A stretch of DNA of 64,000 nucleotides from Candidatus Omnitrophota bacterium (GTDB lineage: Bacteria; Omnitrophota; Gorgyraeia; Zapsychrales; JANLHA01). Of this stretch, positions 1 through 64,000 are shown piece by piece. The notes under the pieces are model-generated. The model worked only from the letters and a program-made list of their open reading frames with translations. It did not search any database and was not told the origin of the DNA. Where the stretch lies: contig JACKFJ010000001.1 of NCBI GenBank assembly GCA_020632535.1, positions 154,890 through 218,889 of the forward strand, given 5' to 3'. Made by a program: the position numbers and the translations under genes. Each line of letters begins with the position of its first letter. Position 1 is the stretch's first letter.

Positions 1-1
1 G

Positions 2-955
2 CTTAATAGCGTTCGCGCCAATATTAATTCGTATCATCAGCAAATCGAAGCGATTAAGAACACGCTTCATCAGGAACAGTTGCAGGAACAAGAGATTGGT
101 TTTCAGGAAAAAGCGATTCGTGATCGTTTGATGCAATCTTATAAAATTGATTTGGAAACGTATGTCGCCGAAATTGTAAGCGCGTCAGCATCTGGGGAAG
201 GTGAGCAGGATGCCGCTGGATCGTCTCAGTCGCAGGCGACGGAAGCTTCGCCAGTCTTGGATATCAGTGAATTGACTGTCGCGATTGATCGTTTGCGCAA
301 GCGTTGTGATTCCTTTGGATCTGTTAATCTCGTCGCGATTGAGGAATTTGATCAGCTTAAGGAACGGTTTGAGTTTTTAACCAAACAGCAAAGTGATCTT
401 TTGACTGCGAAAGATGCTCTACATCAGACGATAACGAAGATCAATCGTCAGACTCGGCAAATGTTTATGGACACGTTTACGAAAGTCAGTGAAGAATTTC
501 GTATTTATTATCGAATGCTTTTTGGTGGTGGCGAGGCACAATTGGTTTTACTTGATCCGGAAAATGTTTTGGAATCAGGCATTGAAATTATTGCTCGTCC
601 TCCGGGCAAGAAGTTGCAAAATATTTCTTTGCTGTCTGGTGGGGAAAAATCCTTGACTGCCATCGCGCTTATTTTTGGCGTTTTCAAAGTCAATCCAAGT
701 CCGTTCTGCGTTCTCGACGAAATTGATGCTGCTCTTGATGAATCCAATGTGGGACGTTTTGGATATCTTCTTAAAGATTTTGCTAAGATTGCGCAGTTTA
801 TCGTGATTACCCACAATAAGAAAACCATGGCCTGTGCGGATGTGCTTTATGGCATCACGATGCAGGAAACAGGTGTTTCGAAGCTAGTCTCGGTCAAGTT
901 TAAAGATCAGGAAAAAACTTTGTCCGACGAAGAAGTTGTCGCCGCCGCGGTGTAG
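2..955 (+). CDS. smc: Chromosome segregation protein SMC, C-terminal part (5' end upstream of window)
   Basis: The frame is open from base 2. ABC signature LSGGEKSLTAIALIFG and Walker B/D-loop FCVLDEIDAALD are present, preceded by coiled-coil-like sequence. Confidence 0.9.
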   Translation, partial: LNSVRANINSYHQQIEAIKNTLHQEQLQEQEIGFQEKAIRDRLMQSYKIDLETYVAEIVSASASGEGEQDAAGSSQSQATEASPVLDISELTVAIDRLRKRCDSFGSVNLVAIEEFDQLKERFEFLTKQQSDLLTAKDALHQTITKINRQTRQMFMDTFTKVSEEFRIYYRMLFGGGEAQLVLLDPENVLESGIEIIARPPGKKLQNISLLSGGEKSLTAIALIFGVFKVNPSPFCVLDEIDAALDESNVGRFGYLLKDFAKIAQFIVITHNKKTMACADVLYGITMQETGVSKLVSVKFKDQEKTLSDEEVVAAAV

Positions 956-987
956 AGTCGCGGTTTTAAATTTTAATCAATAGATAA

Positions 988-2190
988 TTAGTAATCGAGT
1001 GGCTCAGTTAGGCAAGTTTTGTTGCGGCCGCTAAATTTTGCAATGTACATGGACTTATCGGCATTTGCGATGAGTTCTTCTTTTGTTTGCGCGTCTTCGG
1101 GGAATGACGCTAAACCGATACTTACGGTCAGTTTGAGTTCTTGCGACAGAGAAGGAATTTTGAATAAATATTCTTCGATTTTTTGCCGTAATCGTTCAGC
1201 AATTTGAAAACTTTCCTTTTTGTTAGTTTGACAAAGAATAATAGCAAATTCTTCTCCACCATAGCGACAGATATAATCCGATTCGCGGGATGATTCATGC
1301 AGGATTTGCGCGATATTTTTAAGAATCCAATCGCCGTTTTGATGGCCGTAAGTATCATTGAGTTCTTTGAAATGATCAATATCAATCATCATGAGGCTGA
1401 GCGGCTGATTTGCTTTTTGAGTGGATATAATTTCTTTACTTAATTTTTCTTGAAAGTAGCCATGATTCCAAAGGTTTGTCAGGGAATCCGTGTGGCTTTT
1501 TTCGACGGTCATTTCATAGAGTCGTGAATTTTCAATTGCTAGGCTCGCGTGACCAGCGAGAAGAGAAAAAATACGAATGTCATCGGTTGAGATGGGTTTT
1601 TGGGTATAAAAATTATCAGCGACAATGAGGCCGTTGATTTTGCCCTTAGCGCGCAGAGGCATAATTAAAAATTCATTGCTTTGAAAGTTTTGGAGTAGCG
1701 GGTCGTGGTCGTATTGCAGTAATGATTCTTTGGTCAAATGCCAAGGAGTTCCACGGTGATAAGCGTCGACAAGCAAAAGTTTATTTTGACTGTCGAGCGG
1801 GAATTTAAGAGCTTTGAGGCGCTTTAAAAGAGCTGAGTCACTAAGGGTAGTTTCGACTTTGTCTTCGCGAATCAGATCTTCGATTTGCGGACGTTGATTT
1901 TCGATATAACTCCAAATTTTGTTTGCATGTTCGCCGGATTCAGGCCCAATGACCATTTCGCATTCTAGCGCATTGGTTTTGGGGTTCATGAGAAATAAAA
2001 TGGCGCGGTTGTAGCCAAGCCCAGAGTGTGACGTAACACCTGTAAGGATGATGTAGAGAATGTGCTCTAGCTCCAGTGTCGTTCGCATCGCGGAGCTGAC
2101 TTCATAAAGCACATTGAGCTCGCGATGGGCTTGCTCGAGTTGCTGTTGGGGGTCGGATTGGCTCATGAAGTTATTATGATGTGGATCCAT
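988..2190 (-). CDS. GAF domain-containing diguanylate cyclase (GGDEF)
   Basis: 400 aa. The C-terminal GGDEF domain has active-site RYGGEEFAIIL and DIDHFKELNDTYGH. The N-terminal ~200 aa are GAF-like. Confidence 0.85.
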   Translation of the reverse strand: MDPHHNNFMSQSDPQQQLEQAHRELNVLYEVSSAMRTTLELEHILYIILTGVTSHSGLGYNRAILFLMNPKTNALECEMVIGPESGEHANKIWSYIENQRPQIEDLIREDKVETTLSDSALLKRLKALKFPLDSQNKLLLVDAYHRGTPWHLTKESLLQYDHDPLLQNFQSNEFLIMPLRAKGKINGLIVADNFYTQKPISTDDIRIFSLLAGHASLAIENSRLYEMTVEKSHTDSLTNLWNHGYFQEKLSKEIISTQKANQPLSLMMIDIDHFKELNDTYGHQNGDWILKNIAQILHESSRESDYICRYGGEEFAIILCQTNKKESFQIAERLRQKIEEYLFKIPSLSQELKLTVSIGLASFPEDAQTKEELIANADKSMYIAKFSGRNKTCLTEPLDY

Positions 2191-2344
2191 TTTTTGTATA
2201 GCGTGAAAATAGCACGCCCCTCAAATATTGTCAAGATAAGGGCATTGAATTATTTTTGAATGGTATTTTGTTTAATATTGTAAAGTATTGCGGTAGATAT
2301 GTTTAAACGCCTACAATTTACGTTCTTTCTGTGGTAGCGTTTCC

Positions 2345-2372
2345 TTGACAGGGTTATAAAATGTGTTATACT
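2345..2372 (+). promoter_or_regulatory. Sigma-70-type promoter candidate for cvpA-dnaG-rpoD
   Basis: TTGACA (2345-2350), a 16-nt spacer, then extended -10 TGtTATACT (hexamer 2367-2372), about 30 nt upstream of the cvpA ATG. Confidence 0.5.
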
Positions 2373-2403
2373 CTAACAACTTCCAACAAAAAGTAATAAA
2401 TTC

Positions 2404-2979
2404 ATGTCTGAAAAAATTTTGACAAGTTTGAATTGGCTCGATGTGCTGACAATCTTTGTTATCATCGCTATTTTGTATCGTGGCGCTGTGCAAGGTTTTG
2501 TTGTTGAGCTTTTTAAAATATTCGGCGCTTTTTTAGCGACTGTGATCGCGGTTCATTATTATGGGCGTGCCGCGGAGGCTTTGTATCAAACGTCAGCTCT
2601 TCCCATCAAATGGGGTGAGACGATAAGCTTTATTCTGATTGTCATTCTTGTGATTTTGGTTTTTAAGTTGGTGCGTGAAGGTTGGCTTTTAATACTTAAA
2701 GTTGAAGCAAAGGGTGCTTTTAGTCAATGGGGTGGTGGGTTTGTCGCTTTTTTTCGTTCTTTTCTAATGTGTGGATTACTGTTTTTTGTGATCGCATTGC
2801 CGCAAATAAGAACGATGAACGCATTTTCTGAAAGTTCATTGACTGGGCATTATTTTCGTGATCTTTCCCCCACAGTTTACAAGGCTACTTATGAAGGGGT
2901 TATTCAGAAATTTTTCCCTGATGAAGTGTTCAATGAGAAGGCCTTAAAAATCTTTGAAAAAGAACCAACGAAAAAGTAA
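2404..2979 (+). CDS. cvpA: CvpA family membrane protein
   Basis: The N-terminus LNWLDVLTIFVIIAILYRGAVQGFVVELFK is typical of CvpA. Four hydrophobic segments are present. Confidence 0.75.
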   Translation: MSEKILTSLNWLDVLTIFVIIAILYRGAVQGFVVELFKIFGAFLATVIAVHYYGRAAEALYQTSALPIKWGETISFILIVILVILVFKLVREGWLLILKVEAKGAFSQWGGGFVAFFRSFLMCGLLFFVIALPQIRTMNAFSESSLTGHYFRDLSPTVYKATYEGVIQKFFPDEVFNEKALKIFEKEPTKK

Positions 2980-3067
2980 TTTGATTTGTACAGGAATTGG
3001 GGCGATGGGTTTGCCTGTCGATTCGATAGGATCGATTTCATTTAAAAGACGGCCATGAGATTGCGCG

Positions 3068-4840
3068 ATGGGATTGATACCACAGGAAATTATTTCTCAG
3101 ATTTTAGATCGCGCGAATATTGTGGAAGTGATCGCCGGATATATTCCGTTGAAACAGGCAGGGCGCAACTTTAAGGCACCATGCCCTTTTCATCACGAAA
3201 AAACACCGTCTTTTGTCGTGAACTCTGATAAGCAAATCTTTCATTGTTTCGGATGCGGGGTCGGCGGCAATGTCGTGACATTCGTGATGAAGCAAGAGAA
3301 GATGGAGTATCCGGAAGCGTTAAGATTTTTAGCGGAAAAGACCGGAATCGAAATTCCAGCGACAGCAGTGAAAAATAATCATGTCGCCGAACTCCGTCAG
3401 CAAATTTTAAGTGCTAATGATTTTACATCGAAGTATTATCATCGCAATTTGATCTCTGATAAAAGTGATTTAGCTAAAACAGCGCGTGAGTATCTTAAAG
3501 GCCGTGGTTTGAGTCTTGAGAACGTGACAAAATTTCAATTAGGGTTAGCGCTCGAGGGATGGGATGGTCTGTTGAAATCCTTGCGTGAGCAGAATTTTAG
3601 CCCCACCTTTTTGGAAAAAGCAGGACTTGTCATTGCAAAGAATCAAGGTGCGGGTCATTATGATCGTTTTCGGGAGCGTATTATTTTCCCGATTCTCAAT
3701 GCTCGCAGTGAGGTGGTCGCTTTTGGCGCCCGATCGTTAAGCACGGACAATCCCGCAAAATATATCAATTCGCCGGAAACGCCGCTGTACACCAAAGGGA
3801 ATTTTCTTTATGGGCTCAATTGGGCGAAGGATGCAGTAAATATGCAGGATGCGGTTATTGTTGTTGAAGGTTATATGGATTTTATTTCACCCTTTGCCGC
3901 GGGTGTTGAAAATATTGTTGCGTCTCTCGGGACGGCATTGACGGTTGAGCAAATCCGGTTGATTCGGCGGTACACCAAAAATATTGTTATGCTTTTTGAC
4001 GCGGATCCGGCCGGACAGGCCGCGATGATGCGAAGTTTGGATCTTTTGGTTGAAGAAGGCATGACTGTTAAGATTGCGGCTTTGACAACAGGTGAGGATC
4101 CCGATTCTTTTGTAAGAAAATTTGGCGCGGAAGCTTTTGTCAAATGTGTTGAAAACGCGCAATCGTTATTTGATTTTAAAGTTCAATTTTTGACCAAACA
4201 GTATCCAGCGGATACGATTGAAGGTCACGCGAAAATTGCCGGTGAAATGCTCACGACGATCGCGAAGTTTGACAACGCGATTATACAGGCAGAATATTTG
4301 AAGAAATTGTCACACGTTTTAATGGTGGATCAAGACGCTCTTTCTGTGGAACTGAAAAAAGTAAAGCCGTCTGGTTTTCGGGCTCCGCTTGCGGTTGTTC
4401 CGGTCAAGACGGTGAGTCAACCGATTCGACAGGTGGAACATAATCTCTTGCGGCTTATGCTGGAAGAAAAAGATTTTGTTTCATTGAGTCGTCGGGATAT
4501 TGCATTGACGGACTTGCAAAACACCCATGTTCGTGATATTGTTGCTAAGATTTTTGAGATTTTCGATCAAGGTCGTGAGCCAACACCACCGGCCTTGATG
4601 AGTTGTTTTGAAGAACAGGATATTCTTGACATGATTTCTGGGATTGTGGCGTCGGAAGATTCAATCGCCGGGGACAGGCACAAGATGTATCGTGACTGTA
4701 CTTTGCGGCTTCGACAGGAGAATCAAAAAAGCCAGCGGCAGGAAATTTTGCGGCAGATGGAAGTCGCCCGCAATAATGGCGACCACAAAACCCTTGAACA
4801 ACTTTCATATGCTTTTAACCAATTAATTAAGGGGACATAA
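3068..4840 (+). CDS. dnaG: DNA primase
   Basis: CHC2 zinc finger CPFHHEKTPSFVV...FHCFGCGVGGNVVTF. TOPRIM region VEGYMDF...LFDADPAGQAA. 590 aa. Confidence 0.95.
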   Translation: MGLIPQEIISQILDRANIVEVIAGYIPLKQAGRNFKAPCPFHHEKTPSFVVNSDKQIFHCFGCGVGGNVVTFVMKQEKMEYPEALRFLAEKTGIEIPATAVKNNHVAELRQQILSANDFTSKYYHRNLISDKSDLAKTAREYLKGRGLSLENVTKFQLGLALEGWDGLLKSLREQNFSPTFLEKAGLVIAKNQGAGHYDRFRERIIFPILNARSEVVAFGARSLSTDNPAKYINSPETPLYTKGNFLYGLNWAKDAVNMQDAVIVVEGYMDFISPFAAGVENIVASLGTALTVEQIRLIRRYTKNIVMLFDADPAGQAAMMRSLDLLVEEGMTVKIAALTTGEDPDSFVRKFGAEAFVKCVENAQSLFDFKVQFLTKQYPADTIEGHAKIAGEMLTTIAKFDNAIIQAEYLKKLSHVLMVDQDALSVELKKVKPSGFRAPLAVVPVKTVSQPIRQVEHNLLRLMLEEKDFVSLSRRDIALTDLQNTHVRDIVAKIFEIFDQGREPTPPALMSCFEEQDILDMISGIVASEDSIAGDRHKMYRDCTLRLRQENQKSQRQEILRQMEVARNNGDHKTLEQLSYAFNQLIKGT

Positions 4841-6439
4841 ATGCAGAGCAAAGAATTAAAAGCTGATATTGATAAGCTGATCGCGCTCGGTAAAAAGAAA
4901 GGTTTTTTGACCTATGATGAGGTCAATGAAACTCTTTCTGAAAAGATCGATTCTTCGGAAGAGATCGATAAGGTCTTTGAGATTCTTGATGGTAAAAACA
5001 TTAAGGTTTTAGAGTCTGATGACGATTTTGAGGAAGGCGCGACGCCGGCGGCCGATGATGATGCGGATTCCGAAGATGAACCCGCCGCCCGTCAGGTTGA
5101 AGAGCCTGCGCGTGAAGATGTCGTCGATTACGCGGACAAATTTATTCCGCTAGACGATCCAGTCAAAATGTATTTAAAGCAAATGGGATCGATTTCCCTT
5201 TTGACTCGTGAAGAAGAAATCACATTAGCGAAACGCATTGAAGAAGCTGAACAGAGATTGGCGGAAGCATTATTTATGACTTCATATGCCCGCAAATCTG
5301 CTTTGGAAATGATCAATAGAGTTTTAAATGGCGAAGTCAATGTTGAAGACGTTGTTAAAGACGAATTGGAAAGACGTCCAAAATTGATTCGCGATTTGAA
5401 TCGTATTATTAAAAAAGTTCGCGCCAGTCGCGTGGGAACAGTTCAATCAGCAATGACGCTTGCGGAATTCAAATTGACCGCGGCCTTTAACGAAGAGATC
5501 ATCGTGCAAATTGCGGATTGGGTTGACCGTTTAGAACGAATTGAACATGCTCTTAAAGCTCGTCGAGTGGTCGCGGATATTGCTGGACTTCGCAAAGAAA
5601 AAAAGCAAATCCTTAAAGACCTTGCAGATCCTGTTAGTAAAATCAAAGAGCAGTTGCGTGTTATTAAGATTCGTCAAGCCAAGTTTAATAAGGCAAAGAA
5701 GCTTCTTGTTGAAGCCAATCTGCGCTTGGTTGTCAGTATCGCGAAGAAATATATTAATCGCGGACTTTCATTCTTGGATTTGATTCAGGAAGGCAATATG
5801 GGTTTGATTCGCGCTGTTGAAAAATTCGAATACAAGCGCGGTTATAAATTTTCAACATACGCTACGTGGTGGATTCGCCAAGCCATTACGCGCTCGATTG
5901 CGGATCAAGCCAGAACAATTCGTATTCCGGTGCATATGACCGAAACGATTAATAAAATCATTCGTGTGTCTCGTCAATTTGTGCAAGAGAGCGGGCGTGA
6001 ACCTTCTGCTCAGGAAATCGCAAAGCAAATGCGTATTCCCGTCGGTAAGGTTAAAGAAATCTTAAAGATTTCTCAGGTTCCGATCTCATTACAAACGCCG
6101 ATTGGCGATGAGGGGGATACTAACTTTGGTGATTTCATCGAAGATAAAAAGGCTGTTTCGCCGGCAAACGCGACATTGCATTCGATGCTAAAGGAAGAAA
6201 TTGGTGCGGTTTTGCAGACGCTTGATGAACGCGAACGCAAAATTTTGGAATTGCGCTTCGGCATTCATGACGGAACAAGTCGCACGCTTGAGGAAGTCGG
6301 TAGTGAATTTAATGTGACGCGTGAGCGTGTTCGTCAAATTGAATCTAAGGCTCTTCGCAAGTTGCGTCATCCGAGCCGTTCTCGACGCATCAAGTCATTT
6401 ATTGATATGTCATTGCGGGAAGCTGAAAATACAGCGTAA
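4841..6439 (+). CDS. rpoD: RNA polymerase sigma factor RpoD (sigma-70)
   Basis: The start follows the dnaG stop directly. Region 2 has [39 protein letters not shown]. Region 4 has [28 protein letters not shown]. An acidic N-terminal spacer is present. Confidence 0.95.
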
Positions 6440-6457
6440 ATGATTCGTGGTCAATTT

Positions 6458-6497
6458 AAAAGCCCTGCATCGAAAGATGTGGGGCTTTTAAATTTTT
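6458..6497 (+). terminator. Rho-independent terminator candidate after rpoD
   Basis: AAAAGCCC..(inner CATC GAAA GATG)..GGGCTTTT hairpin followed by AAATTTTT. Confidence 0.6.
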
Positions 6498-6570
6498 AGG
6501 TATTCTCAGTTCGGGATAAACTTAGGATGCGTTCTATGATTATATTGGGACTTGTGATATATTTAATGCG

Positions 6571-7536
6571 ATGAAAATTCCACGCCTGATAATTTCTTTG
6601 TTTTTGGTCTATAGTGTTTTTGGCCAATTATCTTATTGTGCGATGGCTTCTGCCACTTCGGAGGAAGTTACACGCGCAAATGATCCAGAAGCTCTGCTTA
6701 AAATCAACACAGTTGTACAGGAAATTTATGATGGTATCATCGCCGCCAAGCCTAAATTTAAGGAACTCGCGACATTTGGTGAGAAAAATTTAACAAAGAA
6801 TGAAGGCGGATTCTTGACAATCACGTATGAAACAGAAGTCCCGTCATCGGGAGGGACCACTTTCCCATATAAGTTTAAATTAGATGTTGAGCCGATCAAA
6901 GCCAAGACATATGTTTCGCATAATGGATATTTTAATTATACGATGCCGCTTTTGGATTTGCAGTTTTCGGGATATATGATCAAACATCCTTTACGTCGAC
7001 AATTTGATATTAAAACTCTTTTGGATCAATTTGCTGAAGTGATGGCAGATTATCAACAGCAGTTTATGCCTTTGCGTTTTATGATTCTTCCTGAAAAGGA
7101 TACATATCAGGTACGGGAACCGATACGTTTTAAAGTTATTTTGGCAAATGTTTCTGCGCATAATATTTTGGTTAAGGGGTTGGGTGAATCCAGCCTTTAC
7201 TTTACGTTGAATCGTGATGTTTGGGGAACGCAATCGGGAGATGTAAAAATGGTTGAGAGTTTAACTCCATTTCAACAAGCAATTAGAGATCAAGAGGCAG
7301 TTGCTCAACAATTGCGCAGTATGTTTGGAGGTCAGAGTCAGGGTGAAACAACTGTTGTGGGTAAAAGGACAAAGGTTGGCGATCAAACAATTTTACGTGC
7401 GAATGAAGCTTTGACTATTGATTTTGTTGGTGCAGGGTATAAAAAAGCTCAGGATGTTGAAATTCGTGGTATTTATCAGCTTAATATTAAAGGTTTGCGT
7501 CCCACCGGTCACACCACTTTAAAAATTGTCGAGTAG
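6571..7536 (+). CDS. Hypothetical secreted protein
   Basis: 321-aa ORF with an N-terminal hydrophobic signal-like segment MKIPRLIISLFLVYSVFGQLSYCAMA. No family recognised. Confidence 0.6.
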   Translation: MKIPRLIISLFLVYSVFGQLSYCAMASATSEEVTRANDPEALLKINTVVQEIYDGIIAAKPKFKELATFGEKNLTKNEGGFLTITYETEVPSSGGTTFPYKFKLDVEPIKAKTYVSHNGYFNYTMPLLDLQFSGYMIKHPLRRQFDIKTLLDQFAEVMADYQQQFMPLRFMILPEKDTYQVREPIRFKVILANVSAHNILVKGLGESSLYFTLNRDVWGTQSGDVKMVESLTPFQQAIRDQEAVAQQLRSMFGGQSQGETTVVGKRTKVGDQTILRANEALTIDFVGAGYKKAQDVEIRGIYQLNIKGLRPTGHTTLKIVE

Positions 7537-7718
7537 ATTCGTTCTCTTATTCCCGAGACAGATCCCGCCCAAAAGTTATTGAATCTTGAGACCTCTTGTG
7601 ATATTGTAAACAATCATCTTAAAGGAAATTTTGAGCTTAATGCCTCTTGTCCTTAAGGATAGGATTGTTGGTATATTTGTTTTTTCGAAATTGGGCCTAT
7701 AGTCGCGCAGTGTTTTGA

Positions 7719-7808
7719 GGGCCTATAGCTCAGTCCCGTGAGAAACTCACGGGATTTCGTGACCGAGGACGAAATGTCCGAGGGAATGCCGCGGCATCTG
7801 GGCGCGGC
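7719..7808 (+). repeat. Upstream duplicate of the first 17 nt of the tRNA(CAU) gene, followed by three short hairpins
   Basis: GGGCCTATAGCTCAGTC at 7719-7735 is identical to 7869-7885. A shorter GGGCCTATAG copy lies at 7693-7702. Hairpins lie at 7734-7754, 7755-7774 and 7788-7808. Confidence 0.8.
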
Positions 7809-7868
7809 CCCGCATAAAGTAATTCTAAGTTTTAGGATGCGTGGCTCAATCGGTTGGAGTTGGACGTC

Positions 7869-7942
<74 letters not shown>

Positions 7943-7956
7943 GTAAAATTTTTAAA

Positions 7957-8054
7957 GGAGTCTCTAGGTCTTGGACTCATAGCTCAGCCCTATAATGTTT
8001 TTATAGGACTTTGCTATGAGTATGGAGTTTCTAGGTCTTGGACTCATAGCTCAG
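7957..8054 (+). repeat. 31-nt direct repeat (leader plus first 15 nt of tRNA-Val), two copies 67 nt apart
   Basis: GGAGT(C/T)TCTAGGTCTTGGACTCATAGCTCAG occurs at 7957-7987 and 8024-8054 with 1 mismatch. The first copy continues into a 47-nt hairpin (ACTCATAGC...GCTATGAGT enclosing CCTATA..TATAGG) instead of a tRNA body. Confidence 0.85.
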
Positions 8055-8113
8055 CTGGTTAGAGCGCTGCCCTCACATGGCAGAGGTCGTAGGTTCAAGT
8101 CCTACTGAGTCCA
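8040..8113 (+). tRNA. tRNA-Val (CAC)
   Basis: Acceptor GGACTCA/TGAGTCC, D-arm GCTCAGCTGGTTAGAGC, anticodon stem-loop CTGCC CTCACAT GGCAG, T-arm GTAGG TTCAAGT CCTAC. Confidence 0.9.
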
Positions 8114-8152
8114 TATTATATTAATCCGTTTCTTACAGAAGGATAAAGCCAA

Positions 8153-8881
8153 GTGATCGAAACGCTTTCCATTAAAGAGCAGATTAAGAAACTGATTGAA
8201 TTGCAAAAACTCGACGGTGATATTTATGCGCTCAAAAGAGAGTTGAGAGAAAAGCCAGAATATTTGGTGAAACTTAAAGAAGATTTTGAAAATAAAAAAG
8301 CGAATCTAAAACAGCATGAAGAGCAGTATAAGACTCTGCAAGTCACGCATAAAACTTTGGAAGGTGATCTTAAGACTCAAGATGACGCGATTGCTAAATT
8401 TAACGCCCAATTGTCATTATTAAAAACCAATAAGGAATATACCGCTAAGCTTCATGAAATCGAAAATTTTAAAGCTGATCGATCCATTGTCGAAGATAAG
8501 ATTCTTCTTTCTTATGATGCTTTAGATGCGACCAAGGCTAATGTAGACAAAGAGAAAGTTGTTGTGGCAGAAGAGGAAAAAAAATATCTCGCGGAGAAAA
8601 AAGTTATTGAAGATTCCGTTAAAATTTTGGAAGATAAGGCAAAAGTTTTAGAAAGCCAGCGCGCTATGATTGCCCCATCGGTACCAAAAGCGATTTTATC
8701 GCGCTATGATCGTGTTTTGGAACATACGGATGGGTTGGCAATTGTTCCGGTCAAAGATGGTACTTGTGGCGGATGTTATATGACGGTTCCTGCGCAAGTC
8801 GCAAATCAGATTAAGATGAGTAAGGAATTGGTTTTTTGTGAAACGTGCGCGCGTATTATCTATTTGGTCGATGATCTTTAA
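8153..8881 (+). CDS. Coiled-coil protein with C-terminal C4 zinc ribbon (DUF164/COG1579-like)
   Basis: GTG start. A long coiled-coil region is followed by CGGCYMTVPAQV...FCETCARIIY. Confidence 0.75.
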   Translation: MIETLSIKEQIKKLIELQKLDGDIYALKRELREKPEYLVKLKEDFENKKANLKQHEEQYKTLQVTHKTLEGDLKTQDDAIAKFNAQLSLLKTNKEYTAKLHEIENFKADRSIVEDKILLSYDALDATKANVDKEKVVVAEEEKKYLAEKKVIEDSVKILEDKAKVLESQRAMIAPSVPKAILSRYDRVLEHTDGLAIVPVKDGTCGGCYMTVPAQVANQIKMSKELVFCETCARIIYLVDDL

Positions 8882-8895
8882 TTTGAAGGTTTGTC

Positions 8896-9369
8896 TTGAG
8901 TGAAAAAATTTTAGAAATTTTTACAGATGGTGGAGCCAGTGGCAATCCGGGTCCGGCGGGAATAGGGGTCGTGATTAAAGCCAATGGTCAAACCGTTCTG
9001 GAAATTTCGAAAAGTATCGGGGACGCGACAAACAATGTTGCGGAATATAAAGCGGTCATTGCCGCTTTAGAGGAAGCGGTAAGACGCGGCGCGGAAAAAG
9101 TTTTTCTAAATACGGACAGTGAATTGGTGTGTTTCCAATTGACAGGCGCGTATAAAATTAAGAATGAAAGTTTGCTTGTTTTGGTTGAGCAAGTGCGTCA
9201 GTTGTCACGTAAGATCAAATCAGTTGAGATTAAAGTTATTCCGCGCGAGAAAAATTCGCAAGCGGATCGTTTAGCAAAGCAAGCTATTATTAAAGCTAAA
9301 AATCACCAGACCAAGGTGGTTGCCTCGAAGTCAATCTTCGGGGAGGAAAGTCCGAGCTCCACAGGGTAA
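8896..9369 (+). CDS. rnhA: Ribonuclease HI family protein (3' end overlaps rnpB)
   Basis: TTG start with GAAGG 7 nt upstream. Motifs: IFTDGGASGNPGPAGIGVVI, NNVAEYKAVIAALEEA, NTDSELV, QADRLAKQA. The last ~22 codons lie inside the RNase P RNA. Confidence 0.8.
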   Translation: MSEKILEIFTDGGASGNPGPAGIGVVIKANGQTVLEISKSIGDATNNVAEYKAVIAALEEAVRRGAEKVFLNTDSELVCFQLTGAYKIKNESLLVLVEQVRQLSRKIKSVEIKVIPREKNSQADRLAKQAIIKAKNHQTKVVASKSIFGEESPSSTG

Positions 9370-9718
9370 TGCATCCAGGTAACGCTGGACACTCGTCGGG
9401 AAACTGACGAGGAGGATTAGAGCCACAGAGACGAGCGAATTGCCTACGGTGAGTGTAATCATCGCAACTTTTTGCAATTTAGGAAAGCGATGATTACACG
9501 AGTATCACCGGAGGTGATACGAGTGAAACGAGCAATCTCTGCAGGGAGTAAGGCCAAATAGGGAGCGATGTCGTAAGACTGCGAAGTGACCCGCTTCGTT
9601 ATGAGCTCCGGGTAGGCTGCAAGAGTTGGAAAGGCGACTTTCCAAGTGAGTTGAATAACCATCGATCCCGCCATGAAATGAATCGGGAAGCACATAACTC
9701 GGCTTATTGGTCTGGTGA
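9303..9718 (+). ncRNA. rnpB: RNase P RNA, bacterial type A
   Basis: P1 pairing is TCACCAGACCA (9303-) with TGGTCTGGTGA (-9718). Conserved blocks match the E. coli M1 RNA blocks: GAGGAAAGTCCGAGCTCCACAGGG, CCAGGTAACGCTGG, GTAAGGCCAAATAGGGA, CCGGGTAGGCTGCAAGAG and ACATAACTCGGCTTAT. Confidence 0.9.
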
Positions 9719-9789
9719 GTAATTTATTATAGGAACGGATTCGACAATCCGAAAATTCAAATAAGTAATAAGCATTCAGGAGGATGTAA

Positions 9790-10545
9790 ATGTCAGGTCA
9801 TTCAAAGTGGGCGAGTATTAAACATAAAAAAGCGATCACCGACAAAAAGCGCGGTGCGGCGTTTACAAAGGTTACTAGAGAAATTACTGCGGCGGCGAGA
9901 GCCAGCGGTGGAGATGTGAATACTAATCCGCGTCTTCGTACGGCCATTGCTCGCGCGCGTTTTTTAAATATGCCCAATGTCAACGTTGAAAACGCAGTCA
10001 AAAAGGGAACGGGAGAGCTTCCGGGTGTTGTTTATGAAGATGTCATGTTTGATGCTTATGGTCCGGGCGGAGTTGCGATGCTTATCGAAGGTTTGACGGA
10101 CAATAAGAATCGTACGACCGCGGAAGTCCGCAATATTCTTTCGAAGAAAAACGGCGCTCTTGCCGGCGCGGGTAGCACGGCGTGGATGTTTACATCTAAA
10201 GGATTTATTTCGATCGAGAAGAATAAAACTACCGAAGAGCAGTTGATGGAAATTGCTTTGGAAGCTGGTGCGGATGATATTAAAGCGGAAGGCGAGTATT
10301 TTGAAATCACATGTGAACCAGCTAATTTGGAAGCAGTTAAAGCGGCTGTCTTAGCTAAGGATATTGCGATTGATACGGCTGAATTGACTAAGGTTCCAAA
10401 CGCCTATGTTAAAGCTACGGGTGCGGAAGCTAAGCAAATGATGAGTTTGATGGAAGCACTTGAAGAGCACGAAGATATTCAGAATGTGCACGCCAACTTT
10501 GATATTTCCGATGAGGATATGGAAAAAGCGACCGCGGAAGAATAA
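9790..10545 (+). CDS. yebC: YebC/PmpR family DNA-binding transcriptional regulator
   Basis: MSGHSKWASIKHKKA N-terminus. AGGAGG RBS. 251 aa. Confidence 0.9.
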   Translation: MSGHSKWASIKHKKAITDKKRGAAFTKVTREITAAARASGGDVNTNPRLRTAIARARFLNMPNVNVENAVKKGTGELPGVVYEDVMFDAYGPGGVAMLIEGLTDNKNRTTAEVRNILSKKNGALAGAGSTAWMFTSKGFISIEKNKTTEEQLMEIALEAGADDIKAEGEYFEITCEPANLEAVKAAVLAKDIAIDTAELTKVPNAYVKATGAEAKQMMSLMEALEEHEDIQNVHANFDISDEDMEKATAEE

Positions 10546-10546
10546 G

Positions 10547-11032
10547 ATGAGAATTCTGGGTGTTGACCCGGGTTTAAAAACGACCGGTTATGGTGTGATC
10601 GAAGTTGGGGAAGTATCAAGCCAGCCAGTTCGCCTCTTGGAAACCGGAACGATTGAACCAAATCAAAAAGGTTCTCTTCCCGAAAAAATCGCGACGATTT
10701 ATAAGAATCTGGATGCCATTATCCTTGAGCATTCTCCTGAAGTTATGATTTTGGAAAAGTTGTACGCGCATTACAAGCATCCTACAACCGCCTGCATTTT
10801 GGGTCACGCTCGTGGTGTCATTTGTCTCGTCTGCGCACATCGTAAAATCAAACTTATTGAACAGAGTGTTAAGCGGATTCGCAAGGCTCTTGTCGGCAAC
10901 GGCAGCGCTTCGAAGGAGCAGACCAAGGCTGTTGTCGCTCATATTTTGAAATTTAATCCCGAAAAGATTTCGCTTGATGCCAGTGACGCTTTGGCTTTGG
11001 CTTTAGGACACGCGCATCTTGAACGTTATTAA
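10547..11032 (+). CDS. ruvC: Crossover junction endodeoxyribonuclease RuvC
   Basis: MRILGVDPGLKTTGYGVIE. The start is trimmed from the track ORF (10460) to the ATG one base after the yebC stop. Confidence 0.9.
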   Translation: MRILGVDPGLKTTGYGVIEVGEVSSQPVRLLETGTIEPNQKGSLPEKIATIYKNLDAIILEHSPEVMILEKLYAHYKHPTTACILGHARGVICLVCAHRKIKLIEQSVKRIRKALVGNGSASKEQTKAVVAHILKFNPEKISLDASDALALALGHAHLERY

Positions 11033-11128
11033 ATATAGGGATAACACATTGCGCAAGTGTGTGTATTCGGTTAAAATATTTGAAATTTAATTTTTCGAGT
11101 TGGAAAATCGAAAAGATTTTGAGGCGGC

Positions 11129-11755
11129 ATGATTGCGAAAGTTACCGGACAGATTGTAGAAATCAATGATAGTGCGGTTGTCCTTAATGTTGGCGGTTTT
11201 GCGTATGAAATTTTGGTACCAAGTCCGATTTTGCAGCGTTTGGATGAATATAAGGATGAGAAGGGACTTGCGACGTTTATCACGTACCATTATTTTCAGA
11301 TTAATCAGTCCAGTGGTGTTCCAGTTCTCGTCGGGTTTCTAAACGAAATTGAAAAAGATTTTTTCCTGCAAATTATTACCGTTTCTGGGATTGGCCCGCG
11401 CGCTGCGGTTAAAGCGTTGAATAAACCGTTTTCTGAAATTTCGCGGGCGATTAGTGAAGGGAATATTAATTTCTTGAAAACTCTTCCCGGTATCGGTCCG
11501 CAAAAAGCCAAAGAAATTGTTGCCAAACTGCAGGGCAAAGTCAGTAAATTTGGGCTGATTCGAGACAATGCAATGCCCGCGATTCAGGCTCCGGCTCCGG
11601 ATTGGTCGCAAGAGGCATTAGGTGTTCTTTTGCAATTGCAATACAAACGTTCGGAAGCACAGGAGATGATCGAAAATGCATTGAAACGAACAAGCGGCAT
11701 AGCATCGGTTGAAGAACTTTTGAATGAAATTTATAAACAAAGGATGAATGTTTAA
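11129..11755 (+). CDS. ruvA: Holliday junction branch migration complex subunit RuvA
   Basis: MIAKVTGQIVE N-terminus and HhH motifs (ISGIGPRAAVKAL, LPGIGPQKAKEIV). 208 aa. Confidence 0.9.
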   Translation: MIAKVTGQIVEINDSAVVLNVGGFAYEILVPSPILQRLDEYKDEKGLATFITYHYFQINQSSGVPVLVGFLNEIEKDFFLQIITVSGIGPRAAVKALNKPFSEISRAISEGNINFLKTLPGIGPQKAKEIVAKLQGKVSKFGLIRDNAMPAIQAPAPDWSQEALGVLLQLQYKRSEAQEMIENALKRTSGIASVEELLNEIYKQRMNV

Positions 11756-12618
11756 TGGACACGTCAGCCAATGAATATTTGAAAGGTGCCATTGAGGCGC
11801 TTCTTTTTATTAGTGAAAAACCGGTCGCGCTCGACCAAATTGCGGAAGTTATGCAAGAGAGTGTGGGTGCCGTTGATGTTCGCAAGCTCGTCGCGGAATT
11901 GTGCGAGGAATACGAAACTAAACAACGCGGCATGGTTATTGTTGAGATTGCCGGGGGGTATCAAATGCTTTCTAGTCCCCATTATGTTTCGTATGTCAGG
12001 AGCTTTTTGAAGACCAAGGTTAAAGAAAAATTGTCGCGTCCCGCGTTGGAAGCTTTGGCAATTGTCGCTTACAAGCAACCTGTTTCTCGTGGTGATATTG
12101 AAGTCGTTCGTGGTGTTAATTCCGATGGTGTGGCATTGCATCTTTTGAATAAAGGTTTGATTAAAATTGTCGGCAAAAAGGATGTTCCCGGTCGTCCATA
12201 TCTTTATGGCACATCCAAATTGTTTTTAGAATATTTTGGTCTTAAGTCGTTGCGTGATTTACCGAGATTGGAAGATGTTTCTTTATTGTTAGCGAAGGCC
12301 GAAGAGAATACGACGGCGCAAACTGCTGAGAGTGCGATTGTCGAATCACAAATTGAGTCGAATGCCGACGCGAGCCGTGCTCTTGACGAAGCTGAAGCGC
12401 AAGCCGCGAAAGAAAGCCGCACGTCAGAAATCATCGACAGTGCCAATGCGCAAGAATCGGTTGAAGACGAATCGTCGGTTTCGCAACAGATTACGGAACA
12501 TATTAAAGCGGCTCATCAAAACGTTGAAGAAATTTTACCACAGGACGAAATAGAAAATACTCCCAAAGCCACGGAAAGTTCGCAAGACCAGGGGGAAGAT
12601 ATTCAACGAGGATATTAA
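11755..12618 (+). CDS. scpB: Segregation and condensation protein B with an acidic C-terminal extension
   Basis: TAATG overlap with ruvA. Motifs: AIEALLFISEKPV, LSRPALEALAIVAYKQPVSRGDIEVVRGV, PGRPYLYGTSKLFLEYFGL. About 100 extra E/S/Q-rich residues follow. Confidence 0.85.
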   Translation: MDTSANEYLKGAIEALLFISEKPVALDQIAEVMQESVGAVDVRKLVAELCEEYETKQRGMVIVEIAGGYQMLSSPHYVSYVRSFLKTKVKEKLSRPALEALAIVAYKQPVSRGDIEVVRGVNSDGVALHLLNKGLIKIVGKKDVPGRPYLYGTSKLFLEYFGLKSLRDLPRLEDVSLLLAKAEENTTAQTAESAIVESQIESNADASRALDEAEAQAAKESRTSEIIDSANAQESVEDESSVSQQITEHIKAAHQNVEEILPQDEIENTPKATESSQDQGEDIQRGY

Positions 12619-12672
12619 GGTCGAAGAAGAAACATCACGCTTAGACGCTATTGTGGAAGAGGAAGAAAACAA

Positions 12673-13734
12673 ATGAGTTTGCAGACATATCGCAAGAAAA
12701 TTGATGATTTAGACAAGAAAATTGTCGCGCTCCTTAATGAGCGCTCAAATGTGAGTGTCGCCATTGGTAAGGAAAAAATCAAGTCGAATAAGAGCATTTA
12801 CTCACCGGGACGTGAAAAAGAAGTTTTTGATCGCGTTAAAGCTTTATGCAACGAGCATTTGTCCGCATCAGCTATTCAGGCGATTTATCGTGAGATTATG
12901 TCATCATCCTTGGCTCTTGAGAAACCATTGATCATTGCCGCGCTGGGAATGGAAGGCGCGTACACATTTGAGGCGGCGCAAAGAATTTTTGGTCAGCAAG
13001 TAAAGTACCAATCTTGCAAAACTATTCCGGAAGTTTTTCAAAGTGTGGAATGCGGCGACGCGAATTATGGGGTTGTTCCTGTGGAAAATTCGACGGAAGG
13101 CGCGGTCACATGGACCATTGATCTTTTGGTGGATTCCGAATTAAAAATCTGCCGTCAGGAATTAATGGAAATCAGTCATAATTTATTATCCAAAGTCGCG
13201 AAAGATAAAATCAAAAAAGTTTATTCGAATTGGCAAGTTTTTGAACAATGTCGTTATTGGCTTGCGCGGAATTTACCAAACGCGACACAGGTGGTTGTCG
13301 CGTCGACCACGGAAGCCGCGGAAATTGCGTCGCGAGAAAAGAATTCGGCCGCGATCGCGTCACTTAAAGCCGGAAAGTCGAATCATTTGAAATCAATAGC
13401 GTCGGGAATTCACGATCTTGCGCATAATACTACTCGGTTTTTGGTTATTGGCCCGGAAGATGCCGCTCCGACGGGAAAGGATCGCACATCGATTGTATTT
13501 TCCATTAAGGATCACGTGGGTGCTTTATACAAGATGTTGGCGCCTTTTAATAAGAGTCACATCAATTTGACTAAGATTGAGTCACGTCCATCCAAGAAAA
13601 AAGCTTGGGATTATTATTTCTTTGTTGACCTTGAAGGCCACGAGCAAGATCCTAAAGTCAAACGCGCGCTGGCTGAACTCGAAGGTATGTGTAAATATTT
13701 AAAAATTTTAGGTTCGTATCCGGTAATGGAATAG
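12673..13734 (+). CDS. pheA: Bifunctional chorismate mutase / prephenate dehydratase (P-protein)
   Basis: N-terminal CM domain (YRKKIDDLDKKIVALLNERS). PDT domain (VPVENSTEGAV, TRFLVIG). ACT domain (IESRPSKKKAWDYYFFVDLEGH). Confidence 0.9.
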   Translation: MSLQTYRKKIDDLDKKIVALLNERSNVSVAIGKEKIKSNKSIYSPGREKEVFDRVKALCNEHLSASAIQAIYREIMSSSLALEKPLIIAALGMEGAYTFEAAQRIFGQQVKYQSCKTIPEVFQSVECGDANYGVVPVENSTEGAVTWTIDLLVDSELKICRQELMEISHNLLSKVAKDKIKKVYSNWQVFEQCRYWLARNLPNATQVVVASTTEAAEIASREKNSAAIASLKAGKSNHLKSIASGIHDLAHNTTRFLVIGPEDAAPTGKDRTSIVFSIKDHVGALYKMLAPFNKSHINLTKIESRPSKKKAWDYYFFVDLEGHEQDPKVKRALAELEGMCKYLKILGSYPVME

Positions 13735-13736
13735 TA

Positions 13737-14825
13737 ATGAAACACATTGCAAAAAAGCGTATTTTTGAAGTCGAACCTTATCGTCCGGGTAAACCCATTG
13801 CGGAAGTCAAGCGGGAGCTGAAATTAAGCAAGGTTATTAAGCTTGCTTCGAACGAAAATCCCTATGGCCCAGCGTCTTCGGTTTTAAAAGCCATGATCCA
13901 AGAAGCTGGTTTGGTCAATCGTTATCCTGATGGCGGATGTTTTTATCTGCGTCAGGCTTTGGCCAAGAAATTGTCGGTTGGTGGTGAGAATTTGATTTTT
14001 GGTAATGGTTCTGATGAAATTATTGTCATGGCTATTCGCGCGTTTGTAAGTCAGGGCGATGAAGTCATTATCGCAAAGCCATCTTTTTTGATCTACGATA
14101 TCGCCGCCCGTTTGGAAGGCGCTGTTATTAAGGCGGTGCCGCTTAAAAATTTTTATTATGATTTAGATGGGATGAAAAGGGAGATAACGCCAAAGACCAA
14201 GATTGTTTTTATCGGGAATCCAGACAATCCGGCGGGCACATTTGTGAATGAAAAAAATCTGGTGGATTTCTTAAAAAAGATTCGAAAAGATATTCTGGTT
14301 TTTATCGATGAGGCTTATTTTGAGTTCGTCAATGATAAGAGTTATCCCGATGCGATTAGGCTGATAAAAAAATATAAGAATGTCATTGTTACTCGCACAT
14401 TTTCAAAGATGTATGGTTTGGCGGGTTTGCGTTTAGGTTATGGTATTGCCGACGTTGACGTGATCAGTATTTTAAATCGTTTGCGCGAACCGTTTAACGT
14501 CAATTCCATAGCGCAAGCTGCGGCGGTTGCGTGTTTAAATGACAAGACATATTATCGTCGTATTGGAAGAGAAGTGGTGGTTGAACGCACGAAACTTTAT
14601 CGCGAGCTTAAGAAAATGGGTTTGGGATATGTAGAGACCGCGACAAATTTTATTCTCGTGGATGTTAAAAACGATTCGACCATGGTTGCGAATCAGCTTT
14701 TGAAAAAAGGGGTGATCGTTCGCGACATGGCTTTTTGGGGGTTAAGAAATTATTTGCGCGTATCAATTGGAACACCGTCGGAGAATGCGGCGTTTGTCCG
14801 TACTTTAAAAACTGTATTGTCATAA
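13737..14825 (+). CDS. hisC: Histidinol-phosphate/aromatic aminotransferase (class II PLP)
   Basis: LASNENPYGP, IGNPDNPAGT, and RTFSKMYGLAGLRLGY with the PLP lysine motif. Confidence 0.85.
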   Translation: MKHIAKKRIFEVEPYRPGKPIAEVKRELKLSKVIKLASNENPYGPASSVLKAMIQEAGLVNRYPDGGCFYLRQALAKKLSVGGENLIFGNGSDEIIVMAIRAFVSQGDEVIIAKPSFLIYDIAARLEGAVIKAVPLKNFYYDLDGMKREITPKTKIVFIGNPDNPAGTFVNEKNLVDFLKKIRKDILVFIDEAYFEFVNDKSYPDAIRLIKKYKNVIVTRTFSKMYGLAGLRLGYGIADVDVISILNRLREPFNVNSIAQAAAVACLNDKTYYRRIGREVVVERTKLYRELKKMGLGYVETATNFILVDVKNDSTMVANQLLKKGVIVRDMAFWGLRNYLRVSIGTPSENAAFVRTLKTVLS

Positions 14826-14851
14826 GTTGATAAAAAAATTCAGGAGGAAGT

Positions 14852-15868
14852 ATGATCGTTATTTTGAGACCGGATGCATCTGAAGAACAATTGCAACATT
14901 TGATCAAGAAAACCGAAGCTTTAGGATTAAAGGCGCACGTGTCTCGCGGTGTTGAGCGGACGATTATTGGATTTATTGGGCCGGAAGATGTTTTACGTGT
15001 TACGCCTTTGGAAGTTTTTCCGGGTGTTGAAAGTGTTATCCCTGTCTTGGCGCCGTATAAACTTGTGTCTCGTGAGTTTAAAAAAGAGGGTTCCGTTATT
15101 AAGCTTAAGGAAAATGTTTCTATCGGTGGTCAACAAATTATTGTGATGGCTGGTCCATGTTCCGTTGAAAATCACACATCATTATCTGCGGTTGCCAAGC
15201 AAGTCAAGAAAGCCGGCGCAACGGTTTTGCGAGGAGGGGCTTTTAAACCACGAACGTCTCCGTATGATTTTCAAGGGCTCGGTGAAGAAGGTTTGAAATA
15301 TTTAAAAGATGTCGGTGATGAAACCGGTTTAGCAACGATTACCGAAGTTATGGATCCACGTAATGTCGAATTGATTGGTAAGTATGTTGATATTTATCAA
15401 ATTGGCGCGCGCAATATGCAGAATTTTTCGCTTCTTAAGGAATTGGGAATGACGAATAAGCCAATCATGCTCAAGCGTGGTTTAAGTGGCACGATTAAGG
15501 AGCTTTTAATGTCGGCGGAATATATTCTTTCCAAAGGCAACTTTAACGTCATTTTATGTGAACGCGGGATACGGACTTTTGAAACCGCGACGCGCAATAC
15601 ATTGGATATCAACGCGGTTGCGGTCGTCAAGCAGTTGACGCATTTGCCGATGATGATTGATCCAAGCCACGGCACGGGATATTGGAATTTTGTCGGCGCG
15701 GCCGCGAAGGCTGGTGTCGCGGCGGGTTGTGATGGGTTAATGATTGAAGTCCACGGAAACCCAGAGCAGGCTTTATCTGACGGTGCGCAGTCGTTATTGC
15801 CGGAGAAATTTGAATCGTTAATGAGTGAGTTGCGCTTAGTGGCGCAAGCGGTTTCACGTCAAATTTAA
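14852..15868 (+). CDS. aroF: 3-deoxy-7-phosphoheptulonate (DAHP) synthase, type I-beta with N-terminal regulatory domain
   Basis: [39 protein letters not shown] and DPSH motifs. The ~70-aa N-terminal ferredoxin-like extension resembles that of Thermotoga-type enzymes. Confidence 0.85.
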
Positions 15869-15901
15869 CGGATAAAAATTTATTAAAGAAAGAATTCAAT
15901 T

Positions 15902-16762
15902 ATGATCGTAACACTTCGTCCGACTCTTTTTCGTAAGGTCACGGTTATCGGTGTTGGATTAATCGGCGGATCACTGGCCAAGGCGATCAAAAAGAATAAG
16001 CTTGCGAAAGAGGTTGTTGGTGTTTCGCAGGGACAGCAAACGTTAACAGCCGCTTTAAAAGAAGGCACGATTGATCAGGGTTATCATGATGTGGTTAAGG
16101 CGGTTACAAATTCCGATCTCGTTATTTTAGCCGCGCCTGTCGGGATTATTATTAATATGCTCTCGATTATTGGGCCGCATTTGCGACGGGGATGTGTTGT
16201 TACCGACGTGGGTAGTTCGAAGGTCTCGATTGTTCATGCGGCACAAAAATTCTTGCCGAGTCACGTATTTTATGTTGGATCGCATCCTTTGGCTGGATCA
16301 GAAAAGGCAGGAGTGCAGAATGCGAACGCGGAATTGTTTCATAACGCGACTGTTGTTATGACTCCAACCGACACAACACATCGTCTTGCTAAAGATCGGG
16401 TGAAACTGCTTTGGACGAAGGTCGGCGCGCAAGTGAAATTTATGACGCCTGATGAGCATGATAAGGCTTTGGGTTATGTGAGTCATTTGCCGCACATGGT
16501 CGCTTTTGCTTTGATGGAAACGGTACCGTCTGACATTTTGCCTTTTGCCGCACAAGGATTAAAAGATACCACCCGCATTGCGGCCTCGTCGCCGCAAATG
16601 TGGAATGACATTTCGGTTAGTAATAAAAAGAATGTTATTAAGGCTATTGATGAAGTGGCAAAGAATCTTTCTTTGATCCGCAAGGCTATTACGACCAACG
16701 ATCAAAAGACTCTCCTAAATTTGTTTAAGAATGCCAAAACCAAACGTGACAGTCTCAATTAA
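15902..16762 (+). CDS. tyrA: Prephenate dehydrogenase
   Basis: Rossmann motif VTVIGVGLIGGSLA, then GSHPLAG and SHLPH motifs. Confidence 0.85.
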   Translation: MIVTLRPTLFRKVTVIGVGLIGGSLAKAIKKNKLAKEVVGVSQGQQTLTAALKEGTIDQGYHDVVKAVTNSDLVILAAPVGIIINMLSIIGPHLRRGCVVTDVGSSKVSIVHAAQKFLPSHVFYVGSHPLAGSEKAGVQNANAELFHNATVVMTPTDTTHRLAKDRVKLLWTKVGAQVKFMTPDEHDKALGYVSHLPHMVAFALMETVPSDILPFAAQGLKDTTRIAASSPQMWNDISVSNKKNVIKAIDEVAKNLSLIRKAITTNDQKTLLNLFKNAKTKRDSLN

Positions 16763-16772
16763 GCTAAAGATC

Positions 16773-17423
16773 ATGGTTATTGCCATTGACGGGCCGGCAG
16801 GTGCGGGAAAAAGCACAGTGGCCAAACTTTTGGCCCAGAAGCTGGGTATTTCTTACTTAGACACCGGCGCCATGTATCGTGCTTTAACCGTTAAAGCAAT
16901 TCGCAGTAAAGTTGATCTTGAAAATGGGAAAGCGTTGGCCAAACTCGCGACTGAAAGTCAGATCCAATTGCGACCGACTGCGACGGGATTAAATATTTTT
17001 CTTGATGGCGAGGATGTTTCGGAAGAAATTCGCACGGTCGAAGTTACCAACAAGACGTTTTATATCGCGCGGGCTCCAGAAGTTCGTGAAATCATGGTCA
17101 ATTTGCAGAGAGCAATCGGGCATAAGCAGAGTATCGTTGCGGAAGGGCGAGACATCGGGACGGTGGTATTTCCTAATGCAACCAAAAAGTTTTATCTCGA
17201 CGCTGATCCTGCCGAACGGGCAAGGCGACGCATGAAGGAAATGCAGGAAAAGGGTAAAATCGTTGACGAGCAGGAATTGCTGCGAGAGATCAATGAGCGC
17301 GATCAAAAGGATTTTACCCGCAAAGTAGGACCGCTTAAAAAAGCGGATGACGCGATTGTCATTGATTCGAGTGGTTTAAACGTCGAGCAATCGGTCGCAA
17401 AAATTATGGAATTTCTTAAATAA
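16773..17423 (+). CDS. cmk: Cytidylate kinase
   Basis: MVIAIDGPAGAGKSTVAKLLA...YLDTGAMYRA. The start is trimmed from the track ORF to the ATG after the tyrA stop. Confidence 0.9.
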   Translation: MVIAIDGPAGAGKSTVAKLLAQKLGISYLDTGAMYRALTVKAIRSKVDLENGKALAKLATESQIQLRPTATGLNIFLDGEDVSEEIRTVEVTNKTFYIARAPEVREIMVNLQRAIGHKQSIVAEGRDIGTVVFPNATKKFYLDADPAERARRRMKEMQEKGKIVDEQELLREINERDQKDFTRKVGPLKKADDAIVIDSSGLNVEQSVAKIMEFLK

Positions 17424-17424
17424 T

Positions 17425-19215
17425 ATGGATCAAACACTTATTAGAAACTTTTCAATTATTGCTCATATCGATCACGGCAAATCGACTTTGGCGGATCGTT
17501 TACTTTTGTTTACTGGCGCGATTGATGAACGCAAGTTTAAAAATCAATTGCTCGATGACATGGATATTGAGCGTGAGCGTGGGATCACAATCAAGGCGTC
17601 GGCTGTGCGTATTGAATACAAAGCCAAGGATGGAAAGACGTATATCTTGAATTTGATCGACACGCCGGGGCATGTTGATTTTTCGTATGAAGTCGAAAAG
17701 TCTTTGCGTGCGTGTGAAGGAGCATTGCTCATCGTTGATGCCTCCCAAGGAGTTGAATCACAGACGGTTGCTAATTACTATTTGGCAGTTGATAACAATC
17801 TCGAAATTCTACCTGTTATTAATAAAATCGACATTGTTAATATTGATATCAATCACGCTAAGACGGAAATGATTGAAGCGTTGGGTTTTAAGGATAAAGA
17901 TATTCAAATGATTTCTGCTAAGACGGGAATTGGCATTGATTTGCTTTTTGAGAAAATTGTTGAGTATATTCCGTCGCCCGAGGGTAAGGTTGATGATCCC
18001 CTGCAGGCTTTTATTTTTGATATGAAGTACGACATTTATAAGGGAATCATTATTTATGTTCGCGTGGTCAATGGATCGCTTAAGGCTGGCGTGCGCATTA
18101 AGATGATGCATACCGGAAAAGAATTTAATATTGAAGAAGTCGGGATTTTTCAACCAGAGCCATTTAAGGTTAAGGGACTGGCGACGGGAGAAGTCGGTTA
18201 CATTACGTGTAGTATTCATGAACCGCGCGAAGTCCAAATTGGCGACACTGTAACCGAATTGGCGCGTCCTGCCGCGGAGCCTTTACCGGGATATCGACAA
18301 CTTAATCCACTTGTTTTTTGTGGTGTGTATCCTGTCAATTCGAAGGATTTTATGTCATTGCGCGAAGCGATTGAGAAATTGCGTCTAAATGATCCGAGCT
18401 TTGTTTATGAATTGGAAAGTTCTTTATCGTTTGGGCATGGTTTTCGTTGTGGGTTTTTGGGACTTTTGCACATGGAAGTTGTTCAGGAGCGTTTGCAGCG
18501 TGAATATGATTTGAATTTGATTTTGACAACACCCAATGTGCAGTATCGCTGTATACCTAAGAGTGGAGAACCGTTTTTTATTGAAAATCCTGCTCAGCTT
18601 CCAGACTCGTCGGAACAATATAAGTTGGAAGAACCGTTTTTAGAAGTTTCAATTCTGACACCGGTGGTTTCGATGGATCAGGTTATGGAATTGGCTAAAC
18701 GTAAACGCGGTAATTTTGTAAAAAGTGAATTTGTTTCTGATCGTATGCGTGTTATTTTTGATATCCCATTGTCGGAAGTCATTGTCGATTTTAATGATTT
18801 GATCAAGTCCGTCACGCGTGGTTATGGTTCAATTGATTATCGTTTTAAGGGATTTTTCCCAGCGCAAATTGCTAAACTCGACATCATGATCAATGATAAA
18901 ATTTGTGACGCGTTTTCCTGTTTGGTTAGCAAAGATCGTGCTTATGAAAAAGGGTCAGCGCTGGTTGGGAAATTAAAAGATTTAATCCCACAACAGCTTT
19001 TTGAGGTGCGTGTGCAGGCGGTTTCCGATGGACGAATCATATCCGGTGCTAAAGTCAAAGCCGCGGGAAAGAATGTTACGGCCAAATGTTATGGTGGTGA
19101 TATTTCTCGTAAGCGTAAATTGTGGGAAAAGCAAAAAGAAGGAAAAAAGAAACTTAAGCAGATTGGAAATGTTGAAGTTCCGCAAGAAGCCTTTTTGGCG
19201 GCATTAAAAATTTAA
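17425..19215 (+). CDS. lepA: Translation elongation factor 4 (LepA)
   Basis: IRNFSIIAHIDHGKSTLADR, DTPGHVDF, NKID. C-terminal LepA-specific region. 596 aa. Confidence 0.95.
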   Translation: MDQTLIRNFSIIAHIDHGKSTLADRLLLFTGAIDERKFKNQLLDDMDIERERGITIKASAVRIEYKAKDGKTYILNLIDTPGHVDFSYEVEKSLRACEGALLIVDASQGVESQTVANYYLAVDNNLEILPVINKIDIVNIDINHAKTEMIEALGFKDKDIQMISAKTGIGIDLLFEKIVEYIPSPEGKVDDPLQAFIFDMKYDIYKGIIIYVRVVNGSLKAGVRIKMMHTGKEFNIEEVGIFQPEPFKVKGLATGEVGYITCSIHEPREVQIGDTVTELARPAAEPLPGYRQLNPLVFCGVYPVNSKDFMSLREAIEKLRLNDPSFVYELESSLSFGHGFRCGFLGLLHMEVVQERLQREYDLNLILTTPNVQYRCIPKSGEPFFIENPAQLPDSSEQYKLEEPFLEVSILTPVVSMDQVMELAKRKRGNFVKSEFVSDRMRVIFDIPLSEVIVDFNDLIKSVTRGYGSIDYRFKGFFPAQIAKLDIMINDKICDAFSCLVSKDRAYEKGSALVGKLKDLIPQQLFEVRVQAVSDGRIISGAKVKAAGKNVTAKCYGGDISRKRKLWEKQKEGKKKLKQIGNVEVPQEAFLAALKI

Positions 19216-19241
19216 TAAACACGTCGTTATTGTGAAAAGAG

Positions 19242-19994
19242 ATGATTATGGGAGTAGGGCAAGCTAATGATAATTCGCAAAATGAACATTTGAGTTTGCG
19301 AAAGCGCTTTGTACGTCCAGTATGGAACATTTTGGCTTTGCCGATTGGGTATATTGTCGCGGTGCTGATTATTTTTTGTTTTAGTCGGCGATCCCAGCAG
19401 GGATATCGGGCGGATTTGTTCGGGAAATTCGGCCGAGATTTGGCGAAGGAGTGGGGGGACGCCATTCTTATCGCGTTTATTCTCGCGATGTTTATCCGCA
19501 CATTTTTCTATCAAGCTTTTCGTATTCCCAGTGGGTCGATGCGCATGACACTGATTGAAGGAGATCGTTTGCTTGTCAATAAAATTACATACGGAGCATT
19601 GTTGCCTTTTACAAAATATCGTTTGCCGGGGATTTCTCATCCCAAGCGCGGGGACATTGTGGTTTTCAAATATCCGGAAGACCCCAAGCGTGATTTTATT
19701 AAACGGTTGATTGCTGTTGGGGGAGAGGTTGTCGAAATCAAATTTGGTGACATTTATATTAACGGAAAATTGATCGAAGACCCTGTCATTAAGAATGTTT
19801 ATTATTACAATCGCGGCACATACGGCGATGTGAATAAGAAAGTGTCTGTGCCTATAGGATATTATTTTGTTCTTGGAGATAATAGCGGTTCGAGCGCGGA
19901 TAGCCGCTATTGGGGTTTTGTTCCTCAGGAAAGTCTTATTGGTAAGGCGGAACTTATTTATTGGCCGCTCAATCGGGTCCGTTTTCTTAAATAG
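19242..19994 (+). CDS. lepB: Signal peptidase I
   Basis: IPSGSMRMTL (catalytic Ser), GDIVVFKYP, FIKRLIAVGGE (Lys box), GDNSGSSADSRYWGFVP. Confidence 0.9.
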   Translation: MIMGVGQANDNSQNEHLSLRKRFVRPVWNILALPIGYIVAVLIIFCFSRRSQQGYRADLFGKFGRDLAKEWGDAILIAFILAMFIRTFFYQAFRIPSGSMRMTLIEGDRLLVNKITYGALLPFTKYRLPGISHPKRGDIVVFKYPEDPKRDFIKRLIAVGGEVVEIKFGDIYINGKLIEDPVIKNVYYYNRGTYGDVNKKVSVPIGYYFVLGDNSGSSADSRYWGFVPQESLIGKAELIYWPLNRVRFLK

Positions 19995-20007
19995 GACGCA
20001 GACTGCA

Positions 20008-20370
20008 ATGATACGTTCTCGAATTTTCATCTTATTTTTTTTCCTTATATTCATCGTCGGTTGCGCTGGTACGTCAAAAACTATGACACGTCCACAAGCG
20101 CCGGGAGAAAGTCGTGCGGAAGTCGTTTCGGCGATGGAACATGTTTTAGGGGCCGTTAGCGGCAAGACAATTGATGAAAAAGATTTGAGGAAACTTAATA
20201 ATGATATCGAGAAAGATCCGCAAGCTAAGAGCGCGGTTCAAACGATTAGTAATGCTGTTAGTGGACAGGGTCCTGCTGTCCGATATTGTCCTGTGGACGG
20301 CGAACGCTACAGTCCCAAATTTACGGAATGTCCTGTGCATCACGTCTCCTTAAAAATTTTAACGCAGTAG
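20008..20370 (+). CDS. Small lipoprotein with a C-terminal Cys/His zinc-ribbon-like motif
   Basis: Start trimmed to the ATG at 20008. Lipobox FIVGC. C-terminus is RYCPVDGERYSPKFTECPVHHVSL. Confidence 0.6.
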   Translation: MIRSRIFILFFFLIFIVGCAGTSKTMTRPQAPGESRAEVVSAMEHVLGAVSGKTIDEKDLRKLNNDIEKDPQAKSAVQTISNAVSGQGPAVRYCPVDGERYSPKFTECPVHHVSLKILTQ

Positions 20371-20388
20371 CAATGAAAGTCATTAGGC

Positions 20389-20955
20389 ATGCCTTTGACA
20401 TTCGCGAATAAAATTACGTTGACGCGTATTTTGGTTGTACCGTTTTTTATTATTGCCGTGCTTTCTTATTCGACAGAGCATGACTATTTGCGATATTTGG
20501 CTTTGGGTGTGTTTGTGTTCGCGTCTTTGAGTGATATTCTTGACGGATATATTGCCAGAACGCGTAATCAAAAAACCGAAGTCGGCGCGATTCTTGACCC
20601 AATTGCTGATAAAATTCTTTTGATGAGCGCGTTTATTTGTTTGTATGTCGCGGCGCATAATTTTCCGGTCATGAATTTTCCGGTATGGCTGGTGGTGGCA
20701 GTGATCAGCCGTGACGTGATGCTTGTCGTCGGATCGGTTTTGGTTTTTATGTTTACCGGCCAATTGAAAATGACGGTATCGGTATGGGGCAAGGGCGCGA
20801 CATTTTTTCAGGGTCTTTGTGTTATGGGACTTTTGTTGCAATGGTCGTGGACGTCTATGATTTGGTACATTGCTTTTATTTTTACCGTGATCTCAGGCGC
20901 GGATTATTTTCGAAAAGGATTTTATCTTTTGAACACAACATCGGTGAAAAATTAA
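20389..20955 (+). CDS. pgsA: CDP-alcohol phosphatidyltransferase (PgsA-like)
   Basis: DILDGYIARTRNQKTEVGAILDPIADK, which fits D-G-x2-A-R-x8-G-x3-D-x3-D. Multi-TM protein. Confidence 0.85.
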   Translation: MPLTFANKITLTRILVVPFFIIAVLSYSTEHDYLRYLALGVFVFASLSDILDGYIARTRNQKTEVGAILDPIADKILLMSAFICLYVAAHNFPVMNFPVWLVVAVISRDVMLVVGSVLVFMFTGQLKMTVSVWGKGATFFQGLCVMGLLLQWSWTSMIWYIAFIFTVISGADYFRKGFYLLNTTSVKN

Positions 20956-20956
20956 T

Positions 20957-21583
20957 ATGATTCCAATTTTGGGCGGTTTATTATTGAGTTATCTTTTGGG
21001 GTCTATTCCGACGGCATACCTTTTTGGTAGAATTTTTAATGGCATTGATATTCGCCAGCATGGATCGGGAAATGTTGGCGCGACCAATGCCTTTCGTATT
21101 CTCGGCAAGAAGTTAGGAACTATTGTCCTTCTGTTGGATATTCTTAAAGGTGTGATTGCGATTACGGTTATAGGTAATATTTTTCATTTGGATCTGGTGT
21201 ATTTGCGCGTCCTCTTGGGCGTTATGGTCGTTATTGGTCACAATTGGACGGTTTTTTTGCAGTTTAAAGGCGGTAAGGGGATAGCTACAAGTCTGGGTGT
21301 TTTGATCGGTTTAGCGATTCAGTATGAAGTGTTGCGTATTGTGTTGGCTTTGACTCTTTTTGCGTGGATTGTGCCATTTATAATTACGGGTTATGTGTCT
21401 TTGGCTTCGCTTATTGCCGCGGTCGTGTTGCCTTTGGCAATGTTTTCGGTGCGTACGCCAATTGAGTTAAGGATTTTGGGATTAGTATTCTGTGTGTTTG
21501 TTGTTGTGCGGCATATTGAAAATATCAAGCGGCTTTTAGCCGGTCAAGAACGACGGGTTAATTTCCCATTTAAGCGAAAATAA
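20957..21583 (+). CDS. plsY: Glycerol-3-phosphate acyltransferase PlsY
   Basis: LGSIPTAYL, GSGNVGATNAFR, HNWTVFLQFKGGKG. Confidence 0.9.
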   Translation: MIPILGGLLLSYLLGSIPTAYLFGRIFNGIDIRQHGSGNVGATNAFRILGKKLGTIVLLLDILKGVIAITVIGNIFHLDLVYLRVLLGVMVVIGHNWTVFLQFKGGKGIATSLGVLIGLAIQYEVLRIVLALTLFAWIVPFIITGYVSLASLIAAVVLPLAMFSVRTPIELRILGLVFCVFVVVRHIENIKRLLAGQERRVNFPFKRK

Positions 21584-21687
21584 ATTTTTGCGCAGATTTT
21601 TCTGTAATAATCTCTTTTAAATATTCCCGACGACATTATCTGTTTTTTGGGGTTAGGAAGCGGTTTCTTGCAAACCTGCTTACGACC

Positions 21688-21715
21688 TTGTTGTGTCAAG
21701 CTTGCGTGGTATACT
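21688..21715 (+). promoter_or_regulatory. Promoter candidate for the orphan ORF 21752-22105
   Basis: TTGTTG (21688-21693), a 16-nt spacer, then extended -10 TGgTATACT (hexamer 21710-21715). Confidence 0.35.
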
Positions 21716-21751
21716 TCGATTGTAACTTAGATCTGTCAACTTGGAGAAGTC

Positions 21752-22105
21752 ATGAAAACCGTAGAGTATAAGAAAAGACACTCCCTCAAATATCGCCGCA
21801 AGGTGATTTCCATTAATGAACATAATGAAGACAAAGACTGTAAGACGCGTGTCCACAAAAGTTTTGTGTACGTAGTTGCTGAAATCCCCCAAATCACAGG
21901 CGCTTTGTCGGAACCCAATGTCTATATTCGTAAGCGATTTAATAGCAAAACCCAAGAAGAATATTTTGCGTTTAAGGTCAAAGGCGCGTTTTATATGAAT
22001 CGCGGCCGCAGTATTTTTAAAGTCAATTTTTGTCACGCCTTGCGCATCAATATCGCGTGGAAATACAAGATATTCTCCCCCCAAAAGTCAGTGAATCTGA
22101 CTTAG
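21752..22105 (+). CDS. Hypothetical basic (K/R-rich) 117-aa protein
   Basis: ATG with GGAGA 5 nt upstream. A candidate promoter lies upstream and a strong terminator downstream. A 134-aa TTG-initiated ORF fully overlaps it on the - strand, so the coding strand is not certain. Confidence 0.4.
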   Translation: MKTVEYKKRHSLKYRRKVISINEHNEDKDCKTRVHKSFVYVVAEIPQITGALSEPNVYIRKRFNSKTQEEYFAFKVKGAFYMNRGRSIFKVNFCHALRINIAWKYKIFSPQKSVNLT

Positions 22106-22135
22106 CTTCACGTGGCGTAAAAACCACACCCCAGT

Positions 22136-22167
22136 AGCGGAAGGCAATGCCTTCCGCTATTTTTTTG
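22136..22167 (+). terminator. Rho-independent terminator
   Basis: AGCGGAAGGC AAT GCCTTCCGCT (10-bp GC-rich stem) followed by ATTTTTTT. Confidence 0.8.
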
Positions 22168-22317
22168 TTTGGATTTGAGCGAAAGAAAAGGCAATTAAAA
22201 TATTAATAAGAAGGGGTAGGCAGAAAAAAACTTTGTGTTAAAATACGAACACGGAATTTTGATTGAGTTTAGATTCGTATGTATACATTTTAATTTAATA
22301 CTTACAAGGAGGGTGTG

Positions 22318-22773
22318 ATGGTTCAAGGATTTATTTTAGCTGTTGGGATGTTGGTTTTGTTAACAGGGTGTGCGACGACGCAGCAGGGCCCTTCAACTGC
22401 GGATTTGCAAATGAGAGTGACCGATCTTGAAAATCAGATCGCGGCTAAAGATGCCGAGATCAAAGATTTAAAATATACGATGAAAGATTTATCGTATGAC
22501 ATGGATCGATCCAAGGCGCATCGTGGCAGCAGCAGTAGCAGTAAGCCTTTTAATTATGCTAAGAATGATGAGATTTTGCGCGTTAAAGTAAGTGCTGAAA
22601 AAGTGCAAGAAGCGCTTAAGACGGCAGGTTATTATAAGGGGAATGTTGATGGTAAATTAGGGACTGGGACTAAAGCAGCCATAACGAAGTTTCAGAAAGA
22701 TCATGGTCTTAAGGCTGACGGTATTGTTGGCGAGAGAACATGGGGCGAATTAAAGCGCGCGTCGGGAGAATAA
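22318..22773 (+). CDS. Lipoprotein with coiled-coil segment and C-terminal peptidoglycan-binding (PG_binding_1-like) domain
   Basis: AGGAGGG RBS 4 nt before ATG 22318. Lipobox LLTGC. C-terminus is GYYKGNVDGKLGTGTKAAITKFQKDHGLKADGIVGERTW. Confidence 0.75.
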   Translation: MVQGFILAVGMLVLLTGCATTQQGPSTADLQMRVTDLENQIAAKDAEIKDLKYTMKDLSYDMDRSKAHRGSSSSSKPFNYAKNDEILRVKVSAEKVQEALKTAGYYKGNVDGKLGTGTKAAITKFQKDHGLKADGIVGERTWGELKRASGE

Positions 22774-22780
22774 TTCTTAC

Positions 22781-23638
22781 GTGATTTCGGTAAGTGTTTT
22801 AGGCTGCGGATGGTTAGGTTTTTCGCTGGCACAGGCTTTACTTAACGAGGGGTATTTCGTTAAGGGTTCGACGACAACTTTAGAAAAAATCCCTGTTTTA
22901 AAAAAGGCAGGGATTTTTTCTTTGTATCTGCAAGTTAATGGTGTGGTTGTAGGTGAAGGTGTGGAGGATTTTTTTAAGAGTCAGATTGTTATTATTACGT
23001 TGCCTTTTCGTCGAGACTTTCTTGATCCGCGGGATTATCAAAAGCAAATTCGTGCCATTATTTTTGAATGCGAGAAAAGTGCGCAAGTTAAGCGCGTGAT
23101 CTTTACGAGTTCGACGTCGGTTTATCCTGATCAGATTGGCACGGCGCTAGAAGATGTTGCCTTTAGCCCTGACGATAATCGGGGGAAAGTTTTGCGTGAA
23201 ATTGAAAAGGAACTTTTGGGAAACACGCATTTTTCGTCAACAATTGTCCGTTTTGCCGGATTGTATGGACCCAAGAGAAAAATCGGTGGCTTTCTCGCTG
23301 GCAAGAAAGAATTGTCGGGTGGCAATAATCGCGTGAATTTGATTCATCGGGATGACGCGGTCGGAATTATTGCGGCGATTATTCGCCAAGGTGTTGGTGG
23401 AGAAATTTTTAATGGTTGTTCGGACATTCATCCGACGCGCAATGAACTTTATACGGCAGCGGCGAAGGCAATGGGATTGACGGTTCCGGAATTTTGTGAT
23501 GAGGCAGAAACGGTTTCGAAAATTGTGAGCAATGAGAAGGTGAAAAAAATCTTGGGGTACAAATTTATTCATCCGGATCCGCTGCAAGATGTCGCATCCC
23601 CTTGCGAGGAGTCCCGAAGGGACGACGTGGCAATCTAA
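22781..23638 (+). CDS. NAD(P)-dependent epimerase/dehydratase-like (extended SDR) protein; C-terminal 14 aa encoded by a REP-like element
   Basis: GTG start. VSVLGCGWLGFSLAQAL Rossmann-like motif. The tail ASPCEESRRDDVAI* coincides with repeat copy 23597-23636. Confidence 0.7.
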   Translation: MISVSVLGCGWLGFSLAQALLNEGYFVKGSTTTLEKIPVLKKAGIFSLYLQVNGVVVGEGVEDFFKSQIVIITLPFRRDFLDPRDYQKQIRAIIFECEKSAQVKRVIFTSSTSVYPDQIGTALEDVAFSPDDNRGKVLREIEKELLGNTHFSSTIVRFAGLYGPKRKIGGFLAGKKELSGGNNRVNLIHRDDAVGIIAAIIRQGVGGEIFNGCSDIHPTRNELYTAAAKAMGLTVPEFCDEAETVSKIVSNEKVKKILGYKFIHPDPLQDVASPCEESRRDDVAI

Positions 23639-23707
23639 ATGAGATTGCTTCGGCGCTTCGCTTCTCGCAATGGGTGTGTATGCTTCGGCCTTACGGCCTC
23701 GCAATGG
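23597..23707. repeat. REP-like family 1 cluster: one forward and two reverse copies
   Basis: Forward copy: CCCTTGCGAGGAGTCCCGAAGGGACGACGTGGCAATCT (23597-23636). Reverse copies: AGATTGCTTCGGCGCTTCGCTTCTCGCAATGGG (23642-23674) and GCTTCGGCCTTACGGCCTCGCAATGG (23682-23707). Confidence 0.8.
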
Positions 23708-23717
23708 GAGAGATATT

Positions 23718-24323
23718 TTAACCGCGTTGGTAAAGCAGATTGCTTTTTTTAGAAGAGGGATCGAGTTCGGATGAGCTTGAATAATTGTACGCGTCAGTGA
23801 CTTCTTGCGCGAAGGCCATCAAGTCAGAAGCTGAGGATGATTTGAGTTTGGCATTGTCGAACCAATAAAATTTTCCGCGATATTCAAATGCACAAATGGC
23901 GTGCGCGTTTTGTGATGACTTTAAAGTCACAACATACGGTTTGTAGCCTAGAACACGCAAGACCAGTGAATTGAGAAAAGCAAAGTCTTCGCAATCACCA
24001 CGTTTGGCTTTTAAAAATTCTTGGGGTGTTAACCATTGATCTTGCATTTTGCCTTCGGCTTGGTATGTCATCGTACGTTCCAGCCAAGCGGCGTAATCTT
24101 CAATTGAGCGAATACGATTTTGTGTTACGATTGTTACGATATTCTGATCCAATTGAACTGGTCGTGAAACTAAAACACCACTATTTGCAGAGCGTTCTTG
24201 TGTAATATGAAATCCGCGAATTGGAATAGTTTGATCGGCAAAGCAGGGCAAAGCCAATGTCGTAAGAGTGATCACGATTAAGTTTAAATTCACGATTGAT
24301 TTGAAAATTAGTGTTTTTATCAT
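23718..24323 (-). CDS. Periplasmic transglutaminase-like cysteine peptidase (BTLCP/LapG-like)
   Basis: Start trimmed to M61 of the track ORF (ATG complement at 24321-24323), which gives a signal peptide MIKTLIFKSIVNLNLIVITLTTLALPCFA. C-H-D-type pattern: KRGDCEDFAFLNSLVLRVLGY...NAHAICAF...YWFDN. Confidence 0.7.
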   Translation of the reverse strand: MIKTLIFKSIVNLNLIVITLTTLALPCFADQTIPIRGFHITQERSANSGVLVSRPVQLDQNIVTIVTQNRIRSIEDYAAWLERTMTYQAEGKMQDQWLTPQEFLKAKRGDCEDFAFLNSLVLRVLGYKPYVVTLKSSQNAHAICAFEYRGKFYWFDNAKLKSSSASDLMAFAQEVTDAYNYSSSSELDPSSKKSNLLYQRG

Positions 24324-24431
24324 AAAATAAAGCCTAAGAAAGCCCTTTCTTGGTTGTGCGATAAAGCGAAGATTATACCAGAATTGAATAAAATACACAA
24401 TAAATACATATTTTGAGGGTTTTTCGACAAA

Positions 24432-25376
24432 ATGATCAAATTTAAGCCAATTTTGACTGTTACTCTCAATCCCGCGATTGACAAAAGCGCGGAGATTCGT
24501 CATTTTTGTGCCAATACTGAAAATCGTGCCACGAAAATTATTACCACCGCCGGAGGAAAGGGTATTAATGTCAGCCGTGCTTTGGCGTCTTTGGGTTTGA
24601 AATCCATTTGTGCCGGTTTTGCCGGAGGGGCGAGTGGGCAGAATCTTTTACGTTCTTTACTCTTGGAGGGATTGGAACACAATTTTGTCTTTATTCAAGG
24701 AGAAACGCGGGTTAATTTGACCGTCCGCGATCCAAAAAGTGGTCGTTTGACCCGTATTTTGGAACCGGGGCCGGTCATTGACAAAAAGGATTTGGTGAGT
24801 TTTCGTCATAAATATCAGCGCTTGGTTAAGCAAAGTGATTGGGTTGTGCTAAGCGGGCGCGGGATTGGGGGAACGCCGGCTGATTTTTATCGTGAGCTTG
24901 TCACGCTGGGTCGTAAAGCCGCAAGTAAAGTGATTGTTGATACAAGTGCGGGTGATTTATTGGCGGCACTCAAGGGCAAACCTTATTTAGTGAAAGTCAA
25001 TCGAGAAGAAGCCCAGAGTGTTTTAAAAAGTCCATTGCGCAATCGTTTACAATTACGCAATGCTTTGAAGAAATTGTTAAGTTTGGGAAGTCAGCAGGTG
25101 ATTATTACTTTGGGAGCGCAAGGTGCGGTGGCAACAGACGGAAAAATATTTTGTTACGCGATATGTCCTAAAGTTAAAGTTCGCAACACGATTGGTTTAG
25201 GTGATGCTTTGACGGCCGGATGTGTCTGCGCGCTTTCGCAAAACAGTAGTTTTCGTGACGCGCTCGCGTTCGGTGTGGCCGCGGGAACAGCTAATGCTTT
25301 GGCGTCGGTGCCGGGGGAATTGGACCGTAGTCAGTTGGGTGGAATTTTGCAGAAGGTGATTGTGAAAGATTTTTAG
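24432..25376 (+). CDS. pfkB: PfkB-family sugar kinase (1-phosphofructokinase/tagatose-6-P kinase type)
   Basis: LTVTLNPAIDK, TAGGKGINVSRAL, and C-terminal GLGDALTAG. Confidence 0.85.
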   Translation: MIKFKPILTVTLNPAIDKSAEIRHFCANTENRATKIITTAGGKGINVSRALASLGLKSICAGFAGGASGQNLLRSLLLEGLEHNFVFIQGETRVNLTVRDPKSGRLTRILEPGPVIDKKDLVSFRHKYQRLVKQSDWVVLSGRGIGGTPADFYRELVTLGRKAASKVIVDTSAGDLLAALKGKPYLVKVNREEAQSVLKSPLRNRLQLRNALKKLLSLGSQQVIITLGAQGAVATDGKIFCYAICPKVKVRNTIGLGDALTAGCVCALSQNSSFRDALAFGVAAGTANALASVPGELDRSQLGGILQKVIVKDF

Positions 25377-25415
25377 CACTGGTAGAATACATTTTGTTTA
25401 CGAAAGGAAATTTTT

Positions 25416-26078
25416 ATGGTCATGACCGACACAGAACTTTATGAACAAAAACAAAAAGAGAAAAAACTCAAGAGTAGTATCGCTGGAGATTTGATCCGTG
25501 ATCAACTCATTGAACATTCCAAAGTTTTTAAAACTGCGTGGCTCAATTTGGGGCAAGGGTTATATCCCGTCTATAAAGATAAGCTTTTTACGGCGTGGGG
25601 TTTTGAAAAGTTTGAGCATTATACTGAAGGTGAACTTGGTGTTAATAAAGAGACCGCTACGAAGCTTTTGAAAACATATTTCTTCCTCGAGCAGGACGAG
25701 CCGGATTATCTAAAGAAAGATTTTTCGGTTGATCGTGATCCCGCGCAAGTGCCCGGTTATGACGCTCTTAATGTTTTGCGTCTGGCTCGTGCGAGCAAAG
25801 AGCTTAATAAGGATGATTACGCTCAACTCAAAGAGGCCGTTTTTGAAAAGGGCCGTGAAGCGTCCGAAGTGCGTAAAGATTTAACGGGCATCATGAAGGA
25901 GCGCAAGAAGGTTGATCCCGACGAGGAGCGTGAAAAGCGTAATACGGCGGCGTTAAAGAAATTGATCAATGCTTTGCATACCTTCCAAAAAGATATGGAA
26001 GCTTTAAAGCTCGCTCCGCCAAGTCTCGTCGAGGAAGTTAACAGTCTTATGAAAAAGCTTGCTGAGGAAGTTCAATAG
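25416..26078 (+). CDS. Hypothetical K/E-rich protein with a possible HTH segment
   Basis: 220-aa ORF. WGFEKFEHYTEGELGVNKETATKLLKTY looks HTH-like. No family recognised. Confidence 0.6.
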   Translation: MVMTDTELYEQKQKEKKLKSSIAGDLIRDQLIEHSKVFKTAWLNLGQGLYPVYKDKLFTAWGFEKFEHYTEGELGVNKETATKLLKTYFFLEQDEPDYLKKDFSVDRDPAQVPGYDALNVLRLARASKELNKDDYAQLKEAVFEKGREASEVRKDLTGIMKERKKVDPDEEREKRNTAALKKLINALHTFQKDMEALKLAPPSLVEEVNSLMKKLAEEVQ

Positions 26079-26084
26079 GATTGT

Positions 26085-27125
26085 ATGGCCCAAACCGCGC
26101 CTTTGGATATTGCCAATCTTAGCGAAGAGCAAATGCTGGCTTTGCGCATTTGTGATTTGCCGTTAAGTATTGAAGGAACGTGGTTAAAGGATTGTATTGA
26201 TCAGCTGTATAGTGAACTTGACGCCAAGGGATTAAAATTTCGTCCGGTGTGTTATCTTGCGGATGAATGGTTGACGCCCTTAGGTGAGCCGGTCATTGGG
26301 ATTCCGTTTTATCTCGCGCACCCGACGTTGACGCGACTCGAAAAGAAAATGATGCTTGAGGCTGAGGGTGAGACAAAAGAAGAATGCATGAAGCTTTTGC
26401 GTCACGAATGCGGGCACGCCATCAGTTATGCTTATCAACTTCACAAGAAAAAACGTTGGCAGCATGTTTTTGGGCCGTCGTCAAAGGAATACGGTGACAC
26501 CTTTCGCTTTCGGCCATACAGTAAAAATTATGTGCGGCATTTGGACGGCTTTTATGCGCAGTTTCATCCCGATGAGGATTTTGTTGAAACGTTCGCGGTG
26601 TGGCTAACGCCGTCATCAGATTGGCAGAAAACATATCAGGGCTGGCCGGCCTTAAAGAAATTATTGTACGTTTCGGACTTGATGGCGTCGGTTACAGGCA
26701 AAGACGCTTTGACGAGAAAGAATACTCAGCATTGGCATTTTAAGGGTATCAAGGCGACGTTAAATAATTTTTATAAAAAGAAGCGCGAATTTTGGGCGGA
26801 AGAATTTCCTGATTTTCACGACGGGAATTTGAGAGAAATTTTTAAAGAAACGATCGCAGGTACGAACTCTGGGGCAGCTGCGGAATTCTTAAAACGTCAT
26901 CAAAAGCGTATTGTCACGGATATTGTGCGCTGGACGGGTGAACGCAAATATGTCGTCAGTAATCTTATTAAGGCGGCGACATTACGGGCGCGTGAACTTA
27001 AACTGACGACACCGCAAGACCAGACGCTTACATTGGCAAATCTCAGCGTTTATATTACAACATTGGTTATGAATTATATTTACACGGGCTGGTATCGTGG
27101 TGATGAACGAAAGAAAAAACGATGA
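26085..27125 (+). CDS. Putative zinc metallopeptidase (HExxH; resembles the Peptidase_Mx type found beside ATP-grasp genes)
   Basis: LLRHECGHAISYAY (HExxH) and downstream FHPDEDFVETFAVWL. 346 aa. Confidence 0.7.
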   Translation: MAQTAPLDIANLSEEQMLALRICDLPLSIEGTWLKDCIDQLYSELDAKGLKFRPVCYLADEWLTPLGEPVIGIPFYLAHPTLTRLEKKMMLEAEGETKEECMKLLRHECGHAISYAYQLHKKKRWQHVFGPSSKEYGDTFRFRPYSKNYVRHLDGFYAQFHPDEDFVETFAVWLTPSSDWQKTYQGWPALKKLLYVSDLMASVTGKDALTRKNTQHWHFKGIKATLNNFYKKKREFWAEEFPDFHDGNLREIFKETIAGTNSGAAAEFLKRHQKRIVTDIVRWTGERKYVVSNLIKAATLRARELKLTTPQDQTLTLANLSVYITTLVMNYIYTGWYRGDERKKKR

Positions 27126-28171
27126 AAAAGAAATTGAAAGTTTTGGAGCTTTTTCATACCCCGTACGAGACTCCACGTGGTTATGATTTTAAAGATGAAT
27201 TTAAAGATCCCGATAATATGTATACCGAGCGGGATGTGTATGAGGCTTTATTGGCTAATGGATACGAAGTCCGTCGGATGGGAATCTTTAATAATATTGC
27301 TCCGCTGTTAGAAGAGGTCAAAGAATTTAAGCCGGATGTGATTTTTAATTTGGTTGAAGTTTATAATGACAAAACGTATTTGGAAAAAAATATCGCGGCT
27401 CTTTTAGAATTGTTAGATATCCCTTACACGGGTGCGAATGCGGACGCACTTTTGATTTGCAATAATAAAGCTTTGAGTAAAAAGATTTTACGTTTTCATC
27501 GTCTCAAAGTTGCGCGTTTTCATACCTTTTATCGTGGGCAGAAAGTTTGGCGTCCACAAACCGTGAAACTGCCCGCGGTCATTAAACCGTTGTGCGAAGA
27601 GGCTTCGCGCGGGATTTCGCAGGCGTCCGTCGTTGACAATGACACGGCATTTGCCGAACGTATTAAGTTTATTCATGAGAATATGAATCTCGACGCGATC
27701 GCGGAAGAATATATTGAAGGCCGCGAGCTTTACGTGACGGTGATGGGGAGTAAAAAGTTGACGGTTTTGCCTCCGCGCGAGTTGAGTTTTGGTAATATGC
27801 CCGAAGATGAACCGCGCATTGCAACGTACAAGGCCAAATGGGATGACAAGTATCGTGATCGTTGGGGGATCAAAAGTGTTTCGGCGGATAAGCTTGCCGA
27901 CGGAGTCGCGCAAGATTTGATTGATACCTGCAAGCGCGCGTATCGGGCGCTTAATATGAACAGTTATGTGCGCTTTGATATTCGTGTCACCGCGGACAAT
28001 AAAATTTATTTTATCGAACCTAATGCGAATCCTTGTATCGCTAAGATTGATGAAATGGCACAGGCGTCACAAAAAGAGGGAATTGATTATAAGCATTTGA
28101 TTCGCCGCATTGTGAATATGGCGATTGCCAATCATAACCACGGAAATGTGAAAATCAACCGTAAAGGATAA
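27122..28171 (+). CDS. ATP-grasp domain protein (D-Ala-D-Ala ligase-like fold)
   Basis: ATGA overlap with the upstream gene. Motifs: NKALSKKILRFH, PAVIKPLCEEASRGI, EEYIEGRELYVTV, VRFDIRV...YFIEPNANP. Confidence 0.8.
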   Translation: MKKKLKVLELFHTPYETPRGYDFKDEFKDPDNMYTERDVYEALLANGYEVRRMGIFNNIAPLLEEVKEFKPDVIFNLVEVYNDKTYLEKNIAALLELLDIPYTGANADALLICNNKALSKKILRFHRLKVARFHTFYRGQKVWRPQTVKLPAVIKPLCEEASRGISQASVVDNDTAFAERIKFIHENMNLDAIAEEYIEGRELYVTVMGSKKLTVLPPRELSFGNMPEDEPRIATYKAKWDDKYRDRWGIKSVSADKLADGVAQDLIDTCKRAYRALNMNSYVRFDIRVTADNKIYFIEPNANPCIAKIDEMAQASQKEGIDYKHLIRRIVNMAIANHNHGNVKINRKG

Positions 28172-28172
28172 T

Positions 28173-28532
28173 ATGAAAAAGAAAATTCTTGTTATCGACG
28201 ATGACCGCATCAATACCAAAATTGTGAAATTGAATTTAGCGAAGGAAGGGTATCATATTGAGACGGCTTATGATGGTGATGAGGGGCTGGCGATGGTCCC
28301 GACTGTTGATCCGGATTTGATTATTTTGGATGTGAATATGCCCAACATGAACGGGTACACATTTATGCTCGAGATTCAAAAGTTTGACGCGCAAAAAAAT
28401 ACTCCGGTTATTGTGTTGACTGCGCAGGCGGATGTTCGTCCGATTTTTAATTTTAATGGCGTCAAAGATTATTTGGTTAAACCTGTAAGTGGTCCTGACC
28501 TCGTTGAAAAGGTAAAAAAACATGTCCGTTGA
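28173..28532 (+). CDS. Single-domain response regulator (CheY-like receiver)
   Basis: ILVIDDD, DLIILDVNMPNMNG (phospho-acceptor Asp), VLTAQ, VKP. 119 aa with no output domain. Confidence 0.85.
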   Translation: MKKKILVIDDDRINTKIVKLNLAKEGYHIETAYDGDEGLAMVPTVDPDLIILDVNMPNMNGYTFMLEIQKFDAQKNTPVIVLTAQADVRPIFNFNGVKDYLVKPVSGPDLVEKVKKHVR

Positions 28533-29376
28533 AAATAAACAAATTCCTGATCCTAAGCAATTGCCGCATCTTTTGAATTTGCTCGACGATGAGTCTCCGG
28601 AAATACGTCTGGAAATTGTTAAATATCTTCTTTCGTTTGGTTCTCATTTAAAAAGCGAATTGTCTAAGCTTCCTCCGGAAATTGTACAGCCGCGCACAAT
28701 CGCATTGGAAAAAATTCTCCTTGAGCATGATCGTGAAATTTTGCTGCAAGGGTGGCCAAGTTGGCAGGATGCGTCTTTGGATCTTGAAAAATTGGAAGCG
28801 GCTTTGTCATTGTTAGCGCAGTTTCAGAGTGGGCTTAAGTTTCATTACGCGTCTCATAATATCAGTGAGCTTTTAGACGCTCTTGCTACAGAATATCTAG
28901 CTTTTGCCAAGACCAATGATCCGCTTGAATTAGCCAAGTTCCTTTTTGAAGTCAAGGGTTTTACTGGTGCTAAAACCGATTACTATAATCCGCAAAGCAG
29001 CAATTTACTCTATGTCTTGCAGGAGAAAAAAGGATTGCCGATTAGTTTGTCGTGCATTTATATGCTCGTTGGAGCGCGCCTTGGTTTTGTCATAGAGGGA
29101 TATAATTTCCCGGGGCATTTTATGGCTAAAATCAATGTTAAGGGAAAATTCTTTCTTGTTGATGGTTTTAATGGCGGAAAAATTCTTGCGGAAGATGAAG
29201 TCACTCATTTGGGTGATGCCGGTACAAGTGAGCACGACGGTCAGCCGTCTCCGGCAAAATCTGTGGACATTGTCCGTCGAGTTTTAAATAATCTGATCAA
29301 TGCCTATCAAGCACAAGGGGAGAGTGGGCATCAACAGTTTATGATCGATCTTTACCGGACGATTCAGGAAAATTAA
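28522..29376 (+). CDS. SirB1/YchA-like transglutaminase-fold protein with HEAT-like N-terminus
   Basis: Overlaps the receiver gene by 11 nt. Motifs: DDESPEIRLEIVKYLL; DYYNPQSSNLLYVLQEKKGLPISLSCIYMLVGARLGF..GYNFPGHFM. Confidence 0.7.
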   Translation: MSVENKQIPDPKQLPHLLNLLDDESPEIRLEIVKYLLSFGSHLKSELSKLPPEIVQPRTIALEKILLEHDREILLQGWPSWQDASLDLEKLEAALSLLAQFQSGLKFHYASHNISELLDALATEYLAFAKTNDPLELAKFLFEVKGFTGAKTDYYNPQSSNLLYVLQEKKGLPISLSCIYMLVGARLGFVIEGYNFPGHFMAKINVKGKFFLVDGFNGGKILAEDEVTHLGDAGTSEHDGQPSPAKSVDIVRRVLNNLINAYQAQGESGHQQFMIDLYRTIQEN

Positions 29377-29388
29377 AAGGCTAAGGTT

Positions 29389-29535
29389 ATGCCGCGCGCT
29401 CGTTTTGGACAATTCATGCGACAACAGCTCATGCCGGAAGATCCGATGGATTGGATCATTTTGATCTTGATTTTAGGTATTGCGGTTGCTGGATTTATAC
29501 TTATCGGGATTATGTATGCCCAAGGATTTATTTAA
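29389..29535 (+). CDS. Possible 48-aa single-pass membrane peptide (not in ORF track)
   Basis: Translation is MPRARFGQFMRQQLMPEDPMDWIILILILGIAVAGFILIGIMYAQGFI. AAAGG lies 8 nt upstream. The ORF starts 12 nt after the previous stop. Confidence 0.35.
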   Translation: MPRARFGQFMRQQLMPEDPMDWIILILILGIAVAGFILIGIMYAQGFI

Positions 29536-29632
29536 GGAAAATTCCAATTTTTAGAAATTTCTTATATTTTATGAAATCCCGCGAAAGTTTCACGGGATTG
29601 ATTCTTGCTTCTTGTGTTACAATGTTTTTCTT

Positions 29633-31600
29633 ATGTCCTTCCAAATTGATTATCCTAAGGAATTAAATCCTGCGCAACTTGAGGCTGTGCTTTCTGTCGA
29701 CGGGCCATATCTTGTCATTGCCGGTGCCGGCAGTGGTAAGACACGTGTCTTGGTTTATCGCACGGCCCACTTGGTCGAAAGGGGAGTAGCTCCTGAGCGC
29801 ATTCTGCTTTTGACATTTACCCGTCGATCTTCGCGCGAAATGCTCAAGCGTGCCGCAAGTCTTCTTGATGAGCGCTGTCAACAAGTCTCTGGCGGGACGT
29901 TTCACTCTTTTGCGAATTTTATTCTCCGTCGGTATGCCGAGCATGTGAATTTGCCGCGATTTTTTTCGATTATGGATCAAGACGATGCCGAAAGCGCGGT
30001 GAATTTGGTGCGGACGCAAATGAGCCGCAATCTGGATAAGCGTTTTCCTAAAAAAAACACGCTTTTGTCAATTATTTCAAAAAGTATTAATAAGGGATTG
30101 ACTGTCGATGATGTTGTCTGCGAGGAGTATCCCCAGTTTGCCGAATGGTCGCAGGTCATTGAACATATCAAGCAGGAATATATTCGCTACAAGCACAATT
30201 TGGCATTGTTGGATTACGACGATCTGTTGGTGTACTTGCGTAAACTTTTGCAGGATCACAGCGAAATTCGCGCGCACCTTTCCGAATATTATCAATACAT
30301 TATGGTCGACGAGTATCAGGACACCAATAAGATGCAGGCTGAAATTGTTCGCCTCTTGGCAGTGTCGCACAACAATGTTATGGTCGTAGGCGATGATAGT
30401 CAGAGCATTTATTCTTTTCGTGGCGCGCATTTTAAAAATATTATTGATTTTCCGCAGATTTTTAAAAGTACCAAAGTTATTACTCTCGAAGAAAATTATC
30501 GCTCGACTCAGCCGATTCTTGATTTGACCAATGAAGTCATTAATTCAGCAGGGGAGAAGTTTGAAAAAGCACTTTTTACGCGTAACGGCGGAGAAACTTT
30601 GCCCGTATACGTTGATGTCTACAATGAAAACAGTCAGTCGCGCTATATTGTGAACAAAATTCTTGAACTTTGTCGGGACAATGTCAGTCTTAACGAGATT
30701 GCGATTTTGTTTCGGTCGGGTTGGCATTCGAATGATCTTGAAGTTGAGTTGGCGTCGTCGGGAATCCCGTTTGTTAAATATGGCGGTCAAAAGTTTATCG
30801 AGGCCGCGCATATTAAGGACGTGCTCGCGTGTTTGCAGATTGTTTATAACCCTTTGAGTGAAATTGCGTGGCAGAGAGTGCTTATGCTTGTTAAAGGTGT
30901 CGGCGCAAGGACAGCGACGAATTTGATTGAAGAAATCGTGCGTCAGCGCAAGGGTCTTGCCATTGATGAAACAATTTTCGAGAAAAAGCCCGAACTTCGC
31001 CAATTGTTTAAAATTCTCAAAGACATTGATTGGACCGTCGAGCGACCGGCAAAGGTTTTGAAAACATTGTTGGATTTTTATACGCCGCTTTTGATGGTGC
31101 ATTATGATGATTACGAAAAACGTCTCAATGATCTTGGTTCGCTCGAAAATATTGCCCAGCGCTATCCTACCCTTGAAGAATTTTTGACGGATATGGCGCT
31201 CGAGCCACCCGAAAAAAGTCTTGTTGATAAAAGCGCTCGGACGCACGGCGAGAACGATTTGATTCTCTCGACTATTCATTCGGCCAAAGGGCTTGAGTGG
31301 CACACGGTGTTTTTGATTTATTTGGCGGAAGGTTATTTGCCGTCGTATCAATCGATGAGCAGTGATCCGGCGATTGAAGAAGAGCGTCGGCTTTTTTATG
31401 TGGCGGCCACGCGCGCCAAAAATCAACTTTACCTTTTGCGCCCGCAAATTGACACGTCTCCTCGACGATCATGGGATACGACGGGGTCAATGTATACGCA
31501 AGTCTCACGCTTTTTGGATGAGGGCGGCATTTTGAGCAAATTTGTTACATTGGAAACGGATCGTTCGGGTTACAATCCCGCCCGCAGTTGGGATGACTAG
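29633..31600 (+). CDS. uvrD: ATP-dependent DNA helicase, UvrD/PcrA/Rep family
   Basis: Start trimmed to MSFQIDYPKELNPAQLEAV. Motifs: AGAGSGKTRVL, TFTRRSSREM, VDEYQDTN, VGDDSQSIYSFRGA, TIHSAKGLEW, YVAATRAK. Confidence 0.9.
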   Translation: MSFQIDYPKELNPAQLEAVLSVDGPYLVIAGAGSGKTRVLVYRTAHLVERGVAPERILLLTFTRRSSREMLKRAASLLDERCQQVSGGTFHSFANFILRRYAEHVNLPRFFSIMDQDDAESAVNLVRTQMSRNLDKRFPKKNTLLSIISKSINKGLTVDDVVCEEYPQFAEWSQVIEHIKQEYIRYKHNLALLDYDDLLVYLRKLLQDHSEIRAHLSEYYQYIMVDEYQDTNKMQAEIVRLLAVSHNNVMVVGDDSQSIYSFRGAHFKNIIDFPQIFKSTKVITLEENYRSTQPILDLTNEVINSAGEKFEKALFTRNGGETLPVYVDVYNENSQSRYIVNKILELCRDNVSLNEIAILFRSGWHSNDLEVELASSGIPFVKYGGQKFIEAAHIKDVLACLQIVYNPLSEIAWQRVLMLVKGVGARTATNLIEEIVRQRKGLAIDETIFEKKPELRQLFKILKDIDWTVERPAKVLKTLLDFYTPLLMVHYDDYEKRLNDLGSLENIAQRYPTLEEFLTDMALEPPEKSLVDKSARTHGENDLILSTIHSAKGLEWHTVFLIYLAEGYLPSYQSMSSDPAIEEERRLFYVAATRAKNQLYLLRPQIDTSPRRSWDTTGSMYTQVSRFLDEGGILSKFVTLETDRSGYNPARSWDD

Positions 31601-31618
31601 AAGTAAATCAGCCCTGTA

Positions 31619-34600
31619 TTGCTTGAGAATATGTTAAAAACATTAATAACATTTTTTGCTGATCGGCATTTGCTAACAAATTTGATATTTGTTGGTATTT
31701 TCGCTGGTGGCATTATTAGTTGGCAGGCGATTAAGAAAGAAGAGTTGCCTGATGTTACTTTTGATCAAGTGCGTATTTCAGCCAATTATCCCGGTGCGAC
31801 AGCGGAGGAAGTAGAACATTTTGTTACCAAGGAAATTGAAGACGCGGTTGAGGGACTCGACGGTGTTTATCGGGTAACGAGTACGTCCAGTCAGGGGAGC
31901 GCAAATGTTACCGTTGAGCTAGAGCAGGATTATCCGCGAAAAGATGAAGCCATTACTGAAATTCGAAATGCGGTGGCTGATGTTGAATTACCAGTTGATA
32001 TCAGGGATGATCCGACTGTGCGTGTGTTTGAAACATCCAAAAAAGCAATTTTGGATATTGCTCTTATTTATACCGGTTCGCATTTATTAGATGTCAAGCA
32101 AAGGCAGTTGTTGCAGCAATACGCGATTGCTCTTGAAAATCAACTTGTTAATCTCAAGGAAGTTAACAGCGTTAATAAATCCGGTTATTTTCAAGAAGAG
32201 ATACAAATTAAAGTCGATCCCGCCAAACTGATTTATTATGATATTCCATTTAGTCAGGTTCAAAGAGAAATTACCAATAATCATGCCCGCCAACCTGCAG
32301 GTCATATTGAAATCAAAAATGAGCCCAAGGTTACAATCAATGCCCAGTTAGACACGCCCGAGAAACTTAAGCAATTATATATTCAGGCAGGATTTGAAGG
32401 ACAAGCGATCCCTTTAGTCGATATTGCGGATGTCGAGCGAGGGTTTTATAAGGGCAAAGAAATTACCAAGGTTAACGGACATGAAAGCATCATGTTTAAT
32501 GTGGTAAAAAGCAGTTCTTCAGGGATTCTCGCGGCCTTGGATGTTGTGACACGGTTAACAGAAAATTTTAGAGAGACGCACCTTAAAGATGTCCCAATCG
32601 AGATTGTTTTGTTGGACGATGAATCCATCGATGTTCGTAATCGTTTATCAATCATTACTGCAAATGGTGCGATGGGGTTTGTCTTAATTCTCCTATCCCT
32701 ATTTTTATTTCTTAATAAAAGATCGGGTGTTTGGGTGGCGCTGGGTATACCTTTTACGATTTCATTTACACTGATTTGTGGATACCTGATGGGATATACC
32801 GTCAACAATACCACGCTTGCGGCGATCATCATTGTCATGGGTATTGTTGTGGATGACGCGATCGTCGTCGCCGAGAATATTGGTCGCAAGCGTTCAAATG
32901 GAAGAAATTCAAGAGACGCCGCAATCGAAGGGACAACCGAAGTCTTTTTTCCGATTCTAGCAAGCATCATTACAACATGTATCGCTTTTATTCCGTTGTT
33001 TTATTTGGAAGGACGATTTGGGGGAATTAATAAATATATCCCTCCGGTAATATTTTTAATGTTGGGAGCCAGTCTTTTTGAATCATTGTTTATTTTGCCG
33101 GGACACATGAATTTTAAAGCGCCTAAGTGGGGGAATTTCTTTAATAATCATACGACGAGCGAAAAACCTTTAAAGCGCCATTGGTTTGAGAATATCGAAA
33201 ATCAATATGGAAAAGTGTTGCAGAAGATGCTTCCGCATAAGTATTTGATATTTTTAGCTTTTATATTGATGCTTCTTTTTTCCGGTTGGGTTATGACCAA
33301 TAAAATGAAGTTTGTGCTGTTTCCTAATGAAGAAACACGTGACATTGTTCTTTCCGGCGATGCAAGTATAGAGGCTGATCGTATTGATACCGCAAATATT
33401 ACCAAGCAAATCGAAGATCATTTAAAGCCTTATATCGGAAAGGAAATTGTTGGGTATCGTACGGAGATTGCAAGAAGTCGACGTGGAGGAGCTGTGCAGG
33501 AAAATCGTTTTAGACTGATCATCGAAATTGTTCCAAAGGAAAAGCGTAAAAAGTCGGCTGATCAGCTTATCGCGCTTTGGAAGCCGAATATTGAATCGAT
33601 ACAAGGTTTAGAAAAAATTGTTTTTCAAAAGAGCAGATGGGGGCAAGATAGTGGAAGCCCGATCGAAGTTCTTATACAGGAAAATGATGATCAATTGCGT
33701 TCTCAAGCCGCAAAAAAACTCTCTGAATTTATGAAAAAACATCCTAGCTTAATTAATGTTGAAATCGAAGAGCCGATTAAGATTGCTGAACATAAGATTG
33801 ATTTTAAACGCGAAAAAGTAAAACGCTTGGATATTAATCCGGCGGACATTACCGCAACATTTCGTTCTGCTTTAGAAGGATCTGTGCTTTATGAATTTCC
33901 AAGTGGCGACGAAGACATTGATGTGCGTATATCTGTGAAGGATGAGTCAAAGCAAGATTTAAATACCATTTTGGATATACCAGTTCAAAATCAACGAAAT
34001 TATTTGGTGCCATTAAAGGATGTTGTCAGTGTCAAAGACACACAGACGCCTAATTCCATCTCTCGTCGAGATGGCAGACGAACAACACAGGTTTTTGCGG
34101 ATATTAAAAAGGGAGTCAAGGTGACACCTCTAGAAATCGCGGAAGAATTAGAAAAAGATATTTTTCCACAAGTTATTAAAGCACAGCCGTCAACAACACT
34201 TGTATTTACCGGAGAAATTTTTGATACCCGTGAAGCGCAAGGCGGCTTTCGTATGGCAATTATTATGGTCATTTGCATGATATTTGTTATATTGGCAATA
34301 CTTTATAATTCGCTCACAAGACCGCTAATTATTATGTTGGCTATTCCTTTTGGTATGGTTGGTGTCATTTTGGCTTTTTGGTTGCACGGGAAAGTGCTAT
34401 TTGGATTTTTTGCTGCAATTGGAGCTCTGGGGCTTGCCGGTGTGGTTATTAATGACTCGATTATCATGCTATCTAAACTTGATAAAGAATTTAATGCAAA
34501 AGTCAGGGGCGAAATTAATCCGCAAATTGCGGCGATTGCGCAGACACGCCTTAGAGCGGTTGTTTTAACAACTGTTACAACGGTTGTCGGTGTTTTACCG

Positions 34601-34765
34601 ACGGCGTATGGTTTGGCAGGGTACGACGCGATGCTTGCGGAAATGATGCTTGCCCTAGCTTGGGGATTGGTTTTTGGTACGTTAATTACACTGTTATTAA
34701 TTCCATGCCTTTATAGTGTGGTGCAAGGCATGAAATTTAAAGTACAATCAATGCTGGGTCATTAA
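31619..34765 (+). CDS. RND-family efflux transporter, inner-membrane component (AcrB-like)
   Basis: 1048 aa with a 12-TM/2-large-loop architecture. Motifs: VDDAIVVAENI, INDSIIM. The track start is TTG 31619; ATG 31631 is an alternative. Confidence 0.9.
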   Translation: MLENMLKTLITFFADRHLLTNLIFVGIFAGGIISWQAIKKEELPDVTFDQVRISANYPGATAEEVEHFVTKEIEDAVEGLDGVYRVTSTSSQGSANVTVELEQDYPRKDEAITEIRNAVADVELPVDIRDDPTVRVFETSKKAILDIALIYTGSHLLDVKQRQLLQQYAIALENQLVNLKEVNSVNKSGYFQEEIQIKVDPAKLIYYDIPFSQVQREITNNHARQPAGHIEIKNEPKVTINAQLDTPEKLKQLYIQAGFEGQAIPLVDIADVERGFYKGKEITKVNGHESIMFNVVKSSSSGILAALDVVTRLTENFRETHLKDVPIEIVLLDDESIDVRNRLSIITANGAMGFVLILLSLFLFLNKRSGVWVALGIPFTISFTLICGYLMGYTVNNTTLAAIIIVMGIVVDDAIVVAENIGRKRSNGRNSRDAAIEGTTEVFFPILASIITTCIAFIPLFYLEGRFGGINKYIPPVIFLMLGASLFESLFILPGHMNFKAPKWGNFFNNHTTSEKPLKRHWFENIENQYGKVLQKMLPHKYLIFLAFILMLLFSGWVMTNKMKFVLFPNEETRDIVLSGDASIEADRIDTANITKQIEDHLKPYIGKEIVGYRTEIARSRRGGAVQENRFRLIIEIVPKEKRKKSADQLIALWKPNIESIQGLEKIVFQKSRWGQDSGSPIEVLIQENDDQLRSQAAKKLSEFMKKHPSLINVEIEEPIKIAEHKIDFKREKVKRLDINPADITATFRSALEGSVLYEFPSGDEDIDVRISVKDESKQDLNTILDIPVQNQRNYLVPLKDVVSVKDTQTPNSISRRDGRRTTQVFADIKKGVKVTPLEIAEELEKDIFPQVIKAQPSTTLVFTGEIFDTREAQGGFRMAIIMVICMIFVILAILYNSLTRPLIIMLAIPFGMVGVILAFWLHGKVLFGFFAAIGALGLAGVVINDSIIMLSKLDKEFNAKVRGEINPQIAAIAQTRLRAVVLTTVTTVVGVLPTAYGLAGYDAMLAEMMLALAWGLVFGTLITLLLIPCLYSVVQGMKFKVQSMLGH

Positions 34766-34768
34766 AAA

Positions 34769-36205
34769 ATGTTAAATCAAATGTCTAGATTATTCAGAAT
34801 TTTTACATTGATATCGATATTGTTTGTGTCGGGCGAAATGAGTGCGCACGCGCAAACTCAGGACGAAATTCTTTCTTTTGAAAGATTCTTAGAGCTTGCC
34901 GCGATCAATGATAAGGAGTTCGAACAGATTCTGATTGATGAGTTAACTTTAAAATATCAAAAAAGATTAAAGCTTCCCGCAAAAGATCTGGTCTTATCTT
35001 TAAAGCAGCAGCATGAATTTTATTTGAGCCAAGATCGACAATCACCAGACACAACAGTCGGTTTAACAAAATTGTTTCCTTTGAGCGGTACAGAGATTGC
35101 GGTCGATTATCAGGTTGGCGCATCTTTAGCATCACGAAATAAATCATCGGAGTTATCCTTTACAATTGCGCAGCCAATCGCCGAGAATGCGTTTGGCCGT
35201 TCAACGCAATTATTGGATAAAATTGTCGGTCTTGAGGTGGATGTTGCCAGTCATCAAGTGGTTGAAGCTTATGAGGATTATTTGGCTTCAATTATCTTGG
35301 CGTATTACACATGGCACGAAGATTATGAAAATTTATTAATTGGAAAAGCTTCGTATAATCAAAATGTAAAATTGCTCGATAGTATGAATGAAAGGGAGAA
35401 GCAAAAAATTGCTCTGCCGATCGATGTCAATAAAGTTCGCCTGCAAGTGTTATCAAAGAAAGAGCGATTGACGGAGTTAGAAGAAGAATACAAAAACAGT
35501 CTTAATATTATTCAGCGAATTATTCGTAGTCAAGAAAAGGTTGTATATGTTCCACAGCCGACGGAGCCAATGATTTTGGTTAGTGAAAGTTTTGAAGATG
35601 TATTTAAGTCTTTTATGGATTTAAGTCGAACGTTCGATATTATTAAAAAGTTAGAAGACAAGAGTTCGCTTGAAGTTGATAGAGACGCAGACGATTTATT
35701 GCCTTCCATTAATATTATTGCTGGATACGAAATGAGTGGTGATGACTATGCAGTTAAAAATGACGATGATTTTTTGTTTGCTGGGATAACGATGGAATGG
35801 CCATTTCCAAATCAGGTTGCAAGGGCTGAGTATGAAGTATCAAAAATAATGAATAAGAAGCAAAAATTTTCAACCGTCAATACGTACTACCGTCTATATA
35901 CACAGCTTATGAATTTATATTTACAAATCGAAAGAGAAGTCAAATTAATTGATATTGCAGAAGAGAGAATCAAGTTGGCCAAATCAATTTTAGACGATGA
36001 GGGCAAGAATTATTCTTTTGGGAAGGTTACGTTAAATGATTATATTCAAGCATTTAATAATCTCGATACCACCCGGTTTAACAAAATTGCGCACGACTCG
36101 CAGTACCGCAAATTGTTAGTCGAGTGGCTGCGTTTAAATGACAAATTGGTTAATAAATCTGAAATTACCGCAAAACTTAATAAATTAAAAACGGAGGTTA
36201 AGTAA
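34769..36205 (+). CDS. Outer-membrane efflux protein (TolC-like)
   Basis: Signal peptide ending AHAQ. 478 aa. Two-repeat coiled-coil/beta pattern typical of OMF proteins. Starts 3 nt after the RND stop. Confidence 0.75.
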   Translation: MLNQMSRLFRIFTLISILFVSGEMSAHAQTQDEILSFERFLELAAINDKEFEQILIDELTLKYQKRLKLPAKDLVLSLKQQHEFYLSQDRQSPDTTVGLTKLFPLSGTEIAVDYQVGASLASRNKSSELSFTIAQPIAENAFGRSTQLLDKIVGLEVDVASHQVVEAYEDYLASIILAYYTWHEDYENLLIGKASYNQNVKLLDSMNEREKQKIALPIDVNKVRLQVLSKKERLTELEEEYKNSLNIIQRIIRSQEKVVYVPQPTEPMILVSESFEDVFKSFMDLSRTFDIIKKLEDKSSLEVDRDADDLLPSINIIAGYEMSGDDYAVKNDDDFLFAGITMEWPFPNQVARAEYEVSKIMNKKQKFSTVNTYYRLYTQLMNLYLQIEREVKLIDIAEERIKLAKSILDDEGKNYSFGKVTLNDYIQAFNNLDTTRFNKIAHDSQYRKLLVEWLRLNDKLVNKSEITAKLNKLKTEVK

Positions 36206-36801
36206 TGAAATTAATTTATACGTGTTGTCTTATGTTGTTGAGTTTTGTGACGGTTACGTTTGCGCAAGACATGCCGGGCTTAAAGGTTGGTGTCACGGCG
36301 CCAGACTTTGTTGCGAATGATTTTAGAGGAAAAAAGGTTCAGCTTTCTAATTCATATAAAGAGGGACCAGTGATTCTGATTTTTTATCGAGGAAGCTGGT
36401 GTCCTTATTGCAATGCGCAGTTGCAACAATTACAGGCGAACTTAAGCAAATTTAAAGAATACAATGCTTCTTTAATCGCAGTGAGCGTCGATAAAATTGA
36501 TAAAGCGGCAGAAGCGGTGGAAGGTTACAATCTTGAGTTTGATATCGTGAGTAATCCTAAGGGAGATATCCTTGAGCAATATGGTTTGGTGTTCACCGTA
36601 CCAGATGAGCTCAATAAAAAATATAAAGAGCAATATGATATTGACCTTGAGGCGGCTTCAGGCCGAACGGATCATGTCATCGCAATTCCTGCAACGTATA
36701 TCATTGATACCAACGGCAAAATTGTTTTTGCTTATGCCAATGAGGATTACAAAATTCGTACCTCGTCGGAAGAAATATTAGAAGAGTTGAAGAAATTATA
36801 A
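36205..36801 (+). CDS. Secreted AhpC/TSA-family peroxiredoxin / thioredoxin-fold protein
   Basis: TAATG overlap with the TolC-like gene and GGAGG RBS. Signal peptide ends TFAQD. Contains FYRGSWCPYCNAQL. Confidence 0.85.
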   Translation: MKLIYTCCLMLLSFVTVTFAQDMPGLKVGVTAPDFVANDFRGKKVQLSNSYKEGPVILIFYRGSWCPYCNAQLQQLQANLSKFKEYNASLIAVSVDKIDKAAEAVEGYNLEFDIVSNPKGDILEQYGLVFTVPDELNKKYKEQYDIDLEAASGRTDHVIAIPATYIIDTNGKIVFAYANEDYKIRTSSEEILEELKKL

Positions 36802-36807
36802 CCAAAT

Positions 36808-36925
36808 TGTCATCCCCGAAATCTTTAATCCCCTCATGCTGGGGATTTTCAGTTGGTCATCGGGGATAGATGTTTTAAATGAAATAATTGAACCCGCAGC
36901 TTTGGGAGGAGTTTCAAGTTTTTAA
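36808..36925 (+). repeat. Repeat family 2, copy A (palindromic head plus conserved ~60-nt tail)
   Basis: TGTCATCCCCGAA...TCGGGGAT is an 8-bp inverted repeat with a nested ATCCCC/GGGGAT hairpin. It is followed by ATGTTTTAAATGAAATAATTGAACCC-11nt-AGGAGTT. Confidence 0.75.
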
Positions 36926-36975
36926 ATAATCTAACTTAAACATTTGGTTCTGTTAATGAGGAGCGATATAAAATT

Positions 36976-37650
36976 ATGAAAAAGAATTTTAAGAATTTGA
37001 TTTTATTATCTGGGATTTTAATTGTTCTTGGTGTAGTTGGTGCAGGTGATTCTAACGCAGAGATTGGGGTTAAGTTAGCCATCCCCGGAGTAACGGAAGC
37101 TGATATTCGTGCCGCACTTGATGCAGCAAAAGAAATTCAAGATCAGTTCCAGAATCGACCGACGCAACAACTAACACTGGATGAAGAAAAGATGGTGCGA
37201 AAACAGGCGGACGCTATTTTAGCTTTAAAGAATGAGATTGAAGGCTCGAGTAATCAAGATGTGAAATATCGACGAGACCTTAAGAGCGTTTATTATTCCA
37301 ATAATTTGCAAGAGGGTTGGCCTGCTCTTGTTCTCAGGGAACAACAGCCTGGAAACAAAATAAAATTTGAGAGCGTAACTATGCCATTTGATCCGCAGGA
37401 TTCAAAAAAATCATTTTTTATGGCAATATTTAAAGATGATAATGGGTTACTTGGAAAGATTATTGGTCAAAGTCAACAAAGATCAGGCAGTGGAAATGAG
37501 ATTTTATTAACCGAAGCTGTCTCTAATGAAACACTTTATGCAGTGATTTTTAAGGACAATGGTGATAATACATTTGATTTGATGTCCGATTTGATAGTCA
37601 GAGGAGAAAATGACCGAATTATTATTGTAAAATTTAAAGTCGTTCAATAA
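36976..37650 (+). CDS. Hypothetical secreted protein
   Basis: 224-aa ORF with signal-like N-terminus MKKNFKNLILLSGILIVLGVVGAGDSNA. No family recognised. Confidence 0.55.
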   Translation: MKKNFKNLILLSGILIVLGVVGAGDSNAEIGVKLAIPGVTEADIRAALDAAKEIQDQFQNRPTQQLTLDEEKMVRKQADAILALKNEIEGSSNQDVKYRRDLKSVYYSNNLQEGWPALVLREQQPGNKIKFESVTMPFDPQDSKKSFFMAIFKDDNGLLGKIIGQSQQRSGSGNEILLTEAVSNETLYAVIFKDNGDNTFDLMSDLIVRGENDRIIIVKFKVVQ

Positions 37651-37771
37651 GAATTTTTTTAAATAATTTATATATTTGTTAATTATTCAATCTCCAATCC
37701 AGGATATATTAAAGAATACTAACGATATTTATTTAAATAGTTTCTTACTACATAATGGTTATGTGGTGAGG

Positions 37772-37840
37772 ATGTGAAATCCATTGCGACTAAGGACGAT
37801 ATGTGAAATCCCATTGCGAGGAGCGTAGCGACGCGGCATC
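37772..37840 (+). repeat. REP-like family 1: one truncated and one full copy, each preceded by ATGTGAAATCC
   Basis: ATGTGAAATCCATTGCGACTAAGGACG (37772-37798) and ATGTGAAATCCCATTGCGAGGAGCGTAGCGACGCGGCATC (37801-37840). Confidence 0.8.
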
Positions 37841-37877
37841 TATTCCAAACTTGTCATCCTAAAAGTATTCGCACAAC

Positions 37878-37955
37878 TGTCATCCCCGAACGCTCTTATC
37901 GGGGATCCATGTATTAAATGATATACTTGAACCCAAAATTCTTGAAGGAGTTCTA
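37878..37955 (+). repeat. Repeat family 2, copy B
   Basis: TGTCATCCCCGAACGCTCTTATCGGGGAT followed by CCATGTATTAAATGATATACTTGAACCC-11nt-AGGAGTT. The tail is about 80% identical to copy A by eye. It ends 14 nt before the cupin ATG. Confidence 0.75.
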
Positions 37956-37968
37956 AAAATATTTCCCC

Positions 37969-38337
37969 ATGCCAATCCTAATCAAACAACCGACGCAAAT
38001 TACGGCCGCGGGCTCCAAGCCCAAATTAATCCGCGAATATATCGGGCGGGTCAATTCCAAAACTTCAGCCCTTAGTGTCGCGCACATGCAAAGTCCGTCG
38101 GGATGGGTCGAGCCGGGCCAGACGCCTGAGTTTGATGAGTACACCGTGGTTTTAAAGGGGAGCTTGCAGGTCACTTACAAGAGCGGACATTTGGACGTGG
38201 ACGCCGGACAGGCTGTGATCACGCACAAAGGGGAATGGATTCAATACAGCACTCCGGGACCAGAGGGTGCCGAATATATTGCGGTGTGTTTACCGGCGTT
38301 TTCACCGGACACGGTCCATCGGGACGGACAAAAGTAG
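37969..38337 (+). CDS. Cupin-domain protein
   Basis: 122 aa. The beta-rich pattern GWVEPGQTPEFDEYTVVLKGSLQVTY...GQAVITHKGEWIQYS is consistent with a cupin barrel. Confidence 0.6.
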   Translation: MPILIKQPTQITAAGSKPKLIREYIGRVNSKTSALSVAHMQSPSGWVEPGQTPEFDEYTVVLKGSLQVTYKSGHLDVDAGQAVITHKGEWIQYSTPGPEGAEYIAVCLPAFSPDTVHRDGQK

Positions 38338-38356
38338 GCGACGTCCCTACTTTTTT
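38330..38356 (+). terminator. Rho-independent terminator candidate overlapping the cupin stop codon
   Basis: AAAAGTAGG CGACGTC CCTACTTTT followed by a T-run. Confidence 0.55.
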
Positions 38357-38379
38357 ATAACGGGAGCACATAAATACAA

Positions 38380-39117
38380 ATGCAACTAAGCGTTTTTAAA
38401 ATATCTTTTTTGATCACGTTGGGTCTCTTGGTAGGCGTGTCCCCAACGCTTGCCCAAATTGATTCTGACTCGACTATAATCATTGTCGATAATTATCAGT
38501 CAATTGTCCTTCAAAAAGATAAGCCTAATTATGTAAAGGGTCAGGGCAATGTCAAGATTCTGCTTTCGCAATCCGCAACGATTTCGTTTACCATCGAAAA
38601 AGTCAATAGCCCCAATGTTGAATTCAACAAAGATAGTTTGCCATTCTTAGTTTTTTCGAATGTAAGTACGCTTCCAAAGGACGCAAGCAATAGCAATGTC
38701 TACGGAAAAAATGGAGATTATTCGTACACATTTACTGCTCCCAAAATTCCTGGGCAATACGTTGTGGTATTTAATGAGGCGCAACTCAACTCGCAACGCA
38801 TTGTGGACCTCGCTTATCAATATCAGATTATTGTCGTCGATCAAGTTGAAGATAAATTGGCAGCGTCTAAGATTGCTGACAGAGCCATTTTTGCAAAGCT
38901 TACCGACGTAAATATAAGTGAGTGGAAAATTGCTTCACAAGAAATACAATTAATCGACAATAATTGGGATGTTGTCATAGAAATAAATTACAATAGTTGC
39001 GGTATTGATTGGCAAGAAAGTCAATGCATCGCCAAAGTTGCAAGAGCGCATTATCTGATCGATAAAAATTCTGGTTTAGTCACCGAAATTAATCCCACAT
39101 TATCCATTTTGTTTTAA
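38380..39117 (+). CDS. Hypothetical secreted protein
   Basis: 245-aa ORF with signal-like MQLSVFKISFLITLGLLVGVSPTLAQ. No family recognised. Confidence 0.55.
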   Translation: MQLSVFKISFLITLGLLVGVSPTLAQIDSDSTIIIVDNYQSIVLQKDKPNYVKGQGNVKILLSQSATISFTIEKVNSPNVEFNKDSLPFLVFSNVSTLPKDASNSNVYGKNGDYSYTFTAPKIPGQYVVVFNEAQLNSQRIVDLAYQYQIIVVDQVEDKLAASKIADRAIFAKLTDVNISEWKIASQEIQLIDNNWDVVIEINYNSCGIDWQESQCIAKVARAHYLIDKNSGLVTEINPTLSILF

Positions 39118-39124
39118 AAGAATT

Positions 39125-40888
39125 ATGCATTCAGTCCTTATAGAGCTTTTGATTTTTAGCGCGGCCGCAATCGTTTTTGTTCCGATTTTTGTGCGCTTTG
39201 GCTTAGGTCCAATCCTTGCTTATCTTTTTGCTGGGGTTTTGGTTGGTCCAATGGTTTTGGGTTGGATCAAAGATCCGGTTGTGATTCTGCATTTTTCGGA
39301 ACTTGGTGTTGTTTTTCTTTTGTTTATCATTGGCCTTGAATTAGCGCCAGCTCGATTGTGGAAATTAAGAGATGCTATTTTTGGATTAGGATTGTTGCAG
39401 GTTTTAGTGACCGGTTTGCTCTTTATGCAAATCGGTCTTTTTTTTGGTTTAGAAAAGACGGCCGCTTTTGTGGCAGGCTTTGGACTCGCTCTTTCATCGA
39501 CGGCGTTTGCGGTACAACTGCTCGAATATCATCGGCAGTTAAATACGCGGCATGGACAAGGCGCATTTGCGGTATTGATGTTTCAAGATATTGCGGTTGT
39601 TCCGATTTTGGCACTTTTATCGTTCTTCTCGGGAGGAAAAGGGGAATCTTTTACGATATTAGGATTTGTCAAAGTCTTGGCAGTCATTGGCGCGACCGTG
39701 TTCGTCGGGAATTATGTCATTCGTCATATTTTTCGAATGATCGCGGAAACAAAAATCCGCGAAGTGTTTATCGCTATGGCTTTGTTGGTCGTGTTGGGGA
39801 CAGCGGTTCTTTTTGAATCGATCGGATTGTCGATGGGTATGGGGGCATTTATGGCGGGGATTCTTTTGGCTAATTCGGAATATCGTCACGAATTGGTTGC
39901 GAGCCTCGATCCGTTTAAAGGTCTGTTGCTCGGATTATTTTTTATCGCGGTTGGAATGTCGCTGGATATTCATGTCATTGCGGCTAAACCAGCAATTGTT
40001 CTTGGGATTACATTTGCGTTTATGTTGTTAAAGGGATTGATTGTGTTTGTTTTAGGACGATGTTTTCGCTTTGACAAAGATTCGGCTAAAAATATGGCTT
40101 TTACGATTCTGCAGGGTGGAGAATTTGCATTTGTTCTTTTTAGTGTTGCCTTGTCGAAAGGTTTGTTGTCTTACGAGCAGGCTTCCATTTTTAATGCGGC
40201 GGTTACGATGAGTCTGATGTTAACGCCACTTGTTTTTAAATTGAATCAAAAATATTTTCGAAAGTCCTCGGACATATCAGAGCGACCTTTTGATGTGATC
40301 GACGAGCATTCGTCGGATGTGATTATTGCGGGGTTTGGTCGGTTTGGACAAATTGTCGCGCGCTTACTTAGGGTCGAAGACATTTCATTTACGATTTTAG
40401 ATAATGATGTTTTGCAGGTGGAAACAGCTAGAAAATTTGGTAATAAAGTTTATTATGGGGATGCGGGGAGAATGGATATTCTTGAGTCGGCCGCAACTGC
40501 TAAGGCTAAGTTTTTTGTGTTGGCGGTTGATGATATGCAAAAGTCCATCGAGATTGCTCAAATGGTGCGGAAACATTTTCCCGCGATCGAGATTATTGCG
40601 CGGGCCCGCAATCGTCAACATGTCATTAAGCTTATGGAGTTAGGTATTACCAGTATTCATCGTGAGGTCTATGCATCAAGTCTTGAAGTGGCCAAAGACA
40701 TTTTGGTCAAAAAAGGTGCAAATATTGAGCATGTTAAACGCAGACTTGAGATTTTTAAATTTCATGACGCAAAAATATTAAAAGAGCAATTTGAGCATCG
40801 TGATGATGAAAAGAAGTTCATTAGTTTTACGACGAAGGCCAATGCTGAGCTTGAACAGGTGTTAAAAGCCGACCGTGAAAAATCATAG
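39125..40888 (+). CDS. CPA2 monovalent cation:proton antiporter with C-terminal RCK/TrkA-N domain (KefB/KefC-like)
   Basis: About 12 TM segments, then VIIAGFGRFGQIVARLL Rossmann motif. 587 aa. Confidence 0.85.
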   Translation: MHSVLIELLIFSAAAIVFVPIFVRFGLGPILAYLFAGVLVGPMVLGWIKDPVVILHFSELGVVFLLFIIGLELAPARLWKLRDAIFGLGLLQVLVTGLLFMQIGLFFGLEKTAAFVAGFGLALSSTAFAVQLLEYHRQLNTRHGQGAFAVLMFQDIAVVPILALLSFFSGGKGESFTILGFVKVLAVIGATVFVGNYVIRHIFRMIAETKIREVFIAMALLVVLGTAVLFESIGLSMGMGAFMAGILLANSEYRHELVASLDPFKGLLLGLFFIAVGMSLDIHVIAAKPAIVLGITFAFMLLKGLIVFVLGRCFRFDKDSAKNMAFTILQGGEFAFVLFSVALSKGLLSYEQASIFNAAVTMSLMLTPLVFKLNQKYFRKSSDISERPFDVIDEHSSDVIIAGFGRFGQIVARLLRVEDISFTILDNDVLQVETARKFGNKVYYGDAGRMDILESAATAKAKFFVLAVDDMQKSIEIAQMVRKHFPAIEIIARARNRQHVIKLMELGITSIHREVYASSLEVAKDILVKKGANIEHVKRRLEIFKFHDAKILKEQFEHRDDEKKFISFTTKANAELEQVLKADREKS

Positions 40889-40896
40889 TTGAAATT

Positions 40897-41007
40897 CATT
40901 GCGAGGAGCGTAGCGGCGTCTTAGTCTTTTGAATACCATTGCGAGGAGCGTAGCGGCGTCCTAGTCTTTTGAATATCATTGCGAGGAGCGTAGCGACGCG
41001 GCAATCT
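40897..41007 (+). repeat. REP-like family 1: three head-to-tail copies, 40-bp period
   Basis: CATTGCGAGGAGCGTAGCG(G/A)CG starts at 40897, 40937 and 40977. The array begins 9 nt after the kefB-like stop and ends 12 nt before the next ATG. Confidence 0.9.
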
Positions 41008-41018
41008 GTTAAATATTT

Positions 41019-41339
41019 ATGGACCAATCACAAATGTCATTCAAACACTTTCTTTGGCACAATTTTAAAATATATCTGCTGATTATTGGGATTACCATTG
41101 TTGGTGCATTTTTGATCACGATGGCGGCCAAGGATGAGCAGGCATGGGTTGCCGTGTTTTCTGTCATGTATATTTACTCCATAGGAATGTTTGGATTGGT
41201 TGTTTATAATATCGCACGGATGTGTTGGGATTATTATAAGGGAAATCATGGTCAGTCGATGAACAGGATTTTAGGCACGGGAGTGGTTTTTATTTTCGGG
41301 TTAGCCGTGGCCGTCGTATTTATAAAGATAGTGCGTTAA
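41019..41339 (+). CDS. Hypothetical 3-TM membrane protein
   Basis: 106-aa ORF with three hydrophobic segments. Confidence 0.5.
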   Translation: MDQSQMSFKHFLWHNFKIYLLIIGITIVGAFLITMAAKDEQAWVAVFSVMYIYSIGMFGLVVYNIARMCWDYYKGNHGQSMNRILGTGVVFIFGLAVAVVFIKIVR

Positions 41340-41382
41340 AAAACGTAAAAGTTGAAAATAAATTCAAAAAAAAAGGGGCAGT

Positions 41383-41775
41383 ATGAATATTGAAGTATTT
41401 TCACTCTGTGATGCCGCAACCAATGACACCGGAAAACTCAACATACTCGGAGCATTCGATACGATTTGGATGGTGCAGGCTCCAGCGATTTATCCTCAGT
41501 GCGCCATTGCGCTTCGGTTAAGATTTAATCGTGATGAAAGAGGTGAGCATAATATTGTTGTCAATTTTGTTGATGTGGATGGCCGGCATATTATGCCTTC
41601 GATGAATAGTTTGATCAAAATGGATTTTCCCGGAGAGCAAAGGACGGGATCAGCCAATTTGATATTAAACATACAAGGATTAAAGATTGAAAAATGGGGT
41701 GAGTATTCAATTGATTTGCAAATCGACGGACGCAACGTTTCATCTTTACCACTTTTTGTGATGCCACGGCAGTAA
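41383..41775 (+). CDS. Hypothetical protein (conserved-looking, beta-rich)
   Basis: 130 aa. The N-terminus FSLCDAATNDTGKLNILGAFDTIW resembles an uncharacterised family I recall as a DUF. A-rich/GGGG RBS region upstream. Confidence 0.55.
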   Translation: MNIEVFSLCDAATNDTGKLNILGAFDTIWMVQAPAIYPQCAIALRLRFNRDERGEHNIVVNFVDVDGRHIMPSMNSLIKMDFPGEQRTGSANLILNIQGLKIEKWGEYSIDLQIDGRNVSSLPLFVMPRQ

Positions 41776-41797
41776 AAAAGATAGCCATGGGACTGCT

Positions 41798-43462
41798 TTA
41801 ACCACCCATCGAAATGACAATAACCAAAATTTGAATGCTGACAATTCTTAAGATCATGACAAAAGGATAGATTGTCGAATACGCTACAGACTGCGCATTG
41901 CTATTGGCCAAATTATTAGCAAAGACCAGCGCCGGAGGATCAGTCAAACTGCCTGCCAAAAGTCCGCACACGGATAAATAATTGAGTTTTGTTTTCCAGA
42001 GAGCGTAAATACCGACACACAGCAATGGAATAATCGTGATCGCGCATCCCCATAAAAACCACGTCAGCCCTTGGGCCGTCATAACAGTTTCGATAAAGTG
42101 AGCGCCTGATTTTAATCCGACGCAGGCAAGGAAGAGCGAAATTCCAAATTTGCGCATCAGCAAATTTGCGCTCGTCGGAAGATACCAAACGATATGGCCA
42201 AGACGTCCCAAGCGACTTGCTAAAATCGCGATGATAAGTGGACCACCCGCTAAGCCGATTTTAATGGGGGACGGCAGTCCGGGTAAATAAATGGGGATTT
42301 GTCCGACAATGATTCCGAGTAGCATTCCTATAAAAAGCGGCAGAATAAACGGGTGATTTAAGGCTTCTGGAGAATCGCCCATGAATTTTGCAAAGTTTTC
42401 CAAATCTTCAGGTTCACCAACCACCCATAGAGAGTCGCCGTAATAGAGAATGGTATTGTTGCTGGCGGGGAGATCCATGTCGTCATGATTGATACGTGTG
42501 GCGGTGACTTTAAAAGATTGACGGAGATTAAGTTCACGGACGGTTTTGCCAACCGCTTTTTGATTGGTCACAATGACACGACGGCCGGTAATGTCAGCAT
42601 CAATTTCTTCTAAGGCAATCGACGAAGCTGATCCCATGACAAGGCAAAGATTTTTGATGTTTTCTTTGGGACCGACAACGCGGAGAATATCGCCCACATG
42701 GACAATGGTATTTTTGTGGGGAAGGATGATTTCATTGGCATGCATTAATCGTGAAAAATTGATGTCAGTGTGATTAAGATCGGGAATGTCTTTGAGTTGC
42801 AGGCCATTGAGGTTTTTATTTTCGATGACGATGTTCATGCCGATGACTTGCGAAGTATTTTCTTGTGAATATTCCTCAACAGCTTTAGCGAGATTGATTT
42901 TTTTGAGCATTTTTAGTGTTAACATGGACAAGATAATTCCAAAAATACCCATGGGGTAGGCGATGGCATAAGCGATTGTGGAAGCATTCACAGCTTCAAC
43001 ATTGTTTTGACTTAAGATTTGTTGGGCGGCCCCCAAGCTGGGAGTATTTGTGGTTGCTCCAGACAAAACACCAACCGCGGCGCCAAGTGGGAGTTTCCCA
43101 AAATAGTGGGCAAGAAAAGCGATACCAACGCTTAAGGCAACAATAACAAAGGCCAACATGTTTAATTGAATACCGTTTTGTTTGAAATTGCTAAAAAATC
43201 GCGGCCCAACTTGAACACCAACGGCATAGACAAAGATGATGAGTCCAAATTCGCGGATAAAATCGAGAATTTCAGGGGAACCTTTTAACCCGAATTGTGC
43301 CAAAAGGATACCGGCAAATAAGACCCCCGGAACTCCAATTGCGATATTTCCAATACGAATGCGGCCCAATGTCAGGCCTAATGTTATCGTCAACGCGAGG
43401 ATAAGGAGATTGAGAGCTACTGAAGACAGATGTAGTGAGTTAATGAGATTTTCTAGAAACAT
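41798..43462 (-). CDS. YidE/YbjL-family (AAE) transporter with two central RCK-C/TrkA-C domains
   Basis: 554 aa. Two membrane halves flank two soluble repeats (LNGLQLKDI...VHVGDILRVVG and GKTVRELNL...LYYGDSLWVVG). Confidence 0.8.
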   Translation of the reverse strand: MFLENLINSLHLSSVALNLLILALTITLGLTLGRIRIGNIAIGVPGVLFAGILLAQFGLKGSPEILDFIREFGLIIFVYAVGVQVGPRFFSNFKQNGIQLNMLAFVIVALSVGIAFLAHYFGKLPLGAAVGVLSGATTNTPSLGAAQQILSQNNVEAVNASTIAYAIAYPMGIFGIILSMLTLKMLKKINLAKAVEEYSQENTSQVIGMNIVIENKNLNGLQLKDIPDLNHTDINFSRLMHANEIILPHKNTIVHVGDILRVVGPKENIKNLCLVMGSASSIALEEIDADITGRRVIVTNQKAVGKTVRELNLRQSFKVTATRINHDDMDLPASNNTILYYGDSLWVVGEPEDLENFAKFMGDSPEALNHPFILPLFIGMLLGIIVGQIPIYLPGLPSPIKIGLAGGPLIIAILASRLGRLGHIVWYLPTSANLLMRKFGISLFLACVGLKSGAHFIETVMTAQGLTWFLWGCAITIIPLLCVGIYALWKTKLNYLSVCGLLAGSLTDPPALVFANNLANSNAQSVAYSTIYPFVMILRIVSIQILVIVISMGG

Positions 43463-43737
43463 AGGTCACCGGGATAGTTTTTTGGTCAAGCTTGTGTTTA
43501 TGTTCGCAGCATTCTACTAGATGATTTCAATACGATCAAACGAATTCTTTAAACGTGGCAGAATTCAGCGCGAGATTAACAATTTATTTAAAACTAAAAT
43601 TATCACTTTTTATATCAGCGTTTAAGTTGAAAGTTCATTATGGCTGTGTTAAAACACGATAGGTGTTTGTGTAAACATTTAGTATGGGATAATGAAATGT
43701 CTTTTTATATTTGCTACATTAGTTATTCGTTCGGCTT

Positions 43738-45162
43738 ATGAAAATTGTTGTAACCTTCGTATTGCTCGGTCTGTTTTGTTCGTCGGCTTTTGCGGAAACG
43801 ATTACGCTCAAGTCAGGAAATGTCATTACAGCAAAAATTCTTGAACGTGCGGATGATTATGTGAAGGTTGACTTTAATGATGTCATATTGACATATTATA
43901 AAGATGAAATTCTAAGTATTGAATCTGATCCTGTTCCGTTCTTAGCCCCTGTTATTGATTTGCCAAGGTCATCTGCGCTTGAATCCACAAATCAGAGTAT
44001 TTCAAATCTCATCGAAAAAGTTTCGCAATCGGTTGTCGTTGTCGAAGTTAGAAAGGCAAATAGTAAAATTGAGGGAACAGGATTCTTTATTTCCAGCGAT
44101 GGTTTGATTGTGACCAATTTGCACGTGGTTTTTAAAGCGTCAAGCATACAAATCCGCACCAAAAATGGAAGCACTTATCCCGCGCGAATGGTCACCAACT
44201 ACAATGACCAACTCGATATTTGTGTTTTAAAAATTAATATTGCCAATTCACCAGCTTTGCCGTTGGGTGATTCTGATCAGCTTAAGCGTGGGCAAATTAT
44301 CTTTACGATTGGTCATCGCGAAGGCTCACGCTATCAAACATCGAGCGGCCCTTTTGTCGAGAAAGTCATGATCGATGGTGAGGAAAATTTAAAATCAAAC
44401 TTTGTCTCCGGTCATGGTAATAGTGGCGGTCCGATTTTGGATCAAAACGGAACAATTGTCGGGATTTCAAAAGCGTATAGTCCCGACACCGGCCACAATT
44501 TTGGTATTCCGATCAACGTTGCCAAAAGATTTTTAAATTACAATGACGCTCTGACCATTGAAGATTTTAATAAACAGATCAGTCCCGCTAATGAGTTGAC
44601 TTATACTGGTCAAGGGATCCTTTTGGAAGGTCGCTATGGTGAAGCACTCGATTATTTTAAAAAAGCATTGGCGCTTGATTCAAATTATTTAAAAGCGTGG
44701 GTCGGGTCTGCCAAAGCGTATCGACTTATGTTAATGGAAGAGGAAGAATTAGCGGCTTGGCAAGAAATTCATCAGCGGGATTCTGCCAACGTTCAGGCGT
44801 ATGTCCGAATTGGTAAGATTTCGCTTAACCGCGGTCTTATAGATGCGGCGATCGAAAATTTGCAGAAGGCAATAGATTTAGCGACACAATCTGCGGATGT
44901 TTACGGTGACTTGGGTTATGCGTACGGACAAAAGGGTAATCTTGCGCAAGCCATCGTTGCTTACAAAATGGCGATTCAATTAGACCCGCAAAATGGCGAT
45001 AGTCATTATAATCTCGCCGTCGCTTATTTTAATAAGCGCGCTTTTAAATCAGCAAGGATTTATTCCGACAAAGCGATGAGCTTAGGTTATGCTGTCCCCG
45101 AATCCTTTATCGCTGAATTAAAAAAGAATGAGAAGTACGGAAACTCCTTTGAGGTTAAGTAA
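43738..45162 (+). CDS. Secreted trypsin-like (S1/HtrA-type) serine protease fused to C-terminal TPR repeats
   Basis: Signal peptide ends SAFAE. Motifs: GTGFFISSDGLIVTNLHVV (His), DICVLKI (Asp), GHGNSGGPILD (Ser). TPR repeats follow (AYVRIGKI..., YGDLGYAYGQKGNLAQAIVAYKMAIQLDPQNGDSHYNLAVAY). No PDZ domain is recognisable. Confidence 0.8.
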   Translation: MKIVVTFVLLGLFCSSAFAETITLKSGNVITAKILERADDYVKVDFNDVILTYYKDEILSIESDPVPFLAPVIDLPRSSALESTNQSISNLIEKVSQSVVVVEVRKANSKIEGTGFFISSDGLIVTNLHVVFKASSIQIRTKNGSTYPARMVTNYNDQLDICVLKINIANSPALPLGDSDQLKRGQIIFTIGHREGSRYQTSSGPFVEKVMIDGEENLKSNFVSGHGNSGGPILDQNGTIVGISKAYSPDTGHNFGIPINVAKRFLNYNDALTIEDFNKQISPANELTYTGQGILLEGRYGEALDYFKKALALDSNYLKAWVGSAKAYRLMLMEEEELAAWQEIHQRDSANVQAYVRIGKISLNRGLIDAAIENLQKAIDLATQSADVYGDLGYAYGQKGNLAQAIVAYKMAIQLDPQNGDSHYNLAVAYFNKRAFKSARIYSDKAMSLGYAVPESFIAELKKNEKYGNSFEVK

Positions 45163-45219
45163 ATTTTATAAAAGCAGGGTAAGGTCGGTTGATTTTAAAT
45201 TGGTTACGGAGAATCGAGA

Positions 45220-45342
45220 ATGACAAAAATATTTAATAACGTTGGAGCAGGATTGTTGTCGCTGTTGTTTGCCGTCGATCGCAGCAAGTTCATGATCGAT
45301 GACGCTGTCAAAACTAAATCTCAGCAAGGTCAAGGGTATTAA
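45220..45342 (+). CDS. Possible 40-aa small protein (not in ORF track)
   Basis: Translation is MTKIFNNVGAGLLSLLFAVDRSKFMIDDAVKTKSQQGQGY. GGAGA RBS. Its TAA overlaps the next ATG (TAATG). Confidence 0.4.
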   Translation: MTKIFNNVGAGLLSLLFAVDRSKFMIDDAVKTKSQQGQGY

Positions 45343-45887
45343 TGGTTGAACGTATCCGCTTTTGGTGTGTGGGCAAGCAATGGTGGTGGCGCATTTGTGT
45401 TCTAGGTTTCTTTGCTTATGTTTTTTGGGGGCTGCTTCGTAATTCTAATGAATTCAATGTTTTTCGTCCGCTTAATTTCGGCATTCATGAACTTGGGCAC
45501 CTGATCTTTGGTTGGGCTGGACAATTCGTCGCTATTTTGGGGGGAACATTCACCCAATTGGCGGCACCTGTTTATGGAATGTGGAATTTTTATAAGCAAA
45601 ACGATTATTTTGCCCTCTCGCTATGTTTCGGTTGGCTTTCTACAAATCTCTTCGAAATTTCTGTTTACATGAATGACGCCCGTACAATGCAGTTGCCGTT
45701 AGTGACAGTGGGTGATTCGGGGAATATTATACACGATTGGAATCATCTTTTTACGCAAATGCACATATTGCAGTTTGATCATTTTATTGCGGGATGCGTC
45801 TGGTTTTTTGCTATACTGTCGATGTCGTTTTGTCTGTTCAGTGCTGGTTGGATGATTTGGAATATGATAGTCGTTAAACAAAGCTAA
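45342..45887 (+). CDS. Membrane protein with an HExxH motif (putative intramembrane zinc metalloprotease-like)
   Basis: 181 aa with about 5 TM segments. NFGIHELGHLIFGW lies at a membrane boundary. Confidence 0.6.
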   Translation: MVERIRFWCVGKQWWWRICVLGFFAYVFWGLLRNSNEFNVFRPLNFGIHELGHLIFGWAGQFVAILGGTFTQLAAPVYGMWNFYKQNDYFALSLCFGWLSTNLFEISVYMNDARTMQLPLVTVGDSGNIIHDWNHLFTQMHILQFDHFIAGCVWFFAILSMSFCLFSAGWMIWNMIVVKQS

Positions 45888-45911
45888 ATTGAAAGGAATG
45901 GTATTAATTTT

Positions 45912-46139
45912 ATGAAAATTCTTCCGTTTATTCTCTTTTTCTGTGCTGGGGTGTGGTGTCTTTACGCTGCCTATCGCGGATTAAAAACGCGGACGTTAAT
46001 TTTTAAAAAGGGGACTAAAGGAACCGGTTTAGAAAATAATAAAATTCTTATTTGGGCGCAGATCATTGGGACTTTTGCGCTCGGATTTGCTATTCTTTGG
46101 AACACGATTGTAAGCTACAACATATTTATCGCAAAATAA
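45912..46139 (+). CDS. Hypothetical 2-TM membrane protein
   Basis: 75-aa ORF with two hydrophobic segments. Confidence 0.5.
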   Translation: MKILPFILFFCAGVWCLYAAYRGLKTRTLIFKKGTKGTGLENNKILIWAQIIGTFALGFAILWNTIVSYNIFIAK

Positions 46140-46165
46140 ATAGTTGATGCTTGGGAGAATCTCTT

Positions 46166-46372
46166 GTGAATTTGGATATTGTCACCACATTTTTAAATCG
46201 ACATGAGGCGCAATTGGCCAAAGGGCGCTTGGAATCCTCCGGAATTGAATGCAGTCTAAGCTCTGATGATTGCGGCGGGATGGAGGCAGGATTGTCCTTT
46301 GGATCCGCTATAAAGCTGTTAGTCAAATCAGCCGATTTAGCAAAGGCTAAGGAAGTTTTGGAGATAAAATAG
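46166..46372 (+). CDS. Small DUF2007-like (putative signal-transducing) protein
   Basis: GTG 46166 lies 7 nt after GGGAGA; the track start is TTG 46151. The pattern FLNRHEAQLAKGRLESSGIEC...VKSADLAKAKEVL resembles DUF2007. Confidence 0.55.
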   Translation: MNLDIVTTFLNRHEAQLAKGRLESSGIECSLSSDDCGGMEAGLSFGSAIKLLVKSADLAKAKEVLEIK

Positions 46373-46407
46373 GCAGCGTCAACATGTGATCGAAAGTTTG
46401 TGTTAGT

Positions 46408-47274
46408 ATGGAACAGCAATTTAGATTAGATTTTAATAATTCCCAAAGAGATTCCCCAAAAGATTTGGAGCAGTTGATGAAATTAACAAAGCCGTTAGTG
46501 ATCCTTGACCTTGAAACAACCGGAGTTTGGATTGAAAAGGATAAGATTATTGAAATCGCGATGATCAAGTCCTTTCCTGACGGCACACGTACGACGTATG
46601 CGACGTATGTTAATCCCGGCATGCCGATTCCACCGGAAGTGACAGACGTTACAGGCATTAAAGATGAGCAGGTTAAAGATGCACCCAAATTTCGTGATAT
46701 CGCTAATGATGTCGTGCGTTTTCTTGAAGATGCTGACTTGGGAGGATTTAGTGTTGAGCGCTTTGATTTACCGTTGTTAGAACGCGAATTGACGGAATGT
46801 GGGATCAAGTTTGAGTGGAGCAAGCGCACAATTTATGACGCGCAAAAGGTTTATCATTTGCATGAACGCCGTGACCTTTCGGCAGCGTATCATTTTTATT
46901 GCGGTAAGGAATTGATTGACGCGCATTCGGCTCTTGCCGATACGCAGGCGACGCTGGATGTTCTTATCGCGCAAGTCAAAAAATATGGTTCTGGTAATGA
47001 TGCTATTGAGGCGCTTAAGGAATTTGATTATCGCAAAAGGACAGAATTTCACGATAGCGACCGCAAATTGCGCTGGTGGAATGGCGAGCTTTATATGATG
47101 TTTGGCAAATATGCCCGCAAAATGAGTCTGCAGGAGATCACCAAGGTGGATCGTCCATATTTGGAGTGGATTCTAAAGCAAGATTTTCGCGAAGACGTTA
47201 AAGATGTTGTGGAACAGGCTTTGGAAGGTCATTTTCCCCAACCGCCACAAGCCCCACCCAATACCGAGGCGTAA
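46408..47274 (+). CDS. DEDDh 3'-5' exonuclease (DnaQ/ExoX-like) with ExoX-type C-terminal domain
   Basis: ExoI LVILDLETTG, ExoIII HSALADTQATLDVL, and C-terminal FGKYARKMSLQEITKVDRPYLEWIL. Confidence 0.8.
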   Translation: MEQQFRLDFNNSQRDSPKDLEQLMKLTKPLVILDLETTGVWIEKDKIIEIAMIKSFPDGTRTTYATYVNPGMPIPPEVTDVTGIKDEQVKDAPKFRDIANDVVRFLEDADLGGFSVERFDLPLLERELTECGIKFEWSKRTIYDAQKVYHLHERRDLSAAYHFYCGKELIDAHSALADTQATLDVLIAQVKKYGSGNDAIEALKEFDYRKRTEFHDSDRKLRWWNGELYMMFGKYARKMSLQEITKVDRPYLEWILKQDFREDVKDVVEQALEGHFPQPPQAPPNTEA

Positions 47275-47346
47275 TGATTTTAATTGTGAAATTGAATTCA
47301 AAAACATATAATAGAAAAAATCAATTTTCCAATGAGACTATTTTTT

Positions 47347-47420
47347 CCCATCGCGAGCCTCAAAGGGCGTGGCGATCTCTGTAGATTGCTTCGTCGGCCT
47401 AAAGGCCTCCTCACAATGGG
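47347..47420. repeat. REP-like family 1: inverted pair (imperfect 74-nt palindrome)
   Basis: CCCATCGCGAGCCTCAAAGGGCGTGGCGATCT (47347-47378), then CTGT, then AGATTGCTTCGTCGGCCTAAAGGCCTCCTCACAATGGG (47383-47420). Confidence 0.8.
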
Positions 47421-47441
47421 ATCACATCAAAAGGAGTAGGT

Positions 47442-48047
47442 ATGAATAATAGCAAGAAAGTTTTTATCTTAGGTTTAACCATTATGGCTTTGGTTTCGTC
47501 TGGATGCGCAACTGTTAAACGTGTCAATGTCGATAAAACTGTGGATTTGAGCGGACGCTGGAATGATACCGATGCCCGTACAATTTCCAAAGCGATGATC
47601 CTAGATTGCACAAATCAAAGCTGGCTTCCGTTATTTGTTGGTAAACAAGGCCGCACCCCTGTTGTTATCGTAGGTGACATCAAGAATCAAAGCAGTGAGC
47701 ATATCAATACGGACATTATCACCAAAGCTTTGGAACACAGCTTGATTAATTCCGGCAAAGTCAAATTTGTCGCTTCTAAAATGGAACGCGGACAAGTTCG
47801 TGACGAACGCAATGATCAACAAAAAGGCGAGACATCACCTGAGACGATGAAGCGTAAAGGCCGTGAAACAGGCGCGGATTATATGCTCATTGGCAGCATC
47901 AATTCCATCAAAGACGAAACCCGAGGCCGTTATGTGATTATGTATCAGGTTAATCTCGAGCTTGTCGACTTGGAAACAAATGAGAAAGTCTGGCTCGGCG
48001 AAGACAATATCAAAAAAGTCGTTTCAAAAAACAAATTCTCTCTATAA
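47442..48047 (+). CDS. LpoB-like lipoprotein (COG3417 type, penicillin-binding protein activator-like)
   Basis: AAGGAG RBS. Lipobox LVSSGC. Motifs: DLSGRWNDTDARTISKAMI, PVVIVGDIKNQSSEHI, ADYMLIGSINSI. Confidence 0.7.
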   Translation: MNNSKKVFILGLTIMALVSSGCATVKRVNVDKTVDLSGRWNDTDARTISKAMILDCTNQSWLPLFVGKQGRTPVVIVGDIKNQSSEHINTDIITKALEHSLINSGKVKFVASKMERGQVRDERNDQQKGETSPETMKRKGRETGADYMLIGSINSIKDETRGRYVIMYQVNLELVDLETNEKVWLGEDNIKKVVSKNKFSL

Positions 48048-48051
48048 GACA

Positions 48052-49386
48052 TTGAAATCCGCAGTTGATTTTCCCAAGCGTTTTCTTTTAGGTTTGTGCG
48101 TTGGTATTGCGGCTGTAACATTGAGTTCCTGTGCGGGAGTCAATAGTATACAGCCGCAAGTCAACGGACTTGCTGTTGCTGGTCGTTTTGATCAAGCCCT
48201 TCAAATTCTCGATAATCCCAAAAAGTACGGTACCAATAATCAATTGCTTTTGCTGATGGACAAAGGTCTGGTTCTTCACATGGCCGGACGATATGAAGAA
48301 AGCATTCCGGTTTTTGAAGAGGCCAAAATCAAGTATGAACAATTGTACACCTTGTCACTACGAAAAGAAGCAGCCAGCTGGCTTTGGAATGATTATGCTT
48401 TGCCGTATCGGGGAGAAGATTTTGAACGGGTGATGATCAATGTTTTTCAGGCGCTTAATTACGCGGCTTTAGGAAATCTAGAAGAAGCTTTGGTTGAAGC
48501 TCGTGACGCGGACTCGACGTTGAACATGATTAATGATCAATACCCCGCGAATAAAAAAAATATATATCGTCGTGATGCGTTTTGTAGGCTATTGACTGCT
48601 TTGCTTTATGAGGCGGATGGCAATGTCAATGATGCTCTTATCGCGTATCGTTTGAGTTGGGAGGCCTATCAGCACGATTACTTGGGGCAGTACGGGACAG
48701 AAGCGCCAGTGATTTTGAAAGAAAATTTGTTGGCCGCGGCCGAAAAGTTTGGTGATCCTAACATTAATGAATATCTTAATACTTTAGCCGGAGTGACATA
48801 TTTGCCTTGGGATGATAAAAAGAAACGTGCGGAAATTATTGTCGTTGAGTATCAGGGGTATTCGCCAATTAAAATGTCAGTGCAAATTCCTTTTCCATTA
48901 CCCGATGGATATATTTCACAAATCGCGTTTCCGCGCTATGAAAAGCGTTCTTATGCGACAATACCATTACAAATTAAAGCGACGGCAGTGGGAAGTGGGT
49001 TGACCTATTTTAACAATAGTGAAATTGGGGAAGATATTGAAGCCATTGCAATTAAAAACCTTGATGATCGTAAAGTTCGTGTCATAGCCAAGGCTGCGTT
49101 GAGACCCGCGGCAAAATATTTTGCGCAAAAGGCATTGGAAAACGATATCAGGAAGAATCATGGTGAAAATTCGGCAAGAGTGATTCCGATTTTAGGGAGT
49201 TTGTATAATTTATTTTCGGAGCAGGCAGATTTGCGCAGTTGGCAAACATTGCCTGCCCAGATTCGTATTGGGCATGTTTTGGTGAGTCCCGGGGAGTATG
49301 ATTTAGAAATTGGCAGGATCAATTTGGGTTCAGTGGTGGTAAAGGCTGGAGAAAAGAAATTTTATATTGTTAGAACAACACATTAG
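48052..49386 (+). CDS. Large lipoprotein, TPR-like N-terminal half (COG3014-like uncharacterised family)
   Basis: Start reassigned to TTG 48052, 5 nt after the lpoB-like stop. This gives MKSAVDFPKRFLLGLCVGIAAVTLSSC with a lipobox. 444 aa. Confidence 0.6.
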   Translation: MKSAVDFPKRFLLGLCVGIAAVTLSSCAGVNSIQPQVNGLAVAGRFDQALQILDNPKKYGTNNQLLLLMDKGLVLHMAGRYEESIPVFEEAKIKYEQLYTLSLRKEAASWLWNDYALPYRGEDFERVMINVFQALNYAALGNLEEALVEARDADSTLNMINDQYPANKKNIYRRDAFCRLLTALLYEADGNVNDALIAYRLSWEAYQHDYLGQYGTEAPVILKENLLAAAEKFGDPNINEYLNTLAGVTYLPWDDKKKRAEIIVVEYQGYSPIKMSVQIPFPLPDGYISQIAFPRYEKRSYATIPLQIKATAVGSGLTYFNNSEIGEDIEAIAIKNLDDRKVRVIAKAALRPAAKYFAQKALENDIRKNHGENSARVIPILGSLYNLFSEQADLRSWQTLPAQIRIGHVLVSPGEYDLEIGRINLGSVVVKAGEKKFYIVRTTH

Positions 49387-49428
49387 CAAACAATACGAAC
49401 GTTTGCAAAATTACGAAAGGACATTAAA

Positions 49429-49728
49429 ATGAAAACAGCAGCGATGGGTTTGAGTTTAGTATCTGTTCTTTTATTATGTGGTTGCACAACGACACAAAAG
49501 GGAGCGACGGCCGGAGGTTTAGGTGGAGCGGCAATCGGCGGCATTATTGGACATCAGTCAGGTCATGGTGTTGCAGGCGCGGCAATCGGTGGCGCGGTTG
49601 GAACAGTTGGTGGCATGGTCGTTGGTTCCAAAATGGAAAAGAAATTTTGTCCTAAGTGCGGTAAAATTTTTAGCGAAAGTACACAATACTGTCCAGCTGA
49701 TGGTACCGAATTAAAATATCGACAATGA
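49429..49728 (+). CDS. Glycine-zipper lipoprotein with C-terminal zinc-ribbon-like motif
   Basis: Lipobox LLCGC. Gly-zipper GGLGGAAIGGIIGHQSGHGVAGAAIGGAVGTVGGMVVG. C-terminus KFCPKCGKIFSESTQYCPADGTEL. Confidence 0.7.
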   Translation: MKTAAMGLSLVSVLLLCGCTTTQKGATAGGLGGAAIGGIIGHQSGHGVAGAAIGGAVGTVGGMVVGSKMEKKFCPKCGKIFSESTQYCPADGTELKYRQ

Positions 49729-49759
49729 TTTTGTTACAGTGTGACACGAAAGGTTTAAT

Positions 49760-51388
49760 ATGAAAACAAAGCAGGATTTAGGTCTCGAAAAAATCGGTAT
49801 TACCGATTCGCAGGAGTTGTTTTACAATTCTTCGTATGATGAACTCTTTAAGCATGAAATTGAACCTAGCTTGCAGGGTTATGAGCGCGGGTTTGTTACG
49901 GAATCCGGCGCTGTCACTGTCGACACCGGCGAATTTACCGGACGTTCGCCTAAAGATAAATATATTGTTGATGATAGCGTGGATAGTCAGCATGTGTGGT
50001 GGGCGGACGGAAAGGCTTCTGGGTCAGATAATAAGAAAATTACGGTTGAAACGTGGAAACACCTAAAGGAGATTTCGGTTAATCAGCTCAATGGAAAAAA
50101 ACTTTATGTGATTGATGGATTTTGTGGAGCTAATAGAGACACTCGCATGTCTGTTCGTTTGGTTACCGAAGTCGCATGGATGGCGCATTTTTTTAAGAAT
50201 ATGTTTATTCGTCCAACGGAAGATGAGCTTAGTGATTTTAAACCGGATTGGACTATTCTTAATGCTTGTAAAGTGCGCTGTAAGGATTTTGCAAAATATG
50301 GTTTGAATTCAGAAGTCTTTGTCGCGTTTAATATCAAGGAACGTGTGACGGTTATCGGGGGAACGTGGTACGGCGGAGAAATTAAAAAAGGTATTTTTTC
50401 GATTATGAATTATTTTTTGCCGCTCAAAGGCATCGGCGCTTTTCACTGTTCAGCGAATATGGGCAAAGATGGGGATACCGCGCTCTTTTTTGGACTTTCG
50501 GGAACAGGGAAAACGACACTGTCAACGGACCCTCATCGTCGGTTAATCGGCGACGATGAACATGGCTGGGATAATGAAGGTGTTTTTAATTTTGAGGGTG
50601 GCTGTTATGCCAAATGTATCGGTTTGACCGCGCAACGTGAGCCAGATATTTTTCGCGCCATTCGTCGAGATGCCCTTTTGGAAAATGTAGATTTTGATAA
50701 AGACGGTCATGTTGATTACAGCTCCAAAGCCAAAACAGAGAATACGCGTGTGTCGTATCCTTTGAATCATATTGATAATATTGTCAAACCAATTTCTAAG
50801 GGCGGACATCCTAAACGGATCATTTATTTAATGGCGGACGCGTATGGAATTCTACCTCCTGTTGCGAAACTTTCCAAAGAGCAGGCGATGTATCATTATT
50901 TAAGCGGATACACCGCCAAAGTTGCCGGCACCGAGCGTGGAGTTATTGAGCCTAAAGCCACATTTTCCGCTTGTTTTGGCAAAGCGTTTTTGACGTTGCA
51001 TCCGACGATGTACGCGGATATTTTAGGTAAAAAGATGCAGGAGCATGAATCGACGGCGTATTTGGTGAATACGGGTTGGATTGGCGGTCAATATGGCGTG
51101 GGAAAGCGAATTTCAATCAAGGATAATCGTTTGTCGATTGATGCGATTCTTGAAGGTTCGCTTGATGAAGGTCCATTTGATATTCTACCGGTTTTTAATT
51201 TGCAAATTCCCCGCGCGGTTAAAGGCATGGACAGCAGTATTTTGAATCCTCGCAATACTTGGGCGAATAAAGAGGAGTATGATGTTCTTTTGCGGAGATT
51301 GGCACAGATGTTTATTGATAATTTTACGAATTTTACAAATACTCCGGCTGGCAAGTCTTTAGCAGAAAACGTTGGCCCGAAACTTTAG
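49760..51388 (+). CDS. pckA: Phosphoenolpyruvate carboxykinase (ATP)
   Basis: [31 protein letters not shown], and NTGWIGG in the C-terminal region. Confidence 0.95.
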
Positions 51389-51402
51389 GATAGGAGTTGA
51401 AT

Positions 51403-52056
51403 ATGGCGAAAATTTCTAAACCGATTTTAACAATTGTGCTAATCGTGTGTTGTGTGGCTTTGCTTGCGGGATTTAAATATTTTCAATCTCAGCGCGCGGC
51501 CGCGAATTTGCAGGCAGCGGCTAAAACTGTTCTTTCTCCTCGAGCCAAGGGAAATCCTAAGGCTGAAATCAAAATACTTGAATTCATTGATTTTCAATGT
51601 CCGGCTTGCGCGTCGGGTGTGAAAGTCATCGCGGAGTACTTGGAAAAGTACCCAGAAAAAGTTTATGTTGAAGTCCGTCATTTTCCGTTAGCGATGCACA
51701 AGCACGGGATTACGAGCGCCCGTTGGGGTGAATGTGCTGCTCGTCAGGATAAATTTTGGCCGTTTCTCGATGGTCTAATCGAACGGCAAAGAGAGTGGAG
51801 TGCTCTTAATGACCCGCTTCCGCCTTTTCGTGACATTGCCACAAAAGCTGGTTTGAATGTTGAGCAAATCAAGGAATGTCTCAATGACACGACCATTGAT
51901 GACGCGATTCAAGCAGATGTGGAGGAGGGGAAAATGCGTAAAGTTGTCTCGACGCCGTCATATTTTGTTAATCATGAAATGTGTGTTGGGGCGAAGTCTT
52001 TGAAAACAAAAGTCGACAACCTTTTAGGGATCAAGGAAGCAGAGGTTAAGCCATGA
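51403..52056 (+). CDS. Membrane-anchored DsbA-family thiol:disulfide oxidoreductase
   Basis: AGGAG lies 6 nt before ATG 51403. N-terminal TM anchor. CxxC in FIDFQCPACASG. Confidence 0.8.
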   Translation: MAKISKPILTIVLIVCCVALLAGFKYFQSQRAAANLQAAAKTVLSPRAKGNPKAEIKILEFIDFQCPACASGVKVIAEYLEKYPEKVYVEVRHFPLAMHKHGITSARWGECAARQDKFWPFLDGLIERQREWSALNDPLPPFRDIATKAGLNVEQIKECLNDTTIDDAIQADVEEGKMRKVVSTPSYFVNHEMCVGAKSLKTKVDNLLGIKEAEVKP

Positions 52057-52532
52057 GCGAAGGTAAGATTTCTAAATTTACTACGTATAAATTTTTAGTT
52101 TTACGGCTTATAATTGGTGGATTTTTTATTGCCGTCGGTTTGGACAAAGTTTTAGAGCCGCATCAGAATTTTCTTTATGTTATTCAGGGGTATCAGATTT
52201 TTCCGGAATTATTGGAAAATATCGCGGCATATGTTTTCCCATGGATTGAGTTGTTTCTGGGGCTGTTTCTCTTTTTGGGATTGTGGCTCAAATGGATATT
52301 AAGAGGTTTTCTCTTGATGATTTCCGCTTTTATTCTTATCATTTCGCAGGCGTTGGTACGCAAACTTCCGATTGAATTTTGTGGTTGCTTTGGAGGACTT
52401 TTTTCGTCGGACATTCATCAGACACTTATTCTTGATGTGTTTTTGTGGCTTTTTGTTTTTCTTATGATGCGTTTTATTGCGCCAACGTCTTTTTTAAGCT
52501 TAGACAAATATTTCTCTCGTCAAGAAAAGTAA
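52053..52532 (+). CDS. MauE/DoxX-like membrane protein
   Basis: ATGA overlap with the dsbA-like gene. Four TM segments. Contains a FCGCFGG motif. Confidence 0.7.
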   Translation: MSEGKISKFTTYKFLVLRLIIGGFFIAVGLDKVLEPHQNFLYVIQGYQIFPELLENIAAYVFPWIELFLGLFLFLGLWLKWILRGFLLMISAFILIISQALVRKLPIEFCGCFGGLFSSDIHQTLILDVFLWLFVFLMMRFIAPTSFLSLDKYFSRQEK

Positions 52533-52535
52533 TCT

Positions 52536-53993
52536 GTGCGTTACTTATTTTTCATTCTTGCCTTCGTGATGACAATGACCCCACTCGGCTTTGCTGATGA
52601 AAATATTAAATTGCCTAATGTCAGCGGCCAATTTTATGCCGGCGACCCGCAGAAATTAGCAGGTGATATCGACGCTTTTCTAAAAGCCGCTACGATTTCA
52701 CCGGTCACGGACAATATTCAAATGATCATTGCCCCGCACGCGGGATATCGTTATTCCGGATCAGTTGCAGGGTATAGCTTTAAGGCCGTTAGCAAAAAGA
52801 GTTTTAAAACTATTATCATTCTTGCTCCCAGTCATTTTTATGGATTTGACGGAGCTTCGATCTGGACGAACGGCGGTTTTAAAACACCTTTAGGTGTCGT
52901 TCCTGTCGATGAAGATTTTGCCAAAGCTTTGAGTCGTGCCGATTCCAAATTTGCTTTTGTCCGTCCGGCTTTTGATAAGGAGCATGCCCTTGAGGTTGAA
53001 ATTCCATTTTTGCAGAAGACATTTCAAGATTTTAAAATTGTGCCTGTGATTTTGGGGCAAATGAGCTTTGATTCCTGCCAAAAATTATCTGACACACTCA
53101 ATAATTTAATCGGAACGCGCCAAGATGTTCTTGTCGTCGTCAGTAGTGATATGTCGCATTATCATGATGATAAAACTGCCCGCATCATGGATTTTGCGGC
53201 ATTCAAATCAATTAAGGATTTGGACGCCAAGGGGTTTTATCAAAAATGTCTTTTGCGCACACAGGAAATGTGCGGTTTTATTCCCGTAACAACCGCTATA
53301 TTGTTAGCTAAGGCGCGTCAGTGGCAAGTGCAGATTTTAAAATATGCCAATTCTGGAGACGTCACCGGGGATCGTTCAAATGTTGTGGGGTATGGTGCTG
53401 TCATGTTTACGCAACAGCCAGCGTCGATTGCTCAGCAAACAGCCCCGTTTAATAGTCAGCAAAAAGAAATATTATTAAATCTCGCTAAAGAAGCGGTTGT
53501 GAGTTTTGTGACAGAGAAGAAAATTGTTGATGTCAAAATAAGCGACAGTCGCTTGGCTGTGCCAGAGGGCGCGTTTGTTTCAATTTATAAAGATGGACAA
53601 TTGCGTGGCTGTATTGGGCATATTGTAAGTCGTGAACCGTTGCAGAAAACAGTTCGCGATATGGCGATTGCCGCGGCGAGTGAAGACCCGCGTTTTCCTG
53701 TTGTGACTTCGGAGGAATTGCCCACTTTGGATTTTGAGGTTTCGGTCTTGTCTCGTCCATGGAAAGTTGCGAATATCGATGATATTCAAATGGGTGTGCA
53801 TGGCGTCATTATCAGTCAGGGAAGAGGCAAGCGAGGTGTTTTTCTTCCGCAAGTGGCGACCGAAACACGCTGGAGCAAAGAAAAGTTTTTGTCGGAGTTG
53901 TGTTCGCAAAAGGCTGGTTTGCCGCCGACATGCTGGAAAGACCCCAAAACGTCGATCGAAATATTTACTGCCGATGTCTTTAAAAACCCGTAA
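52536..53993 (+). CDS. Fusion of Memo-like (AmmeMemoRadiSam protein B type) and AMMECR1 (protein A type) domains
   Basis: N-terminal half: GQFYAGDP, IIAPHAGYRYSG, VSSDMSHYH. C-terminal half: GAFVSIYKDGQLRGCIGHI, GVHGVIISQGRGKRGVFLPQVA. GTG 52536 adds a signal-like MRYLFFILAFVMTMTPLGFA. Internal ATGs at 52569 and 52575 would remove it. Confidence 0.8.
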   Translation: MRYLFFILAFVMTMTPLGFADENIKLPNVSGQFYAGDPQKLAGDIDAFLKAATISPVTDNIQMIIAPHAGYRYSGSVAGYSFKAVSKKSFKTIIILAPSHFYGFDGASIWTNGGFKTPLGVVPVDEDFAKALSRADSKFAFVRPAFDKEHALEVEIPFLQKTFQDFKIVPVILGQMSFDSCQKLSDTLNNLIGTRQDVLVVVSSDMSHYHDDKTARIMDFAAFKSIKDLDAKGFYQKCLLRTQEMCGFIPVTTAILLAKARQWQVQILKYANSGDVTGDRSNVVGYGAVMFTQQPASIAQQTAPFNSQQKEILLNLAKEAVVSFVTEKKIVDVKISDSRLAVPEGAFVSIYKDGQLRGCIGHIVSREPLQKTVRDMAIAAASEDPRFPVVTSEELPTLDFEVSVLSRPWKVANIDDIQMGVHGVIISQGRGKRGVFLPQVATETRWSKEKFLSELCSQKAGLPPTCWKDPKTSIEIFTADVFKNP

Positions 53994-54426
53994 TATTCTT
54001 ATCAGCGTTTTTGTAATTATTTGGATGGTGATTTTTCATTATGAATCCGTCCGTTATTTTTATTTGCAAAATTATTTTCAAAAGCCTTTGCCCAAGCTAA
54101 AATTTCTTTTTCCACCAGCCGGATGGATCATGTTTTATAATGTCGGCGACCGTTTTGGTTATGCTGAGGTTTACGGCATTAAAAATGGGACACCGATTCT
54201 CATTGACCCGCATGATATTATTAAAACTCGCTTTATTGGTTTTGATATGGTGCATCGCAATGTCTTGAGCACGGTTTTAAGACCCGGCGCGCGACAGAGT
54301 TTTTGTAATGTTTTGCAGAAGCAATTTCCAGAATTTGACAAATTTATTGTCACGGCGGTTGAATACCCGTCTTTAACAGAGTCGCGTTATAATCGTCGAC
54401 AGGTTCTGGTTTATCAATGTCCTTAA
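53974..54426 (+). CDS. Hypothetical N-terminally membrane-anchored protein
   Basis: Start trimmed to ATG 53974 (MSLKTRNILISVFVIIWMVIF), overlapping the previous gene by 20 nt. 150 aa. No family recognised. Confidence 0.55.
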   Translation: MSLKTRNILISVFVIIWMVIFHYESVRYFYLQNYFQKPLPKLKFLFPPAGWIMFYNVGDRFGYAEVYGIKNGTPILIDPHDIIKTRFIGFDMVHRNVLSTVLRPGARQSFCNVLQKQFPEFDKFIVTAVEYPSLTESRYNRRQVLVYQCP

Positions 54427-54430
54427 AGTC

Positions 54431-55711
54431 ATGAAAAATCTTTGGTCAAAATTGTTTTTAGAAGAGCGCCCGTCGATTTCTTTGGCTTTCTTTCGCGTGG
54501 CGGTAGCGCTCACGGTGGGAAGCCATGTTCTTCCGACGTTTTTTCCTCTAAGGGAAAATTACCTTTCCGGCGCTTTTAAAGTTCTAAATTCCAATTTTTT
54601 TACGGTTGGTGTTTTAGAACTGGTGCAGCAAAGTCCTGATGCCTTGGTTGTGAGTTTTGTTGCGGTTTTTTGTTTGTCGTGGTTTTTCTTTCTCATCGGA
54701 TATCGTACGCAGTTAAGCTGCATTGTGATGACATTAAGTTGTTATTATTTTTACGCTTTAAACGCTTTTGCTGTTGGAACACTGTCGTGGGATATTCTCC
54801 TTGTGACTTTATTTCTTATGTGCCTTACACCGTATTGTGGCGATTACTTTTCTTTGGATAGTGTTTTGAGGCGTGACGCTTTGGCATTTGAGCGTCGGCG
54901 ACCGTTTTTTATTCAGCGGCTTTTGCAAATGCAGGTAGCCTTTACATACTTTTATACGGGTTTGTATAAGATCACAGCCGACGGTAATTGGCTAAGCGGC
55001 AATCCGATTTATTATTTGCTTCTTACCCCGAGTGCGGGGGTGACAAAGTATTTTCTTTTGCGCGATTTTTTTAGCAGTCACCCACAGCTTTGTTATGTAT
55101 TGGGTGTGATAATTGTTGTGATTGAACTTTTGATGCCTTTTCTTTTGTTTAATCCATCGACACGGGTGACGGCAATTTATTTGGGATTTATTTTTCATTT
55201 AACGCTTATTTTGACATTGGATGTTCCAGCGATTTTCTTTTTTCTGTTTCCGGCACAACTATTGCTTTTTATCGTTCCTGATAAAGTGATCGATTGGATT
55301 AAAGAGAGGCGAGCGATTTTTCATTTGGCTCCGCCAACCAAGGTTGTCTTTGACGGTCATTGTCAATTTTGTTGTGCGAGTGTCGAAATGATCAAGGTCA
55401 TGGATCTTTTTGGTCGATTGACTTTTGTCGATTATCAGACTGTTTTGGACTTTTCAACGTTGCATCGTGATTTGACGAAAAAAAAGGGACACAGCCAATT
55501 GTATTTGATTGATAGTCACGGTGATTTATACGGTGGTTTTTTTGCTTTTCGCCGGATGACACTACTTTTGCCAATGCTTTATCCAACACTTTTACTTGTT
55601 TATTTCCCGGGCGCGAGCATTTTGGGGTCGCTTCTATACCGCTGGGTGGCCCAAAACCGTTATTTATTCCATTCAAATAAAAAGTGTGCGAATAATGCCT
55701 GTTTACGGTAG
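54431..55711 (+). CDS. HTTM-domain membrane protein fused to a DCC/DUF393-type thiol-disulfide oxidoreductase domain
   Basis: N-terminus SLAFFRVAVALTVG and about 8 TM segments typical of HTTM. C-terminus VVFDGHCQFCCASVEMIKVMD typical of DCC1-like proteins. Confidence 0.75.
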   Translation: MKNLWSKLFLEERPSISLAFFRVAVALTVGSHVLPTFFPLRENYLSGAFKVLNSNFFTVGVLELVQQSPDALVVSFVAVFCLSWFFFLIGYRTQLSCIVMTLSCYYFYALNAFAVGTLSWDILLVTLFLMCLTPYCGDYFSLDSVLRRDALAFERRRPFFIQRLLQMQVAFTYFYTGLYKITADGNWLSGNPIYYLLLTPSAGVTKYFLLRDFFSSHPQLCYVLGVIIVVIELLMPFLLFNPSTRVTAIYLGFIFHLTLILTLDVPAIFFFLFPAQLLLFIVPDKVIDWIKERRAIFHLAPPTKVVFDGHCQFCCASVEMIKVMDLFGRLTFVDYQTVLDFSTLHRDLTKKKGHSQLYLIDSHGDLYGGFFAFRRMTLLLPMLYPTLLLVYFPGASILGSLLYRWVAQNRYLFHSNKKCANNACLR

Positions 55712-55754
55712 AATAGTTTCCAGTTTGGAGCAAAAGCAAAAGGAATTACTAAAT

Positions 55755-56336
55755 ATGTTGAGCCAGATTATAAAAATCTCATTTGTCTTCGTCATCGGAT
55801 TTCTGGGTACATTTTCTTCCGTATTTGCGCAGAGCAAGGCGCGTATGGATGAGGCGGCGCATTATTATGATGATTTGACAGGAGAAGGCAGTCTGAATGA
55901 TGTTAAAACAAAGTGGAAGCTTGATATCCAGCGTTTGCGCGAAGCGATTTTAAAGTCACATGAATCTTTGCAGCGTGATGATTCTGATCTGGCTAAGGCC
56001 GTGATTGATCATAAAGTCAAAATTGCTCGTGAAAGAGAATTTTTAAGTGGTGAGTTTGATGCCGGTGTAGCGGATCTTTATCAGAAGGCTGTTGGGGAAT
56101 ATCAACAAAAACAGTTTATGGTCAGTTTGTCGACATTTGAAGAGGTTGAGAGTCTTTCTCCAGATTTTAAAGACACACGTAAATATTTGCAAAAGTTAAC
56201 AAAGATGCAATTGAAAACAAAAGTCAAAGCGGCTTCGGATCAACAGATAAAAAAGAGCGAAGAAAACCGCGACGCGCGTATTGACAATGCCCTCAAGAAT
56301 GTGCAATATGGCGATTTGCAAGGAGATCGAAAATGA
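55755..56336 (+). CDS. Hypothetical secreted coiled-coil protein
   Basis: Start trimmed to MLSQIIKISFVFVIGFLGTFSSVFAQ. An alternative ATG lies at 55695. Confidence 0.5.
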   Translation: MLSQIIKISFVFVIGFLGTFSSVFAQSKARMDEAAHYYDDLTGEGSLNDVKTKWKLDIQRLREAILKSHESLQRDDSDLAKAVIDHKVKIAREREFLSGEFDAGVADLYQKAVGEYQQKQFMVSLSTFEEVESLSPDFKDTRKYLQKLTKMQLKTKVKAASDQQIKKSEENRDARIDNALKNVQYGDLQGDRK

Positions 56337-56707
56337 AAAGAATAGCATTGGTTTTTGTGTTCTTTGTGTCATTTGCATTCAGTGCCAATGCCACGCCTCC
56401 CCGCGATTTAAAGCTGCAATATGACCCGATGAGTCAGAATTTAATGATTAGTATGAAGCATCCAACGATTGAAGTTCGCGAGCATTATATACGGACTATT
56501 ATTGTTACTCACAATGATGATGAGCCAAAAACATACCGATTTACATTTCAAAAGTCAGCTTCGGAAGTTGAAGCGATTGTCCCGATTGGAGTATTGCAGT
56601 TTGGTGATAAAGTTCATGTGAAAGCGATGTGCAAACTTGGAGGAAGTGCTGAAGCTGAACTTGTGATGTCGCCTAGTGATGTACAACAATCTGAAGAAAT
56701 GAAATAA
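56333..56707 (+). CDS. Hypothetical small secreted protein
   Basis: ATGA overlap with the upstream ORF. Signal peptide ends SANAT. 124 aa. Confidence 0.55.
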   Translation: MKRIALVFVFFVSFAFSANATPPRDLKLQYDPMSQNLMISMKHPTIEVREHYIRTIIVTHNDDEPKTYRFTFQKSASEVEAIVPIGVLQFGDKVHVKAMCKLGGSAEAELVMSPSDVQQSEEMK

Positions 56708-56713
56708 TCTCGG

Positions 56714-58777
56714 ATGAACTCGCAACATCCAAATCGTTTGGGTCTTGAAAAAAGTCCGTATCTTCTGCAGCATGCTTATAATCCCGTCGAATGGTATCCT
56801 TGGGGTCCAGAAGCCTTTGCCAAAGCCCAAAAAGAAAACAAACCTATTTTTTTATCCATCGGTTATTCAACCTGTCACTGGTGTCATGTGATGGAGCATG
56901 AAAGCTTTGAAGATGAAGAAACCGCGCAATTGCTCAATGATCACTTTGTCGCCATTAAGGTTGACCGTGAAGAGCGTCCTGATATTGATAGCATTTATAT
57001 GAGTTTTGTTACTGCGACGACGGGTAGTGGAGGTTGGCCTTTGTCTGTTTTTTTAACGCCGCAAACCAAGCCATTTTATGGGGGAACCTATTTTCCACCG
57101 GAAGCCCGCTTTGGGTCGCCCGGATTTAAAGATTTGTTGTGGTCGGTGCATTCGAGTTGGCTCAAACAAGAAGATAAAGTTCGTGAATCTGGTGATCAGA
57201 TGGTTGAATCTTTGTCGCAGCGCGTCAAGGCAAAATCTCCGTCAGGTCAAATTTCTACAAAGGAAATATTAACCAAGGCTTTTGGTCAATTAGATCAAAA
57301 CTTTGATGTCAAGAATGGTGGCTTTGGTCATTCTCCCAAATTTCCAATGGGACACACACTCAGTTTTCTTTTGCGGTATTGGAAAAACAATGATGATAAA
57401 AATGCTTTGGGAATTGTTGAGAAAACTTTGATCGCCATGGCGCAAGGCGGCATCAATGATCAGCTTGGCGGTGGTTTTCATCGTTATGCGACTGATGCGC
57501 ATTGGCAGGTTCCGCATTTTGAAAAAATGCTTTATGATCAGGCGCTTTTGACAAAGATTTATCTTGAGGCTTATGCCGCGACGGGGAAGAAAATTTATGC
57601 TGACACCGCTAGGGAAACTTTGGATTATGTTTTAAGAGACATGCGTGACAGCAATGGCGGATTTTATTCTGCTGAAGACGCGGATAGTCTTGAGCCTGAC
57701 GCGGACATTGAGGCCGAAAAGAAAGAGGGCGCGTTTTATCTTTGGGGTGAAGACGAATTAAGAAATATTCTCACAGCGGATGAGTTTGTGGTGATAAATG
57801 TGTATTTTGGTATCGCGAAAAATGGTAATGCCGAGTTTGATCCGCATGGTGAATTTGTCGGAAAAAATATTTTGCACATGAAGCATTCTCTGGATGAGAC
57901 TGCGGCGTATTGCAAGAAATCAATCGAAGATGTTAGCAGTCTTATCGCGTCCGCAAAAGTGAAGTTATTTGAACATCGCGCAAAAAGGCCGCGTCCGCAT
58001 TTGGATGACAAAATTTTAGTTGATTGGAATGGGTTAATGATTTCCAGTTTAGCGATGGCGGGATGTATTCTCAAAGACGAACGGTATTTGCAGGCAGCGG
58101 AAGCGGCCGCGCAGTTTATTTTGCGGCAATTAAAGAATGATCAAGGACGACTTTTACATCGTTACCGTGATCATGAAGCGGGAATCTTGGCGGGACTGGA
58201 AGATTATGTTTTTTTGATCGCTGGATTGTTGGATCTTTATGAAAATTCTTTTAATCAAAATTATTTTGATGAAGCATTGCGGCTTAATAGGGAGATGGTG
58301 GATTTATTTTGGGATAAAGAACATGGCGGCCTTTTTTTGACACCCAAAGATGGAGAACAATTGATTCTGCGACCCAAGGAAGTTTATGACGGAGCTGTGC
58401 CCTCCGGCAATTCACTGGCGGCTCTGAATTCTTTACGAATCTATCACTTTAATTTTACTGAAAATGATTTGAAAAACAGTGAAGCGATCTTTAAAGTGTT
58501 TCATGATGAAGTTATGGCACATCCTAGCGCTTTTACGCAAATGATGATGGCTTTGCAGTTTTATTTTGGTCCGGTTAAGGACATTGTTTTGGAAGGTGAT
58601 ATTAAGCATGGTGCAGGGCGGGAGATGCTTGATCTGATTCAAGCGGTATGGCTCCCGCAAAAAACATTGACTGTTAAGGAAAGTGAAAATACGCAAGCTG
58701 TTGTGCGTGTCTGTGAGAATCAGGTGTGTCATCAGCCGGTGAACAATATCAAAGCATTGCAGCAAATTTTAAAATAA
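56714..58777 (+). CDS. Thioredoxin-domain protein of the YyaL/DUF255 (SPATA20-like) family
   Basis: [25 protein letters not shown] and [16 protein letters not shown], followed by an (alpha/alpha)6-like C-terminal region. 687 aa. Confidence 0.85.
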
Positions 58778-59862
58778 TGAAAAAATTAATATTTTTAATT
58801 GTGATGTTTTGTCTTCCGTTAAGTATATCTTGCGCGGAAGCAGAAGTCGGAGTATCTCCGGATTCTATTGCCGTTCCTGTAGGTAAAGGACAGAGACTTT
58901 TGGGTGTGGAGATTAATCCTGCAAATGACGGTAATTACGATCAGGCTTTTGCTAAGGCTAGGGAAGCTGGGTGTGAAGTTGTGTCCTTGTCGATCAATTG
59001 GGATGATTTTGAAAAGGCTCCCGGCAAGTTCGGGATGGAGCCAAATTTTTTGCAGATTGCTAATCAGTACTATCCGTCTAAAAAAACAAAGATCAGTTTG
59101 GTTATCCGTCCCCTAGATACTAATGGTCGGCATTTTCCTAAAGATTTGGTTGGAAAATCTTTTAGTGATCCTCAAGTTACTAGTCGCTTTGCCGCATTTT
59201 TGGATTATGTTTTTTCTCAGGTTAAGGATGTGGATATTATTGGAGTTTCGATCGGTAATGAAATTGATGTGCCTTTGGCAAAGAATATTGGGGAATGGAT
59301 CGAATACGGAAAGTTCTTTTATATGGCTGTAGTTCATATCAAGCAGAAATATCCGCATTTAAAAGTAGGGACTACGACAACGATGTATGGCATTACCAAG
59401 CAGTATGTTGAGGAAATAAAAGCGGTGAATTCGGTGGCTGATGTGATTTATGTGACATATTATCCTATGAGTGAGGATTTTTTTGTGAAAGACCCAAAGA
59501 TTATGACAAAGGAAATAGGAGCGCTGGTGGCATTGTATCCGAAAAAACTGATTTATATTGGGGAGATTGGATATCCTTCCAGTCCTGTTTTAAAGAGCTC
59601 ATTATTAAAGCAACAAGAATTTATTCGTCAGTCTTTTTTAGCATGGGATCGCTATGCTGCGAATATTTCGTATATGTCTTTTTTGTGGCTGCATGATCCA
59701 ACGGTCACGCAAGTGCAATATTTTAAAAAGTACTATGGGATAAGTGATAAAAATTTTGTCGCGTATCTTGCAACGTTGGGTTTAAGGCAAGGGGAGGGCG
59801 CAGGTACGGATAAGCCCGCATTTGACACGTTTAAGCAAGAGGCAAAGGCACGTGGGTGGTAA
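58777..59862 (+). CDS. Secreted protein with clan GH-A-like (beta/alpha)8 glycoside-hydrolase motifs
   Basis: TAATG overlap. Signal peptide [30 protein letters not shown] (acid/base NE) and IYIGEIGYPS (nucleophile E candidate). The family is not identified. Confidence 0.6.
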   Translation: MKKLIFLIVMFCLPLSISCAEAEVGVSPDSIAVPVGKGQRLLGVEINPANDGNYDQAFAKAREAGCEVVSLSINWDDFEKAPGKFGMEPNFLQIANQYYPSKKTKISLVIRPLDTNGRHFPKDLVGKSFSDPQVTSRFAAFLDYVFSQVKDVDIIGVSIGNEIDVPLAKNIGEWIEYGKFFYMAVVHIKQKYPHLKVGTTTTMYGITKQYVEEIKAVNSVADVIYVTYYPMSEDFFVKDPKIMTKEIGALVALYPKKLIYIGEIGYPSSPVLKSSLLKQQEFIRQSFLAWDRYAANISYMSFLWLHDPTVTQVQYFKKYYGISDKNFVAYLATLGLRQGEGAGTDKPAFDTFKQEAKARGW

Positions 59863-59895
59863 AAACGTATTGAAAGATCATCAAAGGAGAAGCAA

Positions 59896-61716
59896 ATGAA
59901 ATTTTTAAAGATTCTTTTTATTAGCACATTTGTGCTGATTGTTTTGGCTTTTGTTGGCACATATATTTTCGTAAAGAATTTTGATATTAACAAGCATAAG
60001 GACATGCTCGCGCTTGAAATTGGTAAACAACTCGGCCGAAATGTCGAAATTGCCAGTATGGATCTTAATGTGTCTATTACCAACGGAATTTACGCGGAAG
60101 TGCGCGGACTTACAATCAGTGAAGACGCGGTTTTTGGCAAAGGTCATTTTGCGACTTTGGGCGCGGCTCAGTTAAATGTCGACGTCATGGCATATTTGTC
60201 AAAACGCGAAATTGTTATTTCGAAAATTATTATCGATGCGTTAAATGTCAATATTATTCGTGATCAAATCGGATCAATCAATGTGCAAAAAATAGGACCG
60301 GTTCCCAGTGACAAGGTTAATACAGCCGCCGCGACGTCCTCTGCGACACCATCGTCGTCGGGACCCGCGCCAGTTATTCCTGATTTTTCCGTCAGAACGA
60401 TTGTGATTTCAAACGGAACGATTTTGTATAAGGACAAAGGACAGAATCCACCGATGCAGATTCCGATTTCACATGTTGATATTGCGATTAAAGATTTTTC
60501 TTTGAGCAAGCCGTTCACATTTGACGGAAAGATTGCCCTTTTTGGCAGTGAAAAGAATGTCGATGTCAGCGGTCAGGCTTCGATCAGTGTCGCAGATCAG
60601 TCGGCCAAGATCACGTCTTTTGTAACGGAAGTTTATTTGGCGAAATTAAAAATTGCCGATCTTGTTAACGCGATCCCGGCTTTAGCTCCGATGGGGTTAA
60701 AAGAGAATCTTGAGGGAAAAGTGACCGTTGAAATTCCGTCATTGAGCGCGGGCGCAAGCGGGTTAGGTTCTCTGGTTTTAAACGGCAAATTGCAAGGCGG
60801 GAAAATCGTTACTTCATTATTACCGGTACCGATTGAAAAAGTTAATGTGGATTTTAGCGCGAATGCTAAGGATTTTAGCGCCAATCAATTTTCGCTTCAG
60901 TTGCGTACGGGAATAGTGAGCGGCAAAGCCATGATTACGGATTATTTATTAAGTCAGGGTTTGATTTTGGATGTAAAAGTCAAAGATATGCCGCTTGCAA
61001 GTCTTGTTTCTAGTTTACCGGCAGGCATGACGTTCGGTGGGTCGATGGAAGCCGACGCGCACGTCACGGGTGAGGGTCTTGCTGACCCCAGTCAATTTTT
61101 AAATTCGCTTAATGGTTCCGGTAAGTTTGATGTCAAAGACGGTAAGCTCGAAAATTTTAATGTCCTTAAAGTTCTATTAAGCCGTATCGAATTTATTCCT
61201 GGCTTGGCCACAATTGTTGAGACGAATATGCCGCAGCAGTATAAGGAAAGTTTTGTTCGTAACGACACCATTTTTCAGAAAATCAATTCGAGTTTACAAA
61301 TTACCGATGGTGTTTTTAATATGCCGGACATGCAAGTTGTGTCGGATCTTTTTGAAGCGGATATGAAAATTTCGGCCAATTCCAAGCTTGTCGGTGCGGT
61401 GGCCGGGCAGGTAAAATTACCTTCGGATCTCTCCGAATATTTGGCTTCAAAAACACAGCCTTTAGGGTACTTGCGAAATAGTGAAGGACGAATTGTGATA
61501 CCATTGACGTCATACGAAGGGCCTTTAACGAGTTTGAAGATTTTACCCGATGTTAAATCATTGGGTAAGGCCGCGCTTGAGGGTGAGGGTCGTAATCAAG
61601 TTAATAAACTGCTTAACAAAGTTCTTAAAACGGATGGTTCAACTTCGGCGGATACAGCGGACGGCGCGCAGCCTGACCAAATCATCAACGGCGTGTTGGA
61701 TAAAATTTTTAAATAA
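59896..61716 (+). CDS. AsmA-family protein
   Basis: N-terminal anchor MKFLKILFISTFVLIVLAFVG. Long beta-rich repetitive body. 606 aa. Confidence 0.7.
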   Translation: MKFLKILFISTFVLIVLAFVGTYIFVKNFDINKHKDMLALEIGKQLGRNVEIASMDLNVSITNGIYAEVRGLTISEDAVFGKGHFATLGAAQLNVDVMAYLSKREIVISKIIIDALNVNIIRDQIGSINVQKIGPVPSDKVNTAAATSSATPSSSGPAPVIPDFSVRTIVISNGTILYKDKGQNPPMQIPISHVDIAIKDFSLSKPFTFDGKIALFGSEKNVDVSGQASISVADQSAKITSFVTEVYLAKLKIADLVNAIPALAPMGLKENLEGKVTVEIPSLSAGASGLGSLVLNGKLQGGKIVTSLLPVPIEKVNVDFSANAKDFSANQFSLQLRTGIVSGKAMITDYLLSQGLILDVKVKDMPLASLVSSLPAGMTFGGSMEADAHVTGEGLADPSQFLNSLNGSGKFDVKDGKLENFNVLKVLLSRIEFIPGLATIVETNMPQQYKESFVRNDTIFQKINSSLQITDGVFNMPDMQVVSDLFEADMKISANSKLVGAVAGQVKLPSDLSEYLASKTQPLGYLRNSEGRIVIPLTSYEGPLTSLKILPDVKSLGKAALEGEGRNQVNKLLNKVLKTDGSTSADTADGAQPDQIINGVLDKIFK

Positions 61717-61720
61717 ATTT

Positions 61721-62239
61721 ATGAAGAAAGACATTATACGATACAAATTTAAAAAGAAGAGTGTGTCTTTGGTGACACGTTTTATGACCATTCCCAATGG
61801 TATGAAAATCGAAAAAGATATTATTCTTCATCCGGGTGCTGCACTGATTGTCCCCTTTTTGAGTGCGGATAAAGTAGTCATTTTGCGCCAGTATCGATCG
61901 GTGTTTAACCAGTATCTTTACGAATTTCCAGCTGGGACTCTTGAGCCGGGTGAAAAATTTGCCGCTTGTGCTCGTCGGGAAATTATGGAAGAAGCGGGAT
62001 ATGCCGCGGGTAAGCTGACGCGCGTTGGTCATATTTATCCTGTGCCGGGATATTCTGATGAGATTATCGTCATTTATAAAGCCGAAAAATTGATCGCGCG
62101 GAAAGAAGTCGGTGACGCGGATGAAGTCATCGAACCGGTAATTGTTTCAAGAGCACAGTTAAAAAAGCTTTTTAAAGACGGCAAGATCATCGATGGCAAA
62201 ACAATTGCCGGTTTAGCTTTTTGTGGACTCCTTTCATGA
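61721..62239 (+). CDS. NUDIX hydrolase (ADP-ribose pyrophosphatase-like)
   Basis: Start trimmed to ATG 61721. Nudix box GTLEPGEKFAACARREIMEEAGY. Confidence 0.8.
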   Translation: MKKDIIRYKFKKKSVSLVTRFMTIPNGMKIEKDIILHPGAALIVPFLSADKVVILRQYRSVFNQYLYEFPAGTLEPGEKFAACARREIMEEAGYAAGKLTRVGHIYPVPGYSDEIIVIYKAEKLIARKEVGDADEVIEPVIVSRAQLKKLFKDGKIIDGKTIAGLAFCGLLS

Positions 62240-62970
62240 CCACACATCCAAAAAAAACTCCGGTAGCCGCGTTCGCATATTGGGCGCGAAATCTGCGTTC
62301 TGGTGAAATGTTTCGTGCCCTGCGGGAATACTGCTCTGGTGATGTTTTGGATGTTGGTGGCCGTGATTTTTATTTGACAGCGAAAGATCAAGGGGTCAAT
62401 TTTAAGTCATGGACGACACTTGAGCCGTGCGAAGACACTTTATTGAAAATCGCTGATGATAAATTTCGCAGTGTCCGTGGTGATGGCTGCCGAATGGATT
62501 TTAAGGATAATAGCTTTGACACGATTTTAAATATTCAGGTTTTGGAACATGTTGTTGAGCCGTTTTTGATGGTCAAAGAAATTGCCCGTGTCCTTCGTCC
62601 GTCGGGATATGCCATTTTATTGATTCCGCAAACATCCGTGCAGCATGAGTTACCGGCGCATTATTATAATTTTACCCGTTCGTGGATTGAGGAGGCTCTA
62701 AGCCGCAGCGGGCTGGTTACCATAGAGCTTAAACCTTTGGGCGGGGTTTGGTCATCGATGGCTTCCCATTTCGTATACTTCTTTTTTAAAGCATTTCGTT
62801 TCTCCGGATATAGTCTTCCTGTACACAAAAGAAATGTCCTGTTTTATGTGTTCTTTCCACTCATGCTGGTATATGCGCTGGTCAGTATTCCGATTTGTCT
62901 GCTTTTGAGTTTTGGGGATTTGACGGAAGAGCCAAATAATTATCTCGTCGTGGCACGCAAAACGATTTAA
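62236..62970 (+). CDS. Class I SAM-dependent methyltransferase with C-terminal TM segments
   Basis: ATGA overlap with the nudix gene. Motifs: VLDVGGRDF; FDTILNIQVLEHVVEP...LRPSGYAILLIP. Confidence 0.75.
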   Translation: MTTHPKKTPVAAFAYWARNLRSGEMFRALREYCSGDVLDVGGRDFYLTAKDQGVNFKSWTTLEPCEDTLLKIADDKFRSVRGDGCRMDFKDNSFDTILNIQVLEHVVEPFLMVKEIARVLRPSGYAILLIPQTSVQHELPAHYYNFTRSWIEEALSRSGLVTIELKPLGGVWSSMASHFVYFFFKAFRFSGYSLPVHKRNVLFYVFFPLMLVYALVSIPICLLLSFGDLTEEPNNYLVVARKTI

Positions 62971-62978
62971 ATTCATTT

Positions 62979-64000
62979 ATGGAAAAGTTGCAATCTGCTG
63001 ACAGTCGTTTGAAGGATATTTGGTTTTGGGTCTTTTGTGCCTTCGGGGTGGTATTGTTTTATGCTATCAAATTTGTTTCACCGCAGTGGGTTGCCTACCT
63101 TTATCGTGATGAAAATTTTACCCTGCTTAACGCGATTGTTAATTCTTCCGTTAATGAAAGTTTGGATTTTTATTCCGGGCGCTTTGAAGAAATTCTTTTT
63201 GGTCCGCTGACACAATTGATCAGCGGCCTTCTTTTTGCTTGGATCTGTTTACGGAATTTTGTAAATATTAACAGTTGGAAGTTTGCGTCCGCGATTTTTA
63301 TCTTCTTACTTTTTACAAAATTTGAAGTTCTTTTGTTTCCTCCATATGGGGACGCGATCGGCGGGCCATTTGCCGAAGCGTTGTGGCTAAGCCAGCATGG
63401 CTTTGATTATGTCGGATTGTTTCATCAGCCCAGTTATGATGTCGGCGGGCCTCGCGTCTATCTTTTTAGTATTTATCCGACATTTCTTGCGGTATTTTTA
63501 AAAATAATTCCATCATCCGCAGTTTTCTTGATTTTACAGCATCTCTTGGTTTTTCTGATGGCCAGTGCCATTGTTGCTATGACGCGCGCAATTTGCTTAA
63601 AGGTTTTTCACCCCAGCGTTGCCATATTATCTTCGTTGGTGTTGCTATATTTGCCATTATTCCAGAGTCAGACGGAAGCAATTAATATGGAAATGTCATC
63701 CGCGTTATTTATTGTGTGGTCCGCGTATGCGTTATTGCAGAATAAAAATGGGCTTGCGGTTTTGTTAGCCATTATGTCGGCGCTGATCAAGGGAACAGGT
63801 GTTCTGACGTGTGGTGGTGCGGCGCTTGTTTTGTGTTTTAAGATTTTTAAGGCAAAAGCGATTGGGGAGAGAGTGAAATTATTTGTGTGGGTTTTTACTT
63901 TAGCGGCGTTTGGCGCTTTGCTTGTTAGCCTCAAGTTTATTTTTAAGGACGCGCATATTAATGAGGGTATGGTACGATTAGCCGCAGGTTGGCCATCCAT
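62979..64000 (+). CDS. Polytopic membrane protein (GT-C/ArnT- or polymerase-like?), 3' end beyond window
   Basis: My own translation from ATG 62979 is open to the window end (about 340 codons: MEKLQSADSRLKDIWFWVFCAFGVVLFY...). It has many hydrophobic segments. It is absent from the ORF track, presumably because there is no stop in the window. Confidence 0.7.
   Translation, partial: MEKLQSADSRLKDIWFWVFCAFGVVLFYAIKFVSPQWVAYLYRDENFTLLNAIVNSSVNESLDFYSGRFEEILFGPLTQLISGLLFAWICLRNFVNINSWKFASAIFIFLLFTKFEVLLFPPYGDAIGGPFAEALWLSQHGFDYVGLFHQPSYDVGGPRVYLFSIYPTFLAVFLKIIPSSAVFLILQHLLVFLMASAIVAMTRAICLKVFHPSVAILSSLVLLYLPLFQSQTEAINMEMSSALFIVWSAYALLQNKNGLAVLLAIMSALIKGTGVLTCGGAALVLCFKIFKAKAIGERVKLFVWVFTLAAFGALLVSLKFIFKDAHINEGMVRLAAGWPS

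Follow-up and report, generated by a model that had tools for sequence, protein, structure and literature searches.

A predicted Sec-exported AmrB–AmrA fusion protein among envelope thiol-redox genes of an Omnitrophota bacterium

Introduction

Does a bacterial protein that joins the Memo-like and AMMECR1 domains act outside the cytosol, and does it act apart from the radical SAM enzyme with which these domains are known to be encoded? Conservation of MEMO1 and AMMECR1 reaches from archaea to humans, and both are tied to human disease, yet we know of no biochemical function established for either. The bacterial three-gene system, AmmeMemoRadiSam, gives comparative genomics its main way into that function; it comprises an AMMECR1-like protein (A, amrA), a Memo-like protein (B, amrB) and a radical SAM enzyme (amrS). 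Here we analyse a stretch of 64,000 nucleotides (the window), part of a 505,804-bp contig from the metagenome-assembled genome of a Candidatus Omnitrophota bacterium, in which one gene encodes both the B and the A domain and is surrounded by genes for membrane and thiol-redox proteins (Table 1).

Table 1. Features of the fusion gene and its neighbours, in window coordinates.
Feature	Position	Strand	Remarks
DsbA-like thioredoxin-fold protein, membrane-anchored (N-terminal)	51397..52056	+	CPAC at aa 68; 4-nt overlap with next gene
MauE/DoxX-family membrane protein	52053..52532	+	4 TM; stop 3 nt before GTG of fusion gene
Fused amrB-amrA gene (Memo-like + AMMECR1)	52536..53993	+	GTG start; 485 aa; stop included in coordinates
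Predicted Sec/SPase I signal peptide, aa 1-20 (MRYLFFILAFVMTMTPLGFA)	52536..52595	+	cleavage predicted before D21
Memo / AmrB domain, aa 27-291	52614..53408	+	TIGR04336, Pfam Memo, MEMO1 motif alignment
AMMECR1 / AmrA domain, aa 312-482	53469..53981	+	TIGR04335, Pfam AMMECR1, Foldseek
LRGCIG motif, aa 356-361	53601-53618	+	within AMMECR1 domain
Small anchored (N-terminal) protein, 150 aa	53974..54426	+	20-nt overlap with 3' end of fusion gene
HTTM domain (polytopic) + DCC1-like thiol-disulfide oxidoreductase	54431..55711	+	CQFC at aa 311
DUF255/Thioredox_DsbH protein	56714-58777		CHWC; no signal

Results

Domains and conserved residues of the fusion protein

The gene is a genuine Memo-like and AMMECR1 fusion of the AmmeMemoRadiSam family. 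Its first half matched the NCBIfam model for protein B (TIGR04336, AmmeMemoSam_B) with 274.6 bits over essentially the whole model (positions 3–270 of 270), and its second half, which contains the LRGCIG motif, matched the model for protein A (TIGR04335, AmmeMemoSam_A) with 168.7 bits. Both scores exceed the curated cut-offs, 26 and 99 bits respectively, and the B-then-A order that a sequence-only reading had proposed for this gene is thereby established. The Pfam scores were 211 bits for Memo and 177.8 bits for AMMECR1. An AF2 model built from 88 orthologues had a mean pLDDT of 93.8 and was matched by Foldseek to human MEMO1 (3bcz, TM 0.83 on target) and to archaeal AMMECR1-like proteins (1zq7/1vaj, TM 0.77 on target); a solved structure of a Memo–AMMECR1 fusion was not among the Foldseek matches.

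The MEMO1 motifs APHAGY, PSH and SSDxxH aligned with H68, H100 and D205/H208 of the window protein. The equivalents of the MEMO1 metal-site residues H49, H81, D189, H192 and C244 are H68, H100, D205, H208 and C246, the first four being paired by motif alignment and C246 by position only. Among 270 homologues, H68, H100, H150, E153, D205, H208 and C246 of the Memo domain were conserved at about 99% or more. The loop of the AMMECR1 domain was similarly constrained, with L356, R357, G358, C359 and G361 at 99% or above and I360 at 94%, and D384 and R386 of the same domain were invariant in the homologue alignment. Since the Memo metal-site residues and the LRGCIG loop are intact, the two-domain AmrB–AmrA protein looks catalytically intact. 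Some homologues are extra long (P0146, P0242, P0224, P0116 and P0236), and an additional domain in them found no Pfam support, P0146 giving only a weak match to the related LigB family.

The fusion itself is ordinary and already annotated. At E ≤ 1e-20, 7945 proteins matched the window protein; both domains were present in all of the best 120 of these, and the named ones among them are called 'AmmeMemoRadiSam system protein B'. A reading of the fusion as unusual does not hold, as thousands of B–A fusions exist, annotated as amrB and often encoded beside amrS.

The N-terminus and its predicted signal peptide

The GTG start codon lies 3 nt past the TAA that ends the MauE/DoxX gene. Neither candidate start is preceded by a clear Shine–Dalgarno sequence. 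Translation from the GTG gives the N-terminus MRYLFFILAFVMTMTPLGFA followed by DE, just as it had been described, and by heuristic criteria (n-h-c regions, small residues at −3 and −1, and conservation among orthologues) this is a Sec/SPase I signal peptide. Signal calls on the fusion proteins, here and below, were made with our own heuristics and not with a dedicated predictor. Among 88 aligned full-length orthologues, positions 2–3 are mostly K or R and the net charge of the n-region is positive in 78; position −3 is A, S, G, V or T in 86, and position −1 is A, S or G in 82. Identity within the signal region is low, whereas I24, K25, N28 and V29 of the mature N-terminus are invariant. Residues 2–13 are helical in the AF2 model, with a dip in pLDDT at residues 11–20. 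The conservation of −3 and −1 together with the n-, h- and c-regions is what a cleaved Sec signal would show and supports the prediction of one here.

The closest relative, L008 (88% identical), has the same GTG behind the same TAA and an in-frame hydrophobic extension, MLYLSFIFAFLAMMTPAGFA followed by DES, which differs in sequence from that of the window protein and keeps its hydrophobicity. A counterpoint is that the n-region of the window protein has one Arg and that of L008 none. The N-terminus, MRYLFF, with its single Arg and no RRxFLK, holds no Tat motif, and without a Cys in aa 1–30 it holds no lipobox. In related proteins SPI-like and lipobox signals alternate, the lipoboxes being found in distant homologues.

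The best 120 database relatives include 87 with a full n-h-c signal, mostly ATG-started, and 30 short proteins, every one of which starts at a Met within the c-region. The short proteins look like truncated start calls, because they begin within the c-region and keep a remnant of it, such as AFAQ or SFSE. One public entry, MCB9771108.1, is 100% identical to the window protein and 472 aa long; its NCBI start is M14, at the internal ATG 52575, so the signal peptide has been removed from the public annotation. Loss of the signal peptide through the start call, as in this entry, affects 30 of the 120 closest proteins, at a conserved c-region Met.

The alternatives to a cleaved signal are two. A cytosolic protein, started at the internal ATG 52569 or 52575 with the upstream hydrophobic codons untranslated, would agree with the start of MCB9771108.1, with the other internal-Met calls (30/120) and with the retention of M14 in 56 of the 88 orthologues. 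We consider it very improbable: in relatives with short calls the frame ahead of the called start has no stop and encodes hydrophobic residues, these calls still contain the c-region remnant, full ATG-started signals are present in 87/120, and conservation of n/h/c properties is not expected of untranslated DNA. The hydrophobic N-terminus is thus kept by property upstream of the internal Met, not only from the Met onward, and the Sec-type signal suggested earlier for the GTG start is supported, L008 keeping the GTG and a hydrophobic extension and the 88 orthologues keeping the n-h-c features. The other alternative is an uncleaved signal anchor, which would hold the protein at the inner membrane, its two domains facing the periplasm, instead of releasing it in soluble form. 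The h-region is indeed long, its longest uncharged stretch having a median of 18 aa, the distant homologues L053 and L069 have TM-like N-termini with no cleavage motif, and the neighbouring genes all encode membrane proteins. However, small residues at −3 (86/88) and −1 (82/88), with an acidic or polar residue at +1, favour cleavage since a mere anchor would not need them, and the use of lipoboxes in other lineages implies N-terminal processing. An anchor is therefore an unlikely reading, and a cleaved Sec signal is the preferred one.

Predicted export signals among fused homologues

We scored 80 loci from genomes and 80 from metagenomes, drawn from many phyla, within a total count of 167 fusion loci. 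By the heuristic calls, 118 of these encode a fusion with a signal and 36 one without, with 13 unclear. The premise that this system is normally cytosolic fails for the fused bacterial homologues, as SPI-like or lipobox signals are found at 118 of the 154 classifiable loci. An SPI-like or lipobox N-terminus also precedes the conserved VAGxFYP in 121 of 148 best representatives of 50%-identity clusters. These counts support the view that, among fused bacterial homologues in many phyla, predicted export is the rule and not the exception. A full-text search of a paper collection found nothing on exported AmrA/B. A cysteine signature dividing exported from cytosolic forms was looked for and not found.

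The radical SAM partner

The window was then searched for amrS. Across the six frames, open segments of 40 aa or longer hold no CxxxCxxC motif, and the amrS HMM gave no match at E ≤ 10 over the full 64 kb, in agreement with the earlier statement that the window lacks a radical SAM gene. Thus the third gene of the AmmeMemoRadiSam system (TIGR04337) is not in the neighbourhood of the fusion.

A rough neighbour-joining tree of the fusion proteins, without bootstrap, placed the window protein in a monophyletic clade with those of L008, L001, L004, L005, L089, L003 and L009, sister to an amrS-linked group from Omnitrophota and Planctomycetales. A metagenome scan added L090, L091, L092, L093 and L138, giving 12 other clade loci in all. 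None of the 12 has amrS within the flanks examined (up to 10 kb each side); one of them, the L089 contig, is 6862 bp long.

Outside the clade, amrS is often present. In the Omnitrophota loci L011, L014 and L021 it lies beside a fusion that is 42–44% identical to the window protein, and scores 374–391 bits on TIGR04337 (cut-off 220). It is abundant in Omnitrophota, with at least 8000 profile matches, many of them named Omnitrophota. Export does not imply that the partner is lost: 61 of the 118 signal-bearing loci, L011, L014 and L021 among them, carry amrS in the same locus, and export does not explain its absence from the window. Unlinking is common, as 12 of the 33 signal-bearing loci that have 3 kb or more on each side of the fusion lack a nearby amrS.

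Few sequence differences separate the clade proteins from amrS-linked fusions. The most notable is Y212 to D: the residue is Asp212 in the window protein (53169-53171), 4 residues past H208, and Tyr in 87% of amrS-linked fusions. C238 (53247-53249) is present in 84% of close orthologues, compared with 3% of other signal-bearing representatives, and is the sole clade-specific Cys. Asp212 and Cys238 are both clade-specific changes near the Memo metal site.

Gene neighbourhood of the clade

The thiol-redox setting that had been noticed around the gene, with DsbA-like and MauE genes upstream and HTTM-DCC1 and DUF255 genes downstream, is real and is conserved within the clade. The DsbA-like and MauE/DoxX genes are directly upstream of the fusion in L001, L004, L005, L008, L009, L089, L091 and L093, and often overlap it. 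Directly downstream, the 150-aa protein and HTTM-DCC1 are encoded in L001, L004, L005, L008, L091, L092 and L138, with similarities of 1e-51 to 1e-93 for this pair. All clade loci except L003 and L090 have one pair or both, at 47–88% identity; L003 and L090 have neither, and the link is therefore not obligatory. Among the 167 loci, the DsbA/MauE and HTTM-DCC1 neighbours were found in this clade only. The clade has thus exchanged amrS, which elsewhere is often accompanied by a SpeE-like membrane protein (below), for DsbA-like/MauE and HTTM-DCC1 neighbours, and this clade-specific shift is the new element of the locus.

The gaps between successive genes from DsbA-like to HTTM-DCC1 are −4, +3, −20 and +4 nt, which suggests that the genes at 51397-55711 form one transcript. 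They lie within a run of 13 co-directional genes (49760-61716, PEPCK to AsmA, gaps −52 to +46 nt) that encodes mostly envelope proteins with signals or anchors and whose gene order is kept in relatives at 52–88% identity. This synteny reaches the unrelated PEPCK, NUDIX and AsmA genes, and part of the neighbourhood may therefore reflect nothing more than common descent. The 150-aa protein is always followed by HTTM-DCC1, which is weakly similar to SdpB (27.6 bits). An SdpA-like identity of the 150-aa protein itself was considered and is unsupported, the protein having no Pfam or NCBIfam match.

Predicted signals on amrS and a possible fourth component in other lineages

At loci with a signal-bearing fusion, amrS was itself predicted to carry a signal in 38 of 53 evaluable cases (29 Tat-like and 9 Sec- or TM-like, with none in the other 15), compared with 2 of 9 at loci with a signal-less fusion. 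Tat-like was defined by a regular expression for RRxF[LI]K or KRxFLK plus a hydrophobic stretch; the Pfam TAT_signal model matched amrS N-termini only below threshold, in 2 of 10, so the Tat call rests on the motif. Genes for amrS (TIGR04337) with such predicted signals are found in L023 (8680-9930), L025 (1778-3238), L034, L037 (4447-5583), L040 (4657-5898), L057 (4322-5482), L072 (8872-9969), L013 (4067-5146) and L014 (1459-2535), and among the proteins P0271-P0390. Sec-type N-termini, for example MKNLLKLILGLLLLFGLIITCFYLPNITA followed by Q, were seen in 113 of the best 120 matches to an amrS profile made for the most part of Omnitrophota proteins, the named Sec-type matches being Omnitrophota. 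Predicted Tat or Sec signals on amrS in many phyla are surprising and would be unusual for a radical SAM enzyme; a full-text search of the same paper collection found nothing on a Tat-signal radical SAM enzyme.

A polytopic spermidine-synthase-like protein (Pfam Spermine_synth; NCBIfam MFS_SpdSyn) is encoded at 40 of 118 signal-bearing loci, as against 1 of 36 signal-less ones. Examples are L066 (11506-13926), L039 (4694-6823), L037 (1969-4443) and, on the minus strand, L021 (11393-13648), L023 (11475-13808) and L108 (11487-13880), with about 35 others. It was absent from all loci of the window clade that we examined, and the full-text search of that collection found nothing on such a neighbour of amrBA. 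This protein may be a fourth component that accompanies signal-bearing amrBA and amrS. The observations on amrS signals and on this membrane protein may be of greater importance than the window gene.

Discussion

The reading that we prefer, and hold to be probable, is that the window encodes a Sec-exported AmrB–AmrA protein in an envelope operon with thiol-redox genes, separated from amrS and acting on an extracytoplasmic substrate. The DsbA-like and MauE/DoxX genes would be co-transcribed with the fusion, the small anchored protein and HTTM-DCC1. Translation of the fusion would begin at the GTG and be coupled to termination of the MauE gene ahead of it, and Sec export with cleavage after GFA20 would yield a periplasmic mature protein of about 465 aa. 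There, the AmrA/AmrB chemistry would most likely be directed at a substrate outside the cytoplasm, for example a lipid, isoprenoid or protein of the envelope, with the DsbA/MauE pair setting the thiol state of the fusion enzyme or of its substrate; such a redox link between the fusion and its neighbours is what we infer from their arrangement. In the course of its descent, the clade gene would have become separated from amrS and from the membrane spermidine-synthase-like gene, the companions of exported fusions elsewhere. A point against this explanation is that the invariant C246 and C359 would share a compartment with a DsbA-like oxidant.

The principal competing account is that AmmeMemoRadiSam here is an ordinary three-component system with its amrS at another place in the genome, the fusion being exported as in many bacteria, only the linkage being lost and the redox neighbours being bystanders by descent; we would put equal weight on its being right and on its being wrong. 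The abundance of amrS in Omnitrophota (many of the ≥8000 profile matches), its adjacency to the fusion in L011, L014 and L021 of the sister lineages, and the frequency of signal-bearing loci without it (12/33 with ≥3 kb both sides) all fit such an arrangement, as do the unaltered catalytic residues and the extension of clade synteny to unrelated genes. It sits less well, on evidence that is all indirect, with the lack of amrS both in the 64-kb window and in the 12 clade loci (flanks up to 10 kb), with the lack of the spermidine-synthase-like membrane partner throughout the clade, and with the change of Y212, a Tyr conserved in amrS-linked proteins, to D. The chances that amrS is present elsewhere in the source genome are about even.

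A more far-reaching version of our preferred reading, a Sec-exported fusion in a redox operon, is doubtful, though worth stating. It holds that the exported Memo–AMMECR1 enzyme of the clade is independent of a radical SAM partner and belongs to a new envelope redox module (DsbA-like, MauE, fusion, small anchored protein and HTTM-DCC1) acting on a membrane or periplasmic substrate, and that bacterial AmmeMemoRadiSam, its radical SAM enzyme included, is mainly extracytoplasmic. If true, nucleic-acid substrates would be ruled out there, and how an exported radical SAM enzyme obtains SAM and electrons would become a question; Tat/Sec signals on amrS, if confirmed, would be unusual for radical SAM enzymology. 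More generally, the predicted extracytoplasmic location of most fused bacterial forms narrows their possible substrates to molecules of the envelope. With all catalytic residues retained and thiol-redox membrane neighbours in place of amrS, the clade is a natural experiment on what the A and B domains can do alone.

Comparison with known systems

The window system is a clade-specific form of a known, functionally uncharacterised system. With AmmeMemoRadiSam (TIGR04335 amrA, TIGR04336 amrB, TIGR04337 amrS) it shares scores above the A and B cut-offs and the motifs. It differs from the three-gene arrangement in that A and B are fused behind a predicted Sec signal, with no amrS in 64 kb, and in that the fusion is flanked by thiol-redox envelope genes and not by amrS. 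Memo–AMMECR1–radical SAM contexts were reportedly described by Burroughs et al. in 2019 and linked to the modification of nucleotide bases and of aliphatic isoprenoids; of the two, only aliphatic isoprenoid modification would fit a periplasmic location.

Close parallels are the clusters of exported fusion and amrS (L011, L014, L021, L023, L066 and L108 among them) in Omnitrophota, Planctomycetota, Acidobacteriota, Bacteroidota and others, whose signal-bearing fusions belong to the same family as that of the window. In those clusters amrS is adjacent and signal-bearing, often with a spermidine-synthase-like gene, whereas the window has neither. The same B-then-A order is seen in Segatella hominis WP_218456557.1 (491 aa) and Ideonella dechloratans WP_151123310.1 (464 aa), which are 33–35% identical to the window protein, and the fused 'amrB' of S. 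hominis also has a hydrophobic N-terminus. Both of these fusions have amrS directly behind them (in a plasmid collection), unlike that of the window, and neither has DsbA/MauE/HTTM neighbours.

The folds of the window protein are those of human MEMO1 (3bcz, 7kq8, 7l5c) and of archaeal AMMECR1-like proteins (1vaj, 1zq7, 1wsc), at identities of only 23–36%. MEMO1 and the AMMECR1-like proteins are separate polypeptides and cytosolic or nuclear. The upstream neighbours recall MauD/MauE and DsbA/DsbB, in which a thioredoxin-fold CxxC protein is paired with a MauE-family protein as it is beside the fusion. MauD and MauE serve an exported enzyme, in the maturation of methylamine dehydrogenase. The window differs in having no methylamine dehydrogenase genes, and the fusion would, by its adjacency, be the candidate client of the pair.
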